The translations under genes and the position numbers were made by a program. A DNA stretch of 64,000 bases from an uncultured delta proteobacterium. GTDB taxonomy: Bacteria > Desulfobacterota > Binatia > UBA9968. The stretch lies in the NCBI GenBank assembly GCA_963840855.1, contig CAWJBB010000050.1, forward strand, positions 123,071 to 187,070, given 5' to 3'. Under the pieces are notes generated by a model. That model was given only the letters and a program-made list of their open reading frames with translations. It ran no database searches and was not told the DNA's origin. Shown in pieces: positions 1 to 64,000 of this stretch (position 1 is the first letter of the stretch; the number at the start of each line of letters is the position of its first letter).

Positions 1-82
1 CATGGTCGCGCCTGCGGGGTATGATCTTGCGCAGGCGGAAAAAGAAGCCGACAAGATCAAAGTGCGCCGAGTAGCGGTTTGA
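1..82 (+). CDS. 3' end of a probable HigA-family antitoxin (partial)
   Basis: Frame ending in TGA at 80-82 reads ...YDLAQAEKEADKIKVRRVAV*, resembling HigA C-termini; only about 26 codons visible. Confidence 0.4.
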   Translation, partial: MVAPAGYDLAQAEKEADKIKVRRVAV

Positions 83-132
83 AAAAGATGCGCAAGAACA
101 TGGCCACTGATTATTTTCATTGAATTAAAGAA

Positions 133-209
133 TGGCGCGCCCGGAGAGATTCGAACCCCCAACCCCCAGATCCGTAGTCTGGTGCTCTGTCCAATTGAGC
201 TACGGGCGC
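133..209 (-). tRNA. tRNA-Arg (anticodon ACG)
   Basis: Reverse complement GCGCCCGTAGCTCAATTGGACAGAGCACCAGACT-ACG-GATCTGGGGGTTGGGGGTTCGAATCTCTCCGGGCGCGCCA: cloverleaf, TTCGAAT T-loop, encoded CCA. Confidence 0.97.
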
Positions 210-228
210 GTTCTGATCAGCCGTCCGC

Positions 229-315
229 CCTTCGACGAGCTCAGGACGAACGGCCAAAGCTTGAATTTTGGCATGTCAGCATCCGTTCGTGGTGAGCATG
301 GCGAACCATGAACGG
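229..315. repeat. REP-like pair (CCTTCGACNNGCTCAGGACGAACGG family) in inverted orientation
   Basis: ccttcgacgagctcaggacgaacgg at ~229-253 and inverted ccgttcgtggtgagcatggcgaaccatgaacgg at ~283-315; similar copies at ~489, ~14417, ~40421, ~44101, ~53540. Confidence 0.7.
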
Positions 316-488
316 ATCTAACGACACAGTCTCTTATGGGAACGGAGAAATAGCGGCGCTGTCATGCCGCAGGAACGCCAAACTACCATAGCCCACAGGC
401 AAATTCCACAAATTGCGCCGACTTCCGATTTCATCCCTATTGCCTAATGCCTGTTGCCTATCCGGTTTCCAAAAAACTCCCTAGGAGT

Positions 489-514
489 CCTTCGACGCGG
501 CTCAGGACGAACGG
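489..514. repeat. REP-like element (CCTTCGAC...CTCAGGACGAACGG family)
   Basis: ccttcgacgcggctcaggacgaacgg, near-identical to the copy at ~229; degenerate inverted partner ccgttcatgttgaggctctc follows at ~542. Confidence 0.65.
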
Positions 515-598
515 AGGGGATTTCATATCATTGATGATTTTCCGTTCATGTTGAGGCTCTCAAAGTATTCCGAACCGTTTTTCAGCAACTGCAAGTGC

Positions 599-1816
599 CT
601 ATTTCTTAAACCAGGGCAACGGGTCGACGGAACGGCCGTCCTTGCGCAGCTCGAAGTACAGCTTGGCTCCGGCAAGCGAGTCGCTGTCGCCGGCCAATCC
701 GAGGGTCTCGCCCCGTTTAACGCTGTCGCCGTTTTTTTTGAGCATCTCGGAGAGATGCGCATAAACGGTGTAATAGCGCTCGCCGTGATCGACAATGATC
801 ATCTTGCCGTAACCGGCGAAGCGGTCGGCAAAAGCCACCGTGCCTTTTTCCACGGCTTTGATATCCTGGCCGAGGGCCGCCCTAATATCGATGCCGTTGC
901 GGAAGACCTCGGCGGCGAACTCGCGGTGCCGGGTCTTGCCGAAGCCGCTCAACAACTCGCCTTTCACCGGCCAGTCAAGCTTGCCATAGAGCGCGCCGAG
1001 GCCGATCCCCGGCGGCGTTGCCGGCGGTTTCCTCACGGCCCGCCGCGACAGCTCATCGATCATCCGTTGTAGCCTGAGCGCCGCCTGCTCCAGTTCCTTT
1101 AGCGCGCGCGTACGCGTCTCTTTTTCTTGCCGGACGCTGGCGAGCAGCTCTTTTTTCTTGTCCCCTTCCCTGCGTATCGCCTCGCGGGCGCCGGCGAGTT
1201 CTTTTCTCTGGCCGTCCAGCTCGTCTTTTTTTTGCGCCAGCTCTTCTCTCAGCTGTTCTTGGACTTTCGCCTCCTCGCTGAGCTGCGTGACCAGATCGCG
1301 GTCGTAAAAGAGCGCCGTTTCCAAATAACGCTTGCGTTGTAGATAGACACCGAGGGGAACGTCGCCGCTGAAAATCATGAACGGACTGCCGCTTCGATGC
1401 CAGCGGTAAAGCGCCACGGCGCGTTCTCTGAACAGCTGGCGCCGTTTCTGGACCGACGACTCGATGGCCGCGGCTTTCGCCTCCTTTTCCTGTAATTCAG
1501 CGGCAATCGATTTGAGCTTACTATTCGCTTCTTTCAGTTCGCCGGTTTTGCGCCCGAGCTCGCTCTCGATTTTCTCCAGAGATTGCAGGAGAGAGCCTTC
1601 CTGCTTGCGCGCCTGGGAAATTCCTTGCTTCTCTCTTTCGATCTTTTTTCTGATTGCCTCCAAATCCTTCTCGACGCTGGCGGCCTGGAGGACCGGGGCG
1701 GACGTCAGAAGGAGCGATATCATCAGCACGGCCCTCACCCTGACCCTCGCCCAGAGGGCGAGGGAAGAGAGCCGCACCGGTTTTAAGGACGGGTGGCGCT
1801 TTTTAAAGCTCGCCAT
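599..1816 (-). CDS. envC: Murein hydrolase activator EnvC-like (coiled coil + M23 domain)
   Basis: Signal peptide, long coiled coil, C-terminal M23-like NGIDI...YGKMIIVDHG...YAHL...LYFELR; directly downstream of ftsEX. Confidence 0.88.
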   Translation of the reverse strand: MASFKKRHPSLKPVRLSSLALWARVRVRAVLMISLLLTSAPVLQAASVEKDLEAIRKKIEREKQGISQARKQEGSLLQSLEKIESELGRKTGELKEANSKLKSIAAELQEKEAKAAAIESSVQKRRQLFRERAVALYRWHRSGSPFMIFSGDVPLGVYLQRKRYLETALFYDRDLVTQLSEEAKVQEQLREELAQKKDELDGQRKELAGAREAIRREGDKKKELLASVRQEKETRTRALKELEQAALRLQRMIDELSRRAVRKPPATPPGIGLGALYGKLDWPVKGELLSGFGKTRHREFAAEVFRNGIDIRAALGQDIKAVEKGTVAFADRFAGYGKMIIVDHGERYYTVYAHLSEMLKKNGDSVKRGETLGLAGDSDSLAGAKLYFELRKDGRSVDPLPWFKK

Positions 1817-2712
1817 GTTCGAATGAAGCTCCGAAGCGAGAACAGGCTACCGGCGGACCCTAAAAACCAGCCGAGCAGCAAGATGAGCGCCATGCCGTTG
1901 ATATCGAGAAATTGCCATTGCTTCGGCGCGCCCCACATCCCTCCGGAAAGGGAAAATTTTTGCTGCGCCAACTCGAAAGCGCCCCACAACCCCGCAACCG
2001 CCAGCACGCCGCCAACAAGCCCCAGAACCATGCCTTCCAGCACGAACGGCGCCCGGATCATCGTCCGTGACGATCCCACTAGTTGCATGATTTCGATTTC
2101 GTCCCGGCGGGCGAGGATCGCCAGCTTCACCGTACTGCCGACGATGAAGAAAGTAATGGCGAACAACCCTCCGGCTAGAATCCATTTCACCCACTCCACC
2201 GCCAGCACCAGCAGGCTCAGCCGGTCGATCCAATCCCGCGGGTATTCGACGAGGGTAATCCCCTTTTCCAGCTTGAGGCGCGCGGCCAGGCGCTCCACCA
2301 GCGGCGTGTCACGAAAGGCGGGCTGCACCGCGATTTCGAGAGAAGACGGCAATACATCGGCGGGCAAACCGTCGAGCACATTGGACTGCGCGCCCAGGGC
2401 AGCGTGAAAATCGCGCCACGCCTGTTCCTGGGTAATATGGCGCACGCGCAAAACCTCAGGAAGCGCGCGCACGCGATTCAACAAACTTTCGGTTTCACTG
2501 ACGCCGAGCCCGCGCTCTAAATACGCATTGAGCTGAATCTGATCGCCCCACCCTTTGAGCAAGCTCTGAAGATTGGTTTCCAATAGCATGAAGGAGCCAA
2601 AAATGAACAAGGTCATCGCCATGGTCCCCGACGTGAGCATGTGGGTCCAGAGCAGCTCGCGCAGATTGCTCGACGCGCGGCGCACTACAAAGGACATTTG
2701 CGACCAGCTCAT
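1783..2712 (-). CDS. ftsX: Cell division permease FtsX
   Basis: 4-TM topology, ARRDEIEIMQLVG...IRAPFVLEG motif, overlaps ftsE stop. Confidence 0.93.
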   Translation of the reverse strand: MSWSQMSFVVRRASSNLRELLWTHMLTSGTMAMTLFIFGSFMLLETNLQSLLKGWGDQIQLNAYLERGLGVSETESLLNRVRALPEVLRVRHITQEQAWRDFHAALGAQSNVLDGLPADVLPSSLEIAVQPAFRDTPLVERLAARLKLEKGITLVEYPRDWIDRLSLLVLAVEWVKWILAGGLFAITFFIVGSTVKLAILARRDEIEIMQLVGSSRTMIRAPFVLEGMVLGLVGGVLAVAGLWGAFELAQQKFSLSGGMWGAPKQWQFLDINGMALILLLGWFLGSAGSLFSLRSFIRTWRALKSATRP

Positions 2713-3398
2713 GCGCCGCTGCCTTTTTTGACCTTGCGTTCCAGATCTTCCGCGAGCAGCCCGGCGCGCAGGTAAATGATGCGCGTGCCGTAACGCTGGA
2801 TGAGGTCGAGATCATGGCTCGCGATAATCAGTGTCGTGCCGCGCCCGCGGATGGCGAGAAATAGGCGCATGATTTCGTCGGCGATCTGCGAATCGAGATT
2901 GCCCGTGGGCTCGTCCGCAAGTACGAGCCATGGTTCGTTGACCAGAGCCCGGGCGATGGCCACCCGCTGTTGCTCTCCGCCCGATAATGCCAACGGCCGG
3001 GCGTCAGATTTTTTTTGCATGCCCAGCTCGCTGAGCAACCGATAGGCGCGATTATGACTTTCCTTCCTCGGCACGCCGATCACTTCAGCCGCCAGGGCAA
3101 CGTTTTCCAATGCGCTCAGGCGCGACAGCAGCTTGAATTCTTGAAACACCAAACCGATCCGGCGGCGCAACCGGGCGACTCCGCGGCTGTTTAACCGGCC
3201 GATATTTTGGCCGTTTAACGATATCTCCCCTTGGCTGGGCTCTTCGTCACGGAAGAGCAACCTGAGCAGCGTGGTTTTACCGGCGCCGCTGGGGCCGGTG
3301 ACGAAAACGAATTCCCCTTCGTCGATTGTCAACGTAATGTCGGTCAGAGCCGCCGAATCGGGCGGGTAGGCTTTAGAAACGTGGTGGAACTGGATCAT
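2709..3398 (-). CDS. ftsE: Cell division ABC ATPase FtsE
   Basis: GPSGAGKTT Walker A, LSGGEQQRVAIARA, ADEPTGNLD; operon with ftsX. Confidence 0.93.
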   Translation of the reverse strand: MIQFHHVSKAYPPDSAALTDITLTIDEGEFVFVTGPSGAGKTTLLRLLFRDEEPSQGEISLNGQNIGRLNSRGVARLRRRIGLVFQEFKLLSRLSALENVALAAEVIGVPRKESHNRAYRLLSELGMQKKSDARPLALSGGEQQRVAIARALVNEPWLVLADEPTGNLDSQIADEIMRLFLAIRGRGTTLIIASHDLDLIQRYGTRIIYLRAGLLAEDLERKVKKGSGA

Positions 3399-3460
3399 CG
3401 AAACAGCGTCGACAGGGCAGAAGCGAGCGCCGCGGGCACGGCCCTGATCCGTCGATAAAG

Positions 3461-3570
3461 GGCGCTTGCTTCGTTGTCACGTCGGACTCGCATCCTCACG
3501 TACTGCCGATGTACGCTCCGGTGCGAGCCCTCGCTCCGCCTCGCACCGACCGCCTCTCGACGGCCAGGTT
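3461..3570. repeat. Possible degenerate MITE/REP-like element
   Basis: Intergenic ...cgttg...tcctcacgtactg...gtacgctccgg...ctcgc... pattern with internal palindrome gtac-tgccgat-gtac; single copy in window. Confidence 0.35.
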
Positions 3571-3620
3571 ACTCAGATAGATAGGACCTTACACACGGAT
3601 TATGGGCACGAACAAATTGC

Positions 3621-3649
3621 TTGACATGGAAAAACTCGGTTGTTAGAGT
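3621..3649 (+). promoter_or_regulatory. Sigma70-type promoter of the radical SAM gene
   Basis: TTGACA-N17-TAGAGT with TG extension, 35 nt upstream of ATG 3685. Confidence 0.65.
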
Positions 3650-3684
3650 CACTAAACTCAAACCGCCTGCTTCATTTATAAAAG

Positions 3685-5940
3685 ATGCTCGGCCAAGTTA
3701 CAAGCAATCATCGCGTCGCCGCGGACGTACCGGCTCATATCGCCGCGCATAAATTTCGCGTCGTTCTGATCAAACCTTCTAAATACGACGACGACGGCTA
3801 CGTCATTCGCTTCTGGAGAGGCGTGCTGCCCAGCAACACGTTGAACGTATTGCATGGTCTCACCGATGACGTGCGCGAGCGCCGGTTCCTAGGCGATCTG
3901 CCCATCGAAGTGACGACCTTCGACGAAACCGCTGAAAAAGTTCCCGTCAAGAAGATACTCCGCTGGGGCCGCGAGGCCGGCACCAAACTCCTGGTTTGTA
4001 TGGTCGGAGTGCAGACCAACCAGTTCCCCCGCGCCCTCGACATGGCGCGCATTTTCCGCGCCGCGGGCATCACCGTTATCATGGGCGGCTTTCATACCAG
4101 CGGCACCATCAATATGCTGGGGGAGCAGGAGCCGGATATTCAGGAACTGGTCCGTGAATCCATTTGCGTGGTTTCCGGCGAAGTCGAAGGTAAATGGGAG
4201 ATGATCCTGTCCGATTTTCTCCACGGCCGGTTGCGACCGATTTACAGCTTCGCCCAGGACTTGCAGAGCCTGGTGGACATTGGCGACGCGCCGCTGCCGA
4301 AAACCAGTCCGAAGACCATGGAGCATTTCGCCCACCCGGCGTGGGGCACCGCCGATACTTCGCGCGGCTGCCCCTTCGCATGCACGTTCTGCACGATCAT
4401 AAACGTGCAGGGGCGCAAGATGCGTGAGCGCAGCCCGGAAAGCATCGCCGCGATGATGCGCCGGAACTACCTGGCCAGCGGCATCACTTTTTATTTTTTC
4501 ACTGACGACAATTTCGCGCGCAAGAAACTCTGGCGCGAGACTTTCGAAGAGATCATCAAGCTGCGCGAGGAAGGCATCAAGATTACCTTCATGATGCAGG
4601 TGGATCTGGCGCGCAAGCCCAAGGACTTCGTCAGGCTGGCGGCCAAGGCCGGCTGCACACAGGTCTTCATCGGCATGGAAAGCGTCAATCCGCAGAACCT
4701 GAAAGCCGAAGGCAAGCAGCAGAACCACGTCGAAGAGTACCGCGCGATCATTAAGGAATGGCACGACGCGGGCGTGGTCGTGCACGCGGGCTACATCATC
4801 GGTTTGCCCTGGGACTCCAAGGAGCAGGTGCCCCAAGATATCCAATTTCTCATCAATGAAGTCGGGCCGGATCAGGCTTCGTTCTTCATGTTAACCCCGC
4901 TGCCGGGGTCCCATGACCATCGTGAGATGAGAAACCGCGGCGAATGGATGGACCCGGATTTCAATAAACGCGACTCCTTTCACGCCACCATCGAACACCC
5001 GCGCATGAGCGCCGAGGAATGGACCGAGGCTTACGAAACTGCCTGGAAGACTTTCTACAGCAAAGAGAACATGATTCGGGTCCTGTCACTTTGGAAAGAT
5101 CATCCGCGCAACTATTGGAACCTGATGTCGATCTTTTTCTGGTACAAAAACGCCGCATTGATTGAGAAGCAGCATCCCATGGTGGCCGGCTTCTTCCGCC
5201 TCAAGGAACGCAAAGCGCGGCGCCCCGGATACGCCGTCGATTCTCTGGCGGTTCATATCTGGCGGCGCGCCGGGGAAATCTCGCAGCTGATAGTCACCTG
5301 GGCCAAGTTCCTCAAGGAGATGGAAGAGGTCTGGCTCCAGACGCGCAAAAGGAGCGAAACCGAGGAGCGCTGGCTGGCCCAGCTGCAAGGGTTGCAAACG
5401 GACGTCTCACAGGCGCTCAGGATCGGCGAGCTGCAGAAAATCTATGCCAACGCCAAAGAATCGCTGTCGGAACGGGCCAACACCCTGCTGGAACCGCTGG
5501 ACGAACTCGCATCAAAGATCATTTTCAACCGCGGCGATCTCAATCGTCTCTTGAAGCAATGGGAAGGATTACAGGGCCACATCCAGGAACTGCGGACGTG
5601 GGAAACCGAAACCGCCCGGCGCTGGCTCGATGAAATGCACGATACGTTGGCCCATGTTCGGTTCGGCGATCGGCTGCAAGAGTGGCAAGACTCTTATTCT
5701 CGTCTGCGCGACTCCTTGCCCCCGAAGTTTCAACTACAATGGCTCAGATTCGACGCGATCAACAACCGCGTCTTTTATTCCCGCCAGGATCTGCAACGCC
5801 TCTGGGCCCAGACCATTACCGATCTGCGCCGCATGAACCTATGGCAGATTCGTCCGTGGAAGGTTACCCGCGCGGTGGTCAAGGACTTTATCCTGACGAC
5901 AAGGTTCGCCTTTACTTTCAAGGAACTTTCCAAAGAGTAA
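3685..5940 (+). CDS. B12-binding-domain-type radical SAM protein with long helical C-terminal extension
   Basis: SRGCPFACTFC (CxxxCxxC), FTDDNF, GMES, YIIGLP motifs; N-terminal domain with VIMGGFH. Confidence 0.85.
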   Translation: MLGQVTSNHRVAADVPAHIAAHKFRVVLIKPSKYDDDGYVIRFWRGVLPSNTLNVLHGLTDDVRERRFLGDLPIEVTTFDETAEKVPVKKILRWGREAGTKLLVCMVGVQTNQFPRALDMARIFRAAGITVIMGGFHTSGTINMLGEQEPDIQELVRESICVVSGEVEGKWEMILSDFLHGRLRPIYSFAQDLQSLVDIGDAPLPKTSPKTMEHFAHPAWGTADTSRGCPFACTFCTIINVQGRKMRERSPESIAAMMRRNYLASGITFYFFTDDNFARKKLWRETFEEIIKLREEGIKITFMMQVDLARKPKDFVRLAAKAGCTQVFIGMESVNPQNLKAEGKQQNHVEEYRAIIKEWHDAGVVVHAGYIIGLPWDSKEQVPQDIQFLINEVGPDQASFFMLTPLPGSHDHREMRNRGEWMDPDFNKRDSFHATIEHPRMSAEEWTEAYETAWKTFYSKENMIRVLSLWKDHPRNYWNLMSIFFWYKNAALIEKQHPMVAGFFRLKERKARRPGYAVDSLAVHIWRRAGEISQLIVTWAKFLKEMEEVWLQTRKRSETEERWLAQLQGLQTDVSQALRIGELQKIYANAKESLSERANTLLEPLDELASKIIFNRGDLNRLLKQWEGLQGHIQELRTWETETARRWLDEMHDTLAHVRFGDRLQEWQDSYSRLRDSLPPKFQLQWLRFDAINNRVFYSRQDLQRLWAQTITDLRRMNLWQIRPWKVTRAVVKDFILTTRFAFTFKELSKE

Positions 5941-5969
5941 GCGGGCGGCGCCATCATTGCGTGGCGCCA

Positions 5970-6112
5970 GTTCAACGTTCAAAGTTCAAGGTTTCAGACT
6001 GAACGACTTTGACTACAAATCAAACTGAACCACAACCCGGGTTTTGGCCATCCCCGAGTAAACGATACCAATTTGATTCCGGAACTTTGAACATTGAACC
6101 TTGAACTTTGAC
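5970..6112. repeat. GTTCAAN heptamer inverted-repeat element
   Basis: gttcaac-gttcaaa-gttcaag-gtttcag ... ggaact-ttgaaca-ttgaacc-ttgaact between convergent genes. Confidence 0.85.
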
Positions 6113-6117
6113 CTTAC

Positions 6118-6954
6118 TTAATGGATGGACGTTCCCCGCCTCGCCAAATCCACGAGCTGATCCCTGATCTTTTCGGCGTCCGGCGCGTCCGGCGCAAGGC
6201 GTAAGTAGCTTTCAAAATCCGTCTTCGCTTGAGGAAAATATTCCAGCGCCAGATAAACCTGGCCGCGCTCGCGCAGATCCTCGGCAAGATTCGGTTCTGC
6301 GATCGTCATCCGGTCAAGCGCCGCCAGAGCCTTCACGAGGTCGCGCTGCCTGAGATATATGAACTTGAGATTATTCAGCATGCGCCTGAGAATCTGCCTC
6401 TTCGTGACCGGATCAAGAAGCTGCGGGCTCAACGCCACCGGCTTGCCGTATAATCCGGCCAGCAACTGTTGCAGGCTATCAGGAGTCCTAATATCGCCGC
6501 CGTTAAATGGATCAATGACGATCTCTTCGCGGTCGTCCAGATATTTGACGAGAAAATGGCCGGGGAAGCCGACGCCCAACAACGGCAAACCGATGCGCCG
6601 GGCCACTTCCATATATAAGACGGACAAGGTTATGGGGATGCCGATGCGGCGATCGATGACTTCGTTCAAGAAACTGTTTTTCGCGTCGAAATAATCGTCG
6701 CGGTTGCCCCGGAAAGCGCACTTTTGAAACAGGACGTAATTGAGCGCGGCGATGGAGCGGTGCGGACCACTCTCATCGCCGGTCAGATGTTTGGTCACTG
6801 CTATCGCCAATTCGTCGATGCGCGCGAGATACGCGGTGGTATCGAGCCGCGGGTACTCAGACTCAGCGATGGCCAGCGCGGCGCGGCCCAAATCGAGCGC
6901 CTCCTCCGGCCGCTCGACCGCGCGGCGAAATTCTTCGTAGGGATCGGCTGCCAT
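6118..6954 (-). CDS. SirB1/transglutaminase-like protein with TPR
   Basis: FRGNRDDY...NSFLNEVIDRRIGIPITLSVLY...GVGFPGHFLV, IDPFNGG, RMLNNLK, C-terminal TPR. Confidence 0.9.
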   Translation of the reverse strand: MAADPYEEFRRAVERPEEALDLGRAALAIAESEYPRLDTTAYLARIDELAIAVTKHLTGDESGPHRSIAALNYVLFQKCAFRGNRDDYFDAKNSFLNEVIDRRIGIPITLSVLYMEVARRIGLPLLGVGFPGHFLVKYLDDREEIVIDPFNGGDIRTPDSLQQLLAGLYGKPVALSPQLLDPVTKRQILRRMLNNLKFIYLRQRDLVKALAALDRMTIAEPNLAEDLRERGQVYLALEYFPQAKTDFESYLRLAPDAPDAEKIRDQLVDLARRGTSIH

Positions 6955-6963
6955 CTGTGGACC

Positions 6964-7041
6964 GGTTCAAAGTTCAAGGTTCAAAGTTCAATGTCCCCTC
7001 CCCACCTTGAACGTTGAACCTTGAACATTGAACTTTGAACT
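6964..7041. repeat. GTTCAAN heptamer inverted-repeat element
   Basis: Four GTTCAAN units followed by five TTGAACN units. Confidence 0.9.
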
Positions 7042-7046
7042 TCCGG

Positions 7047-8828
7047 TTAGCGCGGTTCCGAGATGACATCCACCAGATACGGGAGCTGTTTCTCCTTGAC
7101 GTATTTGAGACCGCGCTCCAGTGCCGGCCTCAAGTCGGCCGGATTGTGCACCGGCCCTTCGCCGCTGACGCCGAAAGACTGCGCCATCTTGGCAAAATCC
7201 ACTGCCGGATCATCAACGTGGGTGCCGATGCCGGCGTTTTCCACGGGCCGCTTGCGGAACTTGGCGACCTCGATGCCATGCTCCTCGGAATTGTAGAACG
7301 ACTGGTTATTGTGCATCACCATGAGCAATGGAATCCGATGCTTGGCGGCTGTCCAAAGCGAACTCGATGTCATCAACATATCGCCGTCCGATTGAATGCC
7401 AACGGCGAACTTGCCGCTGCCCTTGAGTGCGAGCGCCGCTCCGATAGCGGCGCTGGCGCCATAGCCGACCCCCGCGCCGCCGCTGGCGCCGAGATATTGA
7501 TTCGGTTTGGAAAAGTCCCATAGCCGGCGGGCCCAACCGTTGGACGTTCCGTTCACGAGAACCCAGTCTTCCTTTTTGATGACTTCTCCCAGCTCAAGGG
7601 CCAGCCACGCCGTCGAAATGTCCTTGAGCGAACCCTTGGCCCGGGCGTCGGCCTGCCATTTGGCCCGTCGCGCTTTATGCTTCTCACCCAGTTCCCTGCG
7701 CCGCGCTTCGACGGCATCCTTTTTCTTGGCGTCGTTGCCGAGCAGCTCGCGGCACAGCCGCGTGAGCTCGGGCAGCGCGACGAAGGTGTCAGCGGACATC
7801 GCAATATCAAGCGCCTGCAACGCCTGATAGTCGCCAGCCCAGGAATGCACCAGCATATCGTTCATCGAGATGCTGATGAGCTTTACGGCCGGCGCGGTAA
7901 CATATTCACAGTCGCGGGTCTGTTTGCTGACGGTAGTAATGGAGCCGAAGATATCACCCACGTCGAGGGCCAAGATGACATCCGCCTTCGCCAGCAGATC
8001 GCGCGCGCCATCGGTTGCGTCCAGCGAATTAACCGTCGGAAAATTGAAGCGCGCGCCTTTATCCACCACCGGAGCGGCCAGAAGTTCCGCCAATCCGACC
8101 AACAGCGGTACACTCTTGGGATTGCGCCCGAGAGTATCCGCGATGATCAGCGGCGCCTGGGCGCCGACCAGCAATTCAGCCGCTTTGCGTAGCGCCTCCG
8201 GATTCGCCTGCGTCGGCGCAGGCGGCGCGAAACGGTTCACGTCGGGAATCTCCGTGGCTTTGCTGATAGCGTCTTCCTGAATGTCGGCATCGTAATTGAT
8301 GTAAATGGGCGCCATGGGATCCGTGGTAGCGATGCGGTAGCCGCGGATGAAGGAATCCGGCACGTCGGCGAGAGTATAGGGTTGGTCGTCCCATTTCACG
8401 TAATCGCGCACCTGATTGCCCTGGACCAGCGCCGTATGAATCCAGTCGATGCGCGGGCGGCGCCGTTTGGTGTTCATTGGGCCGGTGCCGCCGAGCACGA
8501 TCACCGGCACGCGATCGATGTAGGCGTTGAAAATCGCCATGCTCGCGTGCTGCAAACCCACCATATTGTGCACGATGGCGATCATCGGCTTGCCCTTGGC
8601 CTTGGCGTAGCCATGGGCGACCGCCACCGAAACCTCTTCATGATTGCAAAAGATGACTTCCGGTTTGTAGTTGCCGCCGTAGTTCACGATGGAATCGTGA
8701 ATGCCGCGAAAGGTCGCGCCCGGATTGAAGGCGGCGTATTCGATATCGAACGCCTTCATCAAATCGACGACCACGTCGGAGCCGTACTCCGGCTGCTTCC
8801 TTTCTTCCCTGCTCTGTGCTTTAGCCAC
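7047..8828 (-). CDS. Thiamine pyrophosphate-binding enzyme (acetolactate synthase/benzoylformate decarboxylase-like)
   Basis: NPGATFRGIHDS, HEEVSVAVAHGYAK, SDGD...HNNQ TPP motif. Confidence 0.9.
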   Translation of the reverse strand: MAKAQSREERKQPEYGSDVVVDLMKAFDIEYAAFNPGATFRGIHDSIVNYGGNYKPEVIFCNHEEVSVAVAHGYAKAKGKPMIAIVHNMVGLQHASMAIFNAYIDRVPVIVLGGTGPMNTKRRRPRIDWIHTALVQGNQVRDYVKWDDQPYTLADVPDSFIRGYRIATTDPMAPIYINYDADIQEDAISKATEIPDVNRFAPPAPTQANPEALRKAAELLVGAQAPLIIADTLGRNPKSVPLLVGLAELLAAPVVDKGARFNFPTVNSLDATDGARDLLAKADVILALDVGDIFGSITTVSKQTRDCEYVTAPAVKLISISMNDMLVHSWAGDYQALQALDIAMSADTFVALPELTRLCRELLGNDAKKKDAVEARRRELGEKHKARRAKWQADARAKGSLKDISTAWLALELGEVIKKEDWVLVNGTSNGWARRLWDFSKPNQYLGASGGAGVGYGASAAIGAALALKGSGKFAVGIQSDGDMLMTSSSLWTAAKHRIPLLMVMHNNQSFYNSEEHGIEVAKFRKRPVENAGIGTHVDDPAVDFAKMAQSFGVSGEGPVHNPADLRPALERGLKYVKEKQLPYLVDVISEPR

Positions 8829-8901
8829 TGTGAGGTTCCTCCCGTGAAATTTGTGTAAGGCTCTCCATATCAGGAATCGCGGGCGGTGGCTAGCGCCACC
8901 A

Positions 8902-8993
8902 GTTCAAAACGTTCAAGCCGTTCAAAACGTTCAAGCCGTCGAACAATCCGGAAATCGTTTTGAACTATTTGAACGGTTTGAACGACTTGAACG
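8902..8993. repeat. GTTCAA 9-nt-period inverted-repeat element
   Basis: gttcaaaac-gttcaagcc-gttcaaaac-gttcaagcc ... ttgaactat-ttgaacggt-ttgaacgac-ttgaacg. Confidence 0.85.
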
Positions 8994-9004
8994 CTTCTAT
9001 GTAG

Positions 9005-9898
9005 TTACTTTCCGATCTGCAACAAGCCCTTTTCATAAAACAGCTCCAGCGTGCCCATCAGATCGCCGTCCCGCGCCCCACTCGCCGATGCCTTGCTGAG
9101 ATCGAGGGATGCGATGGCTTCGAGCACCTGTCCAACCGCCGGCGCCATCAGCGCCGTCATGCCGTAATGACTAAACGTCCGTGTCAGCTCGTCCATTTCT
9201 TCGGCGCGGCGGCCGGCGTGAATGCGCAGGCCGACGACGCTGGAAGAAATTTTATCCAGCAAGCCGGGAAAACTCTCCTCATATTGGGCGCGAATCTGGT
9301 TCAATAAACCGAAGCGCTGCGCGCCCATGAGCAGCTCACAGAACAGCCCCTGAAGCCCCTTGGTCAAGCCTGCATAGACGACTTTGAACGCCGAAGCCTG
9401 GCTGGTGTTCGGTCCGAGAACCCGAACGGGTATGCCGAAAGGCTCTAAGTCCCGCGCGCGCTCGGCAGCGCCGCCGGAGACATAGACGATGGTTCCCTTG
9501 CCCATCCTGGAGGCGGCGCCGATGATGCAGCCATCGATGAAACTTACGCCGGCCGGCGTCAAAACGCCCGCGATGTCTTCCGCCGTCATCGGCGATATCG
9601 CATTGGCGTCAAGATACAATAAATTCTTGCGCCCCGACTGCGCCGCCGCCTCTGCGATTTTGTCAGCGACCCGCTTGGCCGCCGACGGAATAACGATGGA
9701 AACGATCAGCTCCGCGTCGTTGACCAACTGGGCCATGGACGGCAGCGATTTGACCCCGGCGTTTTCCGCCCGCTCGCGGCTCGTTTCGCCGCGGTCTTTG
9801 TCATAGGTCAGAACCTCGACGCCGTGGCTCTTCAACAGCTTTGCCCAGTGAAAACCCATCTCGCCTATGCTCATGATACCAATGCGTTGGAAACCCAT
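9005..9898 (-). CDS. NAD(P)-dependent oxidoreductase (6-phosphogluconate/3-hydroxyisobutyrate DH-like, DUF1932-type C-terminus)
   Basis: IGIMSIGEMG Rossmann, DANAISP, ASAFKVVYAGLTKG, HAGRRAEEM. Confidence 0.85.
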   Translation of the reverse strand: MGFQRIGIMSIGEMGFHWAKLLKSHGVEVLTYDKDRGETSRERAENAGVKSLPSMAQLVNDAELIVSIVIPSAAKRVADKIAEAAAQSGRKNLLYLDANAISPMTAEDIAGVLTPAGVSFIDGCIIGAASRMGKGTIVYVSGGAAERARDLEPFGIPVRVLGPNTSQASAFKVVYAGLTKGLQGLFCELLMGAQRFGLLNQIRAQYEESFPGLLDKISSSVVGLRIHAGRRAEEMDELTRTFSHYGMTALMAPAVGQVLEAIASLDLSKASASGARDGDLMGTLELFYEKGLLQIGK

Positions 9899-10156
9899 GG
9901 TTCACTCCTTGATTTTATCTGCAAGAGAAAGAGCCGCGCTAACGACGACGCACTGACAGGCTTCTACCAACCTGTCTATGTCACATCGCGCATCGAGATT
10001 AAAGAACTTAGAAAGACTAGGGGTGGCTCAGACTGAAGGGAAATCTCGCGAGTTTATCCCCAAAATTTGAACCTTGAACTGAAATTGCTTCCGGCTCGAA
10101 AGATCTATCCAGGAAGGCGCTGCCGGGAAACGACTTTATCGGTAAGACTTATACTG

Positions 10157-11197
10157 TCAGCCGTCCGCGTTGATGACGTCGATCATCTGGCGCAGCCGGG
10201 CGAAGTCTTCGCGGTTGAAATGCACCAGGAGCCGGTGCAAATGCAGCGTATCGGGATCTTCCACTTCGTCTTCCACTTCGTCTGGCAAGGGATCGGTTTT
10301 CCTGATCTTGCCGTCGGTCACAATATCCGCGAAGTCGCGGTTGAGCCGGTCGATCAACTCGGGCGACGGCGCATGGTTTAGACGGATGACCAGGTCCTGC
10401 TTGACGAAGCGATAGGAATGAAAGTTGCGGTAATATCTCGTGATCTCGTTTACTGCCGCATCGGCGTCGGTGACGATCTTGAAGAAAGTCATTTCATTTT
10501 CAACAATGTAGCCGCGGCTCATCACATTTTCGCGGAGAAACTCCCGCCAGCGCGACCAGTACGTGCCGTCAGGCAGGTCCATTAAGATAATCGGCACGAG
10601 CTGGCTCTTGCCGGTCTGCGCCAGCGTAATTGACTCCAGAAGCTCATCGTGAGTGCCGAACCCGCCGGGAAAAATCACAACGGCGTCGGCTTCTTTGACG
10701 AACATGAGCTTGCGCGTAAAGAAAAAATGAAAATCCATAAGCTTGGGATCGTCACGGATAAACGGGTTCGCCGCCTGCACCGAAGGCAGACGGATATTGA
10801 CGCCGAAACTCTTTTCTCTTCCGGCTCCCTCGTGCCCCGCCTGCATGATGCCGGGTCCCGCACCGGTGATCACCATGAAACCCGCCTCGGCGATGCCCTT
10901 TGCGACGCCTTTCGCTAATGGATAATAAGGATCACTTTCCTGCACCCGGGTCGAACCGAAGATGCTCACCTTACGTACTTTACGGTAGGGCGCAAAGATC
11001 CTAAAGGCGTGGCGCAGCTCCTGCATGGCGCGGCTTAGGATTCTCAGATCGCCGCGCCCCGCGTTGTCCCCTGCTAGCTTGACCACGGTCCGCAATATTC
11101 TTGCGAACTGGTCTTCTTTGCCCGAGCCGTTTTGCGTCCGCAACCACTCATCGATTTGAGACACGATTTCCGCCAGGTTCTTTTTTTCCTGTTCCAC
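10157..11197 (-). CDS. LOG family protein (long form)
   Basis: SIFGSTR, ITGAGPGIM, FFFTRKLMF, FPGGFGTHDE. Confidence 0.9.
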   Translation of the reverse strand: MEQEKKNLAEIVSQIDEWLRTQNGSGKEDQFARILRTVVKLAGDNAGRGDLRILSRAMQELRHAFRIFAPYRKVRKVSIFGSTRVQESDPYYPLAKGVAKGIAEAGFMVITGAGPGIMQAGHEGAGREKSFGVNIRLPSVQAANPFIRDDPKLMDFHFFFTRKLMFVKEADAVVIFPGGFGTHDELLESITLAQTGKSQLVPIILMDLPDGTYWSRWREFLRENVMSRGYIVENEMTFFKIVTDADAAVNEITRYYRNFHSYRFVKQDLVIRLNHAPSPELIDRLNRDFADIVTDGKIRKTDPLPDEVEDEVEDPDTLHLHRLLVHFNREDFARLRQMIDVINADG

Positions 11198-11745
11198 CTG
11201 TCCTCGCTTCTACCGGCCATGCAGTATCATTATTCAAATGCCCGGGCGCGCTAACGACGCTCAATCACGGCGCCCGCTCGAAACAATCTCTCCGGATATT
11301 ATAAACCATGAGGGGAACCCACGTAAGCATGAAAGCCGGGTTGGTTTCCTTAACGTCGCCGCGCCCGTCGAGCCCCGGCGCCGGCCGCATGACAGCGGCG
11401 AATATTAGGCAAAAAATAGTTTTGATCCCTACAGCCGACAAGAATTCCATTGGGAGGGTTAAACTTTCCAAGCGGCTACGTGACTAATAGCGGCACACGG
11501 AACCGCTTCTATATTTTTTTCTAGGCACCGGGGTTGTTCAACGAAGATGCCTTTCGTGCCTTGAGATGGTATCATCGCCTGGTTGGACAACGACTTAAGA
11601 AATCTCCGCGGGTCTATACGCTCATCCGCCATTGCGATAGTATGGATAGGAGGAAATCAAACAACGCTTGCGGGTTTGCCGCCCTTGATCACGCTCCCGG
11701 AATACCATGCCGAGCACGCTCCGCATTAAGTTCTGAATTAAAGGA

Positions 11746-12579
11746 GTGGTGACGTTGAACACTAAGCGATTAATTGTTTTTACCGACTTGGACGGGACCC
11801 TCCTCGATCAAAATTCCTATAGCTACCGGGCTAGTCTGCCCGCCCTGCGCAAGCTCCAGGCGCTGCAGATGCCGGTCATCTTGTGCTCCAGCAAGACCCG
11901 CGCGGAAATCGAGCCGCTCTGGCGTGAGCTGCCCCTCGAAGACCCCTTCATCATCGAGAACGGCGGCGCGATCTGTTTCACGCCCGATTATTTTGCATCG
12001 GCGGTGACAAACGCGCGGCCCGACGCCAAGCTCTACACTCTTGAACTGGGCAGCCACATCGGCGAACTACGCGCCGGTCTAGCCGAGGCCGCGCGCCGCC
12101 TGCACATCCGCGTGCGCTCCTTTGGCGACATGAACACCGCGGACATCGCCGAATTGACCGGTCTCACCCGACCTCAGGCACAAGCGGCCGCGCAGCGAGA
12201 GTATGACGAGCCGTTTCTCATCGAGGAACCCAGCCGCGAGCGGATGTTGGCAACGGCGTTGCGCATGAGGGGATTTATCGTAACCAAAGGCGACCGGTTC
12301 TTTCACTTGAGCCGCGGCAGCGACAAAGGGAAAGCGGCGCGCCTGCTCATGGACCTTTACCGCAAAGACGGCGCGACGCTCATGAGCGTGGGGCTGGGTA
12401 ATTCGGCCAACGACCTGCCGCTTTTGCTCGCCGTTGAGCGGCCGATATTAATCAGGAATCCTGACCGGTCATGGGATTCTACGATCACTCAGAACATCCC
12501 CGGTATTCGCAAAACCATGAGCATCGGCCCGGAGGGCTGGGCCGAGTCGGTGGAAAAACTTTTGGCGGAAATCGTCTAA
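11746..12579 (+). CDS. Mannosyl-3-phosphoglycerate phosphatase family HAD-IIB hydrolase
   Basis: FTDLDGTLLD, SSKTRAE, ENGG, REYDEPF, DKGKA, GNSAND. Confidence 0.88.
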   Translation: MVTLNTKRLIVFTDLDGTLLDQNSYSYRASLPALRKLQALQMPVILCSSKTRAEIEPLWRELPLEDPFIIENGGAICFTPDYFASAVTNARPDAKLYTLELGSHIGELRAGLAEAARRLHIRVRSFGDMNTADIAELTGLTRPQAQAAAQREYDEPFLIEEPSRERMLATALRMRGFIVTKGDRFFHLSRGSDKGKAARLLMDLYRKDGATLMSVGLGNSANDLPLLLAVERPILIRNPDRSWDSTITQNIPGIRKTMSIGPEGWAESVEKLLAEIV

Positions 12580-12607
12580 CGCCGTGGCGCCGATGGGCGC
12601 CGCGCGC

Positions 12608-12685
12608 GGTTCAAGGTTTAAAGTTCAAAGTTCAACGTATCGGACCCCGCATTCAGTCCCTCCGCATTCTCTAACTTTGAACCGG
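12608..12685. repeat. GTTCAAN heptamer element (degenerate right arm)
   Basis: ggttcaag-gtttaaa-gttcaaa-gttcaac-gtatcgga ... aactttgaacc between convergent genes. Confidence 0.8.
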
Positions 12686-12692
12686 ACTTCAG

Positions 12693-13286
12693 TCACGTCC
12701 TCTCCGCATCGAACCGCTTGGCGGCGTGGGCTGAGATGAACGCCTCGATACGGTCCAGTAGTTTCTCCGGTTCCTCTTCGATGAAAAGCAATGAGCGGTG
12801 TTTGGGCTTTAGAAAACCTTCGGCCACGGCGTGATCCAAGAAATTGATCAACGGTTGATAATAACCCCCGGCATTTAGCAGCGCACAGGGCTTGTTATGA
12901 ATACCCAACTGCGCCCAGCTCAGGACTTCAAAAAATTCCTCCATGGTGCCGATGCCGCCAGGCATGGCGATAAAACCGTCGGAGAGATCCGCCATCACGG
13001 CTTTGCGCTCGTGCATGGATTTCACGATGCGCAGCTCCGAAAGTCCCCTATGGGCAACCTCTTTCGTAACCAGGGCGCCGGGGATCACACCGGTCACATG
13101 ACCCTTCATCGCCAGCATGGTATCCGCGATGACGGTCATGAGACCCACCTTGCCACCGCCATAAACCAGCCCGTATTTTCGCTCCGCTAGCACCTGGCCG
13201 AGGCGGCGCGCCGCCTCGGCGTATTCCGGGCGCGCGCCGTGCCGCGACCCGGTGAAGACACAGATCTTGCCTTTCAAATCGTCCAT
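12693..13286 (-). CDS. LOG family cytokinin/nucleotide phosphoribohydrolase (TIGR00730)
   Basis: LVYGGGKVGLM, MHERKAVM, PGGIGTMEE, QLGIHNKP. Confidence 0.93.
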   Translation of the reverse strand: MDDLKGKICVFTGSRHGARPEYAEAARRLGQVLAERKYGLVYGGGKVGLMTVIADTMLAMKGHVTGVIPGALVTKEVAHRGLSELRIVKSMHERKAVMADLSDGFIAMPGGIGTMEEFFEVLSWAQLGIHNKPCALLNAGGYYQPLINFLDHAVAEGFLKPKHRSLLFIEEEPEKLLDRIEAFISAHAAKRFDAERT

Positions 13287-13301
13287 GCCAGCGCTAATTG
13301 C

Positions 13302-13389
13302 GGTTCAAAGTTCAAGGTTCAATGTTCAACGTTTCGGATTAAGATCTGCGTTTTGAATCCGAACGACCTTGAACCTTGAACATTGAACT
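13302..13389. repeat. GTTCAAN heptamer inverted-repeat element
   Basis: gttcaaa-gttcaag-gttcaat-gttcaac-gtttcggatt ... aatccgaacgacc-ttgaacc-ttgaaca-ttgaact. Confidence 0.9.
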
Positions 13390-13394
13390 ATCCC

Positions 13395-14390
13395 TCATTT
13401 CCACAGCCTCTGCAAAAACCCATCCTTTTCCATCTCTTGAAAAAAGCGCGAGTCGATAAACTGCTCGGGGCGGAGGTTTGCCGCACGCGGGTCGGTTTCC
13501 GCGATCTGGTCGAGGACGGTTTTGATCGCCTCCGGCGCCGGCCGCGGGATTCTTAGCATGTTCTGGATCAGATAAAGGTCGTACAGGTCATTCACCATCG
13601 CGAGGTCGTTGTTGCGCATATATTTGCTCATCACCTGGACGCTGAAGGCCCGTTGCGTCTTGCTAAAGTGAACGCCATCGGCGTAGGCCCGGACGAATTT
13701 TCTTACCGTGTTTTCGCTGCGCTTGATATAAGAACGCGTGGTGACGATGGACGAAGTGGGAAAGCTAAGCCCCATCTTCGAAATATCCGCCACGTCCCTA
13801 AAACCGTCCCGGCGCGCCAGGATCGCGAGCTCCGCGTTGATCACGCCGGCGTCGACCCCGCCGGTCTTGAGCGCCGCCAATATATCGGTTACGCCGCCCA
13901 TTTGGATCACGGCAAAATCGCGTTGCCGCTTGATCGGCCATTGCGATTCCGCAAAGCGCAAGCCGAAATCCGTCGCCGAACCGAAGCGCGAGATGCCGAT
14001 TTTTTTTCCTTTCAATTCCTCAACGCGGCGGATCTCGGGCTTCGCCATCACGACGAAGGTAAACACGTTCAGCGAACTGGCGATAATCACCAGATCGCCG
14101 CCGGCCAGGTTAGCGTTGACGACCGCGCCGCCGGTGAACGTCCCTATCGGCACTTCGCCCGATTGCACGACTTGGGCCGCCCGCCCGCCGCCGCCGACGT
14201 AGAGCAGCTCGACATCCAGGCCATGCTTGCGGAAGATTCCCGCTTCGTAGGGAATCCAAAACGACGCTTGCGATCCGGCGATGGCGCTGTAGGTCAGGCG
14301 CAGTTTTTCCATCGGCGCTTGAGGGAACGCTTGTGATGTTAAAACCAGAAGCGCGAACGGAAATCCCATCAAACAACGGCGCATTGCCAT
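13395..14390 (-). CDS. ABC transporter substrate-binding protein (NMT1/THI5/SsuA-like)
   Basis: Signal peptide, GIFRKHGLDVEL, LKGKKIGISRFGSATD. Confidence 0.9.
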   Translation of the reverse strand: MAMRRCLMGFPFALLVLTSQAFPQAPMEKLRLTYSAIAGSQASFWIPYEAGIFRKHGLDVELLYVGGGGRAAQVVQSGEVPIGTFTGGAVVNANLAGGDLVIIASSLNVFTFVVMAKPEIRRVEELKGKKIGISRFGSATDFGLRFAESQWPIKRQRDFAVIQMGGVTDILAALKTGGVDAGVINAELAILARRDGFRDVADISKMGLSFPTSSIVTTRSYIKRSENTVRKFVRAYADGVHFSKTQRAFSVQVMSKYMRNNDLAMVNDLYDLYLIQNMLRIPRPAPEAIKTVLDQIAETDPRAANLRPEQFIDSRFFQEMEKDGFLQRLWK

Positions 14391-14402
14391 AGTCTCTCCA
14401 AG

Positions 14403-14486
14403 CTTGAACTTTGAACCCGTTCGACCCTTCGAGGGGCTCAGGGTAGGCCCCCTCGACAGCCTTTAGTCCCGAGCCTGTCGAGGGGT
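14403..14486. repeat. Composite repeat: TTGAAC heptamers joined to nested CCTTCGA...CTCAGG REP-like units
   Basis: cttgaactttgaac-ccgttcgac-ccttcgaggggctcagggtagg-ccccctcgacagc...gagcctgtcgagggg. Confidence 0.7.
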
Positions 14487-14586
14487 CGGGACAGGGATTA
14501 CACCGTGAATCCCATAAGTCTCGGCTCATCCGAAAACGACGGCGCGGCGTCGATTTTTTCGTTGCATGAATGGACCCGGCTACACA

Positions 14587-15357
14587 TCAGCTTTGCCAGC
14601 CGATGACGCTCATCTGCCGCCCGGTCTCCTTGCCTGCGCGGCGGTAAGAGAAAAATTCATCCGCGGCGCAACCGGTGCAAGGGCCCAGCTCGAAAATGCG
14701 CTCAGCCGGCAGGCCGGCTTCGGCGAGAATCGCATGATTTAATCGCCGCAGGTCGAGATGGGGCTTGGCGGCGGAACTTTCGATGCACGCACCCGCCAAC
14801 TTTCCCCAGCGCGCGCGTAGCGGCTCGACGACGTCATCGCCGACTTCATAACAGCAGGCGCCGATGGACGGGCCCAGGGCGGCTTCCAGCGATCCCGAAG
14901 CAATATTGTATTTGTCCGCGAAATACTTGACGGTCTTCGCGCCGATACCGGCGAGGGTGCCGCGCCACCCGGCATGGACCGCGGCGACAAGTCGTTCCTT
15001 CGGTGCGACGAAAAGTATCGGCACGCAGTCCGCAGTGAGCACGCCAAGAAACACGTTGGGCTGCGCCGTCACCATAGCGTCGGCTGCGCCGGCTTCTTTG
15101 ATGTTGGTGTCTGTGACTTCGACAATGTCATCGCCGTGCACCTGCTTCATCGTGACGACCCGGCCGTCGTGAATGCCGATGGCCAGCTTCATGTCGCAAA
15201 CGTTCTGGCTAACGACTTTGGCGTCGTCGCCGACGCGATAGGAAACGTTCAAACCCGCGTAGGGGCCGACGCTCTTCCCGCCGCGCCGCCCCATGAAGCC
15301 GTGCAGCAGCCCGGTGTGCTTCTCCCAGCTTGGAACCTTGAGCGATGTGATATCCAT
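14587..15357 (-). CDS. pgeF: Purine nucleoside phosphorylase/peptidoglycan editing factor PgeF (YfiH)
   Basis: QVHG, TADCVP, VHAGWRG, GPSIGACCYEVG, FFSYRR. Confidence 0.92.
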   Translation of the reverse strand: MDITSLKVPSWEKHTGLLHGFMGRRGGKSVGPYAGLNVSYRVGDDAKVVSQNVCDMKLAIGIHDGRVVTMKQVHGDDIVEVTDTNIKEAGAADAMVTAQPNVFLGVLTADCVPILFVAPKERLVAAVHAGWRGTLAGIGAKTVKYFADKYNIASGSLEAALGPSIGACCYEVGDDVVEPLRARWGKLAGACIESSAAKPHLDLRRLNHAILAEAGLPAERIFELGPCTGCAADEFFSYRRAGKETGRQMSVIGWQS

Positions 15358-15488
15358 AGATTTCGATTATGGTTTGATCCTAGGCGTGATGCAACAGACG
15401 GCGGAAACTGCTAAAGCTCCGGAAACAATCCTTGCAATGGTCCGCGTTTTAGCCGCACAATAAGGGAAACGCAGTCGCGATAAATTAC

Positions 15489-18400
15489 ATGGCCTCCGGC
15501 TCATATACCGAAATTCTCAAGCGCCGCGGTTTTTTCTGTTTCTTTTGCACGCAATTTCTAGGCGCATTCAACGATAATTTCTATAAAATCATTGTTACCC
15601 TGGTGGCCTTGGACATCCCGGCTTCCGCCGGCGGCGGCAAGCACTTGATTCCTTTGATCGGCGGCCTGTTCATTCTGCCCTTCCTGCTTTTTTCGGGCTA
15701 CTCGGGTTATCTCGCCGACATCTACAGCAAGAGAAATGTGCTGGTGGCGGTGAAGTGTTTTGAAATCGTTGCCATGGGCTTCGGCATTCTCGCGTTCTTC
15801 CTCGGCAGTATGGAGCTAATGTTGGCGGTGGTTTTTCTCATGGGCCTTCATTCCACGATCTTCAGCCCGGCGAAGTACGGCATTCTGCCCGAGATGCTCC
15901 CCGAGCAAGATCTATCGCGCGGCAACGGCCTGCTCGAGATGAGCACCTTTATGGCGATCATCCTAGGCACCGCGCTGGGCGGGGCGATTTATGAGGCGTG
16001 GAAAGACCGATTGGGTTGGATCGGCGTCGTCTATGATCGGCATCGCCGCGCTCGGCACGTTGACCAGCCTGGGGATAACCAAAGTGCCGCCCTCCGGTTC
16101 GGCGCAGAAGTTACGTCGCCAATCCCACCGCGGAAATCTTGGCAGGGCTGCGCATAAGTTTACCACGGACCGGACGCTTTGGCTCACGGTGATGGGCATC
16201 TCCTACTTCTGGTTTCTCGGCGCGTTTCTGCAGATGATTTCCCATTGTACGGCAAAGAGATTCTCGGCCTTGGAGAAACTCACATCGGGCTGCTGTGGAC
16301 CTTCGCCGCCCTGGGCATCGGCGCCGGGAGCCTCATGGCGGGCCGCTTGTCCGGTGACCGGATCGAATTGGGCCTGGTCCCCTCGGCGCCATCGGCATGG
16401 GGATATTTCCCTGGTGCTATTCTTTGCCACGCCGTCTTTTCCAGCGCGCGGGGATTGCCCTTGTGTGCATGGGTTTTTTCGCCGGCTTCTTCGCGGTACC
16501 GCTAAACGCGCTCTTGCAGCAGCGCGCCGAACGCGAGGAAAAAGGGCGGCTCATCGCAACCAACAACGTCTTTAATACCATAGGCGTCCTTCTAGCCGCC
16601 GCGCTGCTTTGGCTTTTCGTGCGCCGCTTGAAACTTTCCGCCGACTTTATCATCATGGTGCTCGGTCTTCTCACCTTTGCCATGACGATTTACGTGCTGC
16701 GCCTTTTGCCGGATGTCTCGGCGCGTTTCATTCTCTGGCTGTTCACCCACTCTCTCTATCGCATCCGCGTCGTCGGCCTGGACAATATTCCGCGCCACGG
16801 CCCGGCGCTGCTGGTGTCCAATCATGTTTCCTTCGTCGATGCGATCTTGCTTGGCGCGTCGATGCCACGCTTCATCCGCTTCATGCTCCATCGCGAGTAT
16901 TACGATAGCCGCTGGTTCAACTGGTTTTTTCGCCTCATGAAGTCGATTCCCGTCGTGCCCACGAGCCGGCGCGGCATCGTCGAGTCGTTGCGGCGCGCGC
17001 GCGCGGAACTCGAAGCCGGCGAAGTGGTTTGCATCTTTGCCGAGGGCGCCATCAGCCGCACCGGACACTTGCTGCCGTTCAGGCGAGGCTTTGAAAAGAT
17101 TGTCGAGGGTTCGAACATCCCGATCATCCCCGTCCACCTCGACCAGGTATGGGGCAGCATCTTCAGCTTCAAAGAAGGCCGTTTTTTCTGGAAGCGCCCC
17201 AGACTGCTCCCCTACCCGGTGACCGTCTCCTTCGGCGCGCCGCTGCCCGCCAGCGCCAGCGTGCAAGAAGTGCGGCAAGCGGTGCAGGAGCTGGAAAGCG
17301 AAGCGGCCCGCCACCGCCGCCGCCCGGACGATCTCTTGCACGCCAAGTTCATCCGCGTCGCCAAACGCCGCTGGTCTTCCTTCTGCATGGCGGATACCAC
17401 CGGCGCGGAACTGACCTGGGGCAAGACGCTTATCGGCGCCCGGCTGATGGCAAGCTCGGTGCGGCGCCGTTCGAGCCGGCGAATCGATGGTCGGCGTGCT
17501 GCTGCCCGCCTCGGTGGGCGGCGCGCTGGCGAATATCGCCGTCTCGTTGGCTGGAAAAGTGCCGGTGAATCTAAATTTTACCGCCGGCGCCGGCGCGTTG
17601 CGCTCGGCGCTAGAGCAATGCGGCATTAAAACGATTTTGACCTCGCGAGTTTTCCTATCGAAGGCCGGCCTCGAGGAGCTGCCGGGTATGGTTTTTGTCG
17701 AAGACCTGAGAAAGACTTTCACTGCGGTTCAGAAATTTTCGATGTTGCTTGGTACGCTCTTGCTGCCCGCGCGCTGGCTCGCATGGCGCCACGCCAAAAA
17801 TCAAAAACCAGACGATCTCGCCACGGTGATTTTTTCCAGCGGCAGCACGGGTGCTCCCAAGGGAATCATGCTGTCTCATCACAACATCGTCTCGAACATC
17901 GAAGGCATCGAGCAAGTGATTCAATTCGCGCCCGCGGACCGGATCATGGGCGTACTGCCGCTGTTTCACTCGTTTGGCTTCACGGGCACGCTCTGGCTGC
18001 CGCTGCTCGCCGGCTTTGGCGCGGTTTACCATCCGAATCCCACCGACGCGAAAACAATCGGCGAGACCATAAAAAAATACCGAGCGACACTGCTCATCAG
18101 CACGCCGACGTTTTATGCCGGTTATATGCGCCGTTGCAGCGCCGAGGAGTTCGCTTCGTTGCACTACGTCATCGCCGGCGCGGAAAAACTCAGGGAACCC
18201 ATCGCCAGAGGCTACAAGGAAAAGTACGGCATCGAAATCCTCGAGGGGTATGGTTGTACCGAACTGGCGCCGGTAGTGTCGGTAAACATTCCCGACGTCA
18301 CCTATGACAATGAAAAACAGATCGGCAACAAGCCCGGCACGGTAGGCCATCCGATTCCGGGGGTCGCGGTGAAAGTAATCGATCCTGATAGCGGCAGCCC

Positions 18401-18890
18401 TCTGCCCTACGGCGCCGCGGGAATGCTGCTCGCCAAAGGCGGCAATCTCATGCTCGGCTACCTCGGGCAACCGAAGCTCACCGCGGAAGCCATGCGCGAT
18501 GGCTGGTACATCACCGGCGATATTGCGTCCGTGGACGAGGACGGTTTCATCCGCATCACCGACCGTCTATCGCGCTTCAGCAAGATCGGCGGCGAAATGG
18601 TGCCGCATGTAAAAATCGAAGAAGTGATTAACGAAATCCTCGGCAGCGCCGACTCCGCCGTGACCGCGATTGCCGACCCACAGCGGGGCGAGAAACTGGT
18701 CGCCTTCTACAGCGCAAACGGCGTCACCTCCCATGAGCTATGGGAAAAGCTCAACCAGTCGGAGCTGCCCAAACTCTGGATTCCCAAGCGCGAAGATCTC
18801 CATCCCGTAGACACCCTCCCGCTCTTGGGATCGGGCAAAGTCGATCTCAAAAAACTAAAGGCGATGGCACTGGAACAGGGTAAAAACTAG
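15489..18890 (+). CDS. aas: MFS / acyltransferase / acyl-ACP synthetase fusion (Aas-like), interrupted by several frameshifts
   Basis: MFS N-terminus (TQFLGAFNDN, FSPAKYGILP), PlsC motif NHVSFVD/FAEG, AMP-binding IFSSGSTGAPKG, EGYGCTE, RFSKIGGEMV spread over overlapping ORFs 15489-16157, 15991-16575, 16179-16505, 16397-17629, 17487-18890. Confidence 0.85.
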
Positions 18891-19027
18891 CGGCAGCCAC
18901 CGTCGGAAACTGGCAGCTTGCGCAGTGTATTCCTTAACGCCGAAGCGGTGGCTGTCGCTCGCGTAAAGTTGAAAGCGACATTTGCGCGTGATAAGAGTCG
19001 AGGGTCTTCGAAGGAAAAACAGCGGAA

Positions 19028-20008
19028 ATGAATTTTCATAGTTTAGCCGACAAAGCTCTTCAAGGCATTATTCCCGAACGTGAGGAGCTGAAAGCGGTTC
19101 TCAACGCATCGGAGGAACAACTACCGGAGCTTATAAGCGCGGCCTTCAAGGTCCGCCATCATTATTACGGCAAGCGGGTGCAGATCCACGTTTTGCAGAA
19201 CGCCAAGAGCGGCCTCTGTCCCGAAGATTGCCATTACTGCTCCCAATCGTCGGTTTCAGACGCTCCCATCGACCGCTATCCCTTCATGTCGAAGGAAAAA
19301 TTGGTTGAAAGCGCCAAACAAGCCAAAGCGGCCGGCGCGGTCCGGTTCTGCATTGTCAACAGCGGCCGCGGCCCGACGAGCAAAGAAATCGACCAGATCG
19401 CCGAAGCCGTGCGCGAGATCCGAGAAAAAACCGGCATGAATATCTGCTGCTCTCTTGGCTTGATGAACGAAGAAAAAATCCAGAGACTCAAAGCGGTCGG
19501 CGTCGGCCGTGTCAATCATAATCTAAATACCAGCCGCAACCACCATCCCGACATTGTGACGACGCACACTTATGATGACCGCGTTGCGACCATTGAAAAC
19601 GTCAAACATGCCGGCGTCGGCACCTGCTCCGGTGGCATCATCGGCATGGGCGAGAGCGACGAAGACATCATCGATCTCGCGCTCACCCTGCGCGCCATGG
19701 ACATCGAATCGATCCCGGTGAACTTTCTCAACTCGATTCCGAGAACGCCGTTCGAGAAGAAAAGAGAGCTTACGCCGCAGCGCTGCCTGAAAACGCTTTG
19801 TCTTTTTCGCTTCGTGAATCCGTGCAAAGAAATCCGCGTCGCCGGCGGTAGAGAAGTGAACCTGCGCTCTTTGCAGCCGCTCAGCCTCTATCCGGCAAAC
19901 TCGATCTTCGTCAACGGCTATCTCACCACGCCCGGACAGGAAGCTTCCGACGCGCATCAAATGATTCGAGATCTCGGCTTCGAGCTCGATCAGCCGGCGG
20001 CGATCTAG
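19028..20008 (+). CDS. bioB: Biotin synthase
   Basis: NAKSGLCPEDCHYCSQS, NHNLNT, CSGGIIGMGE, IPVNFL, AGGRE, ANSIF, YLTT. Confidence 0.95.
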   Translation: MNFHSLADKALQGIIPEREELKAVLNASEEQLPELISAAFKVRHHYYGKRVQIHVLQNAKSGLCPEDCHYCSQSSVSDAPIDRYPFMSKEKLVESAKQAKAAGAVRFCIVNSGRGPTSKEIDQIAEAVREIREKTGMNICCSLGLMNEEKIQRLKAVGVGRVNHNLNTSRNHHPDIVTTHTYDDRVATIENVKHAGVGTCSGGIIGMGESDEDIIDLALTLRAMDIESIPVNFLNSIPRTPFEKKRELTPQRCLKTLCLFRFVNPCKEIRVAGGREVNLRSLQPLSLYPANSIFVNGYLTTPGQEASDAHQMIRDLGFELDQPAAI

Positions 20009-20160
20009 AATAGCGGAATTTTCCGCCTCAAACCGGCGGCATAGCGGCGCCTAAACTCATAACCATCATTGGGACCAGTATCACTGGTCATGTCGAGCAT
20101 CTTTTGCGGTTGAAAAGTGCTTTCGAAATGCCTATTCTCCCGGTCGCATGCGCCAGTTGG

Positions 20161-20224
20161 GTTCAAAACGTTCAAGCGGTTCAAAACGTTTGGAACGATT
20201 TGAACTATTCGAACGGCTGGAACG
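20161..20224. repeat. GTTCAA 9-nt-period inverted-repeat element
   Basis: gttcaaaac-gttcaagcg-gttcaaaac ... tggaacgat-ttgaactat-tcgaacggc-tggaacg. Confidence 0.8.
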
Positions 20225-20313
20225 CTAATGGACTACTGGCACATTGACTGCGACCGGAGGGGTTCACTCTTCGTGCGCTAAATTTGCGAATAATTCAGGA
20301 TAGGAGGATTGAT

Positions 20314-21609
20314 ATGAACGCATGCTTTTCAAACCTGCGAAACCTTCTGATTGCTGAAATAGTCGGGAGCGTGCTTGTGGCGGGAGCGGCGTTCGCGCAG
20401 CAGCCGCAAGAAAAATCCCCGCCGGCGCCTCGAGGAGAAAAACCGGCACCCAACGTTCAGCCGGCGCCGACAACGGTGCCGGGGCGTCCCGACATTCCCA
20501 ACGCGGAAGTGGCGAAGGTTTTGCGTGGCGTGCCGGCGCCGCCGTTTCCGACGCCGGCGGATAAGTTGGCGCTTGCGCAGCTCAAGCTGCCCAAGGGCTT
20601 TAAGATCGACGTCTATGCCAGCGGCATCGCCAATGCGCGCTCGCTCAGGGTCGGCGACAAGGGAACCGTATTCGTCAGCAACCGGCAGCTCGACAAGGTC
20701 TATGCCGTTGTCGACAAGGACGGGAAACGCGAGACCAAGGTGATCGCGTCGGGGTTGGACCGGCCCAACGGGCTCGCCTTCCTCAACGGCACGCTGTACA
20801 TCGGCGAGGGCACCAAGATCTCGAAGCTCGAAAAGATCGAGGACCAACTCGACAACCCGCCCAAGCCTGTGGTCATCTACGACGACCTGCCCAATCATCA
20901 ATCGCACGGCTGGAAGTTCATCGCCATCGGCCCGGACAACAAGCTCTACATCAATGTCGGCGCGCCGTGCAATATCTGCATCCCACCCGAGGAGAACGCG
21001 CAGATTCGCCGCATCAACCTCGACGGCAGCGGCGCTGAGGCGTTCGCTCGCGGCGTGCGCAACTCGGTGGGCTTCGATTGGCACCCGGCGACGAAAGAGC
21101 TCTATTTTACCGACAACGGCCGCGACTGGCTGTCAGAGGACTTGCCCGAAGACGAGCTCAACCGGGTCACAAAGGCGGGCCAGGATTTCGGCTTTCCGTA
21201 CTGCCACCAGGGCAACTTTACGGACCGCGAAGTCGGCTGGGGACGCTCCTGCGAGGAGTTTGTCAAGCCGGTGGCCCTGCTCGGCCCACACAGCGCGGCC
21301 CTCGGCATGCGCTTCTACACGGGCAAAATGTTCCCTGAATCATATCGCAATGCGATCTTCATCGCGCGTCACGGCTCGTGGAACAGAACAAAGAAAATCG
21401 GCGGCGACGTGGTGGTCGCCAGGCTGAATAAGGACGGCACCGTGAAATCAGTCGAACCGTTCATCACCGGCTTCCTGCAAAACAACGAGTACTGGGGCCG
21501 GCCGGTGGATGTGCATATCATGAAAGACGGCTCGCTTTTGGTCTCTGACGATTACGCCGGCGCCGTCTACCGCGTCACCTACGGCGCCGGGGACAGGGCC
21601 AAGCGTTGA
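20314..21609 (+). CDS. PQQ-dependent sugar/sorbosone dehydrogenase family beta-propeller
   Basis: AGGAGG RBS before ATG 20314; LKLPKGFKI, GAPCNIC, GVRNSVG, DNGRD, HGSWNR, GRPVDV, LVSDD. Confidence 0.88.
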   Translation: MNACFSNLRNLLIAEIVGSVLVAGAAFAQQPQEKSPPAPRGEKPAPNVQPAPTTVPGRPDIPNAEVAKVLRGVPAPPFPTPADKLALAQLKLPKGFKIDVYASGIANARSLRVGDKGTVFVSNRQLDKVYAVVDKDGKRETKVIASGLDRPNGLAFLNGTLYIGEGTKISKLEKIEDQLDNPPKPVVIYDDLPNHQSHGWKFIAIGPDNKLYINVGAPCNICIPPEENAQIRRINLDGSGAEAFARGVRNSVGFDWHPATKELYFTDNGRDWLSEDLPEDELNRVTKAGQDFGFPYCHQGNFTDREVGWGRSCEEFVKPVALLGPHSAALGMRFYTGKMFPESYRNAIFIARHGSWNRTKKIGGDVVVARLNKDGTVKSVEPFITGFLQNNEYWGRPVDVHIMKDGSLLVSDDYAGAVYRVTYGAGDRAKR

Positions 21610-21677
21610 GTAGGTATTGAGGGTCCGCCGCGGGGGATCGCCCGCGGCGACTCTTGGTTTTATCGAATGCGAGCATC

Positions 21678-22244
21678 ATGTCTGGCCGCGCGCTAGCGTT
21701 GCTCGTCGTGCTGGCTGCGCTACCGGTTTCAGCAGCGACACTCGACGAGAAGCTCGCGCCTTGCCTCGCCTGTCACGGCGACAAAGGACAATCGACAATC
21801 CCCGAAGTGCCGTCCCTCGGCGCGCAGCCGGTGTTCTATCTCTCGGTCCAGCTCCTCATGTTCCGCGAAAGCATGCGTAATAGCGAGCCGATGAATGCGT
21901 TGATGAAAGGCTTGAGCGACGATGATTTGCGCCGCATGGCGGCTGCGCTCGCCAAGCTGCCTGCGCCCAAGGCCGCCGCGGCGCCGTCCGATCCCGCCCG
22001 CATGGAACGGGCGCGCCTACTGGTCCAGCAGCACCGCTGCAATTTCTGCCACAAGCAGGATTTTTCCGGGGAAGAGAATGCCCCGCGCCTGGCCGGCCAA
22101 CGCGAGGACTATCTCGTCAAAGCGTTACGGGATTATAAGAGCAATTCGCGACGCGCCTACGATCCTTCCATGGCGGACGTGATGCATCCATTGACCGACG
22201 CCGATCTGCTCGATCTCGCCCATTTCCTCGCCCACCTGCGCTAA
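21678..22244 (+). CDS. Di-heme cytochrome c (c4/c553-type)
   Basis: Signal peptide, CLACH and CNFCH, PRLAGQREDYL. Confidence 0.9.
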   Translation: MSGRALALLVVLAALPVSAATLDEKLAPCLACHGDKGQSTIPEVPSLGAQPVFYLSVQLLMFRESMRNSEPMNALMKGLSDDDLRRMAAALAKLPAPKAAAAPSDPARMERARLLVQQHRCNFCHKQDFSGEENAPRLAGQREDYLVKALRDYKSNSRRAYDPSMADVMHPLTDADLLDLAHFLAHLR

Positions 22245-22261
22245 AAATGCGGGGAATAGAC

Positions 22262-22327
22262 GTTCCAAAAGTTCAAACCGTTCAAGTCGTTCAAAACGAT
22301 GGTCGGATGGTTTGCGGGCTTGAACGA
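22262..22327. repeat. GTTCAA 9-nt-period repeat element
   Basis: gttccaaaa-gttcaaacc-gttcaagtc-gttcaaaac ... cttgaacg. Confidence 0.75.
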
Positions 22328-22334
22328 TTTGGCC

Positions 22335-22407
22335 GTAGCCTGGGTGAAGTGAAACGGAATCCAAGGCAAATTAAACCCGGACTACGCTTGCGCTTCATCC
22401 GGGCTAC
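22335..22407. repeat. GTAG-type REP doublet (REPIN-like)
   Basis: gtagcctgggtgaagtgaaacggaatccaagg ... cccggactacgcttgcgcttcatccgggctac: two inverted GTAG-headed palindromic units. Confidence 0.75.
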
Positions 22408-22530
22408 TTGCTACTTGCTTGGGGAGGCGGCGGAGCGCGAGTCACTCGCGCGAAGACTGACACATCGTCCAGCGACGACTAACCTTCTGGCGATACGATG
22501 CCGTTCGGGCGAATCTCGCCGCGCTCTCGC

Positions 22531-25326
22531 ATGAAAAAGAAGCTTGTCTATCTGTTCGTCTTCGCCACACTCGTTCTTCTGGCTGCGTACCCGTTTCTGG
22601 AAGACACTGAACTGGCCAGTTGCCTGGCATATTTCAGCGGCGGAGTTCGCGACGTCGCAGTGGAAAGATCCGAACGCTTCCTCGGCAAAGTTCACCAAGA
22701 CACCATCCGTTGCCGCGGCGGAAACGATGCCGTCCCGTGGCGCGCCACGCCGTGGCTCGACTGGCAACGCTACTGGGGCGCGGGCGACGCCGACAGCAAA
22801 TACACCGGACTCCTGAGCGGTCTCGGCTTTCTTAGTCCCAATCATAGAGGTATTGGAGGCGCGCTACTCGACCTTGAATACCAGCGCATGGAGCTGCTCA
22901 AATTCAATCTTTTCGACAACAGCGGCACGTTCGAGGATTACGTTCGAAAGGGACAAAGCGACGGCAAGCTGGAACGAATCTGGCCGCAGTTCCGGCTGCC
23001 CAAAAATCATGCGTTCTACGCCAAGATCGGCGGCGATGGCGCGCAGAAATGTTCCGGCGAACTGATTCGTTTTCGCACTCTCGACGGCATCTGCAACGAC
23101 ATCATGAACCCGCTCATGGGCGCCACGGACCAACCCTTCGCCCGCAACGTCGACTTTTACAACACGTTTCCGGAACTGAGCACAAAAGACCTCGTAAAAA
23201 ACCGCCATGGCGATCGAATCGGCTTGCTCAAACCTGATCCTCAAGTTATCAGCAGAAAACTGTTTACCCGGACTCAATCAGTCCCCGAACAGTGCAATGC
23301 CGGCCAAGGGTTAGCCAACGATTCCACCGAAGCTCATTGCGATTATCAAAAAGCCCCGCATTTGAATGTCCTGGCGGCTTTCTGGATTCAATTCATAACC
23401 CATGACTGGTTCTCGCACTTGGACGAAGGCGAAAACCGGCCTGAACTGATGCCGATGGGTTGCGAGAATATGCGAATGAACGGCTTGGACCAGCCGCTGT
23501 CCTCGGATGAGATCGCCAGGTTAGGTTGCCGCCGCGGCGATCGCATCGACCAAGCCATCATGACCGAGGACGATGCGCCGAAAACCTTCAAACTTGGTGA
23601 CAAAGAATATCTCTCCCGCGCCCATAAGACGACGCCTAACAAAGTCACCGCGTGGTGGGACGCATCGCAGATTTACGGTTACGACGACAGATCGCGACGC
23701 CGCGTCAAGCGCGATCCGCGTGACCGCGCCAAACTACTGCTCGAAATCGTGCCGGAGCGGCGACAAGAACGCATGGGGTACCTACCCATGCTGCGGCCGC
23801 CGGACCCAATGAATCCGCAGTGGGCGGGACAGGAGGGCGTGGCCTTTCCGGACAATTGGAACATCGGTCTGAGTTTTTTTCACAACCTGTTTGCGCGGGA
23901 GCATAATCTATTCGTCGATAATTTTCGCGAGACCGCCGCGCGCACACCTGATGAAGATTCAGGGCTGCGCAATCCGGCGCGGTTGGATCAGACGATTCGA
24001 TATAGGGACGTCAGCGACGATGAACTCTTCGAAGTCGGGCGTCTCGTCATCGCCGCGGAGATCGCCAAGATCCACACCATCGAATGGACGACACAGCTCC
24101 TCTACAACGACCCGCTCTATCGGGCCATGAATGCCAACTGGTCCGGGCTCCTGAAAAAACACCCTCTGGTCAGTGCGGCTCTAGAACAAGTCGTGCAACG
24201 GTTCGCCAATTCAGAAAATGGCCGGAAGTCCCCCGAGTGGTTCTCCGCTTTCGCCGCAGGCCCCGGCATCTTCGGTCTTGCCAACAAAGGGCCCGACTTC
24301 AATGGTGGAGTGCATCATTTTGGCTCGCCTTTTAATTTTCCAGAAGAGTTTATCAATGCCTACCGGTTACATCCGATGGTCCCCGATCTCATCGAGTATC
24401 GCGACCTACTGAGCGATTCGAATGCTATTAAATTCAAGATTCCGGTGGTGAACACCGTGCGCGGCGACGCAACGCGGGCAATGCGACGGAATGGAATAGC
24501 AAATTGGGCAGTGTCGCTGGGACGCCAGCGGATGGGCAAACTTACTGTCCAGAACCAACCTCTTTTTTTGCAAAACTTGCAGATGCCGCGGCTAAAAAGC
24601 GCGACTGGCAAAATCGATGTCTTGGCGTTGGATATCATTCGCGACCGCGAGCGCGGCATTCCACGCTACAATGAGTTTCGCCGCCAATATGGACTCAAGC
24701 AGCTGACGAGCTTCGATGAGTTCATCGATCCGCGGTTACCGCAAGGCTCAGCCGAGCGCAGGAGACAAGAAAATATCGTAAAGCTGCTGCGGGAGGTCTA
24801 TGGACAGCATCGCTGCGACAAGACGAAAATCATCACCCAAGCGCAGAAAAACTCCGACAGAATCGATATCGACGACTGCCTGGGTCGACTGCATGGGAGC
24901 GTGGTGGATAATATTGAAGATGTGGACGCATTAGTCGGTTGGCTCGCGGAATTCGTCCGGCCCCACGGTTTCGCCATCTCCGAAACGCAATTCCAGGTAT
25001 TTATCCTGAATGCCTCACGCCGGCTTTTCAGCGACCGTTTTTTGACCTCGAGCTTTCGTCCCGAGTTTTATTCCCATCTCGGCGTAAACTGGGTTAACAA
25101 CAACGGCCCGGAGGGCAAGATTATGGAGAAAGGCAAACCCAACGGTCACGAGATGGAGGTTTCGCCGCTAAAACGGGTATTGCTTAGAACAGTCCCAGAG
25201 CTCCGCGCTGAACTAGAACCCGTGATCAATGTGTTTGATCCCTGGGCGCGCGATCGCGGCGAATATTATTCTCTCCAGTGGAAGCCGCGCCCAGGCGCGG
25301 AATCCGACGAAGCCTTCAAAAAATGA
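22531..25326 (+). CDS. Animal-type heme peroxidase / fatty-acid alpha-dioxygenase-like protein with N-terminal membrane anchor
   Basis: FWIQFITHDW, WWDASQIYG, FAREHN, AKIHTIEWT, EEFINAYRLHP, DRERGIPRYNEFRR, ASRRLFSDRF. Confidence 0.88.
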   Translation: MKKKLVYLFVFATLVLLAAYPFLEDTELASCLAYFSGGVRDVAVERSERFLGKVHQDTIRCRGGNDAVPWRATPWLDWQRYWGAGDADSKYTGLLSGLGFLSPNHRGIGGALLDLEYQRMELLKFNLFDNSGTFEDYVRKGQSDGKLERIWPQFRLPKNHAFYAKIGGDGAQKCSGELIRFRTLDGICNDIMNPLMGATDQPFARNVDFYNTFPELSTKDLVKNRHGDRIGLLKPDPQVISRKLFTRTQSVPEQCNAGQGLANDSTEAHCDYQKAPHLNVLAAFWIQFITHDWFSHLDEGENRPELMPMGCENMRMNGLDQPLSSDEIARLGCRRGDRIDQAIMTEDDAPKTFKLGDKEYLSRAHKTTPNKVTAWWDASQIYGYDDRSRRRVKRDPRDRAKLLLEIVPERRQERMGYLPMLRPPDPMNPQWAGQEGVAFPDNWNIGLSFFHNLFAREHNLFVDNFRETAARTPDEDSGLRNPARLDQTIRYRDVSDDELFEVGRLVIAAEIAKIHTIEWTTQLLYNDPLYRAMNANWSGLLKKHPLVSAALEQVVQRFANSENGRKSPEWFSAFAAGPGIFGLANKGPDFNGGVHHFGSPFNFPEEFINAYRLHPMVPDLIEYRDLLSDSNAIKFKIPVVNTVRGDATRAMRRNGIANWAVSLGRQRMGKLTVQNQPLFLQNLQMPRLKSATGKIDVLALDIIRDRERGIPRYNEFRRQYGLKQLTSFDEFIDPRLPQGSAERRRQENIVKLLREVYGQHRCDKTKIITQAQKNSDRIDIDDCLGRLHGSVVDNIEDVDALVGWLAEFVRPHGFAISETQFQVFILNASRRLFSDRFLTSSFRPEFYSHLGVNWVNNNGPEGKIMEKGKPNGHEMEVSPLKRVLLRTVPELRAELEPVINVFDPWARDRGEYYSLQWKPRPGAESDEAFKK

Positions 25327-25342
25327 ATTTTCTTTCCTCCCA

Positions 25343-26125
25343 TTACTTCCCGCGGGCCTTTCTCAGCGCGGCTGCCGTCGCCGCGCCGAAGCGCTTGTAT
25401 CGGATGGCGCGCCGCGCGCCTTTGGCCTTCATCTTGACGGCCATGCGCTCTTCGGCTTTGCTATCGCCTTTGTGCGAGAACGTTTCATGCTCGCCGCTCT
25501 GCGGGTTGAAAAAGCCCACGTAGCCGCCGGGATTCACACTGAAGGACTTGAGGGTTTTGCCGTCGTGCGGGCGGCCAAGAAAGTCGTTGCGCCCGCCGAC
25601 TTCCTCGCTGCTGGTGAAATAAAGCGGCAGGACGAAATTCGATACCGCCACGCCGTCGATCTCGTAAGTCTCCGCTTGCACGGCGTCGCACATCTCGTAC
25701 CAGTGAAAAACGTCTTGCTTAGAATTACCTGGATGCGGCCCGGCGACCAGTAAATTCACTTCCGGATCGCCGATCAATTCGAGCGCCTCGTGAGACAATG
25801 TCACCGTCCAGCTTTCGCCCAACTCTTTTGATAGTTCGGTGAATACAAAACCGAACGGAATGCCGTGGTTGTTTCGATCGTGGTATCCCAAGGCGTTGGC
25901 GACGTTAACGTTGTCCCAAAGATAGATCACAGCGTCGCCGCGCAAATCCGCCGGCTCCATGGGTTTTGGCTTGTTCCCCGTCTTTCCTTCGAGCCTCAGA
26001 GTCGCGCCGAGACTCCAGTAAGGTTCGAAGTCTTCCTTGACCTGGCGGTTGATGGCGCGCAGCACATGTTGCACATCCTCGTCGCTGAGCTTGCCATTGG
26101 TATGGTTGATAATCGAAATAATCAT
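25343..26125 (-). CDS. Conserved hypothetical protein with HExxE motif (possible metalloenzyme)
   Basis: GAGGAGG RBS before ATG 26125; ALGYH, TLSHEALELIGDP, YEMCDAV, VSNFVLP. Confidence 0.75.
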   Translation of the reverse strand: MIISIINHTNGKLSDEDVQHVLRAINRQVKEDFEPYWSLGATLRLEGKTGNKPKPMEPADLRGDAVIYLWDNVNVANALGYHDRNNHGIPFGFVFTELSKELGESWTVTLSHEALELIGDPEVNLLVAGPHPGNSKQDVFHWYEMCDAVQAETYEIDGVAVSNFVLPLYFTSSEEVGGRNDFLGRPHDGKTLKSFSVNPGGYVGFFNPQSGEHETFSHKGDSKAEERMAVKMKAKGARRAIRYKRFGAATAAALRKARGK

Positions 26126-26139
26126 GAAGACCTCCTCGA

Positions 26140-27996
26140 TCAAATTTTTTTGTCCGACAGAATCACATCGGCGGCTTTTTCGCCGATCATATAGATCGCG
26201 CTGACGATGAAAAATCCGGGAATGCGCGGAAACACCGAAGCGTCCACGACGCGTAGCCCTTGCGTGCCATGCACGCGAAAATCGCTGCTTAACACCCCGC
26301 CCTTTTCTTCTGGGCCGATTTGGCACGTGCACGAGGCGTGATGACCCCAGGCATTATTACGCACGAACTCTTTGAGATCGTCGTCCGACTGGCGGCGGTC
26401 GCCCGGCAACTCCTCCGCGGCGATTAGCCCTTGCTCTCGGAGGTCCTTGGTCATTGCCCGAACGAAGTGTATTCCTTCCACGACGGCGGCCAAATCTTTT
26501 TCCTGATTGTCGCTGCCCTCATCAAAATAATGAAAGTTTATCTTTGGCGGCACCCGTGGATCAGACGATTGTAAAGTAACCTTGCCGCGATTGTTTAGCG
26601 TGCGGGCCTTCAAAATAATCCAACTCAGATAATTCTGGTACTCAGCGAGTAGTTTCGAATAACCGGGAAAGTATCCTTTGAACTTGCCCACCATTCCGAG
26701 ACAGAACAGATCTGGCAGCTGATCTTGCTTGGATTTTTTTATAACGGCGAGCACGCCGCCGTTAGTCGTGTACACCCCTCTCCTTTTTTTCTGATCCCAC
26801 TCTCGATACTGCGGATCTCCCTGAGAGAACTTGCTTCCCGCCAGCATCTGCCAATCGTTTTTCATGCGATTGACGACGCTTACCTCGTAGCGGTCTTGCA
26901 GGTTCTTGCCGACTCCCGGAAGATGGTTCCGGACTTCAATACCGTATCGCTCCAATTCCTCCCGGGGGCCGACACCCGATAGCATCAAGAGCTGCGGCGT
27001 ATTGAACGCACCGCCACAAAGGATAACCTCCTTTGCCCCGTAAGCCTGACGTCTTTCACCCGCGTCGTTGCTCGGATTTGCGTGGGCCCGATAGAGACGC
27101 TCACCTTTTAGATATTCCACGCCGATGGCCCGATTCCGGCCTTCGAAGAGGACTCGAGTAACCAGCGCGTCGAATTCGATTTGCAGTTTGTCCGGAAACT
27201 TATTGGCCACGCTCAAGACCCGTTCCCGGCTGCCGACGCGCGCATGGCCCTGTGTGGTAAGCGGCACCATGCGAAGGCCGTATGCATTCGCGCTAACCAG
27301 CCGCCAGTCATTAGGATCGCCGCGCGTTTTGACGAACCAACGTAGCCGCTTCAGCCGATCGCCGATTTCGAATGACGCGTCGACAGCCGACTCCTCCAAC
27401 ACTTGCCTCAGACCGCGCACGCCCAGCGCTTCCATGGGAATCGCCAACTCGGTCGTCAGCCAACCGCTGAATCCGTGGCGGGAGGGGTTGAAGCCGGTTA
27501 ATGCCGCGATCCATCGTTTCAGCGGCCGGTGGCGGCAGTCTTCGAGGCGTTCAAAGTAGCGGCGCATCTTCGAGGCCTGCCAGGACAAGTCGCCGGTCAA
27601 CTTCGCGATGTCATCCCAATCGGCGTTGTGCGGATAAACCAGGATCATGGCGTTGTGCGCCGTGCAGCCGCCGAGGGTCGCGGCCCGCGGATAAAGAACC
27701 CCGTCGCGCTCCTTCGTAAACTTCTCGTCTTTTAGCTGGCGCTCGTCGCCACCGTAATGGCGCACGAAAAAATCCCAGCGCATCGCCGGGTTTTCCGAGG
27801 CAAAGGCGTGAAAGGCGGGAACTTGGTAGTCTCCGGGAAGTCTTGAATCGGTTAATTTACAAGGGTCGCCTCCGGCTTCGAGGAGGAGGACTTTCCGGCC
27901 CGCTTCGGCCAACCGCGCCGCCAACGTACCCCCGCCCGCGCCCGAACCGACGACGATATAATCATGCGCCGCGGCTCGGTTATCCGCTGCATCCAT
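26140..27996 (-). CDS. GMC family oxidoreductase (choline dehydrogenase-like)
   Basis: DYIVVGSGAGGG, LGGCTAHN, GGAFNTPQLLMLSGVG, VGKNLQDR, WGHHASCTC, LRVVDASVFP. Confidence 0.93.
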   Translation of the reverse strand: MDAADNRAAAHDYIVVGSGAGGGTLAARLAEAGRKVLLLEAGGDPCKLTDSRLPGDYQVPAFHAFASENPAMRWDFFVRHYGGDERQLKDEKFTKERDGVLYPRAATLGGCTAHNAMILVYPHNADWDDIAKLTGDLSWQASKMRRYFERLEDCRHRPLKRWIAALTGFNPSRHGFSGWLTTELAIPMEALGVRGLRQVLEESAVDASFEIGDRLKRLRWFVKTRGDPNDWRLVSANAYGLRMVPLTTQGHARVGSRERVLSVANKFPDKLQIEFDALVTRVLFEGRNRAIGVEYLKGERLYRAHANPSNDAGERRQAYGAKEVILCGGAFNTPQLLMLSGVGPREELERYGIEVRNHLPGVGKNLQDRYEVSVVNRMKNDWQMLAGSKFSQGDPQYREWDQKKRRGVYTTNGGVLAVIKKSKQDQLPDLFCLGMVGKFKGYFPGYSKLLAEYQNYLSWIILKARTLNNRGKVTLQSSDPRVPPKINFHYFDEGSDNQEKDLAAVVEGIHFVRAMTKDLREQGLIAAEELPGDRRQSDDDLKEFVRNNAWGHHASCTCQIGPEEKGGVLSSDFRVHGTQGLRVVDASVFPRIPGFFIVSAIYMIGEKAADVILSDKKI

Positions 27997-28011
27997 GCGA
28001 ATCGGTACTTT

Positions 28012-30489
28012 CTAGAAGGTCTTCAAATACTCGATCAGGGCCCGCTTGTCGTCGTCGCTTATCGGCGGCTCTTCCTTGAAAAAGCTCGTGCCAAAATAGT
28101 GGCCTTTGTTGACGACGTAGTCGGGACATTTGCTGAGGTCGATGAGCTTTTTGACCAACTCCTTGTCCTCCCTGAATACTTTCGCCGCTTCTTCGTCGCT
28201 GGCCCCGGCGACTCTTTTCAGCTTGGCTTTGATATCGAGCAAAACGCCGATCAGTTTCGCTTTGTCCGGCGTGTTCTGCAATATGCGATCAAGGTCGATG
28301 TTGGTGAGCAAGCTCACGGGCGTTCCCTTTGGTATCGGGCCGATTTGGATCACTTCTTCGCCGAAGAGCCAGGGAATCCAGCGATGGAGCCAGGGAAGCC
28401 AGCGTTCACTCCAACTCAGCAGATCGCCTAGAGCCTCGGGCAAGAACCCCGGAGCGATTTTAATATAACTTTTACGTGTCGGTGCGATAAATAAAACCCG
28501 GAACGTCGAGCGCTCTAGACTCGGCAAGCCGAGCTCTTAATGACATCTGGGTCTTTATTGCGCTTTTCCGGCCAGAGCATTTGTTCGATGGAATCGTTGA
28601 ACGAATCTATTCGCGCCTCGACGAAGGCTCTCAGTGGAATTTCCCCACCGAGTTATTGAGCAAAAACGGCGCCGTGGACCACAAGCTGATCAGCGACGGC
28701 ACGCGCGTATAACCACGGCCGTTGCCGGGCAATTCGTAGTCAAACGTTGAGCCGTCGATAGGATTATGCAGTGTCATTTTCCCGACGGCCGGCAGGTCCT
28801 TATAAGTCTGCGAGGAGAAATTGTCCCAGATATTTCTGTTGAGAGCATTGGTTGCCAGCGGGCTACACGCGTTAGTCTGGAGCAGCGTCACCGGGATGCG
28901 GCGCTCCGTGGATAAATAGTTGTCCGCAAGAAAATCATCCGCCATGACCATCGCCGTCATTTTCTTTCTAAAGTCGTCGGTCTTGGTCCACTTCCAATAC
29001 TGGTCCCAGTTTTGTTCATCGACACCCGCCGGCGGTTCGGGAATCTTGCTCGAATGGCAGCGCGCGCAATACTGGGCGAACACCGTCTTGCCGCGCGCTA
29101 GTTTGGCTTTGTCCTGCGTCAGATACTGTTCGCCGCCTGGAGCATTCTTGAGCAAGTCCGGCTGCGCCGTTTTGAGAAAAAACAACGCCACGTCCGCGGT
29201 CTGGGCGACGGTCGCGTTCCAGTAGCTTGAATTCTTTTCGGCATCTTCGATTCTAATAGGCGTGATCGGTTTTCCGCCGACCAGTGCATTAAAATGGAGC
29301 AGCCATTCCTCGCTGAAGAGGCCAATATTGATGAAGACACGGTTCAACGCGCCCAGTATGCCTACAGAGTCGGAGCCGTCTTTGAGCACCCGCGGGGTCC
29401 AAACGGTATCCGGCGCTTTGTAGAACATTCGAGAGTTCGGCAGTCTGCTTGAAATCCTGGAACTGCTTATTCTTAAGTCCGCCTCCGGCCAGTTTTTCCT
29501 GCCCCCAGCGCAAGGCGGGTCCAAGTCGCGGTCGGATGCTGTAGACGGCGTTCATCGTGCGCGGGTTATTGATGTAATCGGTGGAAATAAACGAGGTATC
29601 CAAGAGTTCCCGGAAACGAGGTGTGAATCAATTGATAAATGAAATTATCCTGGTCCTTTTGCCAGTTCCAAAACAGTATCCGGTCCACCCAGAAATATTG
29701 CGCCCCGGGATTGGAATTGAGATTTTCCCACTTGGGATTTTCCGGATCTTCCGGAGGTTTAACCGGGCTCGGCCCCACGTGGCAAAAGCCGCAGGACATG
29801 CCGACGCGGTAAGGGCGAATTAGATTCTTATCGTTGTAGTATTTCGTGTCGGTGTAAAATTTTTCGGCGTCCCACTTCTTTTGCGCCGCCTCATCGAAAT
29901 CCGGATTGGGGAAAAGGCGCAGGCCGACGATTCCCGACGCATAACCGTAATACGATCCTACCGGAACATTTTTTCCCCGGGCGCCGATTTTGACCCCGGG
30001 ATATTTCTGCTCGTTCTCGAACGGGTCGGGCGGACAATCCTTAAGGCGCGTGTCGAGCCACAAGCCAAAGCGGTCGGTGCTCGGTCCCTTGGGCTTTTCG
30101 AAGCAGGGCTCGTTTACGAGACCGAGATTCCGCCAGCGCGTGTCGCGGCTCAGATGAACGACTTTCGGATGCGACGAGACAATTTTCAATAGATCGACAA
30201 CACCAAAGCTCTTACTTACGAGGTGATCCCAGAAGCGGTCGTTGCCACCGGTCCAAACGATCCAATTATTGCGCCCTTTGACCTCGTTAATCGTTAGCGC
30301 AACACCGCCGTCCATGTCTTTGAAATAATCTTCGTCCGCGGCGGGAAAGCTTTCGGCTTTGCGTTCGGCCCTCATCGCCTCGTCCAGAACCCCGCCGGGC
30401 TCGGGCTTGGAATCTTTCTTGCCGCAGTTTGCGGAGAATAACGCGATGACGAGCACCGCGAGCAGGCGAAACGATTGTCCCCTTATCAT
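28012..30489 (-). CDS. RoxA-like di-heme cytochrome c lipoprotein, broken by frameshifts and a stop
   Basis: Lipobox-like FSANC, CGFCH and CARCH heme motifs, PSLISLWSTAPFLLNNSV, C-terminal ALIEYLKTF; pieces in ORFs 29566-30504, 29289-29603, 28631-29524, 28012-28527. Confidence 0.8.
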
Positions 30490-30759
30490 GGCTCCTCCTC
30501 CCAAATGCCCAGCCGCCGAACCGCGGCCGTGCGTAACGTCAATCGCCGTACCCGATGCCCATCAATATTCAAATCCCATACCGCAAATGTCGCTCACAAG
30601 GCAAGATTTTTTTCGCCCTCCAGGGCGTTTTTCTCTGCCCGCACTTCGCACCACTTCTAAAGAGCTGGCTTCGCCCGCCGAACATTAGATGAGGACGGCT
30701 CGCGTCTCGAACACGCCATCGTTATCCCCACATTCGAGATAACCAAGGAAGGATTGGGC

Positions 30760-32565
30760 ATGGATTGGTACATTTCCAAGCAGGGAGTCAAAGCGGGGCC
30801 TTACTCCGACACGCAAATCCAGGCGCTTCTCCAAGAAGGCCGCCTGGCTCCGAACCATCTCGCGTGGCGTTTCGGACTTGCCGGGTGGACGCCGATTCGC
30901 AAGCTTTCGGAGCTGCGCGACTCTGCTTCGTCTCATGCGCAGAGCGCGCAGCTCTTTCACCTAGTTACGGCAACCGAAACCGATCGGGCTACCGCTCGCC
31001 TTCCCGAGCGTGCTTCGGTAAAAATCCGGCGCGATTCCTATTGCGCGCGCCATTGGCGCGGCGAGCTATCGCTTCCCGTAAGTTTCTGGATCAACGGTAA
31101 CTTTGTCAGTCTGGCACTGGTCGCATTAGTTATGGCCGTCGCTGCGACGGACGCGGTCAATGAAATGCCGCGGTGGTTTGCCGCGGGCGGAGTCGCTTAT
31201 TGGTTGCTCCTCGCCGTCATGACCGTGTGGCAAATGGTCGGCGTCTGGCGTTCGGCGGAAAAATATCTTGCGGCGGGAAAATCGCAATGCTGGGGCCGCT
31301 TGGCGCTGGTGATGGTTATCCTCGGTATCTTCGCTTCGATTTTCAACCTCAGCATGGTCGGGGTGCCCCAAACGATGGAATTTGCTCAACTCGCGCTGGG
31401 CAGGGATCCCATTGGCTCCTACCAGCTGCGCTTGTTGCGCGACGCTACCGAGCTGGAAGTGTCGGGAGGGATTATTTTTGGTTTGACCGACGAAGTCGCC
31501 AAGACACTCGATGGCAACCCCGAGGTCAAGATCATTCACCTCAACAGTCATGGCGGCCGGGTCGGGGAAGCGCGCAGGCTGCGCAATCTAATTGTTAGAC
31601 GCAAGCTCGCGACTTTCACAGCGGCAGGATGTTTTAGCGCCTGCACATTGGCCTATGCCGCAGGCGAGCGCCGCCTTATTGGCAGAAACGCAAGCCTGGG
31701 ATTTCACCAATACGCCTTTCCAGGGGTCCAGCAGAGAGCGTTTCGGCGCCAATATGAAAAGGATAAAAACGACTGGCTGGCGCGCGGAATCGATCGCGCC
31801 TTCGTGGAGCGCGCCTACGCCACGGCGCACAACGACTTGTGGCGACCGGGGCATGCCGAACTTTTCGCGGCGGGCTTTGTAACAGGCTATCCTGACAGCA
31901 ATGAAGTGACCCTGTTGGGCATTCCCGATCGGCAGTCCGCCAAGTTGGAAGCCGAACTGAGCAAGCATGTGCTCTTTGCCGCGCTCAAAAAGCACGAGCC
32001 CGGCGTTTACCGTCGCGTCGTCGCTGAACTTGGAAACGGCCTCAAAGGGGGTCGGAGCCAGACCGAGCTCAGGGAAACTCTCTCTCCGGTCGCCCAATCG
32101 GTGTACCGAAAAAAACTGCCCCACGCATCCAACATCGCCCTGCTCGGCTTTACCGATCTTTTCATCGAGCAAACTGAGGCGCTTTACAACAACGATCCCG
32201 CGCTCTGTTACCAATACGTTTACGAGGCCGGACAAGGCCGTGGCGCCGAGATCAACAAATCCTTCTCCCAAGAACTGCAGGAAAAAGAAATGTTTGTGCT
32301 GGTTGAAGTAATTCGCTCCACCGCCGCGCAGGTACCGCCGGCGCCGGCGCAAGAACAGGTCCAGGAGCAGCTCAAAGCGGTATTTGCCACGCTGACCGAG
32401 CACCACGGCAAAAAAGATGTCGCGCTGCTCACGAATCCGGCGCGGGGCAAATCCGATCCCGCGAAGATGTGCGTTCTGACCCGCGAGCTGTACCAAAACA
32501 TCCGTAAGCTTCCCGAAGAGCAGTCGGCCATGGTGCTCAGATTCATGTTCGCGAACGCAAAATAA
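30760..32565 (+). CDS. GYF_2 (DUF4339) domain membrane protein with ClpP/crotonase-like periplasmic domain
   Basis: WYISKQGVKAGPY...LAWRFGLAGWTPI; three TM segments; LNSHGG...CFSACTL...LGFHQ. Confidence 0.8.
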   Translation: MDWYISKQGVKAGPYSDTQIQALLQEGRLAPNHLAWRFGLAGWTPIRKLSELRDSASSHAQSAQLFHLVTATETDRATARLPERASVKIRRDSYCARHWRGELSLPVSFWINGNFVSLALVALVMAVAATDAVNEMPRWFAAGGVAYWLLLAVMTVWQMVGVWRSAEKYLAAGKSQCWGRLALVMVILGIFASIFNLSMVGVPQTMEFAQLALGRDPIGSYQLRLLRDATELEVSGGIIFGLTDEVAKTLDGNPEVKIIHLNSHGGRVGEARRLRNLIVRRKLATFTAAGCFSACTLAYAAGERRLIGRNASLGFHQYAFPGVQQRAFRRQYEKDKNDWLARGIDRAFVERAYATAHNDLWRPGHAELFAAGFVTGYPDSNEVTLLGIPDRQSAKLEAELSKHVLFAALKKHEPGVYRRVVAELGNGLKGGRSQTELRETLSPVAQSVYRKKLPHASNIALLGFTDLFIEQTEALYNNDPALCYQYVYEAGQGRGAEINKSFSQELQEKEMFVLVEVIRSTAAQVPPAPAQEQVQEQLKAVFATLTEHHGKKDVALLTNPARGKSDPAKMCVLTRELYQNIRKLPEEQSAMVLRFMFANAK

Positions 32566-32727
32566 GCAAGACCTCAACGTTATAATTTTCCCCGCTTTGC
32601 TTGACAACCTCTTTGGCCCTGCCATAACTTCGCTCTGTCACGCCGTTTCGCGATCCATAGATGCGAAATCTCAAATGGCGAAAAATTCGGCATGACGGCA
32701 AGACCCTCCAATGAAAGGAGTATTTCC

Positions 32728-34212
32728 ATGGCTTTTGACATCCTCGAAACCAGCATCGACGCAATTCACTCAGCGTACAAATCCGGCGAGCTAACCTGTC
32801 ACCAACTCGTGCAGATGTACCTTGACCGGATTGAAGCCTACGACAGGAAAGGCCCCGCGCTTAACGCCATCATTACTTTGAATTCGAAAGCTCTCGAAGA
32901 AGCGGACCGCCTCGACGCGGCGTTTAAAAAATCGGGGCTCACTGGCCCGCTGCACGGCATTCCCGTCGTCGTCAAAGACCAAGCCGATGCCGCAGGCATG
33001 CCAACGACCTTGGGCTCATTGGTGTTCAAGGACTACTATCCGGAGCGGGATTGCTTTGTGGTTGAGAATCTAAAAAAAGCCGGCGCGATTATTCTCGGTA
33101 AAACTACGCTGGGTGAGCTGGGCGGGGGCGACACGCACGGTTCGCTCTTTGGGTCGACGCGCAACCCCTACGACCCGGAGCGCACCGTCGGCGGTTCTTC
33201 GGGCGGTTCGGCGGCCTGCGTATCGGCGAACTTTTCCACCGTCGCCGTGGCGCAAGAAGGTCTGGCGTCGATTCGCCGACCATCGACCTGGAACTCGATC
33301 GCCGGCATGCGGCCGACCGCCGGCCTGGTCAGCCGCGGCGGTGTTTATGGCGGCTGGCCTTCCGTCAATGGCTCATTAGGCCCGATGGCGCGCAGCGTGA
33401 CGGACCTCGCGAAGTTGCTGGATGTCATGGCCGGCTATGATCCTGAGGATCCACTGACCGCCAGAGGGATCGGCCATCTGCCGGACAGTTTCACCAAGTT
33501 TCTTGACCAAAACGCGCTCAAGGGTGCGCGCCTCGGTATTTTGCGCGAGTCCATGGGGCTCGGCTCCGAGCCGACGACTGAAGATTATAAAATGATCGAC
33601 GAAATTTTCGAGCGCGCCGTGGGCGAGCTCAAGACCGCGGGCGCAGTCATCGTCGATCCGGTTGTCATTCCAAACCTGAAAGATCTGCTCGGCAAACGCG
33701 CGGGGAGCTTCACCGACGAAGAGGAATCGTTCAACAGATATTTGTCGAGGAGCACAAAGCCGCCCTACAAATCACGCGCGGAGGCGGCCGCCTCGCCGGA
33801 CTTCAGCAAGGTTGTCAAGCGCTCAAGGGAGCGCTTCAGCCGTTCGCCGGACGACAAGGCGCATTACGAGTATCTCAAAGCGCGCGATGAGCTGATGACC
33901 AACCTGCTTAAAGTCATGGCGGACAACCAGCTCGACGCCATCGTGCATAAGGCCGTGGAACACCAGCCAACGCTGATCAAGGACGGCGTCAATCCGCCGT
34001 TCGTCGACCAGAAAGGCGCGCCCCATATCAACACTCATCTCGTTTACGTGCCGTCCATCGTCGTCCCGGCCGGATTCACGCGTGGCAACCTGCCCGCGGG
34101 CATCACCTTTTTGGGACGGCCCTACGACGACGGCAACATGATCAAGCTCGCCTACGCCTACGAACAGGCGACGCACCATCGCAAACCGCCGGCGAGCGTG
34201 ACGCCGTTGTAG
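32728..34212 (+). CDS. Amidase signature family protein
   Basis: GPLHGIPVVVKD, GGSSGGSAA, SIRRP, AYAYEQAT; AAGGAG RBS. Confidence 0.93.
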   Translation: MAFDILETSIDAIHSAYKSGELTCHQLVQMYLDRIEAYDRKGPALNAIITLNSKALEEADRLDAAFKKSGLTGPLHGIPVVVKDQADAAGMPTTLGSLVFKDYYPERDCFVVENLKKAGAIILGKTTLGELGGGDTHGSLFGSTRNPYDPERTVGGSSGGSAACVSANFSTVAVAQEGLASIRRPSTWNSIAGMRPTAGLVSRGGVYGGWPSVNGSLGPMARSVTDLAKLLDVMAGYDPEDPLTARGIGHLPDSFTKFLDQNALKGARLGILRESMGLGSEPTTEDYKMIDEIFERAVGELKTAGAVIVDPVVIPNLKDLLGKRAGSFTDEEESFNRYLSRSTKPPYKSRAEAAASPDFSKVVKRSRERFSRSPDDKAHYEYLKARDELMTNLLKVMADNQLDAIVHKAVEHQPTLIKDGVNPPFVDQKGAPHINTHLVYVPSIVVPAGFTRGNLPAGITFLGRPYDDGNMIKLAYAYEQATHHRKPPASVTPL

Positions 34213-34226
34213 GATGGAACCTGTGA

Positions 34227-34322
34227 CGTTCAAAGTTCAATGTTTAACGTTCAACGTTTCGGATTAAAACCCGGCACTTCCGGACCTCTTAACTTTGGAC
34301 ATTGAACCTTGAACATTGAACG
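34227..34322. repeat. GTTCAAN heptamer inverted-repeat element
   Basis: gttcaaa-gttcaat-gtttaac-gttcaac-gtttcggatt ... ttggaca-ttgaacc-ttgaaca-ttgaacg. Confidence 0.88.
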
Positions 34323-34364
34323 CCCTTTTCCCCTATCCGCAGCAGCTTCAAGCCCGTAGAGCCC

Positions 34365-35822
34365 ATGAACCCCATTCATTTCGTCGACACGACGTTGCGC
34401 GATGGGCAGCTCAGCCTCTGGGCATCGAACATGCGCACCGGCATGATGCTGCCTGTGGCAGAGCGCTTTGACCGCGCGGGCTTCGAGGCCGTCGAGATCA
34501 TGTCGTCGGCCTTTTACAAAAAATGCGTGCGAGATCTCAAGGATGATCCCTGGGAGCGGGTGCGTCTGCTCGCCCGGCGCATCAAGAAAACTCCGCTGCG
34601 CTCGATCCGCAGCCGCTCCATGCTCGCCTTTCAGATCTCGCCGCCGGCGGTCACCGGCTTGTGGCTCGAAAGGCTCATCGCCAACGGGATCACGGAAGTG
34701 CGCACCTCGGATCCCTCAAATACGCCCAAGTATTGGCGAGAAGCGGTGGAGAGCGCCAACAAGGTCGGCCTCAAAACAATTCTCAACATCATTTACTCGG
34801 TCTCGCCGAAACACACCGACGACTACTTCGCGGAGCGAGCGCGCCACGCGGCCAAGCTCGCCGTTTACCGCATTTGTTTCAAGGACCCCGGCGGCCTGCT
34901 CACCCCGGAAGCAACCCGCCGCCTGGTGCCGCTGATCACGCGCGAAGCCGGGGACAAACCCGTCGAATTTCACACCCACTGCACTACCGGACTGGGCGCG
35001 CTCTGCTGTCTCGAAGCGATCAAGCTCGGCATCACGTCGATCAACACCGCGATTCCGCCGCTCGCCGAGGGGTCGTCGAACCCGTCGCTTTTCAACGTGG
35101 CAATGAACGCCCGCGCTCTCGGCTACCAGACCGCCGTCGATGAAGAAGTCATGAAGCCCGCGCGCGATCATTTCAGCGCCGTTGCCAAGCAGGAGAATCT
35201 ACCCATAGGAAGGCCGCTGGAGTACGACGCGTTCCATCCGATCCACCAGGTGCCGGGAGGCATGATTTCCAACTTTCGTTTTCAGCTCTCTAATATGGGC
35301 AAGCTCGATAAACTCAACGCGGTCCTCGAAGAGGTGGCGCGGGTGCGCGCGGAGTTCGGATACCCGATCATGGTCACGCCCTATTCACAATTTTTCGGCG
35401 TGCAGGCCGCCATCAACGTCATCGTCGGCGCGCGCTATAAAGAAATAACCGATGAAGTGATTCTCTACGCGTTGGGCTTCTGGGGCGAAGAAGAAGCGGA
35501 GTCCATCGACGCCGACTTGAGAGACCGCATCCTGAGCCGGCCGCGCGCCAAAGAGCTCAGCCGCATGAAACCGCCGGAGTTGTCGCTCGAGGAATTTCGC
35601 GCGAAGTTCGGCGGCGCCGGCGTTTCGGACGATGACGCGTTGCTCAATTACTTCGCTGGGGACGAATATGTTGCCGTGATGAAGGCGGCGGGACCGGTGC
35701 GGGAATATGTCAGCGCCCTTACTCCCTTGATGAGTCTCATCGAGCGGTTGGCGGCCCAAAAGGAGCGAAAAGCCATCGATCTTCAACGCTCCGGCCTGAA
35801 GCTCCGTCTGCGCCGGTTGTAG
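34365..35822 (+). CDS. Pyruvate/oxaloacetate carboxyltransferase (PycB/OadA-like) lacking the biotinyl domain
   Basis: DTTLRDG, FKDPGGLL, HTHCTTG, HQVPGGMISN, GYPIMVTPYSQF; no MKM biotin motif. Confidence 0.9.
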   Translation: MNPIHFVDTTLRDGQLSLWASNMRTGMMLPVAERFDRAGFEAVEIMSSAFYKKCVRDLKDDPWERVRLLARRIKKTPLRSIRSRSMLAFQISPPAVTGLWLERLIANGITEVRTSDPSNTPKYWREAVESANKVGLKTILNIIYSVSPKHTDDYFAERARHAAKLAVYRICFKDPGGLLTPEATRRLVPLITREAGDKPVEFHTHCTTGLGALCCLEAIKLGITSINTAIPPLAEGSSNPSLFNVAMNARALGYQTAVDEEVMKPARDHFSAVAKQENLPIGRPLEYDAFHPIHQVPGGMISNFRFQLSNMGKLDKLNAVLEEVARVRAEFGYPIMVTPYSQFFGVQAAINVIVGARYKEITDEVILYALGFWGEEEAESIDADLRDRILSRPRAKELSRMKPPELSLEEFRAKFGGAGVSDDDALLNYFAGDEYVAVMKAAGPVREYVSALTPLMSLIERLAAQKERKAIDLQRSGLKLRLRRL

Positions 35823-35853
35823 TGGATCAGGTGCCGGTGTATGGTGTAACCCT

Positions 35854-36171
35854 ATGTCGCATCCACTTGGCGTCATCCGGTTCGCCGGTTTTCTCGTGGT
35901 GGTCCTTCTGCTGATCACCTTGTCCACTCCCGTTTTCGGCGCAGACGACCTGAGCCGGGGTCAATCCCAGGGCACAATCCCGATGGTCATCATCAATCAG
36001 AGCGATGCGCGCGATGACGATCGCCTCGCGCGTGACTTTTCCCACAGCACTGCCATTGTCGACTCTACTTTTCTCGCCATCCTGCAGGTCTTCTCCTCAT
36101 TTCAGTGCGAAAACCACTCGCCGGCCGGACCGCGCAAACTTTACCAAGTGAACCTCGTTTTCCTCATCTGA
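35854..36171 (+). CDS. Hypothetical small exported/leader-type protein
   Basis: Signal-peptide-like N-terminus, C-terminus ...PRKLYQVNLVFLI. Confidence 0.5.
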   Translation: MSHPLGVIRFAGFLVVVLLLITLSTPVFGADDLSRGQSQGTIPMVIINQSDARDDDRLARDFSHSTAIVDSTFLAILQVFSSFQCENHSPAGPRKLYQVNLVFLI

Positions 36172-36311
36172 CATCTTGCCCTTACTTTTCCGAGGTGCTC
36201 TCGTACGGTGCGGGCTCGGCTCATGCCTGAGCCGGTCCCACAACCGATTATTAAAAATATCCGCGACGACGCCTGAGGCGTCGAATCGCGGCAAGTCATA
36301 AGGAGAAAAAC

Positions 36312-36416
36312 ATGGAAGATATGCCCATTTGGTTCAAGATCGCAATTTACGCAACGGTCGGTCTCACCGCCCTTTACACAGCATGGGGTATCATTCAATC
36401 GCTCATGCAATCCTGA
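36312..36416 (+). CDS. Small single-TM protein (34 aa), not in the ORF track
   Basis: AGGAG at 36301-36305, ATG 36312, MEDMPIWFKIAIYATVGLTALYTAWGIIQSLMQS*. Confidence 0.65.
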   Translation: MEDMPIWFKIAIYATVGLTALYTAWGIIQSLMQS

Positions 36417-36427
36417 TCCGCCAAGCA

Positions 36428-37207
36428 AGTTCAAGGTTCAACGTTCAATGGGCGTCGTGAGATTGGCGAATGAATGCCAGCCTCCGAGTCCGAAACGTGT
36501 CGCGGTAGGAACCGCCCTCGCGGGCGGCCCCCCGCACGGATCCGGACGTGCAGCATTACTGCATCCGGCTCTTGCCTTGGGTAATAACGCCATGGCGCAA
36601 CAGAAAATGAGAATGATAACACCTCACTCCTTCCCTGCTGACTGCCTGACGTATTCGCTCAAGCGCGCTGGACAGGATCTGCCGGCTCTGAGTCCGGAAC
36701 CTGTTACGTTCAAGCGTTTTCCCCTTGGCCAGTCCCCTTTCCTCCACTGCCTCCGCAGCCCCAGTGGCGGCTTTGTTCGGCAGCTTCGTAGGTCCTATGA
36801 GACTGTCCGACTTCGTGCGTCCTTAGACTTTCCGATGCGATTCCCTTTCTCGCAGACAGACACGGGATCTCTCGGCTTCCGCTCAAGGTGTTTGCGGGCA
36901 TGCTCAGGGTCTCAGACCGCGCAGGGTCCATAGGCGTCTCGCGTTTGCGACGCCTCCAGTTTTGCCTTCCGCTTAGTTCAAGAGCGTCGGCACCCCAGAG
37001 TGGCCACCGCTTTCGCGATGGTGGTTCAATTTCGCGGCTCAATGGCTGGCCTGCTCGTGCCCCTGTCAACGCTTCACCCTCGCCCTTGCGGACGAACGCA
37101 CATGACTCGGAGCCAGTGTGGATCGCTACTCCTTCACTGTATGAAACTTTCATTCACAACACCTTGCCGGCTTTTACCGGCGCATCTGAACCTTGAACTT
37201 TGAACGG
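36428..37207. repeat. GTTCAAN heptamer inverted-repeat element interrupted by a group II intron
   Basis: Arm gttcaag-gttcaac-gttcaat at 36429-36449 and opposite arm tccgaaacgt|intron|tgaacc-ttgaact-ttgaacgg. Confidence 0.85.
36499..37186 (-). mobile_element. Group II intron, non-autonomous (RT ORF almost wholly deleted), 688 nt
   Basis: 3' domain V GAGCCGGATGCAGTAATGCTGCACGTCCGGATC, domain VI ending CCTACCGCGAC; 5' end GATGCGCCGG (GTGCG-like); IEP N-terminal remnant KSDSLIGPTKLPNK...RTQSRQILSSALERIRQA fused to C-terminal remnant ...GVITQGKSRMQ. Confidence 0.92.
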
Positions 37208-37324
37208 ATTTCTGCCTCCCTGACCACTGTGATCCACGCTTGCTATTTTCGTGTCACGGCGCGAATATACCCGCACCGCGCGCCTGACCTGGAATCCCGC
37301 GTTTCAAATTTTCGTTGAGGAGAT

Positions 37325-38368
37325 TTGCGGCCCGTGAAGTTCGGTTATTATATTCTCAACACCTACGTCCCCGAATTAGACGGCGAAAGCCCTGATCTCT
37401 ACGCCCATTGGCTTGAGCAAATTGACGCCGCCGAAAACCTCGGCTTCGATTCCCTCTGGATCACCGAGCATCATTTCCGCAATTTCGGCGGCATGATGCC
37501 CAGTCCGTCGGTGATCCTGGCCGCCGCCGCGCAACGCACCAAGAAAATGCGTTTGGGGTCCGCGGTGTCCATCCTGCCGATGCACAACCCGCTGCGCATT
37601 GCCGAAGAATTTGCCATGGTGGACCTGCTTTCCAACGGGCGGCTCAATTTCGGCGCGGGCCGCGGCATGCATCCGATGGAGTATGCGGTTTTCGGTTACG
37701 AATGGAAAAATGCCCAGGGCCGTCTGCCCGAAGCACTCGACATCGTAATTAAAGCGTGGAGCGGCGGCGAGTTCGAATGGAAGGGCGCGCACTACCAGTT
37801 TCCCAAGCTCAACGTCTACCCCAAACCGCTGCAGAAACCGCACCCGCCGATCTATGTAACCGCCAACCGCGATCCGGAAAGTTTTCAAATGATCGCCACG
37901 CGCGGCCATCACCTGATGACGCTGCCGTGGATCGCAACCAACGAGCTGCAAGGCCCCCGTGTACGCCAGTACCAAGACGTTTTGCGCAGCGCCGGGCATG
38001 CGGTGAAAGAACGCGACGTCTTCGTCATGTATCCGGTTTATGTCGGCGCGGATGACGCGCAAGCGCGCGCCGAGGTGATCGAACCATGGCATCGTTGGCG
38101 CATGTTTGCCCTGGAGGCGATGGGGTTAACCGCGACAAAGGACGAGGCCCACCAGCGGGTGCTCAACCATTTGGCTTACGATGCCATGGTGCGCGATAGC
38201 CGGGGCGTGTTCGGCGGCCCTGAGACCTGCGCGCAGATTTTGCGCACGATCATCGAGCTAGTCGGCGTCACACACATCGGCTTGACCTTCCACTTCGGCG
38301 GCCTGAGCCAGAGAAACGTGCTCAAATCGATGGAACGCTTCGCCCGCCAAGTTAGACCGGCGTTCTGA
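37325..38368 (+). CDS. LLM-class flavin-dependent oxidoreductase (luciferase-like)
   Basis: GFDSLWITEHHF, PLRIAEEFAMVDLLSNGRLNFGAGRG, PKPLQKPHPP. Confidence 0.93.
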   Translation: MRPVKFGYYILNTYVPELDGESPDLYAHWLEQIDAAENLGFDSLWITEHHFRNFGGMMPSPSVILAAAAQRTKKMRLGSAVSILPMHNPLRIAEEFAMVDLLSNGRLNFGAGRGMHPMEYAVFGYEWKNAQGRLPEALDIVIKAWSGGEFEWKGAHYQFPKLNVYPKPLQKPHPPIYVTANRDPESFQMIATRGHHLMTLPWIATNELQGPRVRQYQDVLRSAGHAVKERDVFVMYPVYVGADDAQARAEVIEPWHRWRMFALEAMGLTATKDEAHQRVLNHLAYDAMVRDSRGVFGGPETCAQILRTIIELVGVTHIGLTFHFGGLSQRNVLKSMERFARQVRPAF

Positions 38369-38411
38369 TGTGACGAATTCGGTAGCGACCTATCCCTCTC
38401 ATTTGCGCCCC

Positions 38412-39077
38412 ATGGCATCAAAGCCGTCGATTTTCGCGCGCGCAGTAATTCTTGTCTCCGTCCTCGCGCTGCTCGCTTCGGACTGTGCCGCACCGAAAAC
38501 CGAACGGAATTTTTCCGCCGGGGACGCCAACGCTAAACAAGTCTTCGTTGTCCACAACAAATGGCACGCGGCCATCGTTGCCAAGCAGGCAGATATTGGC
38601 GCCGATGAAATGCCGGAACTGGTCCATTTTCCCGGCGCCGAGTATGTGGAAATCAGCTGGGGCGACGCCGATTTTTTTCCCGCCGCCGAGGGCGGCATCG
38701 GCCTGGCTCTGAAAGCAGCGTTTTGGTCGCGCGGCAGCGTGCTCCATGTGGTCGGCTTTAGCGGAGTGGTGAAAGAAATTTACAGCGGCGCGGAAATAAT
38801 CGAGATCGGCCTATCCGAGCAGGAATTCCGCCGATTGATCGGTTTTGTTTCGGCGGAGTTTCAGCGCAAACAACCGGGTCGCCCCGCAACTCCCGGGCCA
38901 GGGCTTTTTCCCCAGAGCCGCTTTTTTCCCGCCAACAGCAAATTCAACCTGCTCCGGACCTGCAACGCCTGGGTCGCCGAAGCGTTCAGCGCCGCAGGGT
39001 TACCCGTAAGCCCGGGATTCGTCTTTACGGCGGGCAATCTCGCCGGTCAGATTAAAGAGTTTGCAACCGTCAAGTGA
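38412..39077 (+). CDS. DUF2459 family lipoprotein
   Basis: Lipoprotein-like signal, WHAAIV, EISWGDADFF, RTCNAWVA. Confidence 0.8.
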   Translation: MASKPSIFARAVILVSVLALLASDCAAPKTERNFSAGDANAKQVFVVHNKWHAAIVAKQADIGADEMPELVHFPGAEYVEISWGDADFFPAAEGGIGLALKAAFWSRGSVLHVVGFSGVVKEIYSGAEIIEIGLSEQEFRRLIGFVSAEFQRKQPGRPATPGPGLFPQSRFFPANSKFNLLRTCNAWVAEAFSAAGLPVSPGFVFTAGNLAGQIKEFATVK

Positions 39078-39194
39078 CGGTCGCGGCGTGACGCTACCGC
39101 GCTATACAACCAACGGATCGCCCAACGCGAAGCGGAGAATCTAGCGCCAAGATGCGATCGCAGGGACTCGTCAGAGTTGTGTTAAGCAGATGAA

Positions 39195-39268
39195 AAATCT
39201 CTCTAAATCTCCCTTTACAAAGGGAGACTTTCGATTTCCTCTCTTTTCAAAAGTGGGGAGGGGATTTT
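39195..39268. repeat. Degenerate AAATCCCC...AAAGGGGG-type palindromic repeat
   Basis: aaatctctctaaatctccctttacaaagggagac ... tcctctcttttcaaaagtggggagggattt. Confidence 0.45.
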
Positions 39269-39392
39269 GGGCAAACGTGAGTTGTAAATTCAATTCAGGA
39301 AGGTCACACTGAATTTGAGGTTGCCCTGGATGCGATAGACTGCACGAGACATTGGGGTATCCGACTTGCGCAGTTATCTTCGGGAATTTGTC

Positions 39393-40409
39393 ATGACTAA
39401 CTCGACCCGGCATCGTTTTGCCCTCTTCTTGCTCATCTCGCTGGCTTTTCTCCAGAGCTGTCGAAACAGTCCCGAGCCTCAGCCGCCGGCGCCGCCAATT
39501 CCGAAAATTGCCAATGCCGTGACTGAAGCCGTCGAGGATGCCGACGGGCAGTCCCTCGCCAAACTCCCCACACCTGCCAAAGAGTCCCCTCCCCTCAAAC
39601 CCACGCCGCAAAAAGTGCCGCCGGAGTCGGTCGTCAGTTTGCCGGCGGTCGACGCAAACATGACGGGGCTAAAATACGATACGGTGATCTCCCATAGGCC
39701 GGCGCCGTTTCCCGGCAGTCACGGTTGGCAATACCGCAAAAATCCGCGCGGCCAGATCGTCGGCTTTGAATTCTCCAATCGGGGCGGCAACAGAATCCTG
39801 CCCGAGCGCTATGACATCGAAAAAAACAAACACTTCACCAGGGATTTTCAGTTTCGGTTTGACGAACGGGCAAGACAGGACATCCATTTTAGCATCACCG
39901 ACTGGACCCCGTCCCGGGACAAGCAATTTCGCTTGAGTGAATTGATGAACAGCGTCCTGCTATTTTTTCCGCGCATCTACGTCCCGGCCATCGCGGCCGT
40001 TGGCGCAAACTCCGTCGTCACGCTACCCACCGGAGAGGAAGTCCAATTCGACGCCAAGACCCATGAGATCGTTAGCGGCGTCTTCGCGGAAGCGCCGGTG
40101 GCCTTGGCCGCGCCGCGCTTTCCCGCCGTCGAATACCTCGGCAAGGGCGTGACGGTGCGCGTTAACGCGCGCGGCACCGACCCACGCATCGCTACCGTGG
40201 CAACGATAACGACCGGGTCGCCGGATCCGAATTGCGCCAACGGACAGCGCTGCAATCAATGCCAGGTGCCGGCCCGGGAGCTTTGGGAACAAAAGGGAGC
40301 GGTCCGCTTCAAGTTTCCCACCGACGACGAATTTGACCGCTACCTGCGCGCGCGCTGCGACTTCGGCTTGCCGCAGGTGCCCGGCGAATTCGTCAATACA
40401 CGTCCATAA
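39393..40409 (+). CDS. Hypothetical lipoprotein
   Basis: Lipobox LQSC, Pro-rich linker, Cys-containing C-terminal domain. Confidence 0.75.
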   Translation: MTNSTRHRFALFLLISLAFLQSCRNSPEPQPPAPPIPKIANAVTEAVEDADGQSLAKLPTPAKESPPLKPTPQKVPPESVVSLPAVDANMTGLKYDTVISHRPAPFPGSHGWQYRKNPRGQIVGFEFSNRGGNRILPERYDIEKNKHFTRDFQFRFDERARQDIHFSITDWTPSRDKQFRLSELMNSVLLFFPRIYVPAIAAVGANSVVTLPTGEEVQFDAKTHEIVSGVFAEAPVALAAPRFPAVEYLGKGVTVRVNARGTDPRIATVATITTGSPDPNCANGQRCNQCQVPARELWEQKGAVRFKFPTDDEFDRYLRARCDFGLPQVPGEFVNTRP

Positions 40410-40419
40410 AGTGAAACCA

Positions 40420-40473
40420 CCGTTCGTGGTGAGCCAGCCTGCCCTGCGCAACGCCGAAGGGAACCATGACGGA
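40420..40473. repeat. Nested REP-like elements
   Basis: ccgttcgtggtgagcca[gcctgccctgcgcaacgccgaaggg]aaccatgacgg versus the uninterrupted copy ccgttcgtggtgagcatggcgaaccatgaacgg at ~283. Confidence 0.6.
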
Positions 40474-40586
40474 GTTTTCACGCAGTCTGCCGTCGCTCCT
40501 GGTAAAAACAGTTGGACAAGCGGGCCGAGTCTTAGTAAAGAAACGCTGAGAGCTTGTGAAATATTTTATCCTTCCGAGGCGCGACT

Positions 40587-41636
40587 ATGGCTTTACACTA
40601 TGGAGTCTTGCGCGGCCGCGTGGACATTTTCAAACGCGAAGATGATCTCAACACGCCGCATTTGCAAATAAAGGTCGTCGACGGCCACAACGAGGCATGG
40701 CGCATTGCCGTCAACGTATTGTCCGGCGACCAATCACGAGTGGTCTTTCACCGCATCGACCCGCTGCAAAGCCATCCTGTGTTGGCCGGACTCGCTCAAC
40801 TTGCGAGCGGTTTCACCGCGATCCCAGCAACAAACCGCGCCGCGCCGAGTGCTTTGGATTATTTCCGCGCGCCGTTGTTTGACTGGCCCACCGGCGTGGC
40901 CGTCCCGTCGACCGGGCCGGGCGCCAACGACGATCTGCAAGATATGCTGGTGACTTATCTCACACAGCTGCGCGATCAGAACGGCGAGATCTTCGCCTTC
41001 GGCGCCAAGTTTCCCGAACCCGGGGAGGCGCCGAGCCCAAGGCCCATCGACAATCAATTCAAGACCAAACAAGGCATCCATGACATCCACATGAACCAGG
41101 GTAATCCGGCGGGACCTTTCGCCAAGGATAATGGCGTATATCAAGACGGCGGATTGATTCTGAGTTTTCCAAATCGTCATATGGGTTTGTTCCTGCGGTT
41201 TCAAACTCAGTGGTTACCGACGGATGACGCGACGGGTTACCGGTTGGCCAACGCCCAAGCCATCCCACCGGGAGGAACTCCGCCAGTCGTTCCAGGGCTC
41301 GTCGGGGATCCCGACATCTATATCGAGCGCGCCCTGGTAAATCCCGCCGGCGACGATGTCGGCAAGGAAGCCGTGGTCCTGGGCAACGCTACCACTGAAG
41401 TGGTGAATATCAGCGGTTGGCGGATCGTCGACAAAAACGATAATTTCGAAACGCTTCAGGGCACCTTGGCCCCGGGCGAATCGCTGCGTGTCCTGCTCAC
41501 CGGCAACGGCGCGCAACTCGGCAATAACGGCGGCACAATTTCTCTGATGGACCAGACCGGCACGCGAGTGCACTCGGTCAGCTATGCCAAAGACGATATC
41601 GGCAAACAAAGCCGCTACATCAGGTTCATTACGTAA
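40587..41636 (+). CDS. YukJ/DUF2278 family protein with C-terminal lamin-tail-like domain
   Basis: YGVLRG, PHLQI, RIAVNVLS, GIHDIHMNQGN, DNGVYQDGG; ALVNPAGDD...QLGNNGGTISL. Confidence 0.85.
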   Translation: MALHYGVLRGRVDIFKREDDLNTPHLQIKVVDGHNEAWRIAVNVLSGDQSRVVFHRIDPLQSHPVLAGLAQLASGFTAIPATNRAAPSALDYFRAPLFDWPTGVAVPSTGPGANDDLQDMLVTYLTQLRDQNGEIFAFGAKFPEPGEAPSPRPIDNQFKTKQGIHDIHMNQGNPAGPFAKDNGVYQDGGLILSFPNRHMGLFLRFQTQWLPTDDATGYRLANAQAIPPGGTPPVVPGLVGDPDIYIERALVNPAGDDVGKEAVVLGNATTEVVNISGWRIVDKNDNFETLQGTLAPGESLRVLLTGNGAQLGNNGGTISLMDQTGTRVHSVSYAKDDIGKQSRYIRFIT

Positions 41637-41658
41637 GCAGATCAAAGAGGAGACGATT

Positions 41659-42802
41659 ATGTCGAAACATCTGGTGATCGATGCCGACGGCCATTGTAAC
41701 GAGCCGGACAGCGGTCTGGCGAAATTTATGCCCAAAGAGATAGCGCATCTCGCGCCGAATCGAGTGACCGATAGCTCAGGCTATACGCATCTGATGATCG
41801 AAGGCCGCCTGGCGGCAAGGCGGCGTTGGGGCGGCGGCGCGGACCGGAGCGCTGTGTTCGCCAACCACATCGAGCGCAGCCGCCCGGGCATGACCGACGC
41901 GGTCAAACGGTTGCCCGACATGGACGAGGAAGGCATCGACGTGGCGGTCATCTTCGGGACCGGTATCGCTCTGATGGTCAACGGCATGGCCGACAAACCG
42001 CTGGCGGCCGCTGTTTGCCACGCGGTGAACCGCTGGCTCGTGGAAGAATATCTCGCGGTCGACCCCAAACGGCTCAAGGGCGTCGGCTTGATTCCGGTGC
42101 AGGACCCGCCGGCGGCGGCGAAAGAGTTGGAGTTTCTTGGCGAAGCATCGAAGCATCGTCAGCGCCATGCTGCCGACCAATGTTTATGGCATCAATTTGG
42201 GCCACCGCATGTTTGATCCGGTTTACGCCGCGGCCGAGGAGATCGGCATGCCGCTTTCGGTGCATCCGCAGACCGAGCATGACGGCCAATACGGCGTCTG
42301 GGGCGTCATGGGCGCCGGCAGCGAGCGCATGGAGAAGTACAGCTACGTGCACATGACGTCGTTTCCGTTCGAACTGATGATCGCGCTCATGCATATGATC
42401 GGCGAAGGCGTGTTCGACCGCTACCCAAAGCTCAAAGTCGGATTCATGGAAGGCGCCTGCGGCTGGGTCCCCTTCTGGTCGGAGCGCCTCGACGAGCACT
42501 ACGAGAAATTGCGCCCGCAGTGGCCGCTGCTCAAGCGCCAGCCGTCGGAAATCATCCGCAGCCCGCAAGTCTGCTTTACCTGCGAGCCGGAAGAGTCGAT
42601 CTTGCCCTACGTCCTCGACACAATTGGCATAACCCAGGTTATGTACGCCTCCGACTACCGCCATTGGGACTCGGAATTTCCCAATTCCGTGCATGAAGTG
42701 GAGAAGATCGAAGGCATGAACGACGACAAGCTGCGCCACGTTCTCGGTGCCAACGCCCTGAGCTTCTTCGGCTTGAAGCCCGACGATCTGCCGGCGCGTT
42801 AA
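41659..42802 (+). CDS. Amidohydrolase family protein (frameshift near 42135)
   Basis: IDADGH, DMDEEGID, SVHP, GVFDRYPKLKVGFMEG, YASDYRHWD split over two overlapping ORFs. Confidence 0.88.
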
Positions 42803-42839
42803 TTCGTTTTCCTCCGACCACGATGAACGAGCACGACGC

Positions 42840-43880
42840 TTAGTCTTCTACCACCGACACCGCCGCTTCGACGCCTTTCTGTTTAAGGATTTCCTTATAC
42901 TCCCGGTGGATCTCCGCCGGCTCCTCGTCCATCGGGATCATTGTCCAGAGCGGGTTGCGGAAACGGTCGTGGCTGTATTTTGGGCTGTCGCCGCGCACGG
43001 CGAAGTGGCGCATCGTGCTCTTGCCGGTGTTAAAGTGGCCATGCCACATGAGATCGTCCGGCGAATAAACCGTGCCGGTCTTGAACTCATGGCGCGTGCG
43101 CTCTTCGCCGTCTTTCCACAACACCACATAGCCCTCACCCTGGGTAACAATGATCACCGCGCCCGGCCCGTGGCGGTGAAACGTACTGCGACAACCCGGC
43201 GGGAATTCAGACACATGGCAACCATAGGTCGTATCCGCCAGGGTATAACGCATATGCTTTACGCCCTTCCCCTTCATCGGGAAATCGTCGAGGGAAAATT
43301 GGTTGACGTCGGGCACAAGATTGGTTTCCCAATAGCGGTCGGTCACATGCTTGTTGTAGCGCAGAAATTCGTCGCCAGCGGGAAAGCGATCGCGAAAGTT
43401 GAAAGGGTTACGGAAAATAAAATCCTCGTTGTGAAAGATATTGATCATGCGCGGCAGCGTGGTACCGGCAAATAGGCGCACGGGTTCGTCGCGCGAGCCG
43501 TTGAAGTGCTGGTAGGACGAATTCAGCGGGATCGCAAATACCGCCCCCACTCCCCACTCGAAGGTGACCTTGGGGGCGCCGTCCTGCCAGACGGCAGTCG
43601 CGCCCCGCCCCTTGGCAACATAGATAATCTCTTCGAAAAGATGGCGCTGGGGCAATGTCTCACTGCCCGCCGGAATTTCGCAAACATAGGCGTCGGTCTG
43701 TTGCTGTTGCGAAAGATTCAAAAAACATCCCCGCGCGCCCATTCGCTCCCAATGCGCTAACTCCAGCGTAAGGACGTCGCTGACAACGTTGCCTTTGACC
43801 ACCGGAATCCCTTCCTTGGCTTGCAACCGGTCGTAGGGCGTCGGCCCGAAATCGAGATGCTCGCGAAACGGCAACAGCAT
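42840..43880 (-). CDS. Bicupin protein (gentisate dioxygenase-like cupin family)
   Basis: QRHLFEEIIYV...YQHFNG and FHRHGPG...WHGHFN cupin motifs. Confidence 0.85.
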   Translation of the reverse strand: MLLPFREHLDFGPTPYDRLQAKEGIPVVKGNVVSDVLTLELAHWERMGARGCFLNLSQQQQTDAYVCEIPAGSETLPQRHLFEEIIYVAKGRGATAVWQDGAPKVTFEWGVGAVFAIPLNSSYQHFNGSRDEPVRLFAGTTLPRMINIFHNEDFIFRNPFNFRDRFPAGDEFLRYNKHVTDRYWETNLVPDVNQFSLDDFPMKGKGVKHMRYTLADTTYGCHVSEFPPGCRSTFHRHGPGAVIIVTQGEGYVVLWKDGEERTRHEFKTGTVYSPDDLMWHGHFNTGKSTMRHFAVRGDSPKYSHDRFRNPLWTMIPMDEEPAEIHREYKEILKQKGVEAAVSVVED

Positions 43881-44084
43881 AGCTCGGTGCTCCTTAGGAA
43901 TGCGGGCGGCTGCTTAACGGTAATGCCATCCTTACAGTTCATAATTCATTTAGGCGGCTTTGTCATCGGTTATCGGCCAAGAAGCAGCGTCCCGCGCCAC
44001 GATGACACCCGGGCAATAAAGGAGTCATGCAACGAGCTATAGTAGTTTTCGAGAGATTCGAAGGAAAAGTAGCGCGCGGGCCGC

Positions 44085-44181
44085 CGTTCAAAGTTCAAGG
44101 CTTGCCCTGAGTCCATCGAAAGGGTTCAAAGTTTCGGATTGAGAGTCCTGACCTTGAACCTGGAACATTGAACCTTGAACT
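44085..44181. repeat. GTTCAAN element with inserted CTTGCCCTGAG...CGAAAGG REP-like unit
   Basis: gttcaaa-gttcaag-[gcttgccctgagtccatcgaaagg]-gttcaaa-gtttcggatt ... ttgaacc-tggaaca-ttgaacc-ttgaact. Confidence 0.85.
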
Positions 44182-44213
44182 AGAATTCACCTTGAAGGTG
44201 TGAATTCTTTGGA

Positions 44214-44562
44214 TCAGTATTCCGTTGGGCGCGGCTGCTGGGTCTGCTGGCGATTGCGTTCAATGGTGCGCTGGTTTTGCTGAATTTGCTGCTGATTAGC
44301 CTCGGACTGCTCCTGGCCCTGCATATAGTCGCCCACCAGCGCGCCGGCGCCCAGTCCTAATGCGCCGCCGATGGCAGCTCCGACCCCGGGACGTCCCATC
44401 GTAGCACCGACGATACCACCCGCCGCCGCACCGCCGACAGCGCCGATGCCGGCGCCCTTTTCCCTGGTGGTCAGATCCCCGCCTGCACAGCCGCCCAGGC
44501 TGAGCGCAAATAAGCCCAGCAGAGATAATCCGATTGGAATAATTTTTTGCGATTTTCGTCAT
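44214..44562 (-). CDS. Glycine-zipper lipoprotein (frameshift near 44500)
   Basis: Signal peptide then GCAGG DLTTREKGAGIGAVGGAAAGGIVG...GAAIGGALGLGAGALVGD, Gln-rich tail. Confidence 0.75.
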
Positions 44563-44625
44563 AGCCTTCTCGTCTCCCACTAAATGTTCAAATGAAGCGT
44601 TAGTGCTGCTCGGGGCTATTTTATG

Positions 44626-44641
44626 AGCAACGCCAATGCCA
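44626..44641 (-). promoter_or_regulatory. Sigma54 (-24/-12) promoter candidate for the glycine-zipper gene
   Basis: Minus strand TGGCAT-TGGCG-TTGCT matches TGGCAC-N5-TTGCW, ~64 nt upstream of ATG. Confidence 0.6.
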
Positions 44642-44792
44642 GGTCATTCTTTGGCATTTTCGAAGACTTTCAGGCCATCGAAGTGTGATTCAGGATGCTC
44701 ACTATTGTCGGAATAGGACGGATCGCAGGCCAGCCGGCACGGCTGTGCGCGGCGCTTCGATTCCTCCCTGAGGACTTGAAGCTGTCTTGGTT

Positions 44793-45455
44793 TCAGTGGC
44801 CGTGAGATTCCAGGAGGGACATGGCTGCGCGGCAGCACAGTGCGTCCTGTTCGGCGCGGCTCGCGCCGGCCACGCCGACGCCGCCAACGATCACTACACC
44901 GTCGAGGATCGGGATGCCGCCACCCGCGGGCATGATTCGGCCGCGATGTGAAATCGCCAAGCTGCGCAGCCAGGGTTCCTTCGCTAGGGCCACCAACTCC
45001 GTTGTGGCCATGTGAAAGGCAGCGGCCGTATAAGCTTTGTTAAATGCCAGCTCCACTGACCTGGCCTCGGCCCCGTCCATGCGTCCGACAGCGATAGGCG
45101 CCCCTGCCTCATCCACGACCACGACGCTTACCTTTAGGCCCATTAGCTCGGCATATTCGTGGGCCGAATGGATCATCGCCCACGCCGTGGCAAATGACAC
45201 CGGCCCCGGCGCGGCTTTGTGCTTGCGGAAAAAGGCGGCGTTGACTTCGATCGAATCTCTATGTTCAGCGGGAATGTCGACGTCTTTGAAGATCGCGTCC
45301 ACCGGACATACGATCTCGCACTGCTCACAATCGATACAAACTTCCGGATCGATGTAAAACTGCGGCGCTCCGGGCGTGGTATGGATACATGCCACCGGGC
45401 AGACATCGACGCAGGCGCCGTCGTTGGTGCATAAACTGGTGATGATGTAGGGCAT
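44793..45455 (-). CDS. Ferredoxin (two-cluster, FdxA-like) fused to a GlcG/HbpS heme/cobalamin-binding domain
   Basis: CTNDGACVDVCPVACIH...CIDCEQCEIVCPVDAI then VSVVVVDEAG...RMDGA...AFNKAYTA...GGGIPI...GGVGVAG. Confidence 0.88.
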   Translation of the reverse strand: MPYIITSLCTNDGACVDVCPVACIHTTPGAPQFYIDPEVCIDCEQCEIVCPVDAIFKDVDIPAEHRDSIEVNAAFFRKHKAAPGPVSFATAWAMIHSAHEYAELMGLKVSVVVVDEAGAPIAVGRMDGAEARSVELAFNKAYTAAAFHMATTELVALAKEPWLRSLAISHRGRIMPAGGGIPILDGVVIVGGVGVAGASRAEQDALCCRAAMSLLESHGH

Positions 45456-45477
45456 TCAGCTTCCTTTTATGCAAAAA

Positions 45478-45507
45478 CGCTTTGAACGACTGGAACGGTT
45501 TTGAACT
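45478..45507. repeat. Half copy of the GTTCAA 9-nt-period repeat
   Basis: tttgaacgac-tggaacggtt-ttgaact inside the operon. Confidence 0.55.
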
Positions 45508-45525
45508 CCGCGTAGGTACGCAGCG

Positions 45526-46104
45526 CTAACCGTCCGCCGCCAGCGGTAGATCCGTGCGAATGACATTTGCCACATGCACGTTGCTGCCGAATTTTTCCGT
45601 CACTAATCGTCCCTTCGCGTTGAGACTCCCTAGACCTGCCGCGGCGGCTAGCTTCTCAGCATCAGGGTCCGGCGCGGCGGTCGCGCGAAAACCCAATTCT
45701 CTGATCCATGCGCTCAGAACAAAACTGATGAATAGCCCATTTTGCACCGGCACCTGGCCGCCGACGCCCGGTGCCTCGCGCGGGTCATAGTCGGCGCGCA
45801 CCGCACAGATGACGGCGAAGGGGTATAGCTCCCCGCTTTTTGCGTCCTTTGAACTCAGCTTAACGATGCCCACCATCTCGGCGCCAAAGTACTGGGCCAT
45901 CCCCTTGACGTGGCTCGACGTAATTTCAGGGGTGTGCAGCTCTGTTTTGGTCGGAAAAACATTGCCCTCGGGCGCGTTACGGATCATCTCCGTTACCATA
46001 TTGGTAAGGTCCGCGGGAGGAGTATTGATGAAAATATCCCAAAAGGGATCGTCCTTGTGAGAGCCCTTCCCGATCCAGGGAATTTTCCATGGGCCAAATC
46101 GCAC
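45526..46104 (-). CDS. Reductive-dehalogenase-like cobalamin-domain protein lacking FeS motifs
   Basis: HVKGMAQYFGAEMVGI, WIRELGFRA, AAAAGLGSL...VIRTDLPL, ends before any Cys cluster; probable GTG start 46104. Confidence 0.75.
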   Translation of the reverse strand: MRFGPWKIPWIGKGSHKDDPFWDIFINTPPADLTNMVTEMIRNAPEGNVFPTKTELHTPEITSSHVKGMAQYFGAEMVGIVKLSSKDAKSGELYPFAVICAVRADYDPREAPGVGGQVPVQNGLFISFVLSAWIRELGFRATAAPDPDAEKLAAAAGLGSLNAKGRLVTEKFGSNVHVANVIRTDLPLAADG

Positions 46105-46109
46105 GGCCT

Positions 46110-47441
46110 CTAGTCCCGTTTGACAAATCGGTTGGTGTTCTCTTTCAACGGGGCGTAATAGCCCACGTTCCCGGCCATGTCTCCCGAATGGCCCTTGCCT
46201 TCGTGCGACGCCGTGCAGCCGGCCACCGTGCATGCCTGATCTCCGGGTTTGATGCCGGAGTCGTAGTTCAGCCAGCGCACGCGACTGCTGCGCGTGACGC
46301 CCCAGAACCGGTCATCGATCCATTTGAGCGCGCGCACGAGCAATGGCCGCGCGGGAATGGGGCAGGTATGAAGAGTCCAAGTAGCGAGGCTGTGCCACCA
46401 GACGTTAGGTTTGGTGAATGGGCATACGGCAGCGCAGGTGAGGCAGCTGCCCCAGTAATCGTGCACGTAGGGACGCAGCTTGTAACAAGTTAGCCAGTTG
46501 ATCTTGTATTTTTCGATGCCGTTATGGACCACCTTGTCGCCGAACGGAATGCTGTTCGTGGGACAAGTGTTGGCGCATTTTCGGCAAATCTTGCAAAAGT
46601 CCTCAACACCGATATCGACGGGCGCGTCCGCCACCAGCGGCAGGTCGGTCAAGATCGGGTCGGGCATGTGGATACGGGCGCCAAAATTTTTGTTGATCAC
46701 GAGCCCGTTTCTGCCCAGCTCGCCGATGCCTCCGGCTACTCCGGCGGCTTGGGGAGTGACCACCCCTCGGAGCGCCGTGTATCCTAGTTCTTTGATGTAG
46801 CCCTCGAGGGCCTTCAGCATAAGCACGCCTTTCATTTGCGAGATATGGTACGCGGCGTCGCCGACGTGGTGGCGGTGCGCTTGCAGTTTGTTGTAATCCC
46901 ACGCTGTCGTGGCTTGGATGATATAGGGAAATTTCCGTACCAATTCCTCGGGAGAATCTTGCTGGTACGCGTCTTCCGCCGTCCCATCTTGCACATAGCG
47001 GCTGCCGGCGTACAAAAATGACGGATGCGCGTTGGCAATGCCGACGACATCGGCTCCCATATAGTGCGCAACCGCCTTGATGTGGCGGGTCATCGCCGCG
47101 GGATCGTCGACCGAGACTCGATTCGGGTTGACCTTTCCCTTGCTCGACCGGTTGATCACATTGGCCAAGAAATGTCGCCGATCGGCGAAATGATTCGGCG
47201 CCGATACCCGAGTCAATGGATCATTAGAGACAGTGTTCCGATACCAGTTGAAAAGCGGTTTCCCCAGTTCGCCGCGCTGATTTTTTGGATGGGGCGACTG
47301 GTTCATGTCCACGTTGACATGGGGTCCGACGAAACGGACCGATCGCCCAAGATAAGGCGGTGGCGGAATGCCGGCTTGACTACCGTTGGTGCCATTAGTG
47401 CCATTCAGTGGTTTGGTTTCTTTCGTCCCATTTACAGCCAT
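46110..47441 (-). CDS. Reductive dehalogenase (RdhA/QueG superfamily)-like protein, no TAT signal
   Basis: HIKAVAHYMGADVVGI, YIKELGYTA, GIGELGRNGLVI...ILTDLPL, CKICRKCANTCP and CLTCAAVCPF. Confidence 0.88.
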   Translation of the reverse strand: MAVNGTKETKPLNGTNGTNGSQAGIPPPPYLGRSVRFVGPHVNVDMNQSPHPKNQRGELGKPLFNWYRNTVSNDPLTRVSAPNHFADRRHFLANVINRSSKGKVNPNRVSVDDPAAMTRHIKAVAHYMGADVVGIANAHPSFLYAGSRYVQDGTAEDAYQQDSPEELVRKFPYIIQATTAWDYNKLQAHRHHVGDAAYHISQMKGVLMLKALEGYIKELGYTALRGVVTPQAAGVAGGIGELGRNGLVINKNFGARIHMPDPILTDLPLVADAPVDIGVEDFCKICRKCANTCPTNSIPFGDKVVHNGIEKYKINWLTCYKLRPYVHDYWGSCLTCAAVCPFTKPNVWWHSLATWTLHTCPIPARPLLVRALKWIDDRFWGVTRSSRVRWLNYDSGIKPGDQACTVAGCTASHEGKGHSGDMAGNVGYYAPLKENTNRFVKRD

Positions 47442-47515
47442 AACAATGCGTCCTTTCTCAATTGCACAGGGTTAAACAGTCATAGGTTGAACTTTGAAAT
47501 TTGAACCGCCCCATA

Positions 47516-47914
47516 TCACGCATATGACGCCAACGCCACTTCAGCGCAGCGTTGATCCTGGTCGTCAGTGCCCCCCGCTACCGCAATAGCGCCGACTACG
47601 CTGCCACCCTCGACGATGGGCAACGCGCCTCCACCGGGCATAATGCGGCCATTGCTCGACACCACCAGGCTTTGAAACCACGACTGGCCCGCCACACCCG
47701 ACAAATCCTTGGTCGCCTGTTGAAAGTTCGCCGCCGTGTACGCCTTATTAAGCGCGATTTCTACAGTGATGGGCCGGGCCCTGTCCATGCGCCCCAGCGC
47801 GATCATACGACCGCTCGGATCTACCACCACTGCCGTCACCGCAATATCCAACTGCGCCGCCTGCACATGAGCTTTGCGCACCATTTCGATCGCCTTTTCT
47901 CCCGGGATAGCCAT
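47516..47914 (-). CDS. GlcG/HbpS family heme/cobalamin-binding protein
   Basis: VTAVVVDPSG...RMDRA...ALNKAYTA...GGGALPI...GAIAVAGG. Confidence 0.9.
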   Translation of the reverse strand: MAIPGEKAIEMVRKAHVQAAQLDIAVTAVVVDPSGRMIALGRMDRARPITVEIALNKAYTAANFQQATKDLSGVAGQSWFQSLVVSSNGRIMPGGGALPIVEGGSVVGAIAVAGGTDDQDQRCAEVALASYA

Positions 47915-48102
47915 GTTTCTTTGAAGTCCTCCTCCACATCGATCTACGATCTCTACTTTAGCAGATACTGCCCTCTGTTAGTCAAGCGCTTTATCGAACG
48001 CGTACTCATGTCCCCGCACCGGGCTTGCGCCTATTGCATCAGCGATTGCGCCTGCTCCACGATAGATGATAGAAATGCAAAAATATACAGGAGGTGATTT
48101 GT

Positions 48103-48663
48103 ATGAGGCTATTTTCTTACGGACCTTGACCCTACGCGCACAGGACAAGGCTTGTCCTCGCGGAAAAGCGGATTTCTCATGACCTCATCGAGTGCGATCT
48201 CAAAAATAAATCGAAGGAGTTGCTGGAACTCAACCCCTATGGCAAAGTCCCGGTGCTGGTGGACGGCGCTGCGGTAGTCTATGAGTCGGCGATCATCAAC
48301 GAGTATCTCGAAGAAAAATATCCAGAGGTGCGGCTCATGCCCAAAGATCCGACGCAGCGCTCGCGTGCGCGAATCTGGATCGATTACGCGAACACGCGCT
48401 TGCAGCGCGCCGGCGGTAACATCGCCCATGATTACCAGGTCGAGAAGTCAAAAGAGGAGTTGAAACAATACCTCGTCACACTGGACCAGGAAATGCGTGA
48501 CCGCGAATACATCGCCGGCGATTATTCGCTCGCGGATATCACCTACATCCCGTTCTTCACCCGGCTCGCCCGCTACCAGGCAACCATCGACGATAGCGTG
48601 CCCAATGTGAAGGCGTGGATGGAGCGGCTCCTGGCCAGGCCCACGGTGAGGGCGACGCCGTAA
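48103..48663 (+). CDS. Glutathione S-transferase family protein, probable selenoprotein (in-frame TGA at codon 9)
   Basis: AGGAGG RBS, ATG 48103, MRLFSYGP[TGA]PYAHRTRLVLAEK...LNPYGKVPVL...ESAIINEYL...YSLADI, in frame with ORF 48220-48663. Confidence 0.85.
48135..48162 (+). promoter_or_regulatory. Bacterial SECIS-like hairpin
   Basis: CGCG-cac-AGGACAA-ggc-TTGTCCT-CGCG starting a few nt after TGA 48127-48129; G-containing apical loop ~19 nt downstream of the TGA. Confidence 0.55.
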
Positions 48664-48677
48664 GCCGGTCGGAATCC

Positions 48678-48757
48678 GGTTCAAGGTTCAACGCGTTGAG
48701 TCTGCGCTTTCTCGCAAATCGCGAAACATTGAACTTTGAACCTTGAACTTTGAACGG
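48678..48757. repeat. GTTCAAN heptamer inverted-repeat element
   Basis: ggttcaag-gttcaac ... ttgaact-ttgaacc-ttgaact-ttgaacg between convergent genes. Confidence 0.85.
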
Positions 48758-48768
48758 CGCGCTAAGCG

Positions 48769-50232
48769 TTACAGCGTTTTCAGATACTCGATCAAGGCGT
48801 TTTTCTCTGCGACAGGCAGTGTCGCGCCGAATTCATGCCCCTGGTTGCCGCTGGCGCGCTCGCGCACGTCGAACTTCGTCCCGACCTTTTCCGCCTCCGG
48901 GCCCTGTGTGACAAAACCCACGTCCGTCGGGTCGTAAACGTCGTAGCCCCGGTAAAAGATCTTGGGGCGCTCTGCCACGGGCTTGAGCAGATCGCGCACG
49001 GTCGGCACCGAGCCGTTATGCAGATAAGGCGCCCGCAACCAGATGCCGTCGAGGAACGCCGCAATGTATCCGCTCGGCTCGATTTCCACGAGACCCTTCC
49101 GTTCGATGCCGAAGCCGCGCACCACTTTGTTCGATTCGATGGCTGCCTGCTTGCTCCAGGTGCCAAGGCGCTCGCGGTCGGTGCCGACCTCGTCCACGGG
49201 CACCCGCGTTCCGGTGCGCTCGCTCGCATGGCACCTCGCGCAGTTGCGCTCGAAGACATCCTTGCCTGTTTTAGCTAGAGCTTCGTCCACCGGAAACGGA
49301 TATTTAGGGGCGGAAATTTCGCCGAGATATTTCTCGAGCCACGCCACCTGTTCGAGAAAATCCTCCCTGCTATGCGGCTCGGCGCCAAGCAGTCCGAGCG
49401 CGGAATCGATAATCACCGAGCGCGCGTCGTGGCTATCGCCGGCGAGATTCATGAGCATGCCTTTTTCCGGTTTGTACTTCTTGAGGTTCCAGACCGACGG
49501 CATGTCCGTCGGGCCGATGCTGTTGTCCATGGGAACGCGGAGCAGGAAATACTTGGTCAAATTCATGGCATCATCGCGGCCCCGGCCCCAAAGTGGAAAA
49601 TCCGCGCGATAGACCCACTTGAACTGTTCCTCCCGTTCAAGCAAGCGCTTCTTGGTTATCGGAATGAGGAGATAACGATAAATCAGCCGATCGATCAATG
49701 ACAGCTTGGTGTGCCGGTCGATCTCGCCAAGGATCTCGTCGGGGTTAAACTTTGGGTCCTTCGCGCAATCGACCACAAAGCGAAAAAACGCCTGGAGGTT
49801 GAGTGTGTGGGTAGGGCCCGCGGGCACGAAGGTCGGGGAATCATTGGGGGCCTTGCGGTAGCTCGCCGTATGGCACGATGCGCAGTTGTTGGCCACGCGC
49901 GGAAAGCCGATAACTTTCTTGGTAAACCCTATTGGGAGTTCCTGTCCCTGTTCCGACATCACTCCCAAGGAAGCGTAGCCGCCGGGTCCGGGCAGTTTGT
50001 CCGGAAAAAGGCGCGGCAGCGCATACCATATCCAGTACGGGACGCCCGCGTCATGCTCTGCGCCGATGGAACCGTACTTGAAGCGCATTTCAGGCGTGGA
50101 CGTGACCCATCCAGGCTGCGGTTCCTCGCGGAAGAATTTATACCACCCGACGACGCCTCCGACGGCAACCAGCAAGACTATGAGGAGCAAACAGATTTTC
50201 CACCAGGATCCCTTTTTCGGCGCGTTTGCCAT
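48769..50232 (-). CDS. RoxA-like di-heme cytochrome c, membrane anchored
   Basis: N-terminal TM, FKYGSIG, CASCH, CARCH, LDGIWLRAPYLHNGSVPT, GNQGHEFG, LIEYLKTL. Confidence 0.88.
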   Translation of the reverse strand: MANAPKKGSWWKICLLLIVLLVAVGGVVGWYKFFREEPQPGWVTSTPEMRFKYGSIGAEHDAGVPYWIWYALPRLFPDKLPGPGGYASLGVMSEQGQELPIGFTKKVIGFPRVANNCASCHTASYRKAPNDSPTFVPAGPTHTLNLQAFFRFVVDCAKDPKFNPDEILGEIDRHTKLSLIDRLIYRYLLIPITKKRLLEREEQFKWVYRADFPLWGRGRDDAMNLTKYFLLRVPMDNSIGPTDMPSVWNLKKYKPEKGMLMNLAGDSHDARSVIIDSALGLLGAEPHSREDFLEQVAWLEKYLGEISAPKYPFPVDEALAKTGKDVFERNCARCHASERTGTRVPVDEVGTDRERLGTWSKQAAIESNKVVRGFGIERKGLVEIEPSGYIAAFLDGIWLRAPYLHNGSVPTVRDLLKPVAERPKIFYRGYDVYDPTDVGFVTQGPEAEKVGTKFDVRERASGNQGHEFGATLPVAEKNALIEYLKTL

Positions 50233-50269
50233 CGTTCCTCCCTGCGAATCTCCCTGGCGGCGAAAGAGA

Positions 50270-50701
50270 TCAGAATTTCAGAGCGAAGTCGATGAGCCGC
50301 TTCTTTCCCAAATATACCTTTCCGAGATACAAACCTGGCCCGATTTGGCGAATTTCATCACGAATCCATTTCGCCACAAGCGAGGTTTCGGAATAGTCGA
50401 GAACGATGCACTCCTTGCCGTCGAGCCAGCTGGGCGCCTTGTACACTTTAGCGATGATAGCGTTCAGCCCAAAGCTGGTGATCCGGTTCTTCAGCACGCC
50501 CTTCTTGGCATCGAACACTTTGCCCTGCCACGCAAAGTGATTGATAAAAGAAGCGATGTCATTACTATATTTCGTGCCCGGGGCGACGATCGCGGTACCG
50601 TCGGCTTCACCGTTTGGAATTTTTCCGGAATTGCTTTTTTTGAAAAGCTCGTCGAGATCCGCTTGAGACATTTCCAACAGTTGCGGCACAGTATACGCCA
50701 T
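50270..50701 (-). CDS. Conserved hypothetical protein upstream of the di-heme cytochrome
   Basis: GGGAG RBS; AWQGKVF, SWLDGKECIVLDYS, IRDEIR, YLGKVY. Confidence 0.8.
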   Translation of the reverse strand: MAYTVPQLLEMSQADLDELFKKSNSGKIPNGEADGTAIVAPGTKYSNDIASFINHFAWQGKVFDAKKGVLKNRITSFGLNAIIAKVYKAPSWLDGKECIVLDYSETSLVAKWIRDEIRQIGPGLYLGKVYLGKKRLIDFALKF

Positions 50702-50907
50702 GTTTGACTCCCTTCCTGAAAATTAGCGAGCGCCTCTTACAGATCGCGGTTCGCCGTCGTATTTGCCGGGTTGTCACATATTGTCGATTTATTAGCATCT
50801 AATCGCACGCCGGGGCGTCGGGAGTCAAGAAAATTACACCTCGGCAAAGACAACTATCCGGAACAAATGCTCGCTTCGTGATCGCGGGACATAGCGCACC
50901 ACGCGCG

Positions 50908-51000
50908 CTATTCTTTTTCCCAGAGATCTTCGAAAAGTTTTACGGCGCCGGGAGCAAAGCCGGCGTAGTGATTGTTGAAGAAGGCGTAGGTCTTGACCGC
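50908..51000 (-). pseudogene. Possible remnant of a DUF72-family gene 3' end
   Basis: ...YAFFNNHYAGFAPGAVKLFEDLWEKE* resembles the DUF72 C-terminal NNHYxG-AP motif; no upstream part. Confidence 0.45.
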
Positions 51001-51033
51001 ATAAAGCGCGACTCCTCGGCGTGCAATAACAAA

Positions 51034-51074
51034 CAAAAAGCCGGACACCGCGCACCGCGAAGCCCGGCTTTTTG
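51034..51074. terminator. Intrinsic terminator-like hairpin downstream of the aldehyde dehydrogenase
   Basis: CAAAAAGCCGG-N19-CCGGCTTTTTG perfect 11-bp inverted repeat with A/T tracts. Confidence 0.6.
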
Positions 51075-51118
51075 CTGGCTTATATTGAAACTCTGGTGCG
51101 ATGAAGAGCCGGCGTCGC

Positions 51119-52582
51119 CTACACGTTGACCACAACCACCCCTTTGGGCTCGAGGTAATAATCCAATGCCTCGGGACCATGCTCGCGGCCGACGCCGCTG
51201 GATTTTATGCCGCCGAACGGCAGCTCATCGTAACCGTAATGCAGTGAGTTGACCCAGACGTTGCCGGCCTGGAGCTTGTCAATCGCTTTGTTGGCGTTCA
51301 ATAAATTGCGCGTCCAGATCGACGAGCCGAGGCCGAACTCGGACGCGTTGGCTTTTTCGAGCGCTTCGTCGAGAGTCTTGAACGTATAGACCGGCAGCGC
51401 CGGCCCGAAGACTTCTTCCTTGGTCATGCGGGCGTCGTCGGCCACGTCGCTCATCAACGTCGGAAGATAGAAGAATCCTTTGTCGTAGTCTCCGCCCTTG
51501 GGCCGCTCGCCGCCGAAGAGAGTCTTTGCGCCGCACGCTTTGGCGTCTTCGACTTGTTCTTCGACCTCCTGGCGTTGCGAGCCCGTGTGGATCGGACCCA
51601 TGCGAGTTTCTTTGCTCATGCCGTTACCGACGGTTTTCTTTTTGAGAATTTCCACCAAGCCGCCGATAAAATTGTCGGCGACCGACTCCTGGACAAACAG
51701 CCGCTTTACGCCTAGACACATCTGGCCGCAGTTAAAATAGCGGCCAACGTCGGCCATTTTCACCGCTAGGTCGAGGTTGGCGTCTTCCATAACGATCATC
51801 GGATCGCTGCCGCCGAGTTCCAGAGTGACGCGTTTAATTTCCCGGCCGGCCACTTCCATCACGTGGCGGCCGATGGGAGTGGAACCCGTGAATGCGATAC
51901 GGCGAATGCGCGGGTTACGCAACAGCTCTTCGCCGACGCTCCCGCCGGGTCCGGTAACGATATTCACCGTGCCTTTGGGCAAAGTCTTTTGCGCCTTGCC
52001 TTCGCCAAAGGTAGCTTGGCAGATCAGTTCAATGACCCGGATCGTCGCCAGGGGCGTCGTGCTGGCGGGTTTGATGATAATGGTGTTGCCGGCGGCCAAT
52101 GCCGGACCGAGTTTGGTGCCCATCAGTGTCAGCGGAAAATTCCACGGCACAATGCCGCCGCAAACACCGATGGGCTGGCGCACGACCATGCCGTAGGCAT
52201 TCTTCTGCGGCAGCGGAACGTGGGAGCCGCGCACTTTAGAAGCGAGTCCGGCGTAGAATTCCAAGCCGTGCACGAGGTGATGGATCTCTAAACCGGCTTC
52301 GAACAAAGTCTTCCCTTGCTCCTGGGTCAACAATTGGGCGATCTCGCCGCTATTCTTTTTGATCAACTCGCCGGCATTTAAGAGTGCGTTGCCTCGATCT
52401 TCGGGTGTGACATCCGACCACACTTTAAACGCATCTTCCGCGGCCTGGATTGCTTGTTGAACATCCTTGTCATTCCCCAGAGGCACGGTATCGACCGTCG
52501 CACCGGTCGCAGGGTTGCGCACTTCAGTGGTATTGCCTGTTACGGAGTCGCAGGATTCGCCGCCGATCAACATCTTGGCCAT
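51119..52582 (-). CDS. Aldehyde dehydrogenase
   Basis: PWNFP, FTGSTPIG, LELGG, GQMC, EEVFGP, PFGGIKSSG. Confidence 0.95.
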   Translation of the reverse strand: MAKMLIGGESCDSVTGNTTEVRNPATGATVDTVPLGNDKDVQQAIQAAEDAFKVWSDVTPEDRGNALLNAGELIKKNSGEIAQLLTQEQGKTLFEAGLEIHHLVHGLEFYAGLASKVRGSHVPLPQKNAYGMVVRQPIGVCGGIVPWNFPLTLMGTKLGPALAAGNTIIIKPASTTPLATIRVIELICQATFGEGKAQKTLPKGTVNIVTGPGGSVGEELLRNPRIRRIAFTGSTPIGRHVMEVAGREIKRVTLELGGSDPMIVMEDANLDLAVKMADVGRYFNCGQMCLGVKRLFVQESVADNFIGGLVEILKKKTVGNGMSKETRMGPIHTGSQRQEVEEQVEDAKACGAKTLFGGERPKGGDYDKGFFYLPTLMSDVADDARMTKEEVFGPALPVYTFKTLDEALEKANASEFGLGSSIWTRNLLNANKAIDKLQAGNVWVNSLHYGYDELPFGGIKSSGVGREHGPEALDYYLEPKGVVVVNV

Positions 52583-52622
52583 TAGCTAACCTCCAATAAA
52601 ACTTTGGTGAGTCGAGAGCTAT

Positions 52623-53414
52623 CTATTTTCCCTTGAATTGCGCGGTTCTCTTTTCCAGATAAGCTTTAACGCCTTCTTGCCCGTCGTCGCTGGCGAATGT
52701 TTGAGCCAGCAGTTCGCGTTCAAACGCCAGCCCGTCCGGCAACGATAGCTCGAGCCCGGTTGTGATGGCGCGTTTGACTTTACCTACAGCCAAGCTGCTC
52801 TTGTTGGGCACGATGAATTGGCGCGCGTAGTCCATCACATTCTGCATGAAATTATCTTTTTCGTAGATGTAATGAATGAGGCCCATGTCGAGGGCTTCCT
52901 CAAACGCGATGGTTTTCCCCGTGGTGCAGAGCTCCATGGCGCGCGCCTTGCCGACGAGGCGCGGCAGCCGCTGCGTACCCCCCATGCCGGGCATCACGCC
53001 GAGATTGATCTCCGCTAGACCGACCCGACCGCCTTCTTTCCTGGCGATGCGGATATCGCACGCCATGGCGATTTCCAGACCACCCCCCACCGCGTGGCCA
53101 TTGATCGCCGCGATGACGATCTTCGGCGTGTTTTCCAGCCGCATGAGCACTTCATGGCCGTGCAACGCGAAGTTATTTTTGAACGAGGACGACTTGGTAG
53201 ACAGCATGTTGATGTCGGCGCCGGCGGAGAAGAATTTTTCCATCTTGCCGGTGATGACGATCGCATGGACATCATCGTCGAAACGCGCGTCGAGAACCGC
53301 CGCGTCCAACTCTTTTAAAAGCTCCGTAGTGTAACTGTTCACGGGCGGACGGTTGATTTCCAGCACCACCACTCCGTTATCCGCGCGGTATTCGATCATT
53401 TTCGCGTCAGCCAT
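52623..53414 (-). CDS. Enoyl-CoA hydratase/isomerase
   Basis: FSAGADI, AAINGHAVGGGLEIAMACD, EINLGVMPGMGGTQRL. Confidence 0.93.
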   Translation of the reverse strand: MADAKMIEYRADNGVVVLEINRPPVNSYTTELLKELDAAVLDARFDDDVHAIVITGKMEKFFSAGADINMLSTKSSSFKNNFALHGHEVLMRLENTPKIVIAAINGHAVGGGLEIAMACDIRIARKEGGRVGLAEINLGVMPGMGGTQRLPRLVGKARAMELCTTGKTIAFEEALDMGLIHYIYEKDNFMQNVMDYARQFIVPNKSSLAVGKVKRAITTGLELSLPDGLAFERELLAQTFASDDGQEGVKAYLEKRTAQFKGK

Positions 53415-53497
53415 GTTCGTGCCTCCTAATTTCGCTTCGATAATTTCAATTAACTGGCATCACCGTCCAAGTCAAGGCGGGCACTTTGGACGATGCC

Positions 53498-53575
53498 CGT
53501 TCAACGTTTGCCTCCGGACAGGAGATCGAAACTTTGAACCCGTTCGACGGACTCAGGACAAGCCTTGAACCCGGA
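53498..53575. repeat. GTTCAAN element with inserted REP-like unit (minus orientation)
   Basis: Reverse complement gttcaag-[gcttgtcctgagtccgtcgaacgg]-gttcaaa-gtttcga. Confidence 0.75.
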
Positions 53576-53664
53576 CCTTTGCACTGAATTCTGCCTGCGT
53601 TTAGATTGGCAACGCGGAAAAAGTGTGGCATGTGTTAGCCAATTTCACAAACTAAGGAGGCAAT

Positions 53665-54606
53665 ATGAAAGTAGGACCGAAGCGAGCGCCGATCAGATGG
53701 CCCGACGGCGCGCGGCTCGCGATCACGCCCTGCGTGGCCTTTGAAACCTGGCCGGAGGATCTGGGCGGCCCCAACACTCGGCAACAGCAAAACCGGCGGG
53801 CCTACCCCAAAAATGCGCTCACGAAGAAAGATTTCGGCGCAATTACCGATCGTGAATTTGGCGAACGGGTTGGAATCTATCGGTTTCTTGATATCTTCGA
53901 GAAGGAAAAGATCCAGACGACCTTTTTCCCCACAGGTATCACCGTGCAAAATTTTCCGGAAATCTTCCAGGACGCGGTGGCACAAGGTCATGAAATCGGC
54001 ACCGAGACCTGGATTCACGATTATAGTTATATGAAGAAGCGCGAGCAGGAAAAGAAAGACCTGCAAAAAACCGTCGACATCGTCAAAAAGGTCGCCGGCA
54101 AAGCGCCGGTGGGTTATCTATCCACGGGCATCGCGCCGAGCCACAACACGCCCGAAGTGATCGTCGAATGTGGCTACACTTACTGGATGGACCCGCAGCA
54201 CCAGGAGACCCCCTATACCCTCAAAGTGAAAGGGAAAGAGTTGACCGCGCTGTCGTACTTCGCGGACCTTAATGACTACGCCAGCTATCAGCGCGCCGGG
54301 CGAACGCCGCGCGACCTCTTGCAAATGTGGAAAGACTGCTTCGATTGTCTTTACGAAGAAGGGGCCACGGACCCGAAATTCATGATTTGGGGAAACCACC
54401 CGTTTGTCGGTGGCCGCCCGTTTCGCGCGCATATGCTACGGGAGTTTATTCGCTACGCCAAGAGCCACGGCAAGGTCTGGTTCGCTCCGGCGGGCGAAAT
54501 CGCCAAGTGGTACCGGGAAAACTATCGCGACGCGCAGGTTGAATCATGGCCGAATTTCGCCTTCGCCGGACGGCAAGGGAAAATCACCGACTTGACCAAA
54601 GTTTGA
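53665..54606 (+). CDS. Polysaccharide deacetylase family protein (PuuE-like)
   Basis: RWPDGARLA, FETW, REFGERVGIYR, GHEIG, NHPFVGGRP. Confidence 0.88.
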   Translation: MKVGPKRAPIRWPDGARLAITPCVAFETWPEDLGGPNTRQQQNRRAYPKNALTKKDFGAITDREFGERVGIYRFLDIFEKEKIQTTFFPTGITVQNFPEIFQDAVAQGHEIGTETWIHDYSYMKKREQEKKDLQKTVDIVKKVAGKAPVGYLSTGIAPSHNTPEVIVECGYTYWMDPQHQETPYTLKVKGKELTALSYFADLNDYASYQRAGRTPRDLLQMWKDCFDCLYEEGATDPKFMIWGNHPFVGGRPFRAHMLREFIRYAKSHGKVWFAPAGEIAKWYRENYRDAQVESWPNFAFAGRQGKITDLTKV

Positions 54607-54644
54607 TAGATTCACCGCGACGGCTTGAACGATAGGCGATTCCA

Positions 54645-55811
54645 TTGGCAAACAAAAAGCATCTCAATGAAAAGGTCCTCAGCGGCCTGGAACAGTTGCG
54701 GCAATCGGGAATCCCGTTGGAGGATTCTTCTCCGACCCTTATTCCGCGACTCAGGGAACAGCTGGGTAAGCGGCGCGAGACCGATCTCGCCGTGATATTC
54801 TCCCTCGGAAAAATTCCTGACACAACCGCGGTAGAGGTTCTCAGCGAAATCGAAAGGGGTGCCGCGGATAAGGAACTGCGCAAAGAAGCCCGCCGTTCGC
54901 TCTTCAAGCTCGGACAGCGCGGGGTCGCCATCCCGCAAAAGGAGGATCAAAAATCTACCAGCGCGGCGCTACTTTTCAGCAGCACGCCGTCAATCGAAGC
55001 TTACATGTCGCCGGTGGACGGCGGCGGTGGAATGCTTATCTGGATCGCCAAGCCACAGCCGAATCATGGCTTGCAGGTGATCCAAGCGACGCTCAACGAC
55101 CGCGAGGGCTTGCTGCGCATCGGCGGCGCACAGATTCCGCGCAAGGAATTGCGCAAGATGGCCCAAGACATCAAAGCGAAAAATGGCGCGACGATGATCG
55201 CGATTCCGTGGGAATATGCGGATCACGCGCTGTGCGAAGGGTACGAAACGGCCAAGGCGCGGGGGCAAACCGGCCTGGAAAACTTCCATGAGCTGCGTTC
55301 GATTATCGCGACCGGCAAACCTAAAGAGGCGCCGCATCCGATCTATGACAAACTGGACGCCAACGAGGCCCGCCAGGGCTCGTGGCGCGAAGCATCGCGG
55401 CGGCTTCTAGACGAACCAGAGCTGCGCTACTGGATTCTCATGGATGGTTGGCTGCAAGGATTTTTGCCGCAAATCGAGGAAGCGCAAACCAGCCGCCTGG
55501 TGTTGAATCCGGCACAGAAAGAGGAGCGCTTCGCCGCCATCGTGCGTGACGCCGTCAAAGAACTTTGCCGGGGCGAGAACGGTAAGGCTTTCCGCCGCCG
55601 CATGGAAAACATGGCGCTCTACTTCTTCGAGACGGGCCGGGCCACCCAGGCAAAACTCTCTTTCGCCGTCGCTCTTCAGGTTGGCGACGGCGATCCGGGA
55701 CCCCTCGACGTTTCCTTTCTCACCGGCCTGGTGCAAAAAGGCTTTGCATTCATCTTGGCGCAACAAAACACCAAAAAAGAAGAAGATGCGTCCCTGATTA
55801 TCAAGCCGTGA
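54645..55811 (+). CDS. Conserved hypothetical protein (HEAT-like N-terminus)
   Basis: 388-aa ORF with coding-like composition; KEARRSLFKL motif, ends SLIIKP. Confidence 0.75.
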   Translation: MANKKHLNEKVLSGLEQLRQSGIPLEDSSPTLIPRLREQLGKRRETDLAVIFSLGKIPDTTAVEVLSEIERGAADKELRKEARRSLFKLGQRGVAIPQKEDQKSTSAALLFSSTPSIEAYMSPVDGGGGMLIWIAKPQPNHGLQVIQATLNDREGLLRIGGAQIPRKELRKMAQDIKAKNGATMIAIPWEYADHALCEGYETAKARGQTGLENFHELRSIIATGKPKEAPHPIYDKLDANEARQGSWREASRRLLDEPELRYWILMDGWLQGFLPQIEEAQTSRLVLNPAQKEERFAAIVRDAVKELCRGENGKAFRRRMENMALYFFETGRATQAKLSFAVALQVGDGDPGPLDVSFLTGLVQKGFAFILAQQNTKKEEDASLIIKP

Positions 55812-55815
55812 TTAG

Positions 55816-55912
55816 GTTCAAGGTTCGATGTTCCGCGCTTCCGGCGCTAAGTTCAATGACCAATGTTTAAAGTTCAAAGTCGGGCGGGGCCTTAAATGTT
55901 GAATCTTGAACT
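55816..55912. repeat. GTTCAAN heptamer element (degenerate)
   Basis: ggttcaag-gttcgat-gttcc...gttcaat...gtttaaa-gttcaaa ... ttgaatc-ttgaact between convergent genes. Confidence 0.75.
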
Positions 55913-55921
55913 CAATTTCGA

Positions 55922-57544
55922 TTACGAAATTTCTCGTGGCAGGATTATGCGAAAGGTCGTGCCTTTGCCGAGTTCGCTGGCGACCTCGATGTGGCCGGAC
56001 ATCGCGGCAACTAGACGCTTCACGATATTCAGTCCCAGGCCCGCGGCGGCCTGGTCCTTTGGCGTCGTGTCCGCCTGATAAAACATATCGAAGATCTTCG
56101 GCAACAACTCGCGATTGATGCCGACACCGGTGTCGCGCACACAGAATTCGACCGTGTCGTTGTCCCGCGCGACAAACTCGACGGTCACTTTGCCCCCTGG
56201 CGTGTATTTGCGCGCGTTGTCAAGCAGGTTGCGCAAGACCTCCTTGAGCTTGATCTTGTCGCTCTTGATCGTCGCTCCGGGCCTGAGCAAGCCGATATCC
56301 AATTCGATGCCTTTTTCACGAAGCACCGCTTCAGATTCCGACTTGAGCTCGGCAAAAAGCTCGCTCACAGAGACTTCCGTTACCGTCAAAGGCATTTTAC
56401 CATGTTCGAGACGGGCCATGTCGAGAGCGCTCTTGATCAAGTCGAGCAACTCCATAGAGCTTACCTCGATGACCTTGACGCGTTCCAGTTGATCTGCGTT
56501 GAGTTCGCCGCACAGACCGGCCGACAATAATTCCGCTGATCCCAGGATGATCTGAATCGGGGTTTTAAGCTCATGGGCCATGATACCGACGAGCACGGAT
56601 TTGATTTCCAGGGTTTCTTCCAAGGCATCGTGGGCAGCCTTAAGCCGTTGGTGGACCCGGGAGTTGAGAATGGCCACCGCCGCCTGCCCGGCAAGAGTGC
56701 TCATGAGATCGACGTCGTCGTCGGTGAATCCCTGCCGCTCGCGGGCGTAAAATCCGATCACCCCAAAAGATTCTCCTTCAGCTTTTAGCGGCACCCCGAC
56801 GTAGGCGTTCAAACGGTTGCGCGCCATGAAATCATCCCCGCTCGTCCGAATTTCCGACGCCGGGTCCGCGATCACTATGACTTCGCCTCGGTCCAACACC
56901 AGCTTCGCTCGTACTGCGGTCCGCGTTTTTTTCCAGGCTTCCTCGTCCAGCCCATGGCACGCCAGCGGCTCCAACTCGCCGGTTTCGTCATTTAAGAGGC
57001 GCACTGAAATCGCGATACCGGGCAAAAGCTCAGCGACCTTTTCCAGAAAAATCTCCAGAACCGCGTGTAGTTCGAGCGTCGAAGTGATCGCCACGTTGAC
57101 ATCGCGCAGCGCCGCCTGCCGTGCGCGCTGCATTTTGAGCTGCACTTCGATGCGCTTGCGCTCGATGGCGTAGAGAATCGCGCGGATCACCGCGCGGCTA
57201 TCCGCCTGCCCTTTAACGAGATAATCTTGGGCGCCCCGGCGCAGGGCCTCCACCGCCATCGACTCATCGTTCAGACCCGTCATGATGACGATAGGCAAAT
57301 CGGGCGCCGCCTCGCGCACGCGCGCCAGAGTGTCGAGGCCTTGGGCGTCCGGCAGCGTAAGATCAAGCAGGACCAGATCGAAGGGCTTTTCTTTTAGTGA
57401 TTGAAGTGCATCATGGAGGCGAATAACTTGTTCCGCTTTGAAGGAATGGTCCGCGCCGGATTCCGCGCGAAGCGCAAACCGCACGAGGCCGGCATCGCCC
57501 TGGTTGTCTTCCACTACGAGTACTCTGGTCTCGCGTGCTTCCAT
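55922..57544 (-). CDS. Hybrid receiver-GAF-histidine kinase
   Basis: VLVVEDN/LLDLTLPD/YLVK receiver, GAF, MAHELKTP, NLLDNARKYT, DTGVGI, GLGL. Confidence 0.92.
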   Translation of the reverse strand: MEARETRVLVVEDNQGDAGLVRFALRAESGADHSFKAEQVIRLHDALQSLKEKPFDLVLLDLTLPDAQGLDTLARVREAAPDLPIVIMTGLNDESMAVEALRRGAQDYLVKGQADSRAVIRAILYAIERKRIEVQLKMQRARQAALRDVNVAITSTLELHAVLEIFLEKVAELLPGIAISVRLLNDETGELEPLACHGLDEEAWKKTRTAVRAKLVLDRGEVIVIADPASEIRTSGDDFMARNRLNAYVGVPLKAEGESFGVIGFYARERQGFTDDDVDLMSTLAGQAAVAILNSRVHQRLKAAHDALEETLEIKSVLVGIMAHELKTPIQIILGSAELLSAGLCGELNADQLERVKVIEVSSMELLDLIKSALDMARLEHGKMPLTVTEVSVSELFAELKSESEAVLREKGIELDIGLLRPGATIKSDKIKLKEVLRNLLDNARKYTPGGKVTVEFVARDNDTVEFCVRDTGVGINRELLPKIFDMFYQADTTPKDQAAAGLGLNIVKRLVAAMSGHIEVASELGKGTTFRIILPREIS

Positions 57545-57717
57545 AAAATTCCCGTTGTCGATGCTTCGGACCAGGCTCCAACCGCATGCATTCAGCAAAC
57601 ACTGTAGCTGGCCGGTCGACTTCCTCTATATCACTCCTCTCATGGATTCAAACAGCCTCGCATTCACCACTGTAAACTCCGTCACCGTTACCATCGTTTA
57701 CATAGCCACCGCCCGGC

Positions 57718-58176
57718 TCAGGTGGCCGCCAGCGGGAGTTTTGCCAATTGGAGCCAAAACTTCCCAATCGCGCCAATGGTCTCAAACAGCCTCTGTAAAT
57801 CAACGGGCTTGGTAACATAACAGTTTGCAAGCAATTCGTATGCCTCGGCGATGTCTAACGGCGCAGTGGATGTGCTCAGAACGACCACTGGGATGGCTTT
57901 GAGCGCGGGGTCGCACTTGATCTCGGCGAGGACCTCCCGTCCTCCTTTTCTGGGAAGGTTGAGATCAAGCAGGATGAGATCCGGGCGTTGCGCGCCGGTA
58001 AACCGCGCCTCGTGGCGCAAGAACTCCATTGCCTGAGACCCATCCGGCGCGACGTAAACTTCAAGGGCTATGCCCAATTCCCGGAGCGCCTCTGCAACGA
58101 GCCGCACGTCACCGGCGTTGTCTTCAACATGGAGCACGCGCAACGCGCGAGCTTCCTCACCGCTGTGCGCCGTCAT
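57718..58176 (-). CDS. Single-domain response regulator (Rcp1-like)
   Basis: VEDNAGDV, PDLILLDLNLPRKGG, IPVVVLSTS, ANCYVTKP. Confidence 0.92.
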   Translation of the reverse strand: MTAHSGEEARALRVLHVEDNAGDVRLVAEALRELGIALEVYVAPDGSQAMEFLRHEARFTGAQRPDLILLDLNLPRKGGREVLAEIKCDPALKAIPVVVLSTSTAPLDIAEAYELLANCYVTKPVDLQRLFETIGAIGKFWLQLAKLPLAAT

Positions 58177-58241
58177 CGTTTATCCCTCCCTCTGCTCTAT
58201 CCGGCACCATCGACGGGAATCAATTCGGAGCTCGGCGAATC

Positions 58242-59502
58242 TCAATGCTGCCCCGCGATGACCCTTTCCCAGAACGCGTCGTTGACCAATACTTGATTGA
58301 GAAATGCCTGTTCCTCTTCGGCGGGTGAGTCCAGTTTGGGCTGCATAGGGAAGGTCAGGGTGAACGTGACGCCTTGACCTTCTTCGCTACGGACGTCGAC
58401 TTTCCCCCCATGATGGTAGACAATGAAGTAGCAAGCCATGAGATTGATACCGAACTCCTGGTATTTGTCCATGCGCACGAAAAACGGATCGAAGACTGCG
58501 CGAAGCGCGTCGCCGGGTAACCCGGGACCGTTGTCCTTGACTTCGATTTCCACAACATCTTCTTCTCCGGAACGATGATGCGCGCTTAGAACGATATGAT
58601 CTCCGGACGCCAAGCTGATGATCTCGCCCTTCAGTAGCAGTTCCAAAAGCCGTTGAAACCTGTCGCCCTCCACCATGATCGGCGGAAGTCCAGACGGGAT
58701 CTGGTTCACGACGGTGATGCCATTTTGCGCTAGCCTGCCGTTTAGTTTTTCCAAGGTTCTCCCCACCGCTTCTTTTAGGTCCACCGGATCGAGTCGAGAG
58801 GGATGGGTCATATCGGTCCCGCTGACGAGGTCGCTCAATAGATCCGTAATGCGCCGGAGTTGGGTCTGGCCCTGCGCGTAAAACTCCTTCCAATAATTCG
58901 GGTTTCGAAGCTCCTCCACATTGACTTTTTCCTCCAGGAGCCTGTCCGGCACGAGATCCAAAAAGGCACGCACCGCAACCAAGGAATTACGCACATAGTG
59001 ACCCAGCCGGGCTGCCACAATCCCTAAACTCAGCACCCGATCCGTGATCATCATCCTGTGCAGCGCCGATAGCTTTTCTCTCAGAAGAAAATCGCGCTCC
59101 CGCTGCACCATAAAGAACTCCAGGGCGCGTTTAAGAGTGGTTTCGAGATCGGGCACCTCCCAGGGCTTGGTTATATACTTGTAGATGGCTCCTGAGTTGA
59201 CCGCGTCAATCGCGACTTCGACGATCGGAGTACGCCGTCGTCAAAATACGAATCGCTCGCGGATGCAGTTGGCGGGCGCGCCCCAGAAATTGGACCCCCT
59301 GTTCGCCCGGCATACGCTGGTCGGTCATGATCAGGGCGATTTTATCGCAATGCTTTTCTAAGACCTGGTAGCCTTCCTTGGCATTGGCAGCGGTAAAAAT
59401 CTGGAACTGGTTCTGGAACGCTCGCGTGAAATATTTGAGTGCCATTTCCTCATCATCCACGTAGAGCACCGCGAACTTCTGATAATCGTAGAGGTTTTCC
59501 AT
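58242..59502 (-). CDS. Receiver + histidine-kinase-like protein (PhcR/PhcQ-like), frameshift near 59215
   Basis: VLYVDDEEMALKYF...TDQRMPG...TTAYSD then ...GAIYKYITKPWEVPDLE..., GHYVRNSL, DNGPG, HHGG. Confidence 0.82.
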
Positions 59503-59511
59503 AAGCTCTCC

Positions 59512-62215
59512 TCACGTCTGCGTGAATTTGACCGCGTTATCCTCCCTGCGTGGGAAGGACAATTTAAACTCCGAGTACTGGCCCGGTTCGCTACGCACGT
59601 CGATTCTCCCTCCATGTTGCTGCATAAGACGATAACAGATGCTGAGCCCGAGTCCCATTCCCGCGCCGACATCTTTAGTGGTGAAAAATGGATCGAAGAT
59701 TTTGGGCAAGTTTTCAGGCGGGATCCCTTCGCCGTTGTCCCGTACCGTAATGACGCTCTCGCCGTCTGCCTCGAAGCCGCGCAGCCAGATCGTCGGCCCT
59801 GTGTCGGGAAACGTTTTGCTCTTCAGGGTATCCAAGGCGTTTTGCAACAGATTCACCAGTACCTGGGTTGTCTGGTTCCGATTGGCCCAGATGGTTTGGC
59901 CTTCCGGGATGTCCTTTTCGATCTGGACCTTGTCCCGCCATTCATGGCTCATAAACCGCAGCGCGGAATCGATAACATTCAGAACCGGAACCGTTTCCAG
60001 TTCGGTGACGTCGGCACGCGCGAAGGCGCGCAGGTCTGACACGATATAGTTGATTCGATTGATCCCCCCTTTTATATCTCGCACGACATCGAGGAATTCC
60101 GCTTTCTCCATTTCGGCGAGGGATTCAGCCATGCGCTGCAGGGTAAAAAGGGCCGTTTTGGCGAAGTTCAAAGGGTTGTTGATCTCGTGAATGATTCCGG
60201 CGCTCATTCGGCCCAGCGAAGCCAGCTTCTCCGAATGCACCAACTGAACCTCTGTTTCCTTCAACTGCTCGAGGGTAGCCTCGAGGATTTGGTTTTTGCG
60301 GGCCAGCTCCTGCTGCAAATGATGAGCATCGGCCAGGTTTTTGAGGCGCAGGCTTAACTCCGTTGTGGAAAAAGGCTTGGTGACAAAATCGTTTGCGCCG
60401 GCCGACAGGACTGCGAGCTTGGTTTCCTCATCCGCGCGGGCGGTGAGCATCAGGATTGGTATCGCCGCGGTGGAAGTTCGCTGTCTAAGATCGCGGCAAA
60501 CCTCAAGCCCGTCTTTTTCGGGCATCATCATATCGCACAGGATCACATCCGGCAAAAACTGGCTGGCTTTATCGACGGCTTGTTGCCCATCCCCCGCTTC
60601 GATGACTTGGAAATTGTGGCTAAGCTGCGATTTCAGATACCTCAGCATGTCCGGCTCGTCATCGGCGACAAGAACTCGAGACGGGCCGTTGCTGGTGAAA
60701 AACTCCATCGGCCGAAGCAATTCTCGAAGCGGAGTCATTGGAGGAACAAGCTCCGCATGCCGATAGAGGCTCTTGAGCCAAGTGCCATCAACACCGTCGC
60801 GGCGATCGTTAACGATCCACGAGGCCTGTGCCTTGGCGTGGTTCTCCGCCGTCAACGATATAGGTAAAGTTCTATGTTCTGACTCCCGGTAAGGCAAACG
60901 CACGGTGAATACGCTGCCTCGGCCCACCTGACTGCTCACTCCGACTGTGCCTCCTTGGACCTCCACAAGCTCTTTGACCAACGCCAAACCGATGCCAACC
61001 CCATGATATTTCCTTTGGGAAGAGGTATCCGCTTGCCAAAAGCGGTCGAAGACATACGGCATCTTTTCGTCGCTGATGCCGACGCCCGTGTCGGACACCG
61101 CGAGAACCATCTCCCCGTTTTGCGTCGAAGCTTTCAGTTGCACCACTCCGCCGGCGGGCGTGAATTTGAGCGCGTTGAATAACAGATTGAGTAAGATTTT
61201 CTCCAGCTTGTCGCTGTCGGTAAGCGCCGTACGATAGGCCAGCGTCAACGGTGGTTTCTAGCCGTACACCCCGGTCCTCGGCCGTTTTTCTAATGGCGTT
61301 ACTCAGCCCGCGCAAAAACGGTTCCATTGTGACGGGCTCGCGCTTGACTTCCATCTTGCCGGACTCCAATCGGACCAGGTCCAATAGATCATTGATCAGC
61401 TTCAAAAGCCGCAAGCCATTCCCCTGCATGATCACCAACAGCTCGCGGATTTGGAGATCGAAGCTCGATCCGCGATCTTGTATCAGGCTTTCTAGGGGCG
61501 CTAACATCAGGGTCAGCGGGGTGCGCAGCTCGTGGCTGATGTTGGCGAAAAAGCGGCTTTTGATCTCGTCCAGTTCCACCAATTTCCGGTTCGTTTTTTC
61601 CAATTTCTTCCGGTTTTGGTCCAATTCAAAGCGGAGCGCGAACTCGCGAAAGTGGAGCTGGTCGTAGAGGTGGTTTCCCACCACGACGATAATACCGGTC
61701 AAGACCAGAAAGTAGATGTTGTTGAAAAAGATTCCGGGCGCGCCGTCGAGATCCCAGGGCAAGCAGGCCGCGAGGTAAAGAAGCAGCAGGACGGCGATGG
61801 CGATGAATGACTCGGTTGTACTCCAGTGCACCACGGCGTTTACCGCGAGAAGTATGAGAATCAAACCTGCGTAATAGGGAGATAAGGGCCCTTCGGTTAC
61901 GGCGATCATCCATGCAATGAAAAAAGCCGGTAGGATCGCTATAGGAATTCCCAGAAACCGGTAATAGCGCTGGCCTAAGGGTCGGGTGTGGACAAACCAC
62001 AGGCCGCCGGCCAGTGCCGAACAAAGCAGCCTAAGTTGGAGGAAATAAAACCAGCGGTCCGGATAGACAATGAGATCTAACGTGATTCCCGCCGGCATGA
62101 GAAAAACAACCAGGGCGCAAGCTACTTTTCCGCTTCTGAGACGCTCCTGGCGCTCACGAGCCGAGTAAGCTTCTTCGAAGCCCGCCTGTCCCCATACGGC
62201 TTGGTCAGCGCTCAT
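59512..62215 (-). CDS. Membrane hybrid sensor kinase (PhcS-like: TM-HK-REC-HK), frameshift near 61230
   Basis: About 6 TM segments, [44 protein letters not shown]; ATG overlaps the upstream stop. Confidence 0.88.
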
Positions 62216-63644
62216 CGGATTTTCTGACCTCGATGTAATGATTGACACCGGTCTCGTCGGACCTAATATGAGCGCTTCCCGCAGGCGACTGGTCCGGGAT
62301 TAATGCTTTCAGTTGTTTCACGTTGCGATAATTCAAATGCCATTCCAGAAGATATTCCATGCCGTTCCGTGATGGGTTGGAGGCATCTACGTTGGTCGCC
62401 ACCAGGAGCCCCCCGGGCTCCAACATGGAATAAAAAATGTTCATCAACCGCTTGCAGATGCGGTCGGAGAGATAATCAAAAACCCCAGCGCAGTAGATCA
62501 GGTCATAACGCGGTTGATTTACGCCGGGCTTGGCTTCTTCTTTCAGAACCTGATGGACTGATTTCTTGATCAAATCGATCTTGGTGCTGCGGCCAAATTT
62601 GGATCTTAGATCTACCAGAACTTTGCCGGTGTACTCAAGGGTCTCGTCATTGAAGTCGAGTAAGGTAAAACTAGCATGATCGCTGATCGCGTCCTGCGAT
62701 AAAAACTGCTGGACTTCCCCCGCCGGGCCGCACCCGAGATCGAAGATTCGCATGGGCTGTCCCTGGCTTGCCCGCCGTCGGGTTTCTTCGGCGAGGAGCT
62801 TGGTTAGAAACTGGATGCGGTTACGGTGCGCCGCCGCCGGGGCTTGAGTCAAGAACCATAAATTTACGCTCTTGGCGAAGAGAGAACTCCCCTCGAGCGG
62901 GTCTCGCAAGATCATATTGATCATTTCGTAATCCCCCGCGTAACCTAAAGGTTTGTGATAAGTGCGGTACGCAAAGGGAGAACACAAGATGAGGGGATGG
63001 AGCTGGCGCTTCGCGTAGGTCCGGTGAAACGGCAACAGCTCTGGTGCCACTTGATCCGCCACGTCTTCAAATCTGGCAAAGAGGGAGTTGATGGACGGCA
63101 AGACACTTGGCACCAGCTCGTGAATGACATCCCGTTCAAGCTCCAAACGGTCTCTGGAAGGCGAGGAGCGTATTCCCAACTCCACCTGCTCGAGCCAACG
63201 CCTGAGGTCTACAAAGTAGTTCTGCATATCCGCCAAGACGACCTTGTATTCGGAAAGAATGGAGTAGATCCTTTCCCATTCCTTGAGAAAATCGCTGAAG
63301 TCTGCCCGGAGCTTTTTCGGCTGGGTGATCAGAGCGAAGAGATCCACGTCAAGCCAAGCCTCATCGAGCGTGGCTTCACAAACCACCACGATGCCTGTGT
63401 TAACCAGGTTGCTCACGGTAGCCCGGCCTGAATAGATCAACCGGTCGTTGACGATGATTTTAAATTCTTTCAGGACCTCGGAGAGCTGGAGGATGCTGTA
63501 TGGGTTATAGACCTCAAAGGCCACAACATGGCGCGTGATGTGCAACGGTGTGGCCCGGACTTCGTAGCCCTGGCTGGTACGACCGACGATGATACTGTCT
63601 CTTTCGCCGCTTAGTCGTCCGAGAAGCTTGCTCTCAATTGTCAT
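62205..63644 (-). CDS. Class I SAM methyltransferase, PhcB-like (3-hydroxy fatty acid methyl ester synthase family)
   Basis: RTYHKPLGYAGDYEMI, AAHRNRI, DLGCGPAGE, DLIYCAGVFDYL, MEYLLEWHLNYR; N-terminal extra domain; heads a kinase/regulator operon. Confidence 0.82.
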   Translation of the reverse strand: MTIESKLLGRLSGERDSIIVGRTSQGYEVRATPLHITRHVVAFEVYNPYSILQLSEVLKEFKIIVNDRLIYSGRATVSNLVNTGIVVVCEATLDEAWLDVDLFALITQPKKLRADFSDFLKEWERIYSILSEYKVVLADMQNYFVDLRRWLEQVELGIRSSPSRDRLELERDVIHELVPSVLPSINSLFARFEDVADQVAPELLPFHRTYAKRQLHPLILCSPFAYRTYHKPLGYAGDYEMINMILRDPLEGSSLFAKSVNLWFLTQAPAAAHRNRIQFLTKLLAEETRRRASQGQPMRIFDLGCGPAGEVQQFLSQDAISDHASFTLLDFNDETLEYTGKVLVDLRSKFGRSTKIDLIKKSVHQVLKEEAKPGVNQPRYDLIYCAGVFDYLSDRICKRLMNIFYSMLEPGGLLVATNVDASNPSRNGMEYLLEWHLNYRNVKQLKALIPDQSPAGSAHIRSDETGVNHYIEVRKSDER

Positions 63645-64000
63645 GGAAGCGGGTGGACGCGCGGAGCAAAGATTATGAACCGTCTGCTCGCGCGAATGCT
63701 GATGAAATTAACTTCTAGCCAAGGACAAGGAATCGGATGATATGGGGAAGGTCCCTGACGCTGCCTTACCGAATCCCTTGGCGGGCTCGGTCCGTCTAAT
63801 CTCTTAACTGCGTTAGTCCTAGCTTAAGTTTACGAAACTCCCTCGGAATATGCAACGTGCCGTGATTCAGGCGACCGGCAGCTCCCCCCGGCGGTGTGAT
63901 GAATCAGAGCTATTCAGTCGCGACGGAATCATTTGGGATGCGTGCAGTTCCCGAACCGAGGCCTCTGGCTTGACACTCAAATCACACATGGAGTAAGGCT

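Follow-up and report, generated by a model that had tools for sequence, protein, structure and literature searches.

We describe here a 688-nt group II intron without an ORF of its own, found on the minus strand of the window, by which we mean the whole 64,000-nt stretch of an uncultured delta proteobacterial contig that was analyzed. It is highly probable in our judgment that this is a non-autonomous group II intron (with an EBS2, a domain V of 33 nt, and an RT lineage that is En-less) whose exon-binding sites are tuned to the unit of an intergenic repeat that is dispersed, specific to the family, and arranged as (GTTCAAN)n in inverted arrays. Spliceosomal introns are presumed to descend from group II introns, and the latter serve as programmable gene-targeting tools; a central question is how group II introns spare the host and yet find enough landing sites.

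An ORF-less intron within an inverted heptamer element

The Rfam model group-II-D1D4-6 (RF02005) matched the intron over its full length (model positions 1 to 225 of 225) with 177.3 bits (E = 1.1 × 10−51) against a gathering score of 49. The D5/D6 model Intron_gpII (RF00029) likewise aligned over the full model (positions 1 to 77) with the 75 nt from 36499 to 36573 on the minus strand, at 39.6 bits (E = 4.3 × 10−6), which falls 0.4 short of its gathering score of 40. The intron sequence can also be read directly as D5 (GAGCCG..CGGAUC) and D6 (..CCUACCGC). Outside the region that it has lost, the intron is collinear with positions 2 to 585 and 1846 to 1916 of a 1,945-nt ORF-carrying relative, the deletion amounting to about 1,250 nt. 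The preliminary description had called this locus an ORF-deleted group II intron, and the RF02005 score, the remnant of the RT (Table 1), and the collinearity with the ORF-carrying relative bear this out.

The termini of group II introns follow the consensus 5′ GUGYG and 3′ AY. The 3′ end of the window intron is AC, and its 5′ end, GAUGCG, carries one extra A after G1 and so departs from this consensus; sibling introns begin with GUGCG. An 18-nt hairpin alone follows the intron 5′ end. The GAUGCG variant is present in 50 of 85 distinct metagenome copies of the lineage (their sampling is given below), 16 of these being ORF-carrying. As the GAU start is found in both forms (16 ORF-carrying and 19 ORF-less copies), it is a trait of mobile copies and not a sign of decay of the window copy.

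The insertion point, GTTCAAGGTTCA/A (here and below, a slash before or after exon bases marks the point of insertion), lies within one arm of an inverted tandem-heptamer (GTTCAAN) element, so that the intron interrupts ..CCGTTCAAAGTTCAAGGTTCA/ACGTTTCGGA..; inverted heptamers, TTGAACGTTGAACCTTGAAC, start about 50 nt beyond the insertion site on the same strand. Excision of the intron yields ..GTTCAAGGTTCA/ACGTTTCGGA. The sequence GTTCAACGTTTCGGA occurs six times in the genome, two of these in the window, starting at 13324 and 34249. Both fall within the arrays at 13302 and 34227, and the earlier observation that excision restores the junction seen in the intact repeat copies at those two places is confirmed.

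The repeat is abundant in this genome. The window contains 31 copies of GTTCAANGTTCAA, for which 100 shuffles give an expectation of 0.00, and the 7.1-Mb genome contains 890 such dimers and 480 arrays of 2 to 5 units. Arms are paired convergently in 154 cases (the window element being one of them) versus 13 divergent ones, with heterogeneous spacers of mostly 13 to 120 nt. When (NTTGAAC)n is read through, TGA appears in each frame within three units; hence, inverted pairs whose arms each have three or more units shut all six frames and must be intergenic. Both ORFs adjoining the intron are on the plus strand, and the intron is antisense to them. Of the 41 genomes searched, 16 contain the triple heptamer: G000 and 15 of the 24 others from its family have it, as do 0 of 16 from two sister families; this tally takes in the unpublished genomes G009 and G015, and the reversed control pattern gave 0 to 1 matches in it.

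Orthologues of the flanking DNA were found in all four of four congeneric genomes. At the orthologous locus of G002, the alignment passes from window position 36498 directly to 37187 with zero bases between them and reads ..GTTCAAAGTTCAAGGTTCA/ACATTTCGCA... In G001 the intron is absent, and after the arm come A and a short spacer that differs; the loci of G003 and G004 are likewise without the intron. The repeat element itself is present, intron-free, in both G002 and G001, and a boundary moved by a single base would not restore these empty sites. The exact empty sites in congeners thus fix the boundaries of the intron and mark it as a genuine insertion into a repeat element that is older than the intron. 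The window intron entered the repeat element after its species separated from its congeners.

Table 1. Features of the intron and of its host element (window positions)
Feature	Position	Strand	Basis or remarks
Intron	36499..37186	-	5′ GAUGCG .. 3′ CGCGAC; Rfam matches; empty site exact in G002, unoccupied in G001
Domain I core	36907..37150	-	RF02005 match over full model
RT N-terminus remnant (residues 3-88 of 514-aa relative)	36631..36861	-	tblastn, 86 residues, 55.8% identity, E = 5.9 × 10−13
Domain V, 33 nt, begins GAGCCG	36539..36571	-	RF00029 alignment
Domain VI and 3′ end (..CCUACCGCGAC)	36499..36537	-	RF00029 alignment
EBS1, UGAACU	36975..36980	-	9-nt terminal loop of the CGCU-AGCG hairpin 36970-36986; Rfam alignment, fold, covariation with last six exon bases
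Candidate delta, U36981, nucleotide 5′ of EBS1	36981	-	Position in loop
EBS2, UUGAAC	37024..37029	-	Unpaired stretch 5′ of lineage-specific hairpin 37004-37021; fold, internal-loop region of Rfam model
IBS1, GGUUCA (last six 5′-exon bases)	37187..37192	-	Pairs with EBS1, 6 bp, one G-U
IBS2, GUUCAA (preceding heptamer)	37193..37198	-	Complementary to EBS2, adjoins IBS1
First 3′-exon base, A	36498..36498	-	+1 is A in 25 of the lineage's 26 distinct 3′ flanks
Host repeat element	36429..37207		Arm CCGTTCAAAGTTCAAGGTTCA/A (37187-37207 and 36498); 49-nt spacer 36449-36497; inverted arm TTGAACGTTGAACCTTGAAC 36429-36448

Exon-binding sites and their covariation with the target

The EBS1 (UGAACU) and EBS2 (UUGAAC) of the intron are both single-stranded, and together they complement the final 12 bases of the 5′ exon. 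An independent fold, whose energy z-score is only −1.31, puts both motifs in the same places as the Rfam alignment, and the two concur with the preliminary description in locating the UUGAAC motifs in the EBS1 loop and at the EBS2 position and not in paired stems. Since EBS1, EBS2, and the repeat share one word, a match in a single copy proves little, and covariation in relatives is the test.

Relatives with other targets provide this test. Three related introns in the same genome (C10, C27, and C87; 74 to 76% identity over the 5′ 158 nt) sit at GGTGATCAA(G or A)/TGA and have (C/U)UUGAU in the loop at the EBS1 positions. Examples of exon and EBS1 pairs from other genomes include AUUUCG with CGAAAU, CGUUCA with UGAACG, GUCAGG with CCUGAC, and UCCUCC with GGAGGA. 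We evaluated the pairing in two sets, A3 (19 introns) and A4 (15 introns), together 34 introns with differing targets, using contiguous exon-to-loop stretches and retaining every picked row; rows that were out of register (L112 and L200 in A3, whose insertion point is one base earlier, and L017 in A4, with a four-base head) were kept as mismatches. In A3, 93.0% of 114 cells are paired versus 43 to 58% in slid registers, and five of the six pairs have changed on both sides; 33 cells changed on both sides against a shuffled mean of 9.4, with 0 of 500 shuffles as high. The corresponding values for A4 are 92.2% of 90 cells paired, 23 to 63% in slid registers, six of six pairs changed on both sides, and 22 such cells against a shuffled mean of 7.8, again with 0 of 500 shuffles as high. 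Kinship alone can beat shuffles without any structure, but the slid-register control and the count of pairs changed on both sides argue against such an artifact in A3 and A4. EBS1 lies where it had been placed from the window sequence, and in relatives whose targets differ, the corresponding positions of the loop hold bases complementary to those targets.

The proposed role of UUGAAC as EBS2 is supported less formally, by its unpaired state in the fold and by the presence of GTTCAA upstream of IBS1 in 67 of the 85 distinct sites described below, where its final base is at −7 in 51 sites, −8 in 5, and −9 in 11. In a sister lineage, the motif is UUGAAAC and the intron sits behind GUUUCGG. Beyond EBS1 and EBS2, IIA introns have a delta-delta′ pairing beside EBS1, whereas the coordination loop of IIB introns has an EBS3. 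The lineage of the window intron, where +1 is A, and relatives where +1 is U share a U as the base 5′ of EBS1; being U whatever the +1 base, it receives no support from covariation as a delta pairing. The pairing of the first 3′-exon A with this U, which the preliminary description included, is possible. A search by eye for an EBS3, as a position that switches from U to A between the lineages, found none.

Insertion sites, the deleted ORF, and competing explanations

Public metagenome contigs were scanned with a 22-nt pattern from the EBS2 region that holds no exon sequence. This recovered 103 stretches with 106 copies of the sub-lineage, of which 94 have at least 14 nt of 5′ exon and reduce to 85 distinct 30-nt flanks; the sample, having been picked by its EBS2 sequence, is uninformative on how often EBS2 varies. 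GTTCA ends 77 of the 85 distinct 5′ flanks, 51 of the 85 ending exactly in GTTCAANGTTCA, and the reversed control motif occurs 0 times in the metagenome flanks. Eight of the 85 do not end in TTCA, and a further 10 are without GTTCAA at −7 to −12. The single 3′ exon that does not start with A (Table 1) is a second intron joined head to tail. The exon bases at −7/−6 track the two bases 3′ of UUGAAC (CC with GG at 6 sites and A[AGT] with UA at 42 sites). The insertions fall in the last or inner heptamers of an arm, with differing spacers and outer flanks, and the GTTCA site is used by 25 of 28 ORF-carrying and 27 of 31 ORF-less copies. In genomes assembled from metagenomes and labeled Candidatus Binatia or Deltaproteobacteria, copies are found at ..GTTCAAAGTTCA/, ..GGTTCAAGGTTCA/, and ..GTTCAACGTTCA/ (L095, L082, and L102), and sister lineages sit at GTTTCGGATTTCG/ (L078 and L094), GTTCGACGTTCGAGGTTCG/ (L071), and CCGTTCGCCCTTCG/ (L056, L064, and L099). 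The sub-lineage occupies the same heptamer position at dozens of unrelated soil-metagenome loci.

The genome of the window holds 317 exact GTTCAAGGTTCAA sites and 590 of the form GTTCAA[AG]GTTCAA, only 1 of the 590 being occupied; the sub-lineage has one copy in this genome. The suggestion that the intron lineage homes into the heptamer repeat is thus upheld for the lineage by the 77 of 85 metagenome flanks. The accompanying expectation that all copies would lie at GTTCA/A applies to the sub-lineage but fails for the genome, in which C10, C27, and C87 follow their own EBS1 to a different target.

The absence of the ORF is a property of many of these copies. The 106 metagenome copies divide into 42 without the ORF (about 0.7 kb), 31 with it (about 1.95 kb), 29 that run off the contig, and 4 that have no recognizable D5. 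All 38 ORF-less copies that were examined, the window's included, lack the same stretch of the reference, with a left break at 546 to 592 and a right break at 1840 to 1855, and a homologous filler of about 35 nt is common to the ORF-less copies (the alignment shows it in the correctly anchored rows, five rows being mis-anchored). One deletion with a homologous filler points to a single origin and subsequent spread to many loci, which requires an enzyme acting in trans. In a tree of the 5′ 440 nt, the ORF-less and ORF-carrying copies are interleaved, with 11 changes between the forms, of which at least 5 are forced by well-supported branches; this tree could fit a single deletion origin only if the copies recombine or the short alignment misleads. 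The window intron is 77.7 to 91.2% identical to 35 full-length ORF-less copies (median, 83.8%), and a DNA contig from run X1 has other flanks and departs from the window intron at only 5 of 709 positions.

The enzyme of one full-length, ORF-carrying sibling matches TIGR04416 with 338.9 bits (cutoff, 300) and, among Pfam models, RVT_1 only; it has no room for an endonuclease domain (hence, En-less). The metagenome loci gave 27 single full-length tblastn matches (residues 1 to 514) to this RT. In tblastn searches against plasmids, the sibling enzyme shows 54 to 60% identity to introns of Ralstonia, Burkholderia, and Variovorax that are annotated merely as "ltrA". With the same query, tblastn recovered from the entire assembly no intact RT of the sibling kind, only the C87 gene, which is broken into several frames, and the window remnant; the assembly is 94% complete with 8% contamination, and an enzyme gene could be missing from it. 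With no intact cognate enzyme in the assembly, the window copy is probably stranded and immobile.

In three metatranscriptome runs, contigs that resemble the intron at 90 to 99% cover its flanks little or not at all. Such contigs may stem from DNA carry-over, and some of the matches come from relatives, so they were not taken as a sign of expression or splicing. A joint in X15, in which the intron 3′ end is followed by 7 nt and the 5′ end, may represent tandem insertions in neighboring heptamers, as in L143 and L183, rather than an RNA circle. A joint in X17 that links 36456 to 37187 with 9 other letters was considered as a spliced product and rejected, being another repeat copy.

Other accounts of the association between intron and repeat have to be weighed against these data. 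If the intron had reached the repeat by a one-off ectopic retrotransposition, the landing would be due to chance and the EBS matches would merely echo the abundance of the repeat. We give this almost no credence: although the genome does hold just a single copy of the sub-lineage, and three other related introns elsewhere, 77 of the 85 distinct sub-lineage sites end in GTTCA, EBS1 covaries with the exon, and C10, C27, and C87 bear a different EBS1 that fits their own target. The variant in which a single locus was sampled repeatedly is countered by the differing 30-nt flanks of the metagenome copies. It is also very unlikely that the repeat element is itself mobile and carries the intron as cargo, so that the shared flanks arose from copying of the whole unit. 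Against such hitch-hiking stand the intron-free orthologous elements in G002 and G001, the insertions in last or inner heptamers with differing spacers and outer flanks, and the covariation of the exon −6/−7 bases with EBS1; what speaks for it is that the flanks always show the same short motif and that the element resembles a miniature inverted-repeat element.

A further alternative retains base pairing and adds structure to it, in that the hairpin into which the inverted heptamer arms could fold when the DNA is single-stranded would be recognized as well, as is the case for IIC introns at terminators or attC. IIC introns are not known to have an EBS2; their D5 is shorter, and they insert just 3′ of the hairpin. 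Nearly all arrays form inverted pairs that converge (154 versus 13 divergent ones), so that the intron is always in the 5′ arm of a potential hairpin, and an enzyme without an endonuclease domain would favor single-stranded targets. By symmetry, however, any array of GTTCAA forms the 5′ arm when read along its own strand, which makes the arm bias uninformative; moreover, EBS2 is present and matched, D5 has 33 nt, and the position of insertion in the arm varies between the last and inner heptamers. We therefore regard the assistance of structure as improbable.

Under the preferred explanation, namely, an intron whose EBS1 and EBS2 are set to the repeat unit, an RNP made up of the intron lariat and the RT from an ORF-carrying sibling would reverse-splice into the GUUCAA-N-GUUCA/A strand, and DNA copying would follow. 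Replication intermediates would be the probable source of primers because the enzyme has no endonuclease domain. The repeat would supply hundreds of intergenic landing sites per genome.

Relation to known introns and the wider clade

According to a 2015 review (PMC4424553), ORF-less introns are rare in bacteria, and the bacterial target specificities are three, namely, homing sites, terminators, and attC. A lineage with EBS1 and EBS2 programmed against a dispersed repeat unit represents a route outside the listed bacterial specificities. It is also a natural case in which a retroelement lives off a different repeat family, and the occurrence of one ORF-less derivative at many loci bears on the view of such introns as "rare dead ends". 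Since the parts are short and the pairing rules explicit, the system is directly testable. In the literature, which we covered incompletely, no group II intron lineage directed at dispersed tandem repeats came to light. As a broader proposition, which we hold with only slightly better than even confidence, a widespread En-less clade targets short motifs that are present in hundreds to thousands per genome rather than single homing sites; its parent form, with EBS1 GGAGNN and AUG at EBS2, would sit antisense beside Shine-Dalgarno sequences and start codons, and one branch would have re-set both sites to the family-specific heptamer and spawned a 0.7-kb non-autonomous derivative that spreads through soil bacteria like a miniature transposon. 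Were this proposition true, natural target specificities would go beyond the three named in the 2015 review, and ORF-less introns would prove able to be abundant in bacteria.

Several known systems share part of this behavior. The trans-mobilized ORF-less introns of cyanobacteria, as described for Thermosynechococcus elongatus (PMC2882425) and for Trichodesmium dnaN/RIR (PMC12584367), have kept the ribozyme, have mostly lost the domain IV ORF, and have target-sharing ORF-carrying siblings, as does the heptamer lineage; they are its nearest mechanistic parallel. The heptamer lineage differs from those introns in that its two forms are about equally frequent in the sample (42 ORF-less versus 31 ORF-carrying copies) and in that its ORF-less form occurs across many soil metagenomes and is linked to a repeat. 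The IIC and IIC-attC introns (PMC4424553 and PMC3001079) likewise use an abundant, harmless, palindromic intergenic motif as a landing site. Unlike them, the window intron pairs a 6-nt EBS1 and a 6-nt EBS2 with the repeat, matches RF02005, has a D5 of 33 nt, and inserts inside the 5′ arm; it is not a IIC intron. The comparison with IIC/attC targeting drawn in the preliminary description is thus apt as regards strategy but not recognition, since pairing of EBS1 and EBS2 is used.

The specialized IIB1 clade found at start and stop codons (Avi.groEL and EcKTE56.groEL; PMC12584367) resembles the heptamer lineage in its stereotyped genetic context, and tandem intron copies occur in both; the position of the three relatives in our genome directly before a TGA stop is also comparable to that clade. 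In contrast to the heptamer lineage, which has neither, the IIB1 clade is described in that source as having a large domain-I insertion and an endonuclease-bearing enzyme. RmInt1 of Sinorhizobium meliloti (PMC1802570 and PMC4615759) shows an En-less enzyme, a multicopy repeat target, and divergence of targets among relatives. Its target is one site in an insertion sequence, whereas the heptamer target is a 7-nt tandem unit with hundreds of dispersed copies.

A separate observation concerns the wider clade as recovered with a 23-nt domain-I pattern, which yielded 67 genome loci. At 41 of the 67, the intron follows CAT-N9-11 ending in (C/T)TCC or CTCT and begins with GTGCG, an exon motif that corresponds to the antisense strand of a start codon plus a Shine-Dalgarno sequence; in 34 of these 41 loci, an ORF of at least 80 aa begins at the opposite-strand ATG. 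We found no report of group II introns at Shine-Dalgarno sites in the literature covered. In these antisense introns EBS1 is GGAGNN, and all 10 of the A3 rows that represent them have NNAUG at the EBS2 position. A cultured example of this clade is found on a plasmid of Burkholderia thailandensis.

The heptamer repeat and the words used by sister sub-lineages

We found that the heptamer element is a family-specific repeat dispersed throughout the genome: the triple heptamer has 410 matches in the Binatia genome carrying the window (G000) and none in 16 genomes from two sister families. The element is built of inverted arrays of 2 to 5 GTTCAAN units separated by a heterogeneous spacer, and it closes all six reading frames. 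In sister sub-lineages of the window intron, which lies within such an element, EBS1 (an exon-binding site pairing with the 5′ exon) is re-set to other short repeated words, as is EBS2 where it is readable. The insertion point directly follows GTTTCGGATTTCG at loci L078 and L094, GTTCGACGTTCGAGGTTCG at L071, and CCGTTCGCCCTTCG at L056, L064, and L099; a GTTCGA variant of the heptamer is among the targeted words.

Related introns beside stop codons and ribosome-binding sites

Three further introns of G000, on contigs C10, C27, and C87, are all inserted between GTGATCAA(G/A) and TGA, with the stop codon immediately following. The ORF upstream of the C87 intron is an ABC_sub_bind (PF04392) gene that, like the enzyme (reverse transcriptase) gene within that intron, is frameshifted.

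Members of a wider intron clade were observed on the antisense strand, immediately adjoining ribosome-binding sites (loci L037 to L103 of genome contigs; L207:1124-1358). The 5′ exon takes the form CAT-N9-11 ending in (C/T)TCC or CTCT in 41 of the 67 wider-clade loci. At 34 of these 41, the ATG opposite the exon CAT is the start of an ORF of 80 aa or more. EBS1 reads GGAGNN in the introns so placed, and AUG occupies the EBS2 position in all 10 aligned rows.

Coordinates of example repeat elements, related introns, and a tRNA gene
Feature	Location	Strand	Remarks
Heptamer element	window 5970-6106
Heptamer element	window 6965-7040
Heptamer element	window 13303-13388
Heptamer element	window 34228-34321
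Heptamer element	window 44086-44180
Heptamer element	window 48679-48755
Related intron (L002/L003/L005 set)	G000 C10:3098-3767		ORF-less
Related intron (L002/L003/L005 set)	G000 C27:169648-170332		ORF-less
Related intron (L002/L003/L005 set)	G000 C87:46733-48647		enzyme gene present, frameshifted
tRNA gene	window 136-209	-	63.6 bits

RNA-library contigs and tandem copies

Metatranscriptome contigs from three studies (X15, X16, and X17; window 36485-37205) cover the window intron or its close relatives and hardly extend into the flanks, a pattern that is suggestive, though not proof, of a stable RNA. On one X15 contig (aligned to window 36494-37188), the intron 3′ end is followed by 7 nt and then by the 5′ end, probably a tandem arrangement.

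Tandem introns were also seen at two loci, with two heptamers between the copies at L143 and two introns head to tail, 0 nt apart, at L183. Besides the TTGAAC motifs of EBS1 and EBS2, the window intron contains a third in its reverse transcriptase remnant (window ~36631-36861); its presence in this remnant coding stretch is probably due to chance.

Follow-up and report, generated by a model that had tools for sequence, protein, structure and literature searches.

The window analysed here is a stretch of 64,000 nucleotides, and its minus strand carries a cassette of four genes in the order GlcG/HbpS-like protein, RdhA-like protein, RdhS (an FeS-less paralog of the latter) and predicted 7Fe-ferredoxin-GlcG fusion. 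An earlier inspection of the DNA (sequence-only reading) had described four co-directional and closely spaced genes, and all four open reading frames were recovered on this strand with intergenic gaps of 74 nt, 5 nt (with the corrected RdhS start) and 70 nt. The features are as follows:

47516..47914, minus strand: stand-alone GlcG/HbpS-like protein, 132 amino acids (PF03928, E 1.2e-27)
46110..47441, minus strand: predicted RdhA-like corrinoid/2x[4Fe-4S] reductase, 443 amino acids (TIGR02486, 153.6 bits)
46836..46901, minus strand: predicted active-site stretch W181...H189-R190-H191...D195...Y198-H199...Q202 (clade-specific columns)
46668..46670, minus strand: His258, aligned with the canonical Arg/Lys position (NpRdhA K488)
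46563..46595, minus strand: first [4Fe-4S] motif, C283-x2-C286-x2-C289-x3-C293-P (invariant in 128/128 aligned sequences; Fer4_7, E 1.3e-7)
46419..46487, minus strand: second FeS motif, C319...C333-x2-C336-x3-C340-P, which includes R323 (alignment columns)
46102..46112, minus strand: RdhA/RdhS junction (RdhA stop TAG 46112-46110, RdhS start GTG 46104-46102, 5 nt between)
45526..46104, minus strand: RdhS, FeS-less paralog of the RdhA cobalamin-core domain, 192 amino acids (BLASTP to RdhA, E 3e-17)
44793..45455, minus strand: ferredoxin-GlcG fusion, 220 amino acids (Fer4 dicluster and PF03928)
45216..45455, minus strand: ferredoxin part of the fusion, residues 1-80, predicted to be of the 7Fe type ([3Fe-4S][4Fe-4S]) (PDB 1bc6, E 4.2e-19)
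44820..45194, minus strand: GlcG/HbpS-like domain of the fusion, residues 88-212 (PF03928, E 2.1e-29)

The RdhS start was assigned to the GTG at 46104 and not to the upstream ATG of the longest open reading frame (46233..45526, 235 amino acids), since conservation begins at this GTG, the best 120 relatives listed are 187-209 amino acids long and the resulting protein is identical to a cluster representative (P0122). When the distance between the RdhS start and the RdhA stop was determined for 63 loci, we found a 1-nt overlap in 37 of them, a start directly after the stop in 7 and a start between -3 and +6 nt in 55. Among the loci with a start in this range, the relative frames of the two genes vary. 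As judged from the sequences, this junction is one of translational coupling, which suggests 1:1 synthesis of RdhA and RdhS.

For comparison, we fetched 79 loci, all of which originate from MAGs (Binatota, Chloroflexota, Rokuibacteriota, Acidobacteriota, others). Many uncultured soil bacteria are among the carriers. The gene set recurs in at least 10 named phyla, and the complete set was present in conserved order in 46 of the 61 loci that extend far enough to either side, which is beyond chance; 11 more carried RdhA, RdhS and the ferredoxin-GlcG fusion. RdhS was present in 70 of the 73 loci long enough to include the gene, the fusion in 59 of 64 and the upstream GlcG in 59 of 75, the latter being absent from all of the 16 most divergent loci (L061, L064-L079). 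L078 and L079 carry RdhA without partners, and in L051 the fusion is located upstream and RdhS is absent. These partner-less, rearranged or GlcG-less loci indicate that the partners are not obligatory everywhere. Over all four genes, dN/dS varied between 0.03 and 0.15. Among the neighbours of the 79 loci, we detected neither conserved flanking genes (the most frequent one, encoding an NMT1-like binding protein, occurred in 22/79) nor a conserved regulator gene, and the surroundings of the cassette yielded neither a cobalamin riboswitch nor B12 genes. The sequence-only reading did not recognise the gene set as a described system, and our literature search likewise retrieved no description of it. 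The conserved cassette is new to the literature searched; the superfamily and the domain families of its proteins are already known.

The RdhA-like protein scored just under the cut-off of the RDH model TIGR02486 (160.35 bits), and its relative P0242 reached 160.6 bits; Pfam PF13486 gave no match at E<=0.01. The score on the QueG model TIGR00276 was 50 bits at a cut-off of 200. The solved structures matched were NpRdhA (1e-30), PceA (9e-29) and QueG (3e-9), and the RDH score exceeded the QueG score in 89/89 full-length nearest representatives. In the tree, the proteins form their own clade of the RDH superfamily (SH-aLRT 100), and the NpRdhA orthologs P0325 and P0338 sit in a different clade. 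Identities for the best 120 clusters of RdhA relatives ranged from 71 to 96%. The predicted cobalamin core aligns with those of NpRdhA and PceA with the GxGExGRxG and TDLPL motifs being kept, and the two Cys clusters noticed before, together with an RdhA/QueG-type region, were located at C283/286/289/293 and C319/333/336/340. C319 is present in 46/46 clade rows and C333, C336 and C340 in 45/46; all four are found in 82/82 other RDH sequences.

A twin-arginine leader and an adjacent rdhB-like anchor had been reported as missing, and our data agree. None of the four proteins carries RR in its first 60 residues, and the flanking ORFs and conserved neighbours include neither an rdhB-like anchor nor another small multi-helix gene. 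The top 19-residue hydropathy windows amounted to 0.88 (RdhA), 1.13 (RdhS), 1.52 (GlcG) and 1.81 (ferredoxin-GlcG), and the last of these peaks at residue 180, within the PF03928 match. The lack of a TAT motif and of a membrane segment fits the cytoplasmic location proposed earlier. Domain searches detected neither a fused N-terminal vestigial domain nor a C-terminal NAD(P)H reductase in the 443-residue protein, and our best reading is that of a cytoplasmic corrinoid/FeS reductase of the RDH superfamily. The only small membrane-type ORF in the flanks encodes a Gly-zipper lipoprotein (44214-44558).

Because the RdhA monomer model was too poor (pLDDT 41), statements on the active site rest on alignment columns, for which 46 clade members were compared with 82 other RDH representatives. 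The columns were verified via P0325 (Y472 and K534 correspond to Y426 and K488 of NpRdhA), and pairwise PDB alignment also placed K488 opposite H258. Here, we found that the column of the catalytic Tyr (NpRdhA Y426) is occupied by Q202; Tyr is present in 73/82 of the other sequences and in 0/46 of the clade. Similarly, the Arg/Lys column carries R (66) or K (8) in the 82 others and H (44) or N (2) in the clade. W181 and Y198 occur in 0/82 of the other representatives, and the set W181/H189-R190-H191/D195/Y198 is invariant within the clade. R323, which aligns with NpRdhA R552, is found in 46/46 clade members vs 6/82 others. In PceA, Y246 and R305 are the catalytic Tyr and its Arg partner. For NpRdhA, the available part of PMC7565698 describes Y426/K488 as catalytic dyad, the K488Q mutant as inactive and R552 as ligand of the substrate hydroxyl.

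According to these alignments, Gln202/His258 stand in place of the canonical Tyr-Lys/Arg pair of proton donors, and the chemistry probably differs from that of characterised dehalogenases. Y198, which is located one helical turn ahead of position 202, might still act as proton donor. The sequence-only reading had suggested an organohalide, an epoxide or another compound as substrate; the absence of the canonical Tyr and Arg/Lys, which that reading had not noted, weakens the case for an organohalide as default. The replaced dyad, the clade-invariant set and the retained R323 suggest that the substrate is most likely a small anionic or phenolic compound, which would be reduced at the cobalt via a different proton relay and which may be halogenated.

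RdhS aligned to RdhA residues 73-272 with 24% identity. As noted earlier, the short paralog repeats the core motifs and stops before the FeS domain: its C-terminus reads TDLPLAADG and is located about 10 residues short of the point at which this domain starts in RdhA. A search restricted to 105-336 amino acids yielded 1281 relatives, and among the loci RdhS shows 39-95% identity, constant length and dN/dS values of 0.09-0.15. Together with its coupling to RdhA, these data argue against a non-conserved pseudogene. RdhS lacks two near-universal residues of the GxGExGRxG motif, Glu and Arg, which are kept in 73/82 and 81/82 other RDH sequences and in 46/46 clade RdhA, and it has an invariant motif of its own (DP...GxGGQ). 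With the RdhS model (pLDDT 84.3), Foldseek retrieved the RDH 8q4h (1e-8) and NpRdhA (TM 0.66) as well as weaker matches to CblC/MMACHC (5uos, E 4.5e-3; 5a4r, 2.4e-3). In hhalign, RdhS matched the core of an NpRdhA ortholog (residues 349-507) with 97.5% probability.

When RdhA and RdhS were folded as a complex, an ipSAE of 0.88 was obtained in three runs, and the best of three controls reached 0.00. The pair passed the mark that is reached by 116/157 solved complexes and 2/215 mismatched pairs, counts that hold only roughly here since our own alignments were used for the fold. The runs shared at least 86% of the 137-147 contacts, and the partner pLDDT was at least 85. The predicted interface involves residues 75-128 and 200-219 of RdhA and 16-54 and 114-137 of RdhS, which are equivalent elements in both chains. 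These data lend support to the earlier suggestion of a possibly heteromeric enzyme; the pass may, however, stem from resemblance to RdhA dimers of solved structure (PceA) and to the internal duplication of NpRdhA and not from real binding. A search for natural RdhA-RdhS fusions retrieved none supporting the pairing and only one longer protein, which is weak evidence. In PceA, two identical core domains form a dimer. By analogy, RdhA and RdhS would form a pseudo-symmetric 1:1 heterodimer, in which RdhS would take the structural role of the second PceA subunit or of the fused vestigial NpRdhA domain and would pack on the RdhA helix that bears the active-site residues.

GlcG/HbpS domains had been placed at both ends of the cassette, one of them fused to a ferredoxin, and PF03928 matched both proteins well above its cut-off of 25 bits (96.9 bits for GlcG, 102.6 bits for the fusion; profile positions 4-127 and 3-127 of 128). 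Among the four genes, the stand-alone GlcG shows the strongest conservation (dN/dS 0.03-0.06), and its best PDB match was OrfY (2a2l, 2.6e-18), followed by NahX (9jth) and the PduO C-terminal domain (5cx7). At least 95% of 60 orthologs share His16 in the N-terminal helix; in the alignment to 5cx7, it lies on the pocket helix opposite Val25 of PduOC and not opposite His18. The GlcG domain of the fusion shares 46% identity with the stand-alone protein (BLASTP E 2e-29) and matched NahX best (9jth, 2.6e-17); its His is not conserved. The Cys pattern of the N-terminal Fer4 dicluster aligns with the 7-Fe ferredoxin 1bc6, the best PDB match, and the score on NF045480 (FdxA_Actino) was 74.9 bits, under the cut-off of 125. 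Of the eight Cys, five are retained by at least 95% of 59 orthologs and the other three by at least 70%. In the accessible portion of PMC4923194, the PduO C-terminal domain is described as an octamer with bis-His18 heme, in which heme is bound tightly and aquo-cobalamin just very weakly, HbpS as binding heme and aquo-cobalamin, and OrfY as linked to adenosyltransferase; what the sequence-only reading had stated on HbpS and PduO agrees with this source.

Taken together, these data support the earlier overall proposal of a cytoplasmic, possibly heteromeric B12 reductase with a dedicated module. Grouping of the large protein with QueG, a non-conserved short paralog and lack of synteny elsewhere had been named as observations against it; all three were checked and none was seen. 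We consider it slightly better than an even bet that the cassette is a self-contained, widely transferred four-gene module comprising a cytoplasmic corrinoid/FeS RdhA-RdhS heterodimer with a GlcG-tethered ferredoxin feed and altered chemistry. The electron donor to the RdhA clusters would be the predicted 7Fe ferredoxin domain encoded by the last gene, anchored to an oligomer of GlcG/HbpS type that would consist of the GlcG domain of the fusion and, in most lineages, the stand-alone GlcG. His16, located on a helix matching the heme-pocket helix of PduO, may coordinate a tetrapyrrole, which could be heme serving as redox relay or a corrinoid to be loaded. What we infer here is that a corrinoid is bound and that GlcG acts as a chaperone, as well as the route of the electrons and the nature of the substrate.

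Alternatively, the cassette might encode an ordinary cytosolic catabolic reductive dehalogenase, comparable to NpRdhA/BhbA and acting on halogenated phenolics or hydroxybenzoates of natural origin, with Y198 or H258 donating the proton and with vestigial domain and reductase as separate genes. NpRdhA and PceA as best solved relatives, RDH as top family, the alignment of R323 with the hydroxyl ligand and the aromatic-catabolism neighbours of some loci (Amidohydro_2 in the window and about 8 loci, UbiD, Rieske/LigXa, HpaB) are consistent with this explanation. Against it, the Tyr and Arg/Lys columns are altered throughout the clade, which the tree puts apart from that of NpRdhA, and neighbours are not conserved. 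Moreover, identities as high as those of the best 120 clusters are unusual for substrate-diverse dehalogenases. Activity of NpRdhA is abolished by K488Q (PMC7565698, as far as available); on the other hand, 'simplified cytosolic' RdhA-like proteins of about 395 amino acids, which lack a fused vestigial domain, are already recognised in Chloroflexota and Desulfobacterota in the consulted part of PMC12219181. We judge this explanation unlikely, but more probable than the other alternatives.

Transient maturation factors (CblC-like corrinoid processing, loading chaperones) instead of stable subunits or electron carriers would be a role for RdhS and/or the GlcG proteins that we regard as rather improbable. 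The CblC/MMACHC likeness of the RdhS model and its private motif fit this role, as does the occurrence of the GlcG family beside B12 enzymes elsewhere (PduO; OrfY with an adenosyltransferase homolog; PMC4923194, in part), but the CblC matches are far weaker than those to the RdhA core, RdhS lacks the conserved Glu and Arg, the coupling suggests 1:1 synthesis and the predicted interface is large and confident. Still less probable is a sensor function of the GlcG/HbpS proteins, which would then respond to small molecules or redox state and would regulate or protect the enzyme instead of feeding it electrons. The PDB matches include EfgA (6bws) and HbpS (3fpv), EfgA being a DUF336 formaldehyde sensor (PMC8153426) and Binatota being described as methylotrophs (PMC8262859), both according to the parts of these reports at hand. 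However, OrfY, NahX and the PduO C-terminal domain matched more strongly, the flanks of the cassette contain no conserved regulator gene, and the covalent joining of one GlcG domain to a ferredoxin with conserved cluster Cys points to electron transfer. One cluster each among the listed matches of RdhA and RdhS is named 'epoxyqueuosine reductase', but a divergent QueG, or a decaying pseudogene as short gene, is hardly credible, since the family scores and the conservation of RdhS contradict it.

Compared with known systems, the module proposed here resembles NpRdhA/BhbA (PDB 4RAS, 6ZXU) most closely among solved structures. Like NpRdhA, the cassette RdhA is probably cytoplasmic without TAT signal and RdhB, and it combines a predicted cobalamin core with two [4Fe-4S] motifs and the R552-type Arg; both systems include a second, non-catalytic core copy. 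Unlike in NpRdhA, where this copy is an N-terminal fused domain, it is encoded here by a separate downstream coupled gene, and the RdhS profile matches the catalytic core of NpRdhA rather than its N-terminal domain. The cassette RdhA is also shorter than the catabolic type (more than 650 amino acids), lacks an NAD(P)H reductase domain, has Gln and His where NpRdhA has Y426 and K488 and belongs to a different clade; GlcG partners are not known for NpRdhA. With respiratory PceA (PDB 4UQU, 8Q4H), it shares superfamily and FeS motifs, and the predicted RdhA-RdhS pair would mimic the PceA homodimer; TAT leader, RdhB anchor and Tyr/Arg dyad are lacking, and the heterodimer would involve an FeS-less partner. 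The 'simplified cytosolic' proteins (PMC12219181) are likewise short, cytosolic, free of a fused vestigial domain and from the same phyla; compared by description, the available part of that report mentions no FeS-less paralog, GlcG, ferredoxin-GlcG or dyad loss, and its set may include this clade. The GlcG domains of the cassette belong to the same family (PF03928) as the PduO C-terminal domain, OrfY and HbpS, a family which accompanies B12-dependent systems and whose octamers can hold a tetrapyrrole between N-terminal helices (PMC4923194, in part); here, they occur alongside an enzyme of the RDH superfamily, with one of them joined to a 7Fe-type ferredoxin, and the putative ligand His is located elsewhere on the helix than in PduOC. 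QueG is a distant match only (50 bits, PDB 3e-9), but it is a cytoplasmic member of the same B12/2x[4Fe-4S] superfamily, and its reaction is a non-dehalogenating reduction.

The cassette comprises four co-directional open reading frames on the minus strand, and the layout given in the sequence-only reading was confirmed except for the start of the third gene.

Open reading frames of the cassette in the window
47914..47516, minus strand, GlcG/HbpS-like ORF (132 aa)
47441..46110, minus strand, RdhA-like ORF (443 aa)
46233..45526, minus strand, third ORF at its maximal extent (235 aa)
45455..44793, minus strand, Fdx-GlcG fusion ORF (220 aa)

The third gene, which encodes RdhS, the FeS-less paralog of the RdhA-like protein (RdhA), is present as described, but its start was corrected to a GTG at 46104, 5 nt past the RdhA stop, which gives a protein of 192 aa. 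This form is an exact cluster representative, conservation sets in at the GTG, and the best 120 of 1281 relatives span 187-209 aa. Pfam searches recovered the GlcG/HbpS domains at both ends of the cassette (PF03928, E 1.2e-27 in the first and 2.1e-29 in the last protein) and the expected ferredoxin, an N-terminal 4Fe-4S dicluster domain ahead of the GlcG domain of the last protein. The ferredoxin part matched the 7Fe ferredoxin 1bc6 most closely (E 4.2e-19), and of its eight cysteines five occur in at least 95% of 59 orthologs and the other three in at least 70%. A twin-arginine leader was indeed lacking (no RR within the first 60 residues of any of the four proteins), and no candidate for an rdhB-like membrane anchor was found among the flanking ORFs. 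The only small membrane-type ORF near the cassette is a Gly-zipper lipoprotein (44214-44558). The highest 19-residue hydropathy windows were 0.88-1.52 in three proteins and 1.81 in the Fdx-GlcG fusion, where this peak lies within the GlcG domain. Judged by these properties, all four cassette proteins are read as cytoplasmic. A cobalamin riboswitch or other RNA was not matched at E<=1 in 43800-48800, and promoter and terminator scans gave nothing above shuffled expectation.

Unlike three frame-broken genes around them, the four cassette genes are intact. The broken genes are an Amidohydro_2 gene (41584-42802, plus strand; overlapping ORFs 41584-42216 and 42137-42802), a glutathione S-transferase (48066-48663, plus strand; N-terminus in 48066-48182, remainder in 48130-48663) and the lipoprotein (44214-44643, minus strand; frames 44296-44643 and 44214-44558). 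These breaks look like 1-nt indels and may be assembly errors or pseudogenes. Elsewhere in the window, 22498-25326 (plus strand, 20 kb from the cassette) encodes a 942-aa protein of the animal haem peroxidase family (PF03098, E 8e-66), which is unusual in bacteria; this family includes halide-oxidising enzymes. The gene at 48769-50232 (minus strand) encodes a dihaem cytochrome c of 487 aa that has a RoxA-like domain (PF21419, E 1e-16); among the loci, only L001 and L003, the closest relatives, also have it next to the cassette. The gene at 40587-41636 (plus strand) encodes a DUF2278-lamin-tail fusion (PF10042, 8e-53; PF00932, 2e-12).

The gene set is syntenic elsewhere, as the sequence-only reading required. 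Our genome scan retrieved 79 loci, all from MAGs, which by record title belong to Binatota (19), Chloroflexota (18), Rokuibacteriota (7), Thermodesulfobacteriota (7), Myxococcota (5) and Acidobacteriota (2), the rest being single or unassigned. When only loci with sufficient room on the contig were counted, RdhS was present at 70 of 73, Fdx-GlcG at 59 of 64 and the upstream GlcG at 59 of 75. Room on both flanks was available at 61 loci, of which 46 carry all four genes in order and a further 11 RdhA-RdhS-Fdx-GlcG only. The remaining four deviate: L043 lacks Fdx-GlcG, L051 has Fdx-GlcG upstream and lacks RdhS, and L078 and L079 carry RdhA alone. The 16 loci without the upstream GlcG all fall into divergent Chloroflexota-type branches. 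Beyond the four genes no conserved neighbour was found at the 79 loci (the commonest, an NMT1-like binding protein, occurs at 22). The cassette thus behaves like a self-contained unit, and inferring the substrate from its neighbours was given up. No isolate was found among the loci, and searches for plasmid-borne (PLSDB) or cultured carriers returned only distant RdhAs (identity of 31% or less). Three RdhAs labelled Chloroflexota, Eremiobacterota and Proteobacteria (L062, L063, L067) are near-identical tree neighbours (branch lengths 0.009-0.12), which suggests either lateral transfer of the cassette or mis-binned contigs and binning noise. One Dehalococcoidia MAG (L072) carries a second, divergently oriented RdhA-RdhS pair (L072:3373-5211, minus strand) without its own Fdx-GlcG; its RdhA is in two pieces and two Rieske/LigXa-like oxygenases flank the pair. 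At L074:115-1401 (plus strand), a further RdhA-like paralog lies beside a CoA-transferase.

RdhS repeats the core of RdhA, as had been noticed, aligning to RdhA residues 73-272 (24% identity, E 3e-17), and it stops at ...TDLPLAADG, just short of where the FeS domain of RdhA begins. It is not a pseudogene, a possibility the sequence-only reading had raised: over 63 loci its identity to the window copy is 39-95%, its length is much the same at nearly all of these loci, and 19 positions are invariant in a 37-row alignment. Eight pairwise comparisons gave dN/dS ratios of 0.09-0.15 for RdhS and 0.03-0.14 for the other three genes, ratios that are rough because dS is near saturation. The RdhA stop and the RdhS start share one base (TAGTG or TAATG) in 37 of 63 loci, RdhS starts directly after the stop in 7, and in 55 the start lies within -3 to +6 nt. 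The relative reading frames vary among the loci, and we are therefore dealing with two genes with coupled translation and not with one broken gene. At two loci, both from MFD-series assemblies, RdhS is split into two frames (L038:7269-7896, L047:7327-7916); here a frameshift error is as likely as decay. A search for fused or longer forms yielded a single longer protein, which is weak evidence.

Relatives of RdhS at E<=1e-3 (1281 cluster representatives, against 640 in the RdhA clade) are nearly all named 'hypothetical protein' and have no Pfam domain. The structural model of RdhS is confident (pLDDT 84.3) and resembles RdhA cores (8q4h, E 1e-8; NpRdhA, TM 0.66, 25% identity) more than it resembles QueG, CblC or MMACHC. 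RdhS retains the structural glycines and TDLPL and has an invariant motif of its own, DP...GxGGQ. Missing from RdhS are the Glu and Arg of GxGExGRxG, found in 73 and 81, respectively, of 82 other RDH representatives and in all 46 members of the RdhA clade. A 213-aa Pseudomonadota cluster, 17% of which carries PF13486 (Dehalogenase), is RdhS-like by its features (score 0.87, rank 20), and FeS-less stand-alone core domains may thus accompany other RdhA families too.

Folding of RdhA together with RdhS passed our mark, with an ipSAE of 0.88 in three runs and 0.00 for the best of three controls. Of 157 solved complexes 116 attained this mark, as did 2 of 215 mismatched pairs; these counts apply only roughly here since we supplied our own alignments. 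The runs agreed in at least 86% of the contacts, and partner pLDDT was at least 85. In the predicted interface, RdhA residues 75-128 and 200-219 face RdhS residues 16-54 and 114-137, equivalent elements being paired, and the interface takes in the RdhA helix that bears putative active-site residues. Solved RdhA structures exist, so the pass may mirror likeness to them; the fold supports, and does not demonstrate, binding of RdhS to RdhA. PceA is a homodimer. For long cytosolic RdhAs, passages of PMC12219181 state that a fused vestigial domain allows monomeric action.

When the RdhA sequence was compared with family models, it scored 153.6 bits against the RDH model TIGR02486 (slightly below the cut-off of 160.35) and 50 bits against the QueG model (cut-off 200). 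Its nearest solved structures are NpRdhA (1e-30) and PceA (9e-29), with QueG at 3e-9. An exhaustive search gave 2212 matches at E<=1e-3, 65 of them at E<=1e-30, and all 89 full-length nearest representatives drawn from it scored well above QueG with the RDH model. We calculated a quick maximum likelihood tree (128 sequences, 239 core columns, LG+G4, unrooted, without a QueG outgroup), in which the window RdhA, the locus proteins and the cluster representatives P0242 and P0244 form one clade (SH-aLRT 100, branch 0.46). Its sister P0249 is 39% identical and the next relatives reach at most 36%; the NpRdhA orthologs P0325 (E 2.6e-195 to 4RAS) and P0338 (E 4.6e-149 to 4RAS) fall into another clade. 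That the large protein is a QueG, or the short gene a pseudogene, is hardly credible.

The predicted active site of the clade departs from the canonical pattern. At the column of residue 202, the 128-row alignment has Tyr in 73 of 82 other RDH representatives and in 0 of 46 clade members (34 Gln, the rest Leu, Gly, Ser and others), and at the column of residue 258 it has Arg (66/82) or Lys (8/82) in the others and His (44/46) or Asn (2/46) in the clade. As a check, Y472 and K534 of P0325 occupy these columns and align with Y426 and K488 of NpRdhA. The assignment of Q202 agrees with its spacing to the invariant G220-Y221; a pairwise HMMER alignment ran six residues out of register on this helix because the window protein has two GY pairs. 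According to passages of PMC7565698, Y426/K488 of NpRdhA form the catalytic proton-donor dyad, K488Q is inactive and R552 ligates the substrate hydroxyl. R323, which aligns with R552, is present in 46/46 clade members vs 6/82 others. Several further residues distinguish the clade.

Clade residues of RdhA (numbering of the window protein) and their occurrence in the 82 other RDH representatives
W181, clade-invariant, 0/82
H189, clade-invariant, 2/82
R190, clade-invariant, 4/82
H191, clade-invariant, 12/82
D195, clade-invariant, 7/82
Y198, clade-invariant, 0/82
H258, the clade's own residue (His in 44/46), 0/82

The sister P0249 lacks this set. A monomer model of RdhA built with 19 close relatives was unusable (pLDDT 41), and the active-site residues are placed by alignment only. 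Y198, one helical turn from residue 202, could still act as proton donor. By homology, RdhA belongs to the RDH superfamily; it does not have the catalytic dyad expected of a bona fide dehalogenase. The canonical residues have also been lost outside the cassette clade: P0338 (702 aa, close to NpRdhA) has no dyad either, with Gln and Thr in the Y426 and K488 columns. An additional Cys/His site in the C-terminal extension (C360, C404, C409, H413) was considered and dropped because these residues are invariant in close relatives but not throughout the wider clade.

Among the four cassette genes, conservation is highest for the stand-alone GlcG, which is 46% identical to the GlcG domain of the fusion. 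Of the solved structures this GlcG comes closest to OrfY (2a2l, 2.6e-18), then to NahX and the PduO C-terminal domain; the NahX literature gave no useful clue to function. As described in parts of PMC4923194, the PduO domain is an octamer carrying four hemes with bis-His18 ligation between N-terminal helices and binds aquo-cobalamin very weakly, HbpS binds heme with a Kd of 1 uM and aquo-cobalamin with a Kd of 34 uM, and for OrfY a joint action with an adenosyltransferase homolog has been proposed. His16 of the stand-alone GlcG aligns to PduOC position 25, a heme-pocket residue, and at least 95% of 60 orthologs have it. No such conservation is seen for the histidines in the GlcG domain of the fusion. 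The GlcG proteins may bind a tetrapyrrole, assemble into oligomers and dock to RdhA.

On balance, we lean towards a cytoplasmic RdhA-RdhS heterodimer that would hold one corrinoid and two clusters and would receive its electrons from the 7Fe ferredoxin domain, itself anchored on a GlcG hetero-oligomer in which His16 possibly binds heme or corrinoid. The substrate would be small and anionic or phenolic, perhaps halogenated, and a His/Tyr/Arg relay would replace the Tyr-Lys dyad. Aromatic-catabolism genes occur near the cassette at some loci (Amidohydro_2, UbiD, Rieske/LigXa-like, HpaB), and these non-conserved neighbours hint only weakly at a phenolic substrate. The cassette might instead encode an ordinary catabolic dehalogenase whose proton donor has shifted, which we consider rather unlikely. 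Y198 could take on such a role and R323 is kept, and the residues of the dyad are gone from both columns.

Further from our preferred reading, RdhS and/or the GlcG proteins could be transient corrinoid chaperones. This is improbable, the predicted interface of RdhS with RdhA being large and confident. Still less probable is a role of the GlcG proteins as sensors, one GlcG domain being attached to a ferredoxin. Tentatively, the heterodimer reading can be extended to a B12/FeS reductase that catalyses neither dehalogenation nor epoxyqueuosine reduction, with a His/Tyr/Arg-rich site instead of the canonical Tyr-Lys/Arg dyad, an obligate heterodimer with a cofactor-less paralog and the first RDH-dedicated GlcG/HbpS module, its ferredoxin sitting on a tetrapyrrole-binding oligomer. 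Though doubtful as a whole, this extension would, if true, assign a role in B12 enzymology to the GlcG/DUF336 family, long unexplained, and bring to light a reaction that is widespread among uncultured phyla of the soil.

Soil metagenome studies routinely count RDH-superfamily genes as organohalide-reduction potential. The clade is abundant and belongs to soil phyla that are dominant and uncultured (Binatota, Rokuibacteriota, Chloroflexota, Acidobacteriota). As the residues that define dehalogenase catalysis are absent, its members may be mislabelled as 'reductive dehalogenase'. The fixed pairing with two GlcG/HbpS domains provides a genetically clean system for the role of this domain beside B12 enzymes, a question dating from PduO and OrfY. 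In the full-text literature we found no description of RDH enzymes with GlcG/HbpS/DUF336, nor of RDH enzymes specifically in Binatia or Rokubacteria, with papers judged by title or abstract, a provisional result as most subscription journals lie outside the coverage; in passages of the Binatota genome survey, dcmA and dhaA alone are mentioned. 'Simplified cytosolic' RdhA-like proteins have already been recognised in Chloroflexota and Desulfobacterota (PMC12219181), and the passages of that paper that describe them mention no FeS-less paralog, GlcG genes or missing dyad. As to NpRdhA, we considered RdhS as an ortholog of its N-terminal vestigial domain and rejected this idea; by profile, RdhS instead pairs with residues 349-507, the catalytic core, of an NpRdhA ortholog (probability 97.5%). 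RdhS is therefore an independent truncation of a core domain and a 'split NpRdhA' holds as an analogy only. The split catalytic/vestigial pair offers a natural experiment on the need of RdhA for a second core domain.

Follow-up and report, generated by a model that had tools for sequence, protein, structure and literature searches.

Does the TGA at the ninth codon of a glutathione S-transferase (GST) reading frame in this DNA end translation, as gene finders assume, or does it encode a catalytic selenocysteine (Sec)? The frame occupies positions 48103-48663 of the window, by which we mean the whole stretch of 64,000 nucleotides that was analyzed, taken from the source genome (G000). On the comparative sequence evidence set out below, we consider it very probable that this locus, referred to here as seleno-GST, is a genuine selenoprotein gene with a catalytic Sec, and that gene finders mistake its TGA for a stop. 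The features on which the analysis draws are as follows (plus strand throughout).

48089..48094, plus strand: Shine-Dalgarno sequence AGGAGG, read in the sequence, 8 nt 5' of the ATG at 48103-48105
48103..48663, plus strand: full coding sequence of the predicted seleno-GST, 186 codons with Sec as codon 9 and the stop TAA at 48661-48663, translated with TGA as U
48103..48327, plus strand: thioredoxin-like N-terminal domain, residues 1-75 (Pfam), which contains K48-V49-P50 and E61-S62
48127..48129, plus strand: in-frame TGA, putative Sec codon, residue 9 in the motif U-P-Y-A, from column comparison with relatives
48136..48162, plus strand: SECIS-like element inside the coding sequence, with a 7-bp upper stem, a GGC apical loop and a short GC-rich lower helix
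48142-48148 and 48152-48158, plus strand: the two arms of the upper stem, AGGACAA and TTGTCCT, around the loop GGC at 48149-48151 (from the fold)
48436..48642, plus strand: helical C-terminal GST domain, residues 112-180 (Pfam GST_C and GST_C_2; helices in the AlphaFold2 model)

An earlier note on this DNA had pointed to a strong AGGAGG ribosome-binding site ahead of the ATG at 48103, to a frame running unshifted from MRLFSYGP through the TGA into the open reading frame (ORF) called at 48220, and to a hairpin AGGACAA-ggc-TTGTCCT within about 20 nt of the TGA. All three are present: the ribosome-binding site lies at 48089-48094, the coordinates of the frame agree, and the hairpin spans 48142-48158, starting 12 nt past the TGA. 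Codons 1-8 read MRLFSYGP, codon 9 is TGA, and the frame then continues as PYAHRTRLVLAEK, with no shift into the ORF that starts at TTG 48220. GGAGG-like motifs are also found at the equivalent place in orthologues. ORF calling with translation table 11 yields 48220-48663 only, a form of 147 aa.

The same shortening is widespread among database proteins. As many as 118 of the best 120 database relatives cover at most 95% of the query (134-177 aa), and the N-termini of all six of those truncated relatives that were read begin past the TGA, which bears out the earlier claim that standard gene callers truncate this gene. Because gene calls start past the TGA, public records lack the catalytic residue together with half of the domain that binds glutathione.

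Selenocysteine machinery of the source genome

Bacteria insert Sec by means of SelB carrying Sec-tRNA(Sec), which is recruited by a SECIS hairpin downstream of the UGA. By analogy, translation of seleno-GST would start at ATG 48103; with UGA 48127 in the A site, the hairpin 11-12 nt downstream, with its G-rich apical loop, would recruit SelB and Sec-tRNA(Sec), and Sec would be inserted in place of termination.

The source genome has a sel cluster on contig C1, with the minus-strand order selA, selB, selD. The selA gene is intact (616 bits), and selD (383 bits; G000:C1:37491-38546, minus strand) has one in-frame TGA and reads A-A-G-U-A-A-K, with Sec as residue 20 in the N-terminal glycine-rich loop; selD is a second selenoprotein gene in this genome. 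The selB gene was recovered in two pieces (208 and 193 bits): its locus, which lies outside the window at G000:C1:38581-40510 on the minus strand, contains ORFs of 183 and 455 aa, split by a single base that the same-genus genomes G001 and G002 do not have. In all five relatives checked, selB is one intact frame. Furthermore, the extra base is absent from four of four contigs, one spanning contig from each of four soil-metagenome runs from four studies; these contigs have a depth of 3-4 and 1-4 other letter differences over 181-501 bases, and may represent the DNA of near relatives. Judged from these comparisons, the insertion is most likely either a consensus error of the assembly or a private lesion.

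A tRNA-Sec gene (selC) was not found in the source assembly by Rfam, by aragorn or by blastn with the tRNA-Sec of five relatives, nor was one found by synteny with the selC loci of G002 and G016 or by Rfam on two weakly syntenic regions. The best Rfam tRNA-Sec score in this assembly, 43 bits with a cut-off of 47, falls on a tRNA-Ser. As a 2026 review states, selC can sit inside selB in some lineages (PMC13188914); in the selB region and sel cluster of the source genome, Rfam detected no tRNA-Sec. Seven relatives, namely the same-genus G002 (76 bits), G016 and five complete genomes of the order, have a tRNA-Sec scoring 73-78 bits. In the source assembly aragorn reports only 39 tRNA genes, and tRNA-Asn is absent altogether; since this assembly is 94% complete and in 93 contigs, the missing tRNA-Sec is weak evidence of absence. 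For the sel genes that the earlier note wanted confirmed in this genome, the result is mixed. The lineage possesses the Sec machinery, but in the source assembly only selA and selD are intact and above their profile cut-offs; selB carries a one-base insertion, and selC was not found.

Taken at face value, the split selB and the missing selC would suit a situation in which the family is a true selenoprotein family and Sec decoding is broken in the source strain, so that the gene yields an 8-residue peptide only. We regard this as improbable: all four independent contigs lack the extra selB base, selD, seleno-GST and its hairpin are free of decay, and the assembly lacks several tRNA genes, every tRNA-Asn among them. 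It is more improbable still that the TGA is decoded as something other than Sec, either by genome-wide reassignment or by a near-cognate tRNA that reads it as Trp or Cys. Of the 36 open frames in the 64-kb window that have 300 codons or more, 12 terminate in TGA, which is thus an ordinary stop in the source organism; the paralogues, selA and selB contain no internal TGA, the sel genes are present, and a constrained hairpin stands at SECIS distance. The one observation in favor of such decoding, a W at the TGA column of database entry P0005, is probably the product of a gene caller that used a table in which TGA encodes Trp.

Conservation of the TGA column and of the hairpin

When 41 related genomes, which represent three families of a single order, were searched in six frames, the best orthologue contained one TGA and no more in 39 of them (55-99% identity), or in 37 of 39 when the unpublished genomes G009 and G015 are left out. 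In the two exceptions, the match ends at a contig edge before the column (G007) or only a paralogue was obtained (G036). Among the 20 loci listed from related genomes, all 19 that reach the column carry the TGA there. Nearly all genomes of this order, which is widespread in soil, carry seleno-GST. In a sample of 200 genomes from elsewhere in the phylum, a search at E <= 1e-55 returned no orthologue, a result that does not imply absence.

A contig scan gave 80 named loci, mostly from metagenome-assembled genomes (MAGs) whose titles say Candidatus Binatia or, in older labelling, Deltaproteobacteria. At the column of interest these loci have the following codons.

TGA, 49 of 80 named loci: 48 orthologues at 57-95% identity and a SAR324 homologue (L110) at 44%
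Ser (TCN), 27 of 80 named loci: the paralogue with S-S-P-N-C-Q-R
Cys (TGT/TGC), 3 of 80 named loci: C-P-Y-A-Q-R, in Gammaproteobacteria MAGs
Column not covered, 1 of 80 named loci: contig end

Database protein P0068, which has 149 member sequences, is a Cys form reading C-P-Y-A-H-R-T-R. It is 63% identical to seleno-GST and 71% identical to the Sec form L101, from which it follows that Sec and Cys interchange within one orthologous group. The earlier note had made its reading depend on homologues that carry TGA at this position and on a pairing of Cys with TGA in their alignment; TGA recurs in the 39 genomes and 49 loci given above, and its place is otherwise taken by Cys (three loci and P0068) or by Ser (27 loci).

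Orthologues with the TGA also occur in MAGs titled Verrucomicrobiia, Chloroflexota, Eisenbacteria, Limnocylindrales, Acidiferrales and Syntrophobacter, which may reflect either Binatia contigs given the wrong label or bin, or genuine transfer. Four MAGs (G002, G003, G004 and G023) have two TGA-bearing copies, which belong to two subclades (L099/L084, L100/L062, L101/L060) with the N-termini M-K-L-F-S-Y-G-P-U and M-K-L-Y-S-C-H-T-U; the source genome has the first only. A second seleno-GST paralogue, about 33% identical, begins M-I-Q-M-Y-H-W-P-T-U-P-W-C and contains a U-x-x-C motif. It is represented by L138 (from the unpublished G009), L139 (G014), L140 (G006) and L141 (G033), has TGA in the equivalent column and its own hairpin, GGTGCG-GAT-CGCACT, at equal distance, and was not found in the source genome. 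Two matches to the Ser-type GST paralogue in the source genome, G000:C56:207-791 and G000:C41:81865-82449, have equal scores (141.5 bits, 41% identity), which suggests that a stretch is duplicated between two contigs (the estimated contamination of the assembly is 8%).

The region 5' of the TGA appears to be translated, because residues 1-8 are conserved while Leu3 is free to use all six Leu codons, and because the sequence 5' of the Met is unconserved and contains stops.

The candidate SECIS hairpin lies just 3' of the UGA and has G in its apical loop, as is expected of such an element. Its loop is short, consisting of 3 nt (GGC), or of 5 nt if the closing A-U pair opens, and no bulged U was identified in the hairpin. 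Single-sequence folding, which we tried as evidence for a SECIS, gave nothing significant: the fold of 49 nt has z = -1.11, with 24 of 200 shuffles folding as well or better, and is not exceptional, and the fold in a context of 116 nt has z = +0.52. The case for the hairpin therefore rests on the comparison with other genomes.

For the codon comparison, we used the 67 of 100 loci that have the TGA and at least 55% identity, or are L110; L030 (contig end), the truncated L034 and L088, and paralogues were left out. Removal of nine duplicates gave 58 distinct genes, that is, 57 orthologues and L110. Across codons 13-19 (H-R-T-R-L-V-L), synonymous entropy is 0-0.42 bits, and in 57 of 57 orthologues R16 is encoded by AGG and V18 by GTC; it is higher, 0.53-2.33 bits, in the flanking codons 10-12 and 20-40, and among the 57 orthologues all six Leu codons occur at Leu3, at Leu33 and at Leu40. 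As the hairpin is formed from the H-R-T-R-L-V-L codons, which belong to helix alpha-1, this stretch would be under both protein and RNA constraint.

The hairpin alignment (48 columns, 51 distinct rows) was evaluated with a structure of 10 pairs. In this structure 97.8% of the cells are paired, whereas shifting the partners by 1-3 columns lowers this to 21-44%. Double compensatory changes occur in three stem pairs, a number reached by none of 500 shuffles:

C-G to U-A, in L075 and L096
G-C to A-U, in L110
A-U to G-C, in L110

The covariation is thin (three pairs, four cells) because most of the stem is invariant, and the frozen synonymous sites are the stronger of the two arguments for what appears to be a constraint at the RNA level. 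In most orthologues the stem begins 11 nt past the UGA; that outermost C-G pair is a C-C mismatch in the window, where, according to the fold, the short GC-rich lower helix can form in its place. At the equivalent place, the distant SAR324 Sec homologue L110 has a hairpin that differs from this one, and so does the second Binatia paralogue.

These results leave very little room for the TGA being a true stop, in which case translation from TTG 48220 would give the real product, of 147 aa, and what precedes it would be an 8-codon leader or untranslated. Such a product is what table-11 ORF calling gives and what 118 of the best 120 database proteins represent, but it would be without beta-1, alpha-1 and beta-2 of the thioredoxin-like domain; over codons 10-39 the protein sequence is conserved although synonymous sites vary, a strong ribosome-binding site precedes ATG 48103, and the Cys and Ser homologues run unbroken through the TGA column. 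We find a true stop scarcely credible. A sequencing error or pseudogene lesion in the source genome has practically no chance of being the explanation, for although the assembly has at least one probable single-base error, in selB, the TGA recurs in 39 of the 41 related genomes and, among 80 loci deposited independently, in 49, which refutes it. The seleno-GST with a U-P-Y-A motif that the earlier note proposed is supported by the Cys or Ser in the TGA column of homologues, by the order-wide conservation and by the constrained hairpin.

Fold, glutathione site and gene neighborhood

Both Pfam and an AlphaFold2 model indicate that the 186-aa read-through product is a complete GST, in which the thioredoxin-like N-terminal domain and the all-helical C-terminal domain of the cytosolic GST superfamily are both present. 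Residues 1-75 match GST_N_2 (PF13409, the top match, 1.5e-20), GST_N_3 (3.5e-19) and GST_N, and residues 112-180 match GST_C (4.4e-12) and GST_C_2; in NCBIfam, seleno-GST falls under every equivalog cut-off. The AlphaFold2 model, for which 18 homologues served as input, has a mean pLDDT of 94.6 and places residue 9 between beta-1 (residues 2-5) and alpha-1 (10-21), with beta-2 at 27-30. K48, V49, P50, E61 and S62 are invariant across 18 Sec, Cys and Ser homologues. From knowledge of the family, we take K48-V49-P50 (the cis-Pro loop, V-P) and E61-S62 (which binds the gamma-glutamyl group) to be residues of the glutathione site.

The Cys-type GSTs include the omega, lambda, DHAR and Grx2-like classes. 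By analogy with these, seleno-GST probably binds glutathione via the conserved K-V-P and E-S residues, and its selenolate would form a selenenyl-sulfide with glutathione. The result would be thiol-transferase or reductase chemistry, such as deglutathionylation or the reduction of dehydroascorbate-like or other oxidized substrates, and not conjugation. Genes for glutathione synthesis are present in the source genome, including gshB (404 bits) and a GCS2 ligase (223 bits); the E. coli-type gshA (PF04262) had no match in this genome, the GCS2 type being found instead.

Around the gene, the window contains the following.

46110-47441, minus strand: upstream neighbor, a 443-aa protein with a 4Fe-4S dicluster domain
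47516-47914, minus strand: upstream neighbor, an HbpS-like protein
48679-48691 and 48736-48748, no strand: perfect 13-nt inverted repeat, 15 nt past the stop, between the convergent GST and cytochrome c genes
48769-50232, minus strand: downstream neighbor, a 487-aa RoxA-like cytochrome c
50270-50701, minus strand: downstream neighbor, a 143-aa ORF with no Pfam match

The two upstream neighbors recur in 4 of 48 orthologous loci and the two downstream neighbors in 2 of 48, all of them from close relatives. In about 14 of 48 loci, within one subclade, a FlK-type hotdog thioesterase is encoded directly upstream on the same strand (e.g., L065:2466-2975), with a bicupin and an amidohydrolase_2 nearby; this arrangement is absent from the window. 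The latter context hints weakly at a connection with aromatic catabolism. We rejected the neighborhood as a basis for assigning a substrate.

The inverted repeat, which overlaps two tandem 14-nt units (48725-48752), possibly marks the end of the transcript. Consensus scans detected neither a canonical intrinsic terminator nor a sigma-70 promoter for the seleno-GST gene.

Relation to known GST families and selenoproteins

In Foldseek comparisons the model reaches TM scores of 0.87-0.92 with glutathione-bound bacterial GSTs of the SspA-like type (4hoj, 4qq7) and with tau-class, omega-class and DHAR structures. The SspA-like GSTs 4qq7, 4hoj and 6v91 rank first by fold (TM 0.87-0.88, 32% identity) and belong to the top group of matches by sequence (E 8e-30 to 4e-28); they carry Cys where seleno-GST has Sec, and in the PDB alignments the column reads Cys in 6v91 and 4qq7 (C-P-F). 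SspA itself was rejected as an identity, because the score against the NCBIfam SspA equivalog, 112 bits, is far under the cut-off of 314. Plant tau-class GSTs such as 4chs and 7dwf also match over the full length in both sequence (E 4e-29) and fold (TM up to 0.91), but have Ser in the catalytic column (S-P-F, as in 4chs) in place of Sec. Ser-type GSTs such as tau perform conjugating, not reductase, chemistry.

Omega-class GSTs have a Cys-type active site with a C-P-[FY]-A-like motif, and the class is defined by an extension of some 20 N-terminal residues ahead of beta-1. Human GSTO1 (1eem) and others share the fold of seleno-GST (94 bits, E 8e-26 over residues 2-184, TM 0.89). However, seleno-GST lacks the extension, its residue 2 aligning with residue 25 of 241 in 1eem and only eight residues preceding the Sec; it also lacks about 27 residues that the omega chains have at the C-terminus, and Sec replaces the omega Cys. 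The earlier description of the protein as omega/Xi-like is only approximate: the best matches are SspA-like and tau, with omega next, and the omega extension is absent.

GST selenoproteins have been described before. According to the 2005 study, the selenoprotein families newly identified in the Sargasso Sea include a GST, with four sequences (PMC1088965), and 12 sequences are given for the GOS data (PMC2398784). The 2005 supplement has Sec at the equivalent position, in one entry as U-P-W-V and in another as U-P-Y-A with an A-GGC-U hairpin apex (PMC1088965). The 2026 review lists a 'GST-like protein, PF13409' and describes the functions of such families as largely uncharacterized (PMC13188914). 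Since the 2005 supplement and the 2026 review list GST selenoproteins, one of them with U-P-Y-A, the kind of protein is already known. In the GST-like selenoproteins from the Sargasso Sea and GOS, as here, a GST N-terminal domain (COG0625 / PF13409) carries Sec right before Pro at the start of helix alpha-1, and, judged by domain, position and motif, seleno-GST is a member of the GST-like selenoprotein family of 2005. What is new is the soil Binatia clade, the near-universal presence in its order, the frozen SECIS, the close Cys form and the U-P-W-C paralogue in four relatives. A full-text literature search found, among the matches listed, no paper on Binatia selenoproteins, and the available text of the 2026 review contains no mention of Binatia, Desulfobacterota or soil (PMC13188914).

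Direct biochemical comparison is possible with the Binatia clade, where Sec forms exist alongside a natural Cys form of close sequence and a paralogue with Ser. Binatia are an abundant but uncultured soil lineage, to which a demand for selenium can now be tied.

The published entries are fragments from marine metagenomes, whereas seleno-GST belongs to a soil Candidatus Binatia clade and is found order-wide; the Sargasso U-P-Y-A entry and seleno-GST have the same downstream hairpin apex, A-GGC-U. A tentative reading, which we think rather unlikely to be correct, is that in soil Binatia seleno-GST is no sporadic Sec variant but a core enzyme fixed throughout the order, having in common with the marine U-P-Y-A form the apex A-GGC-U, which corresponds to an Arg-Leu codon pair. 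If this were true, the Cys form P0068 (71% identity) and the U-x-x-C paralogue would constitute a natural system for determining what selenium buys a GST, and one ancient Sec-GST lineage would have spread between marine and soil bacteria, as opposed to repeated recent switches from Cys to Sec.
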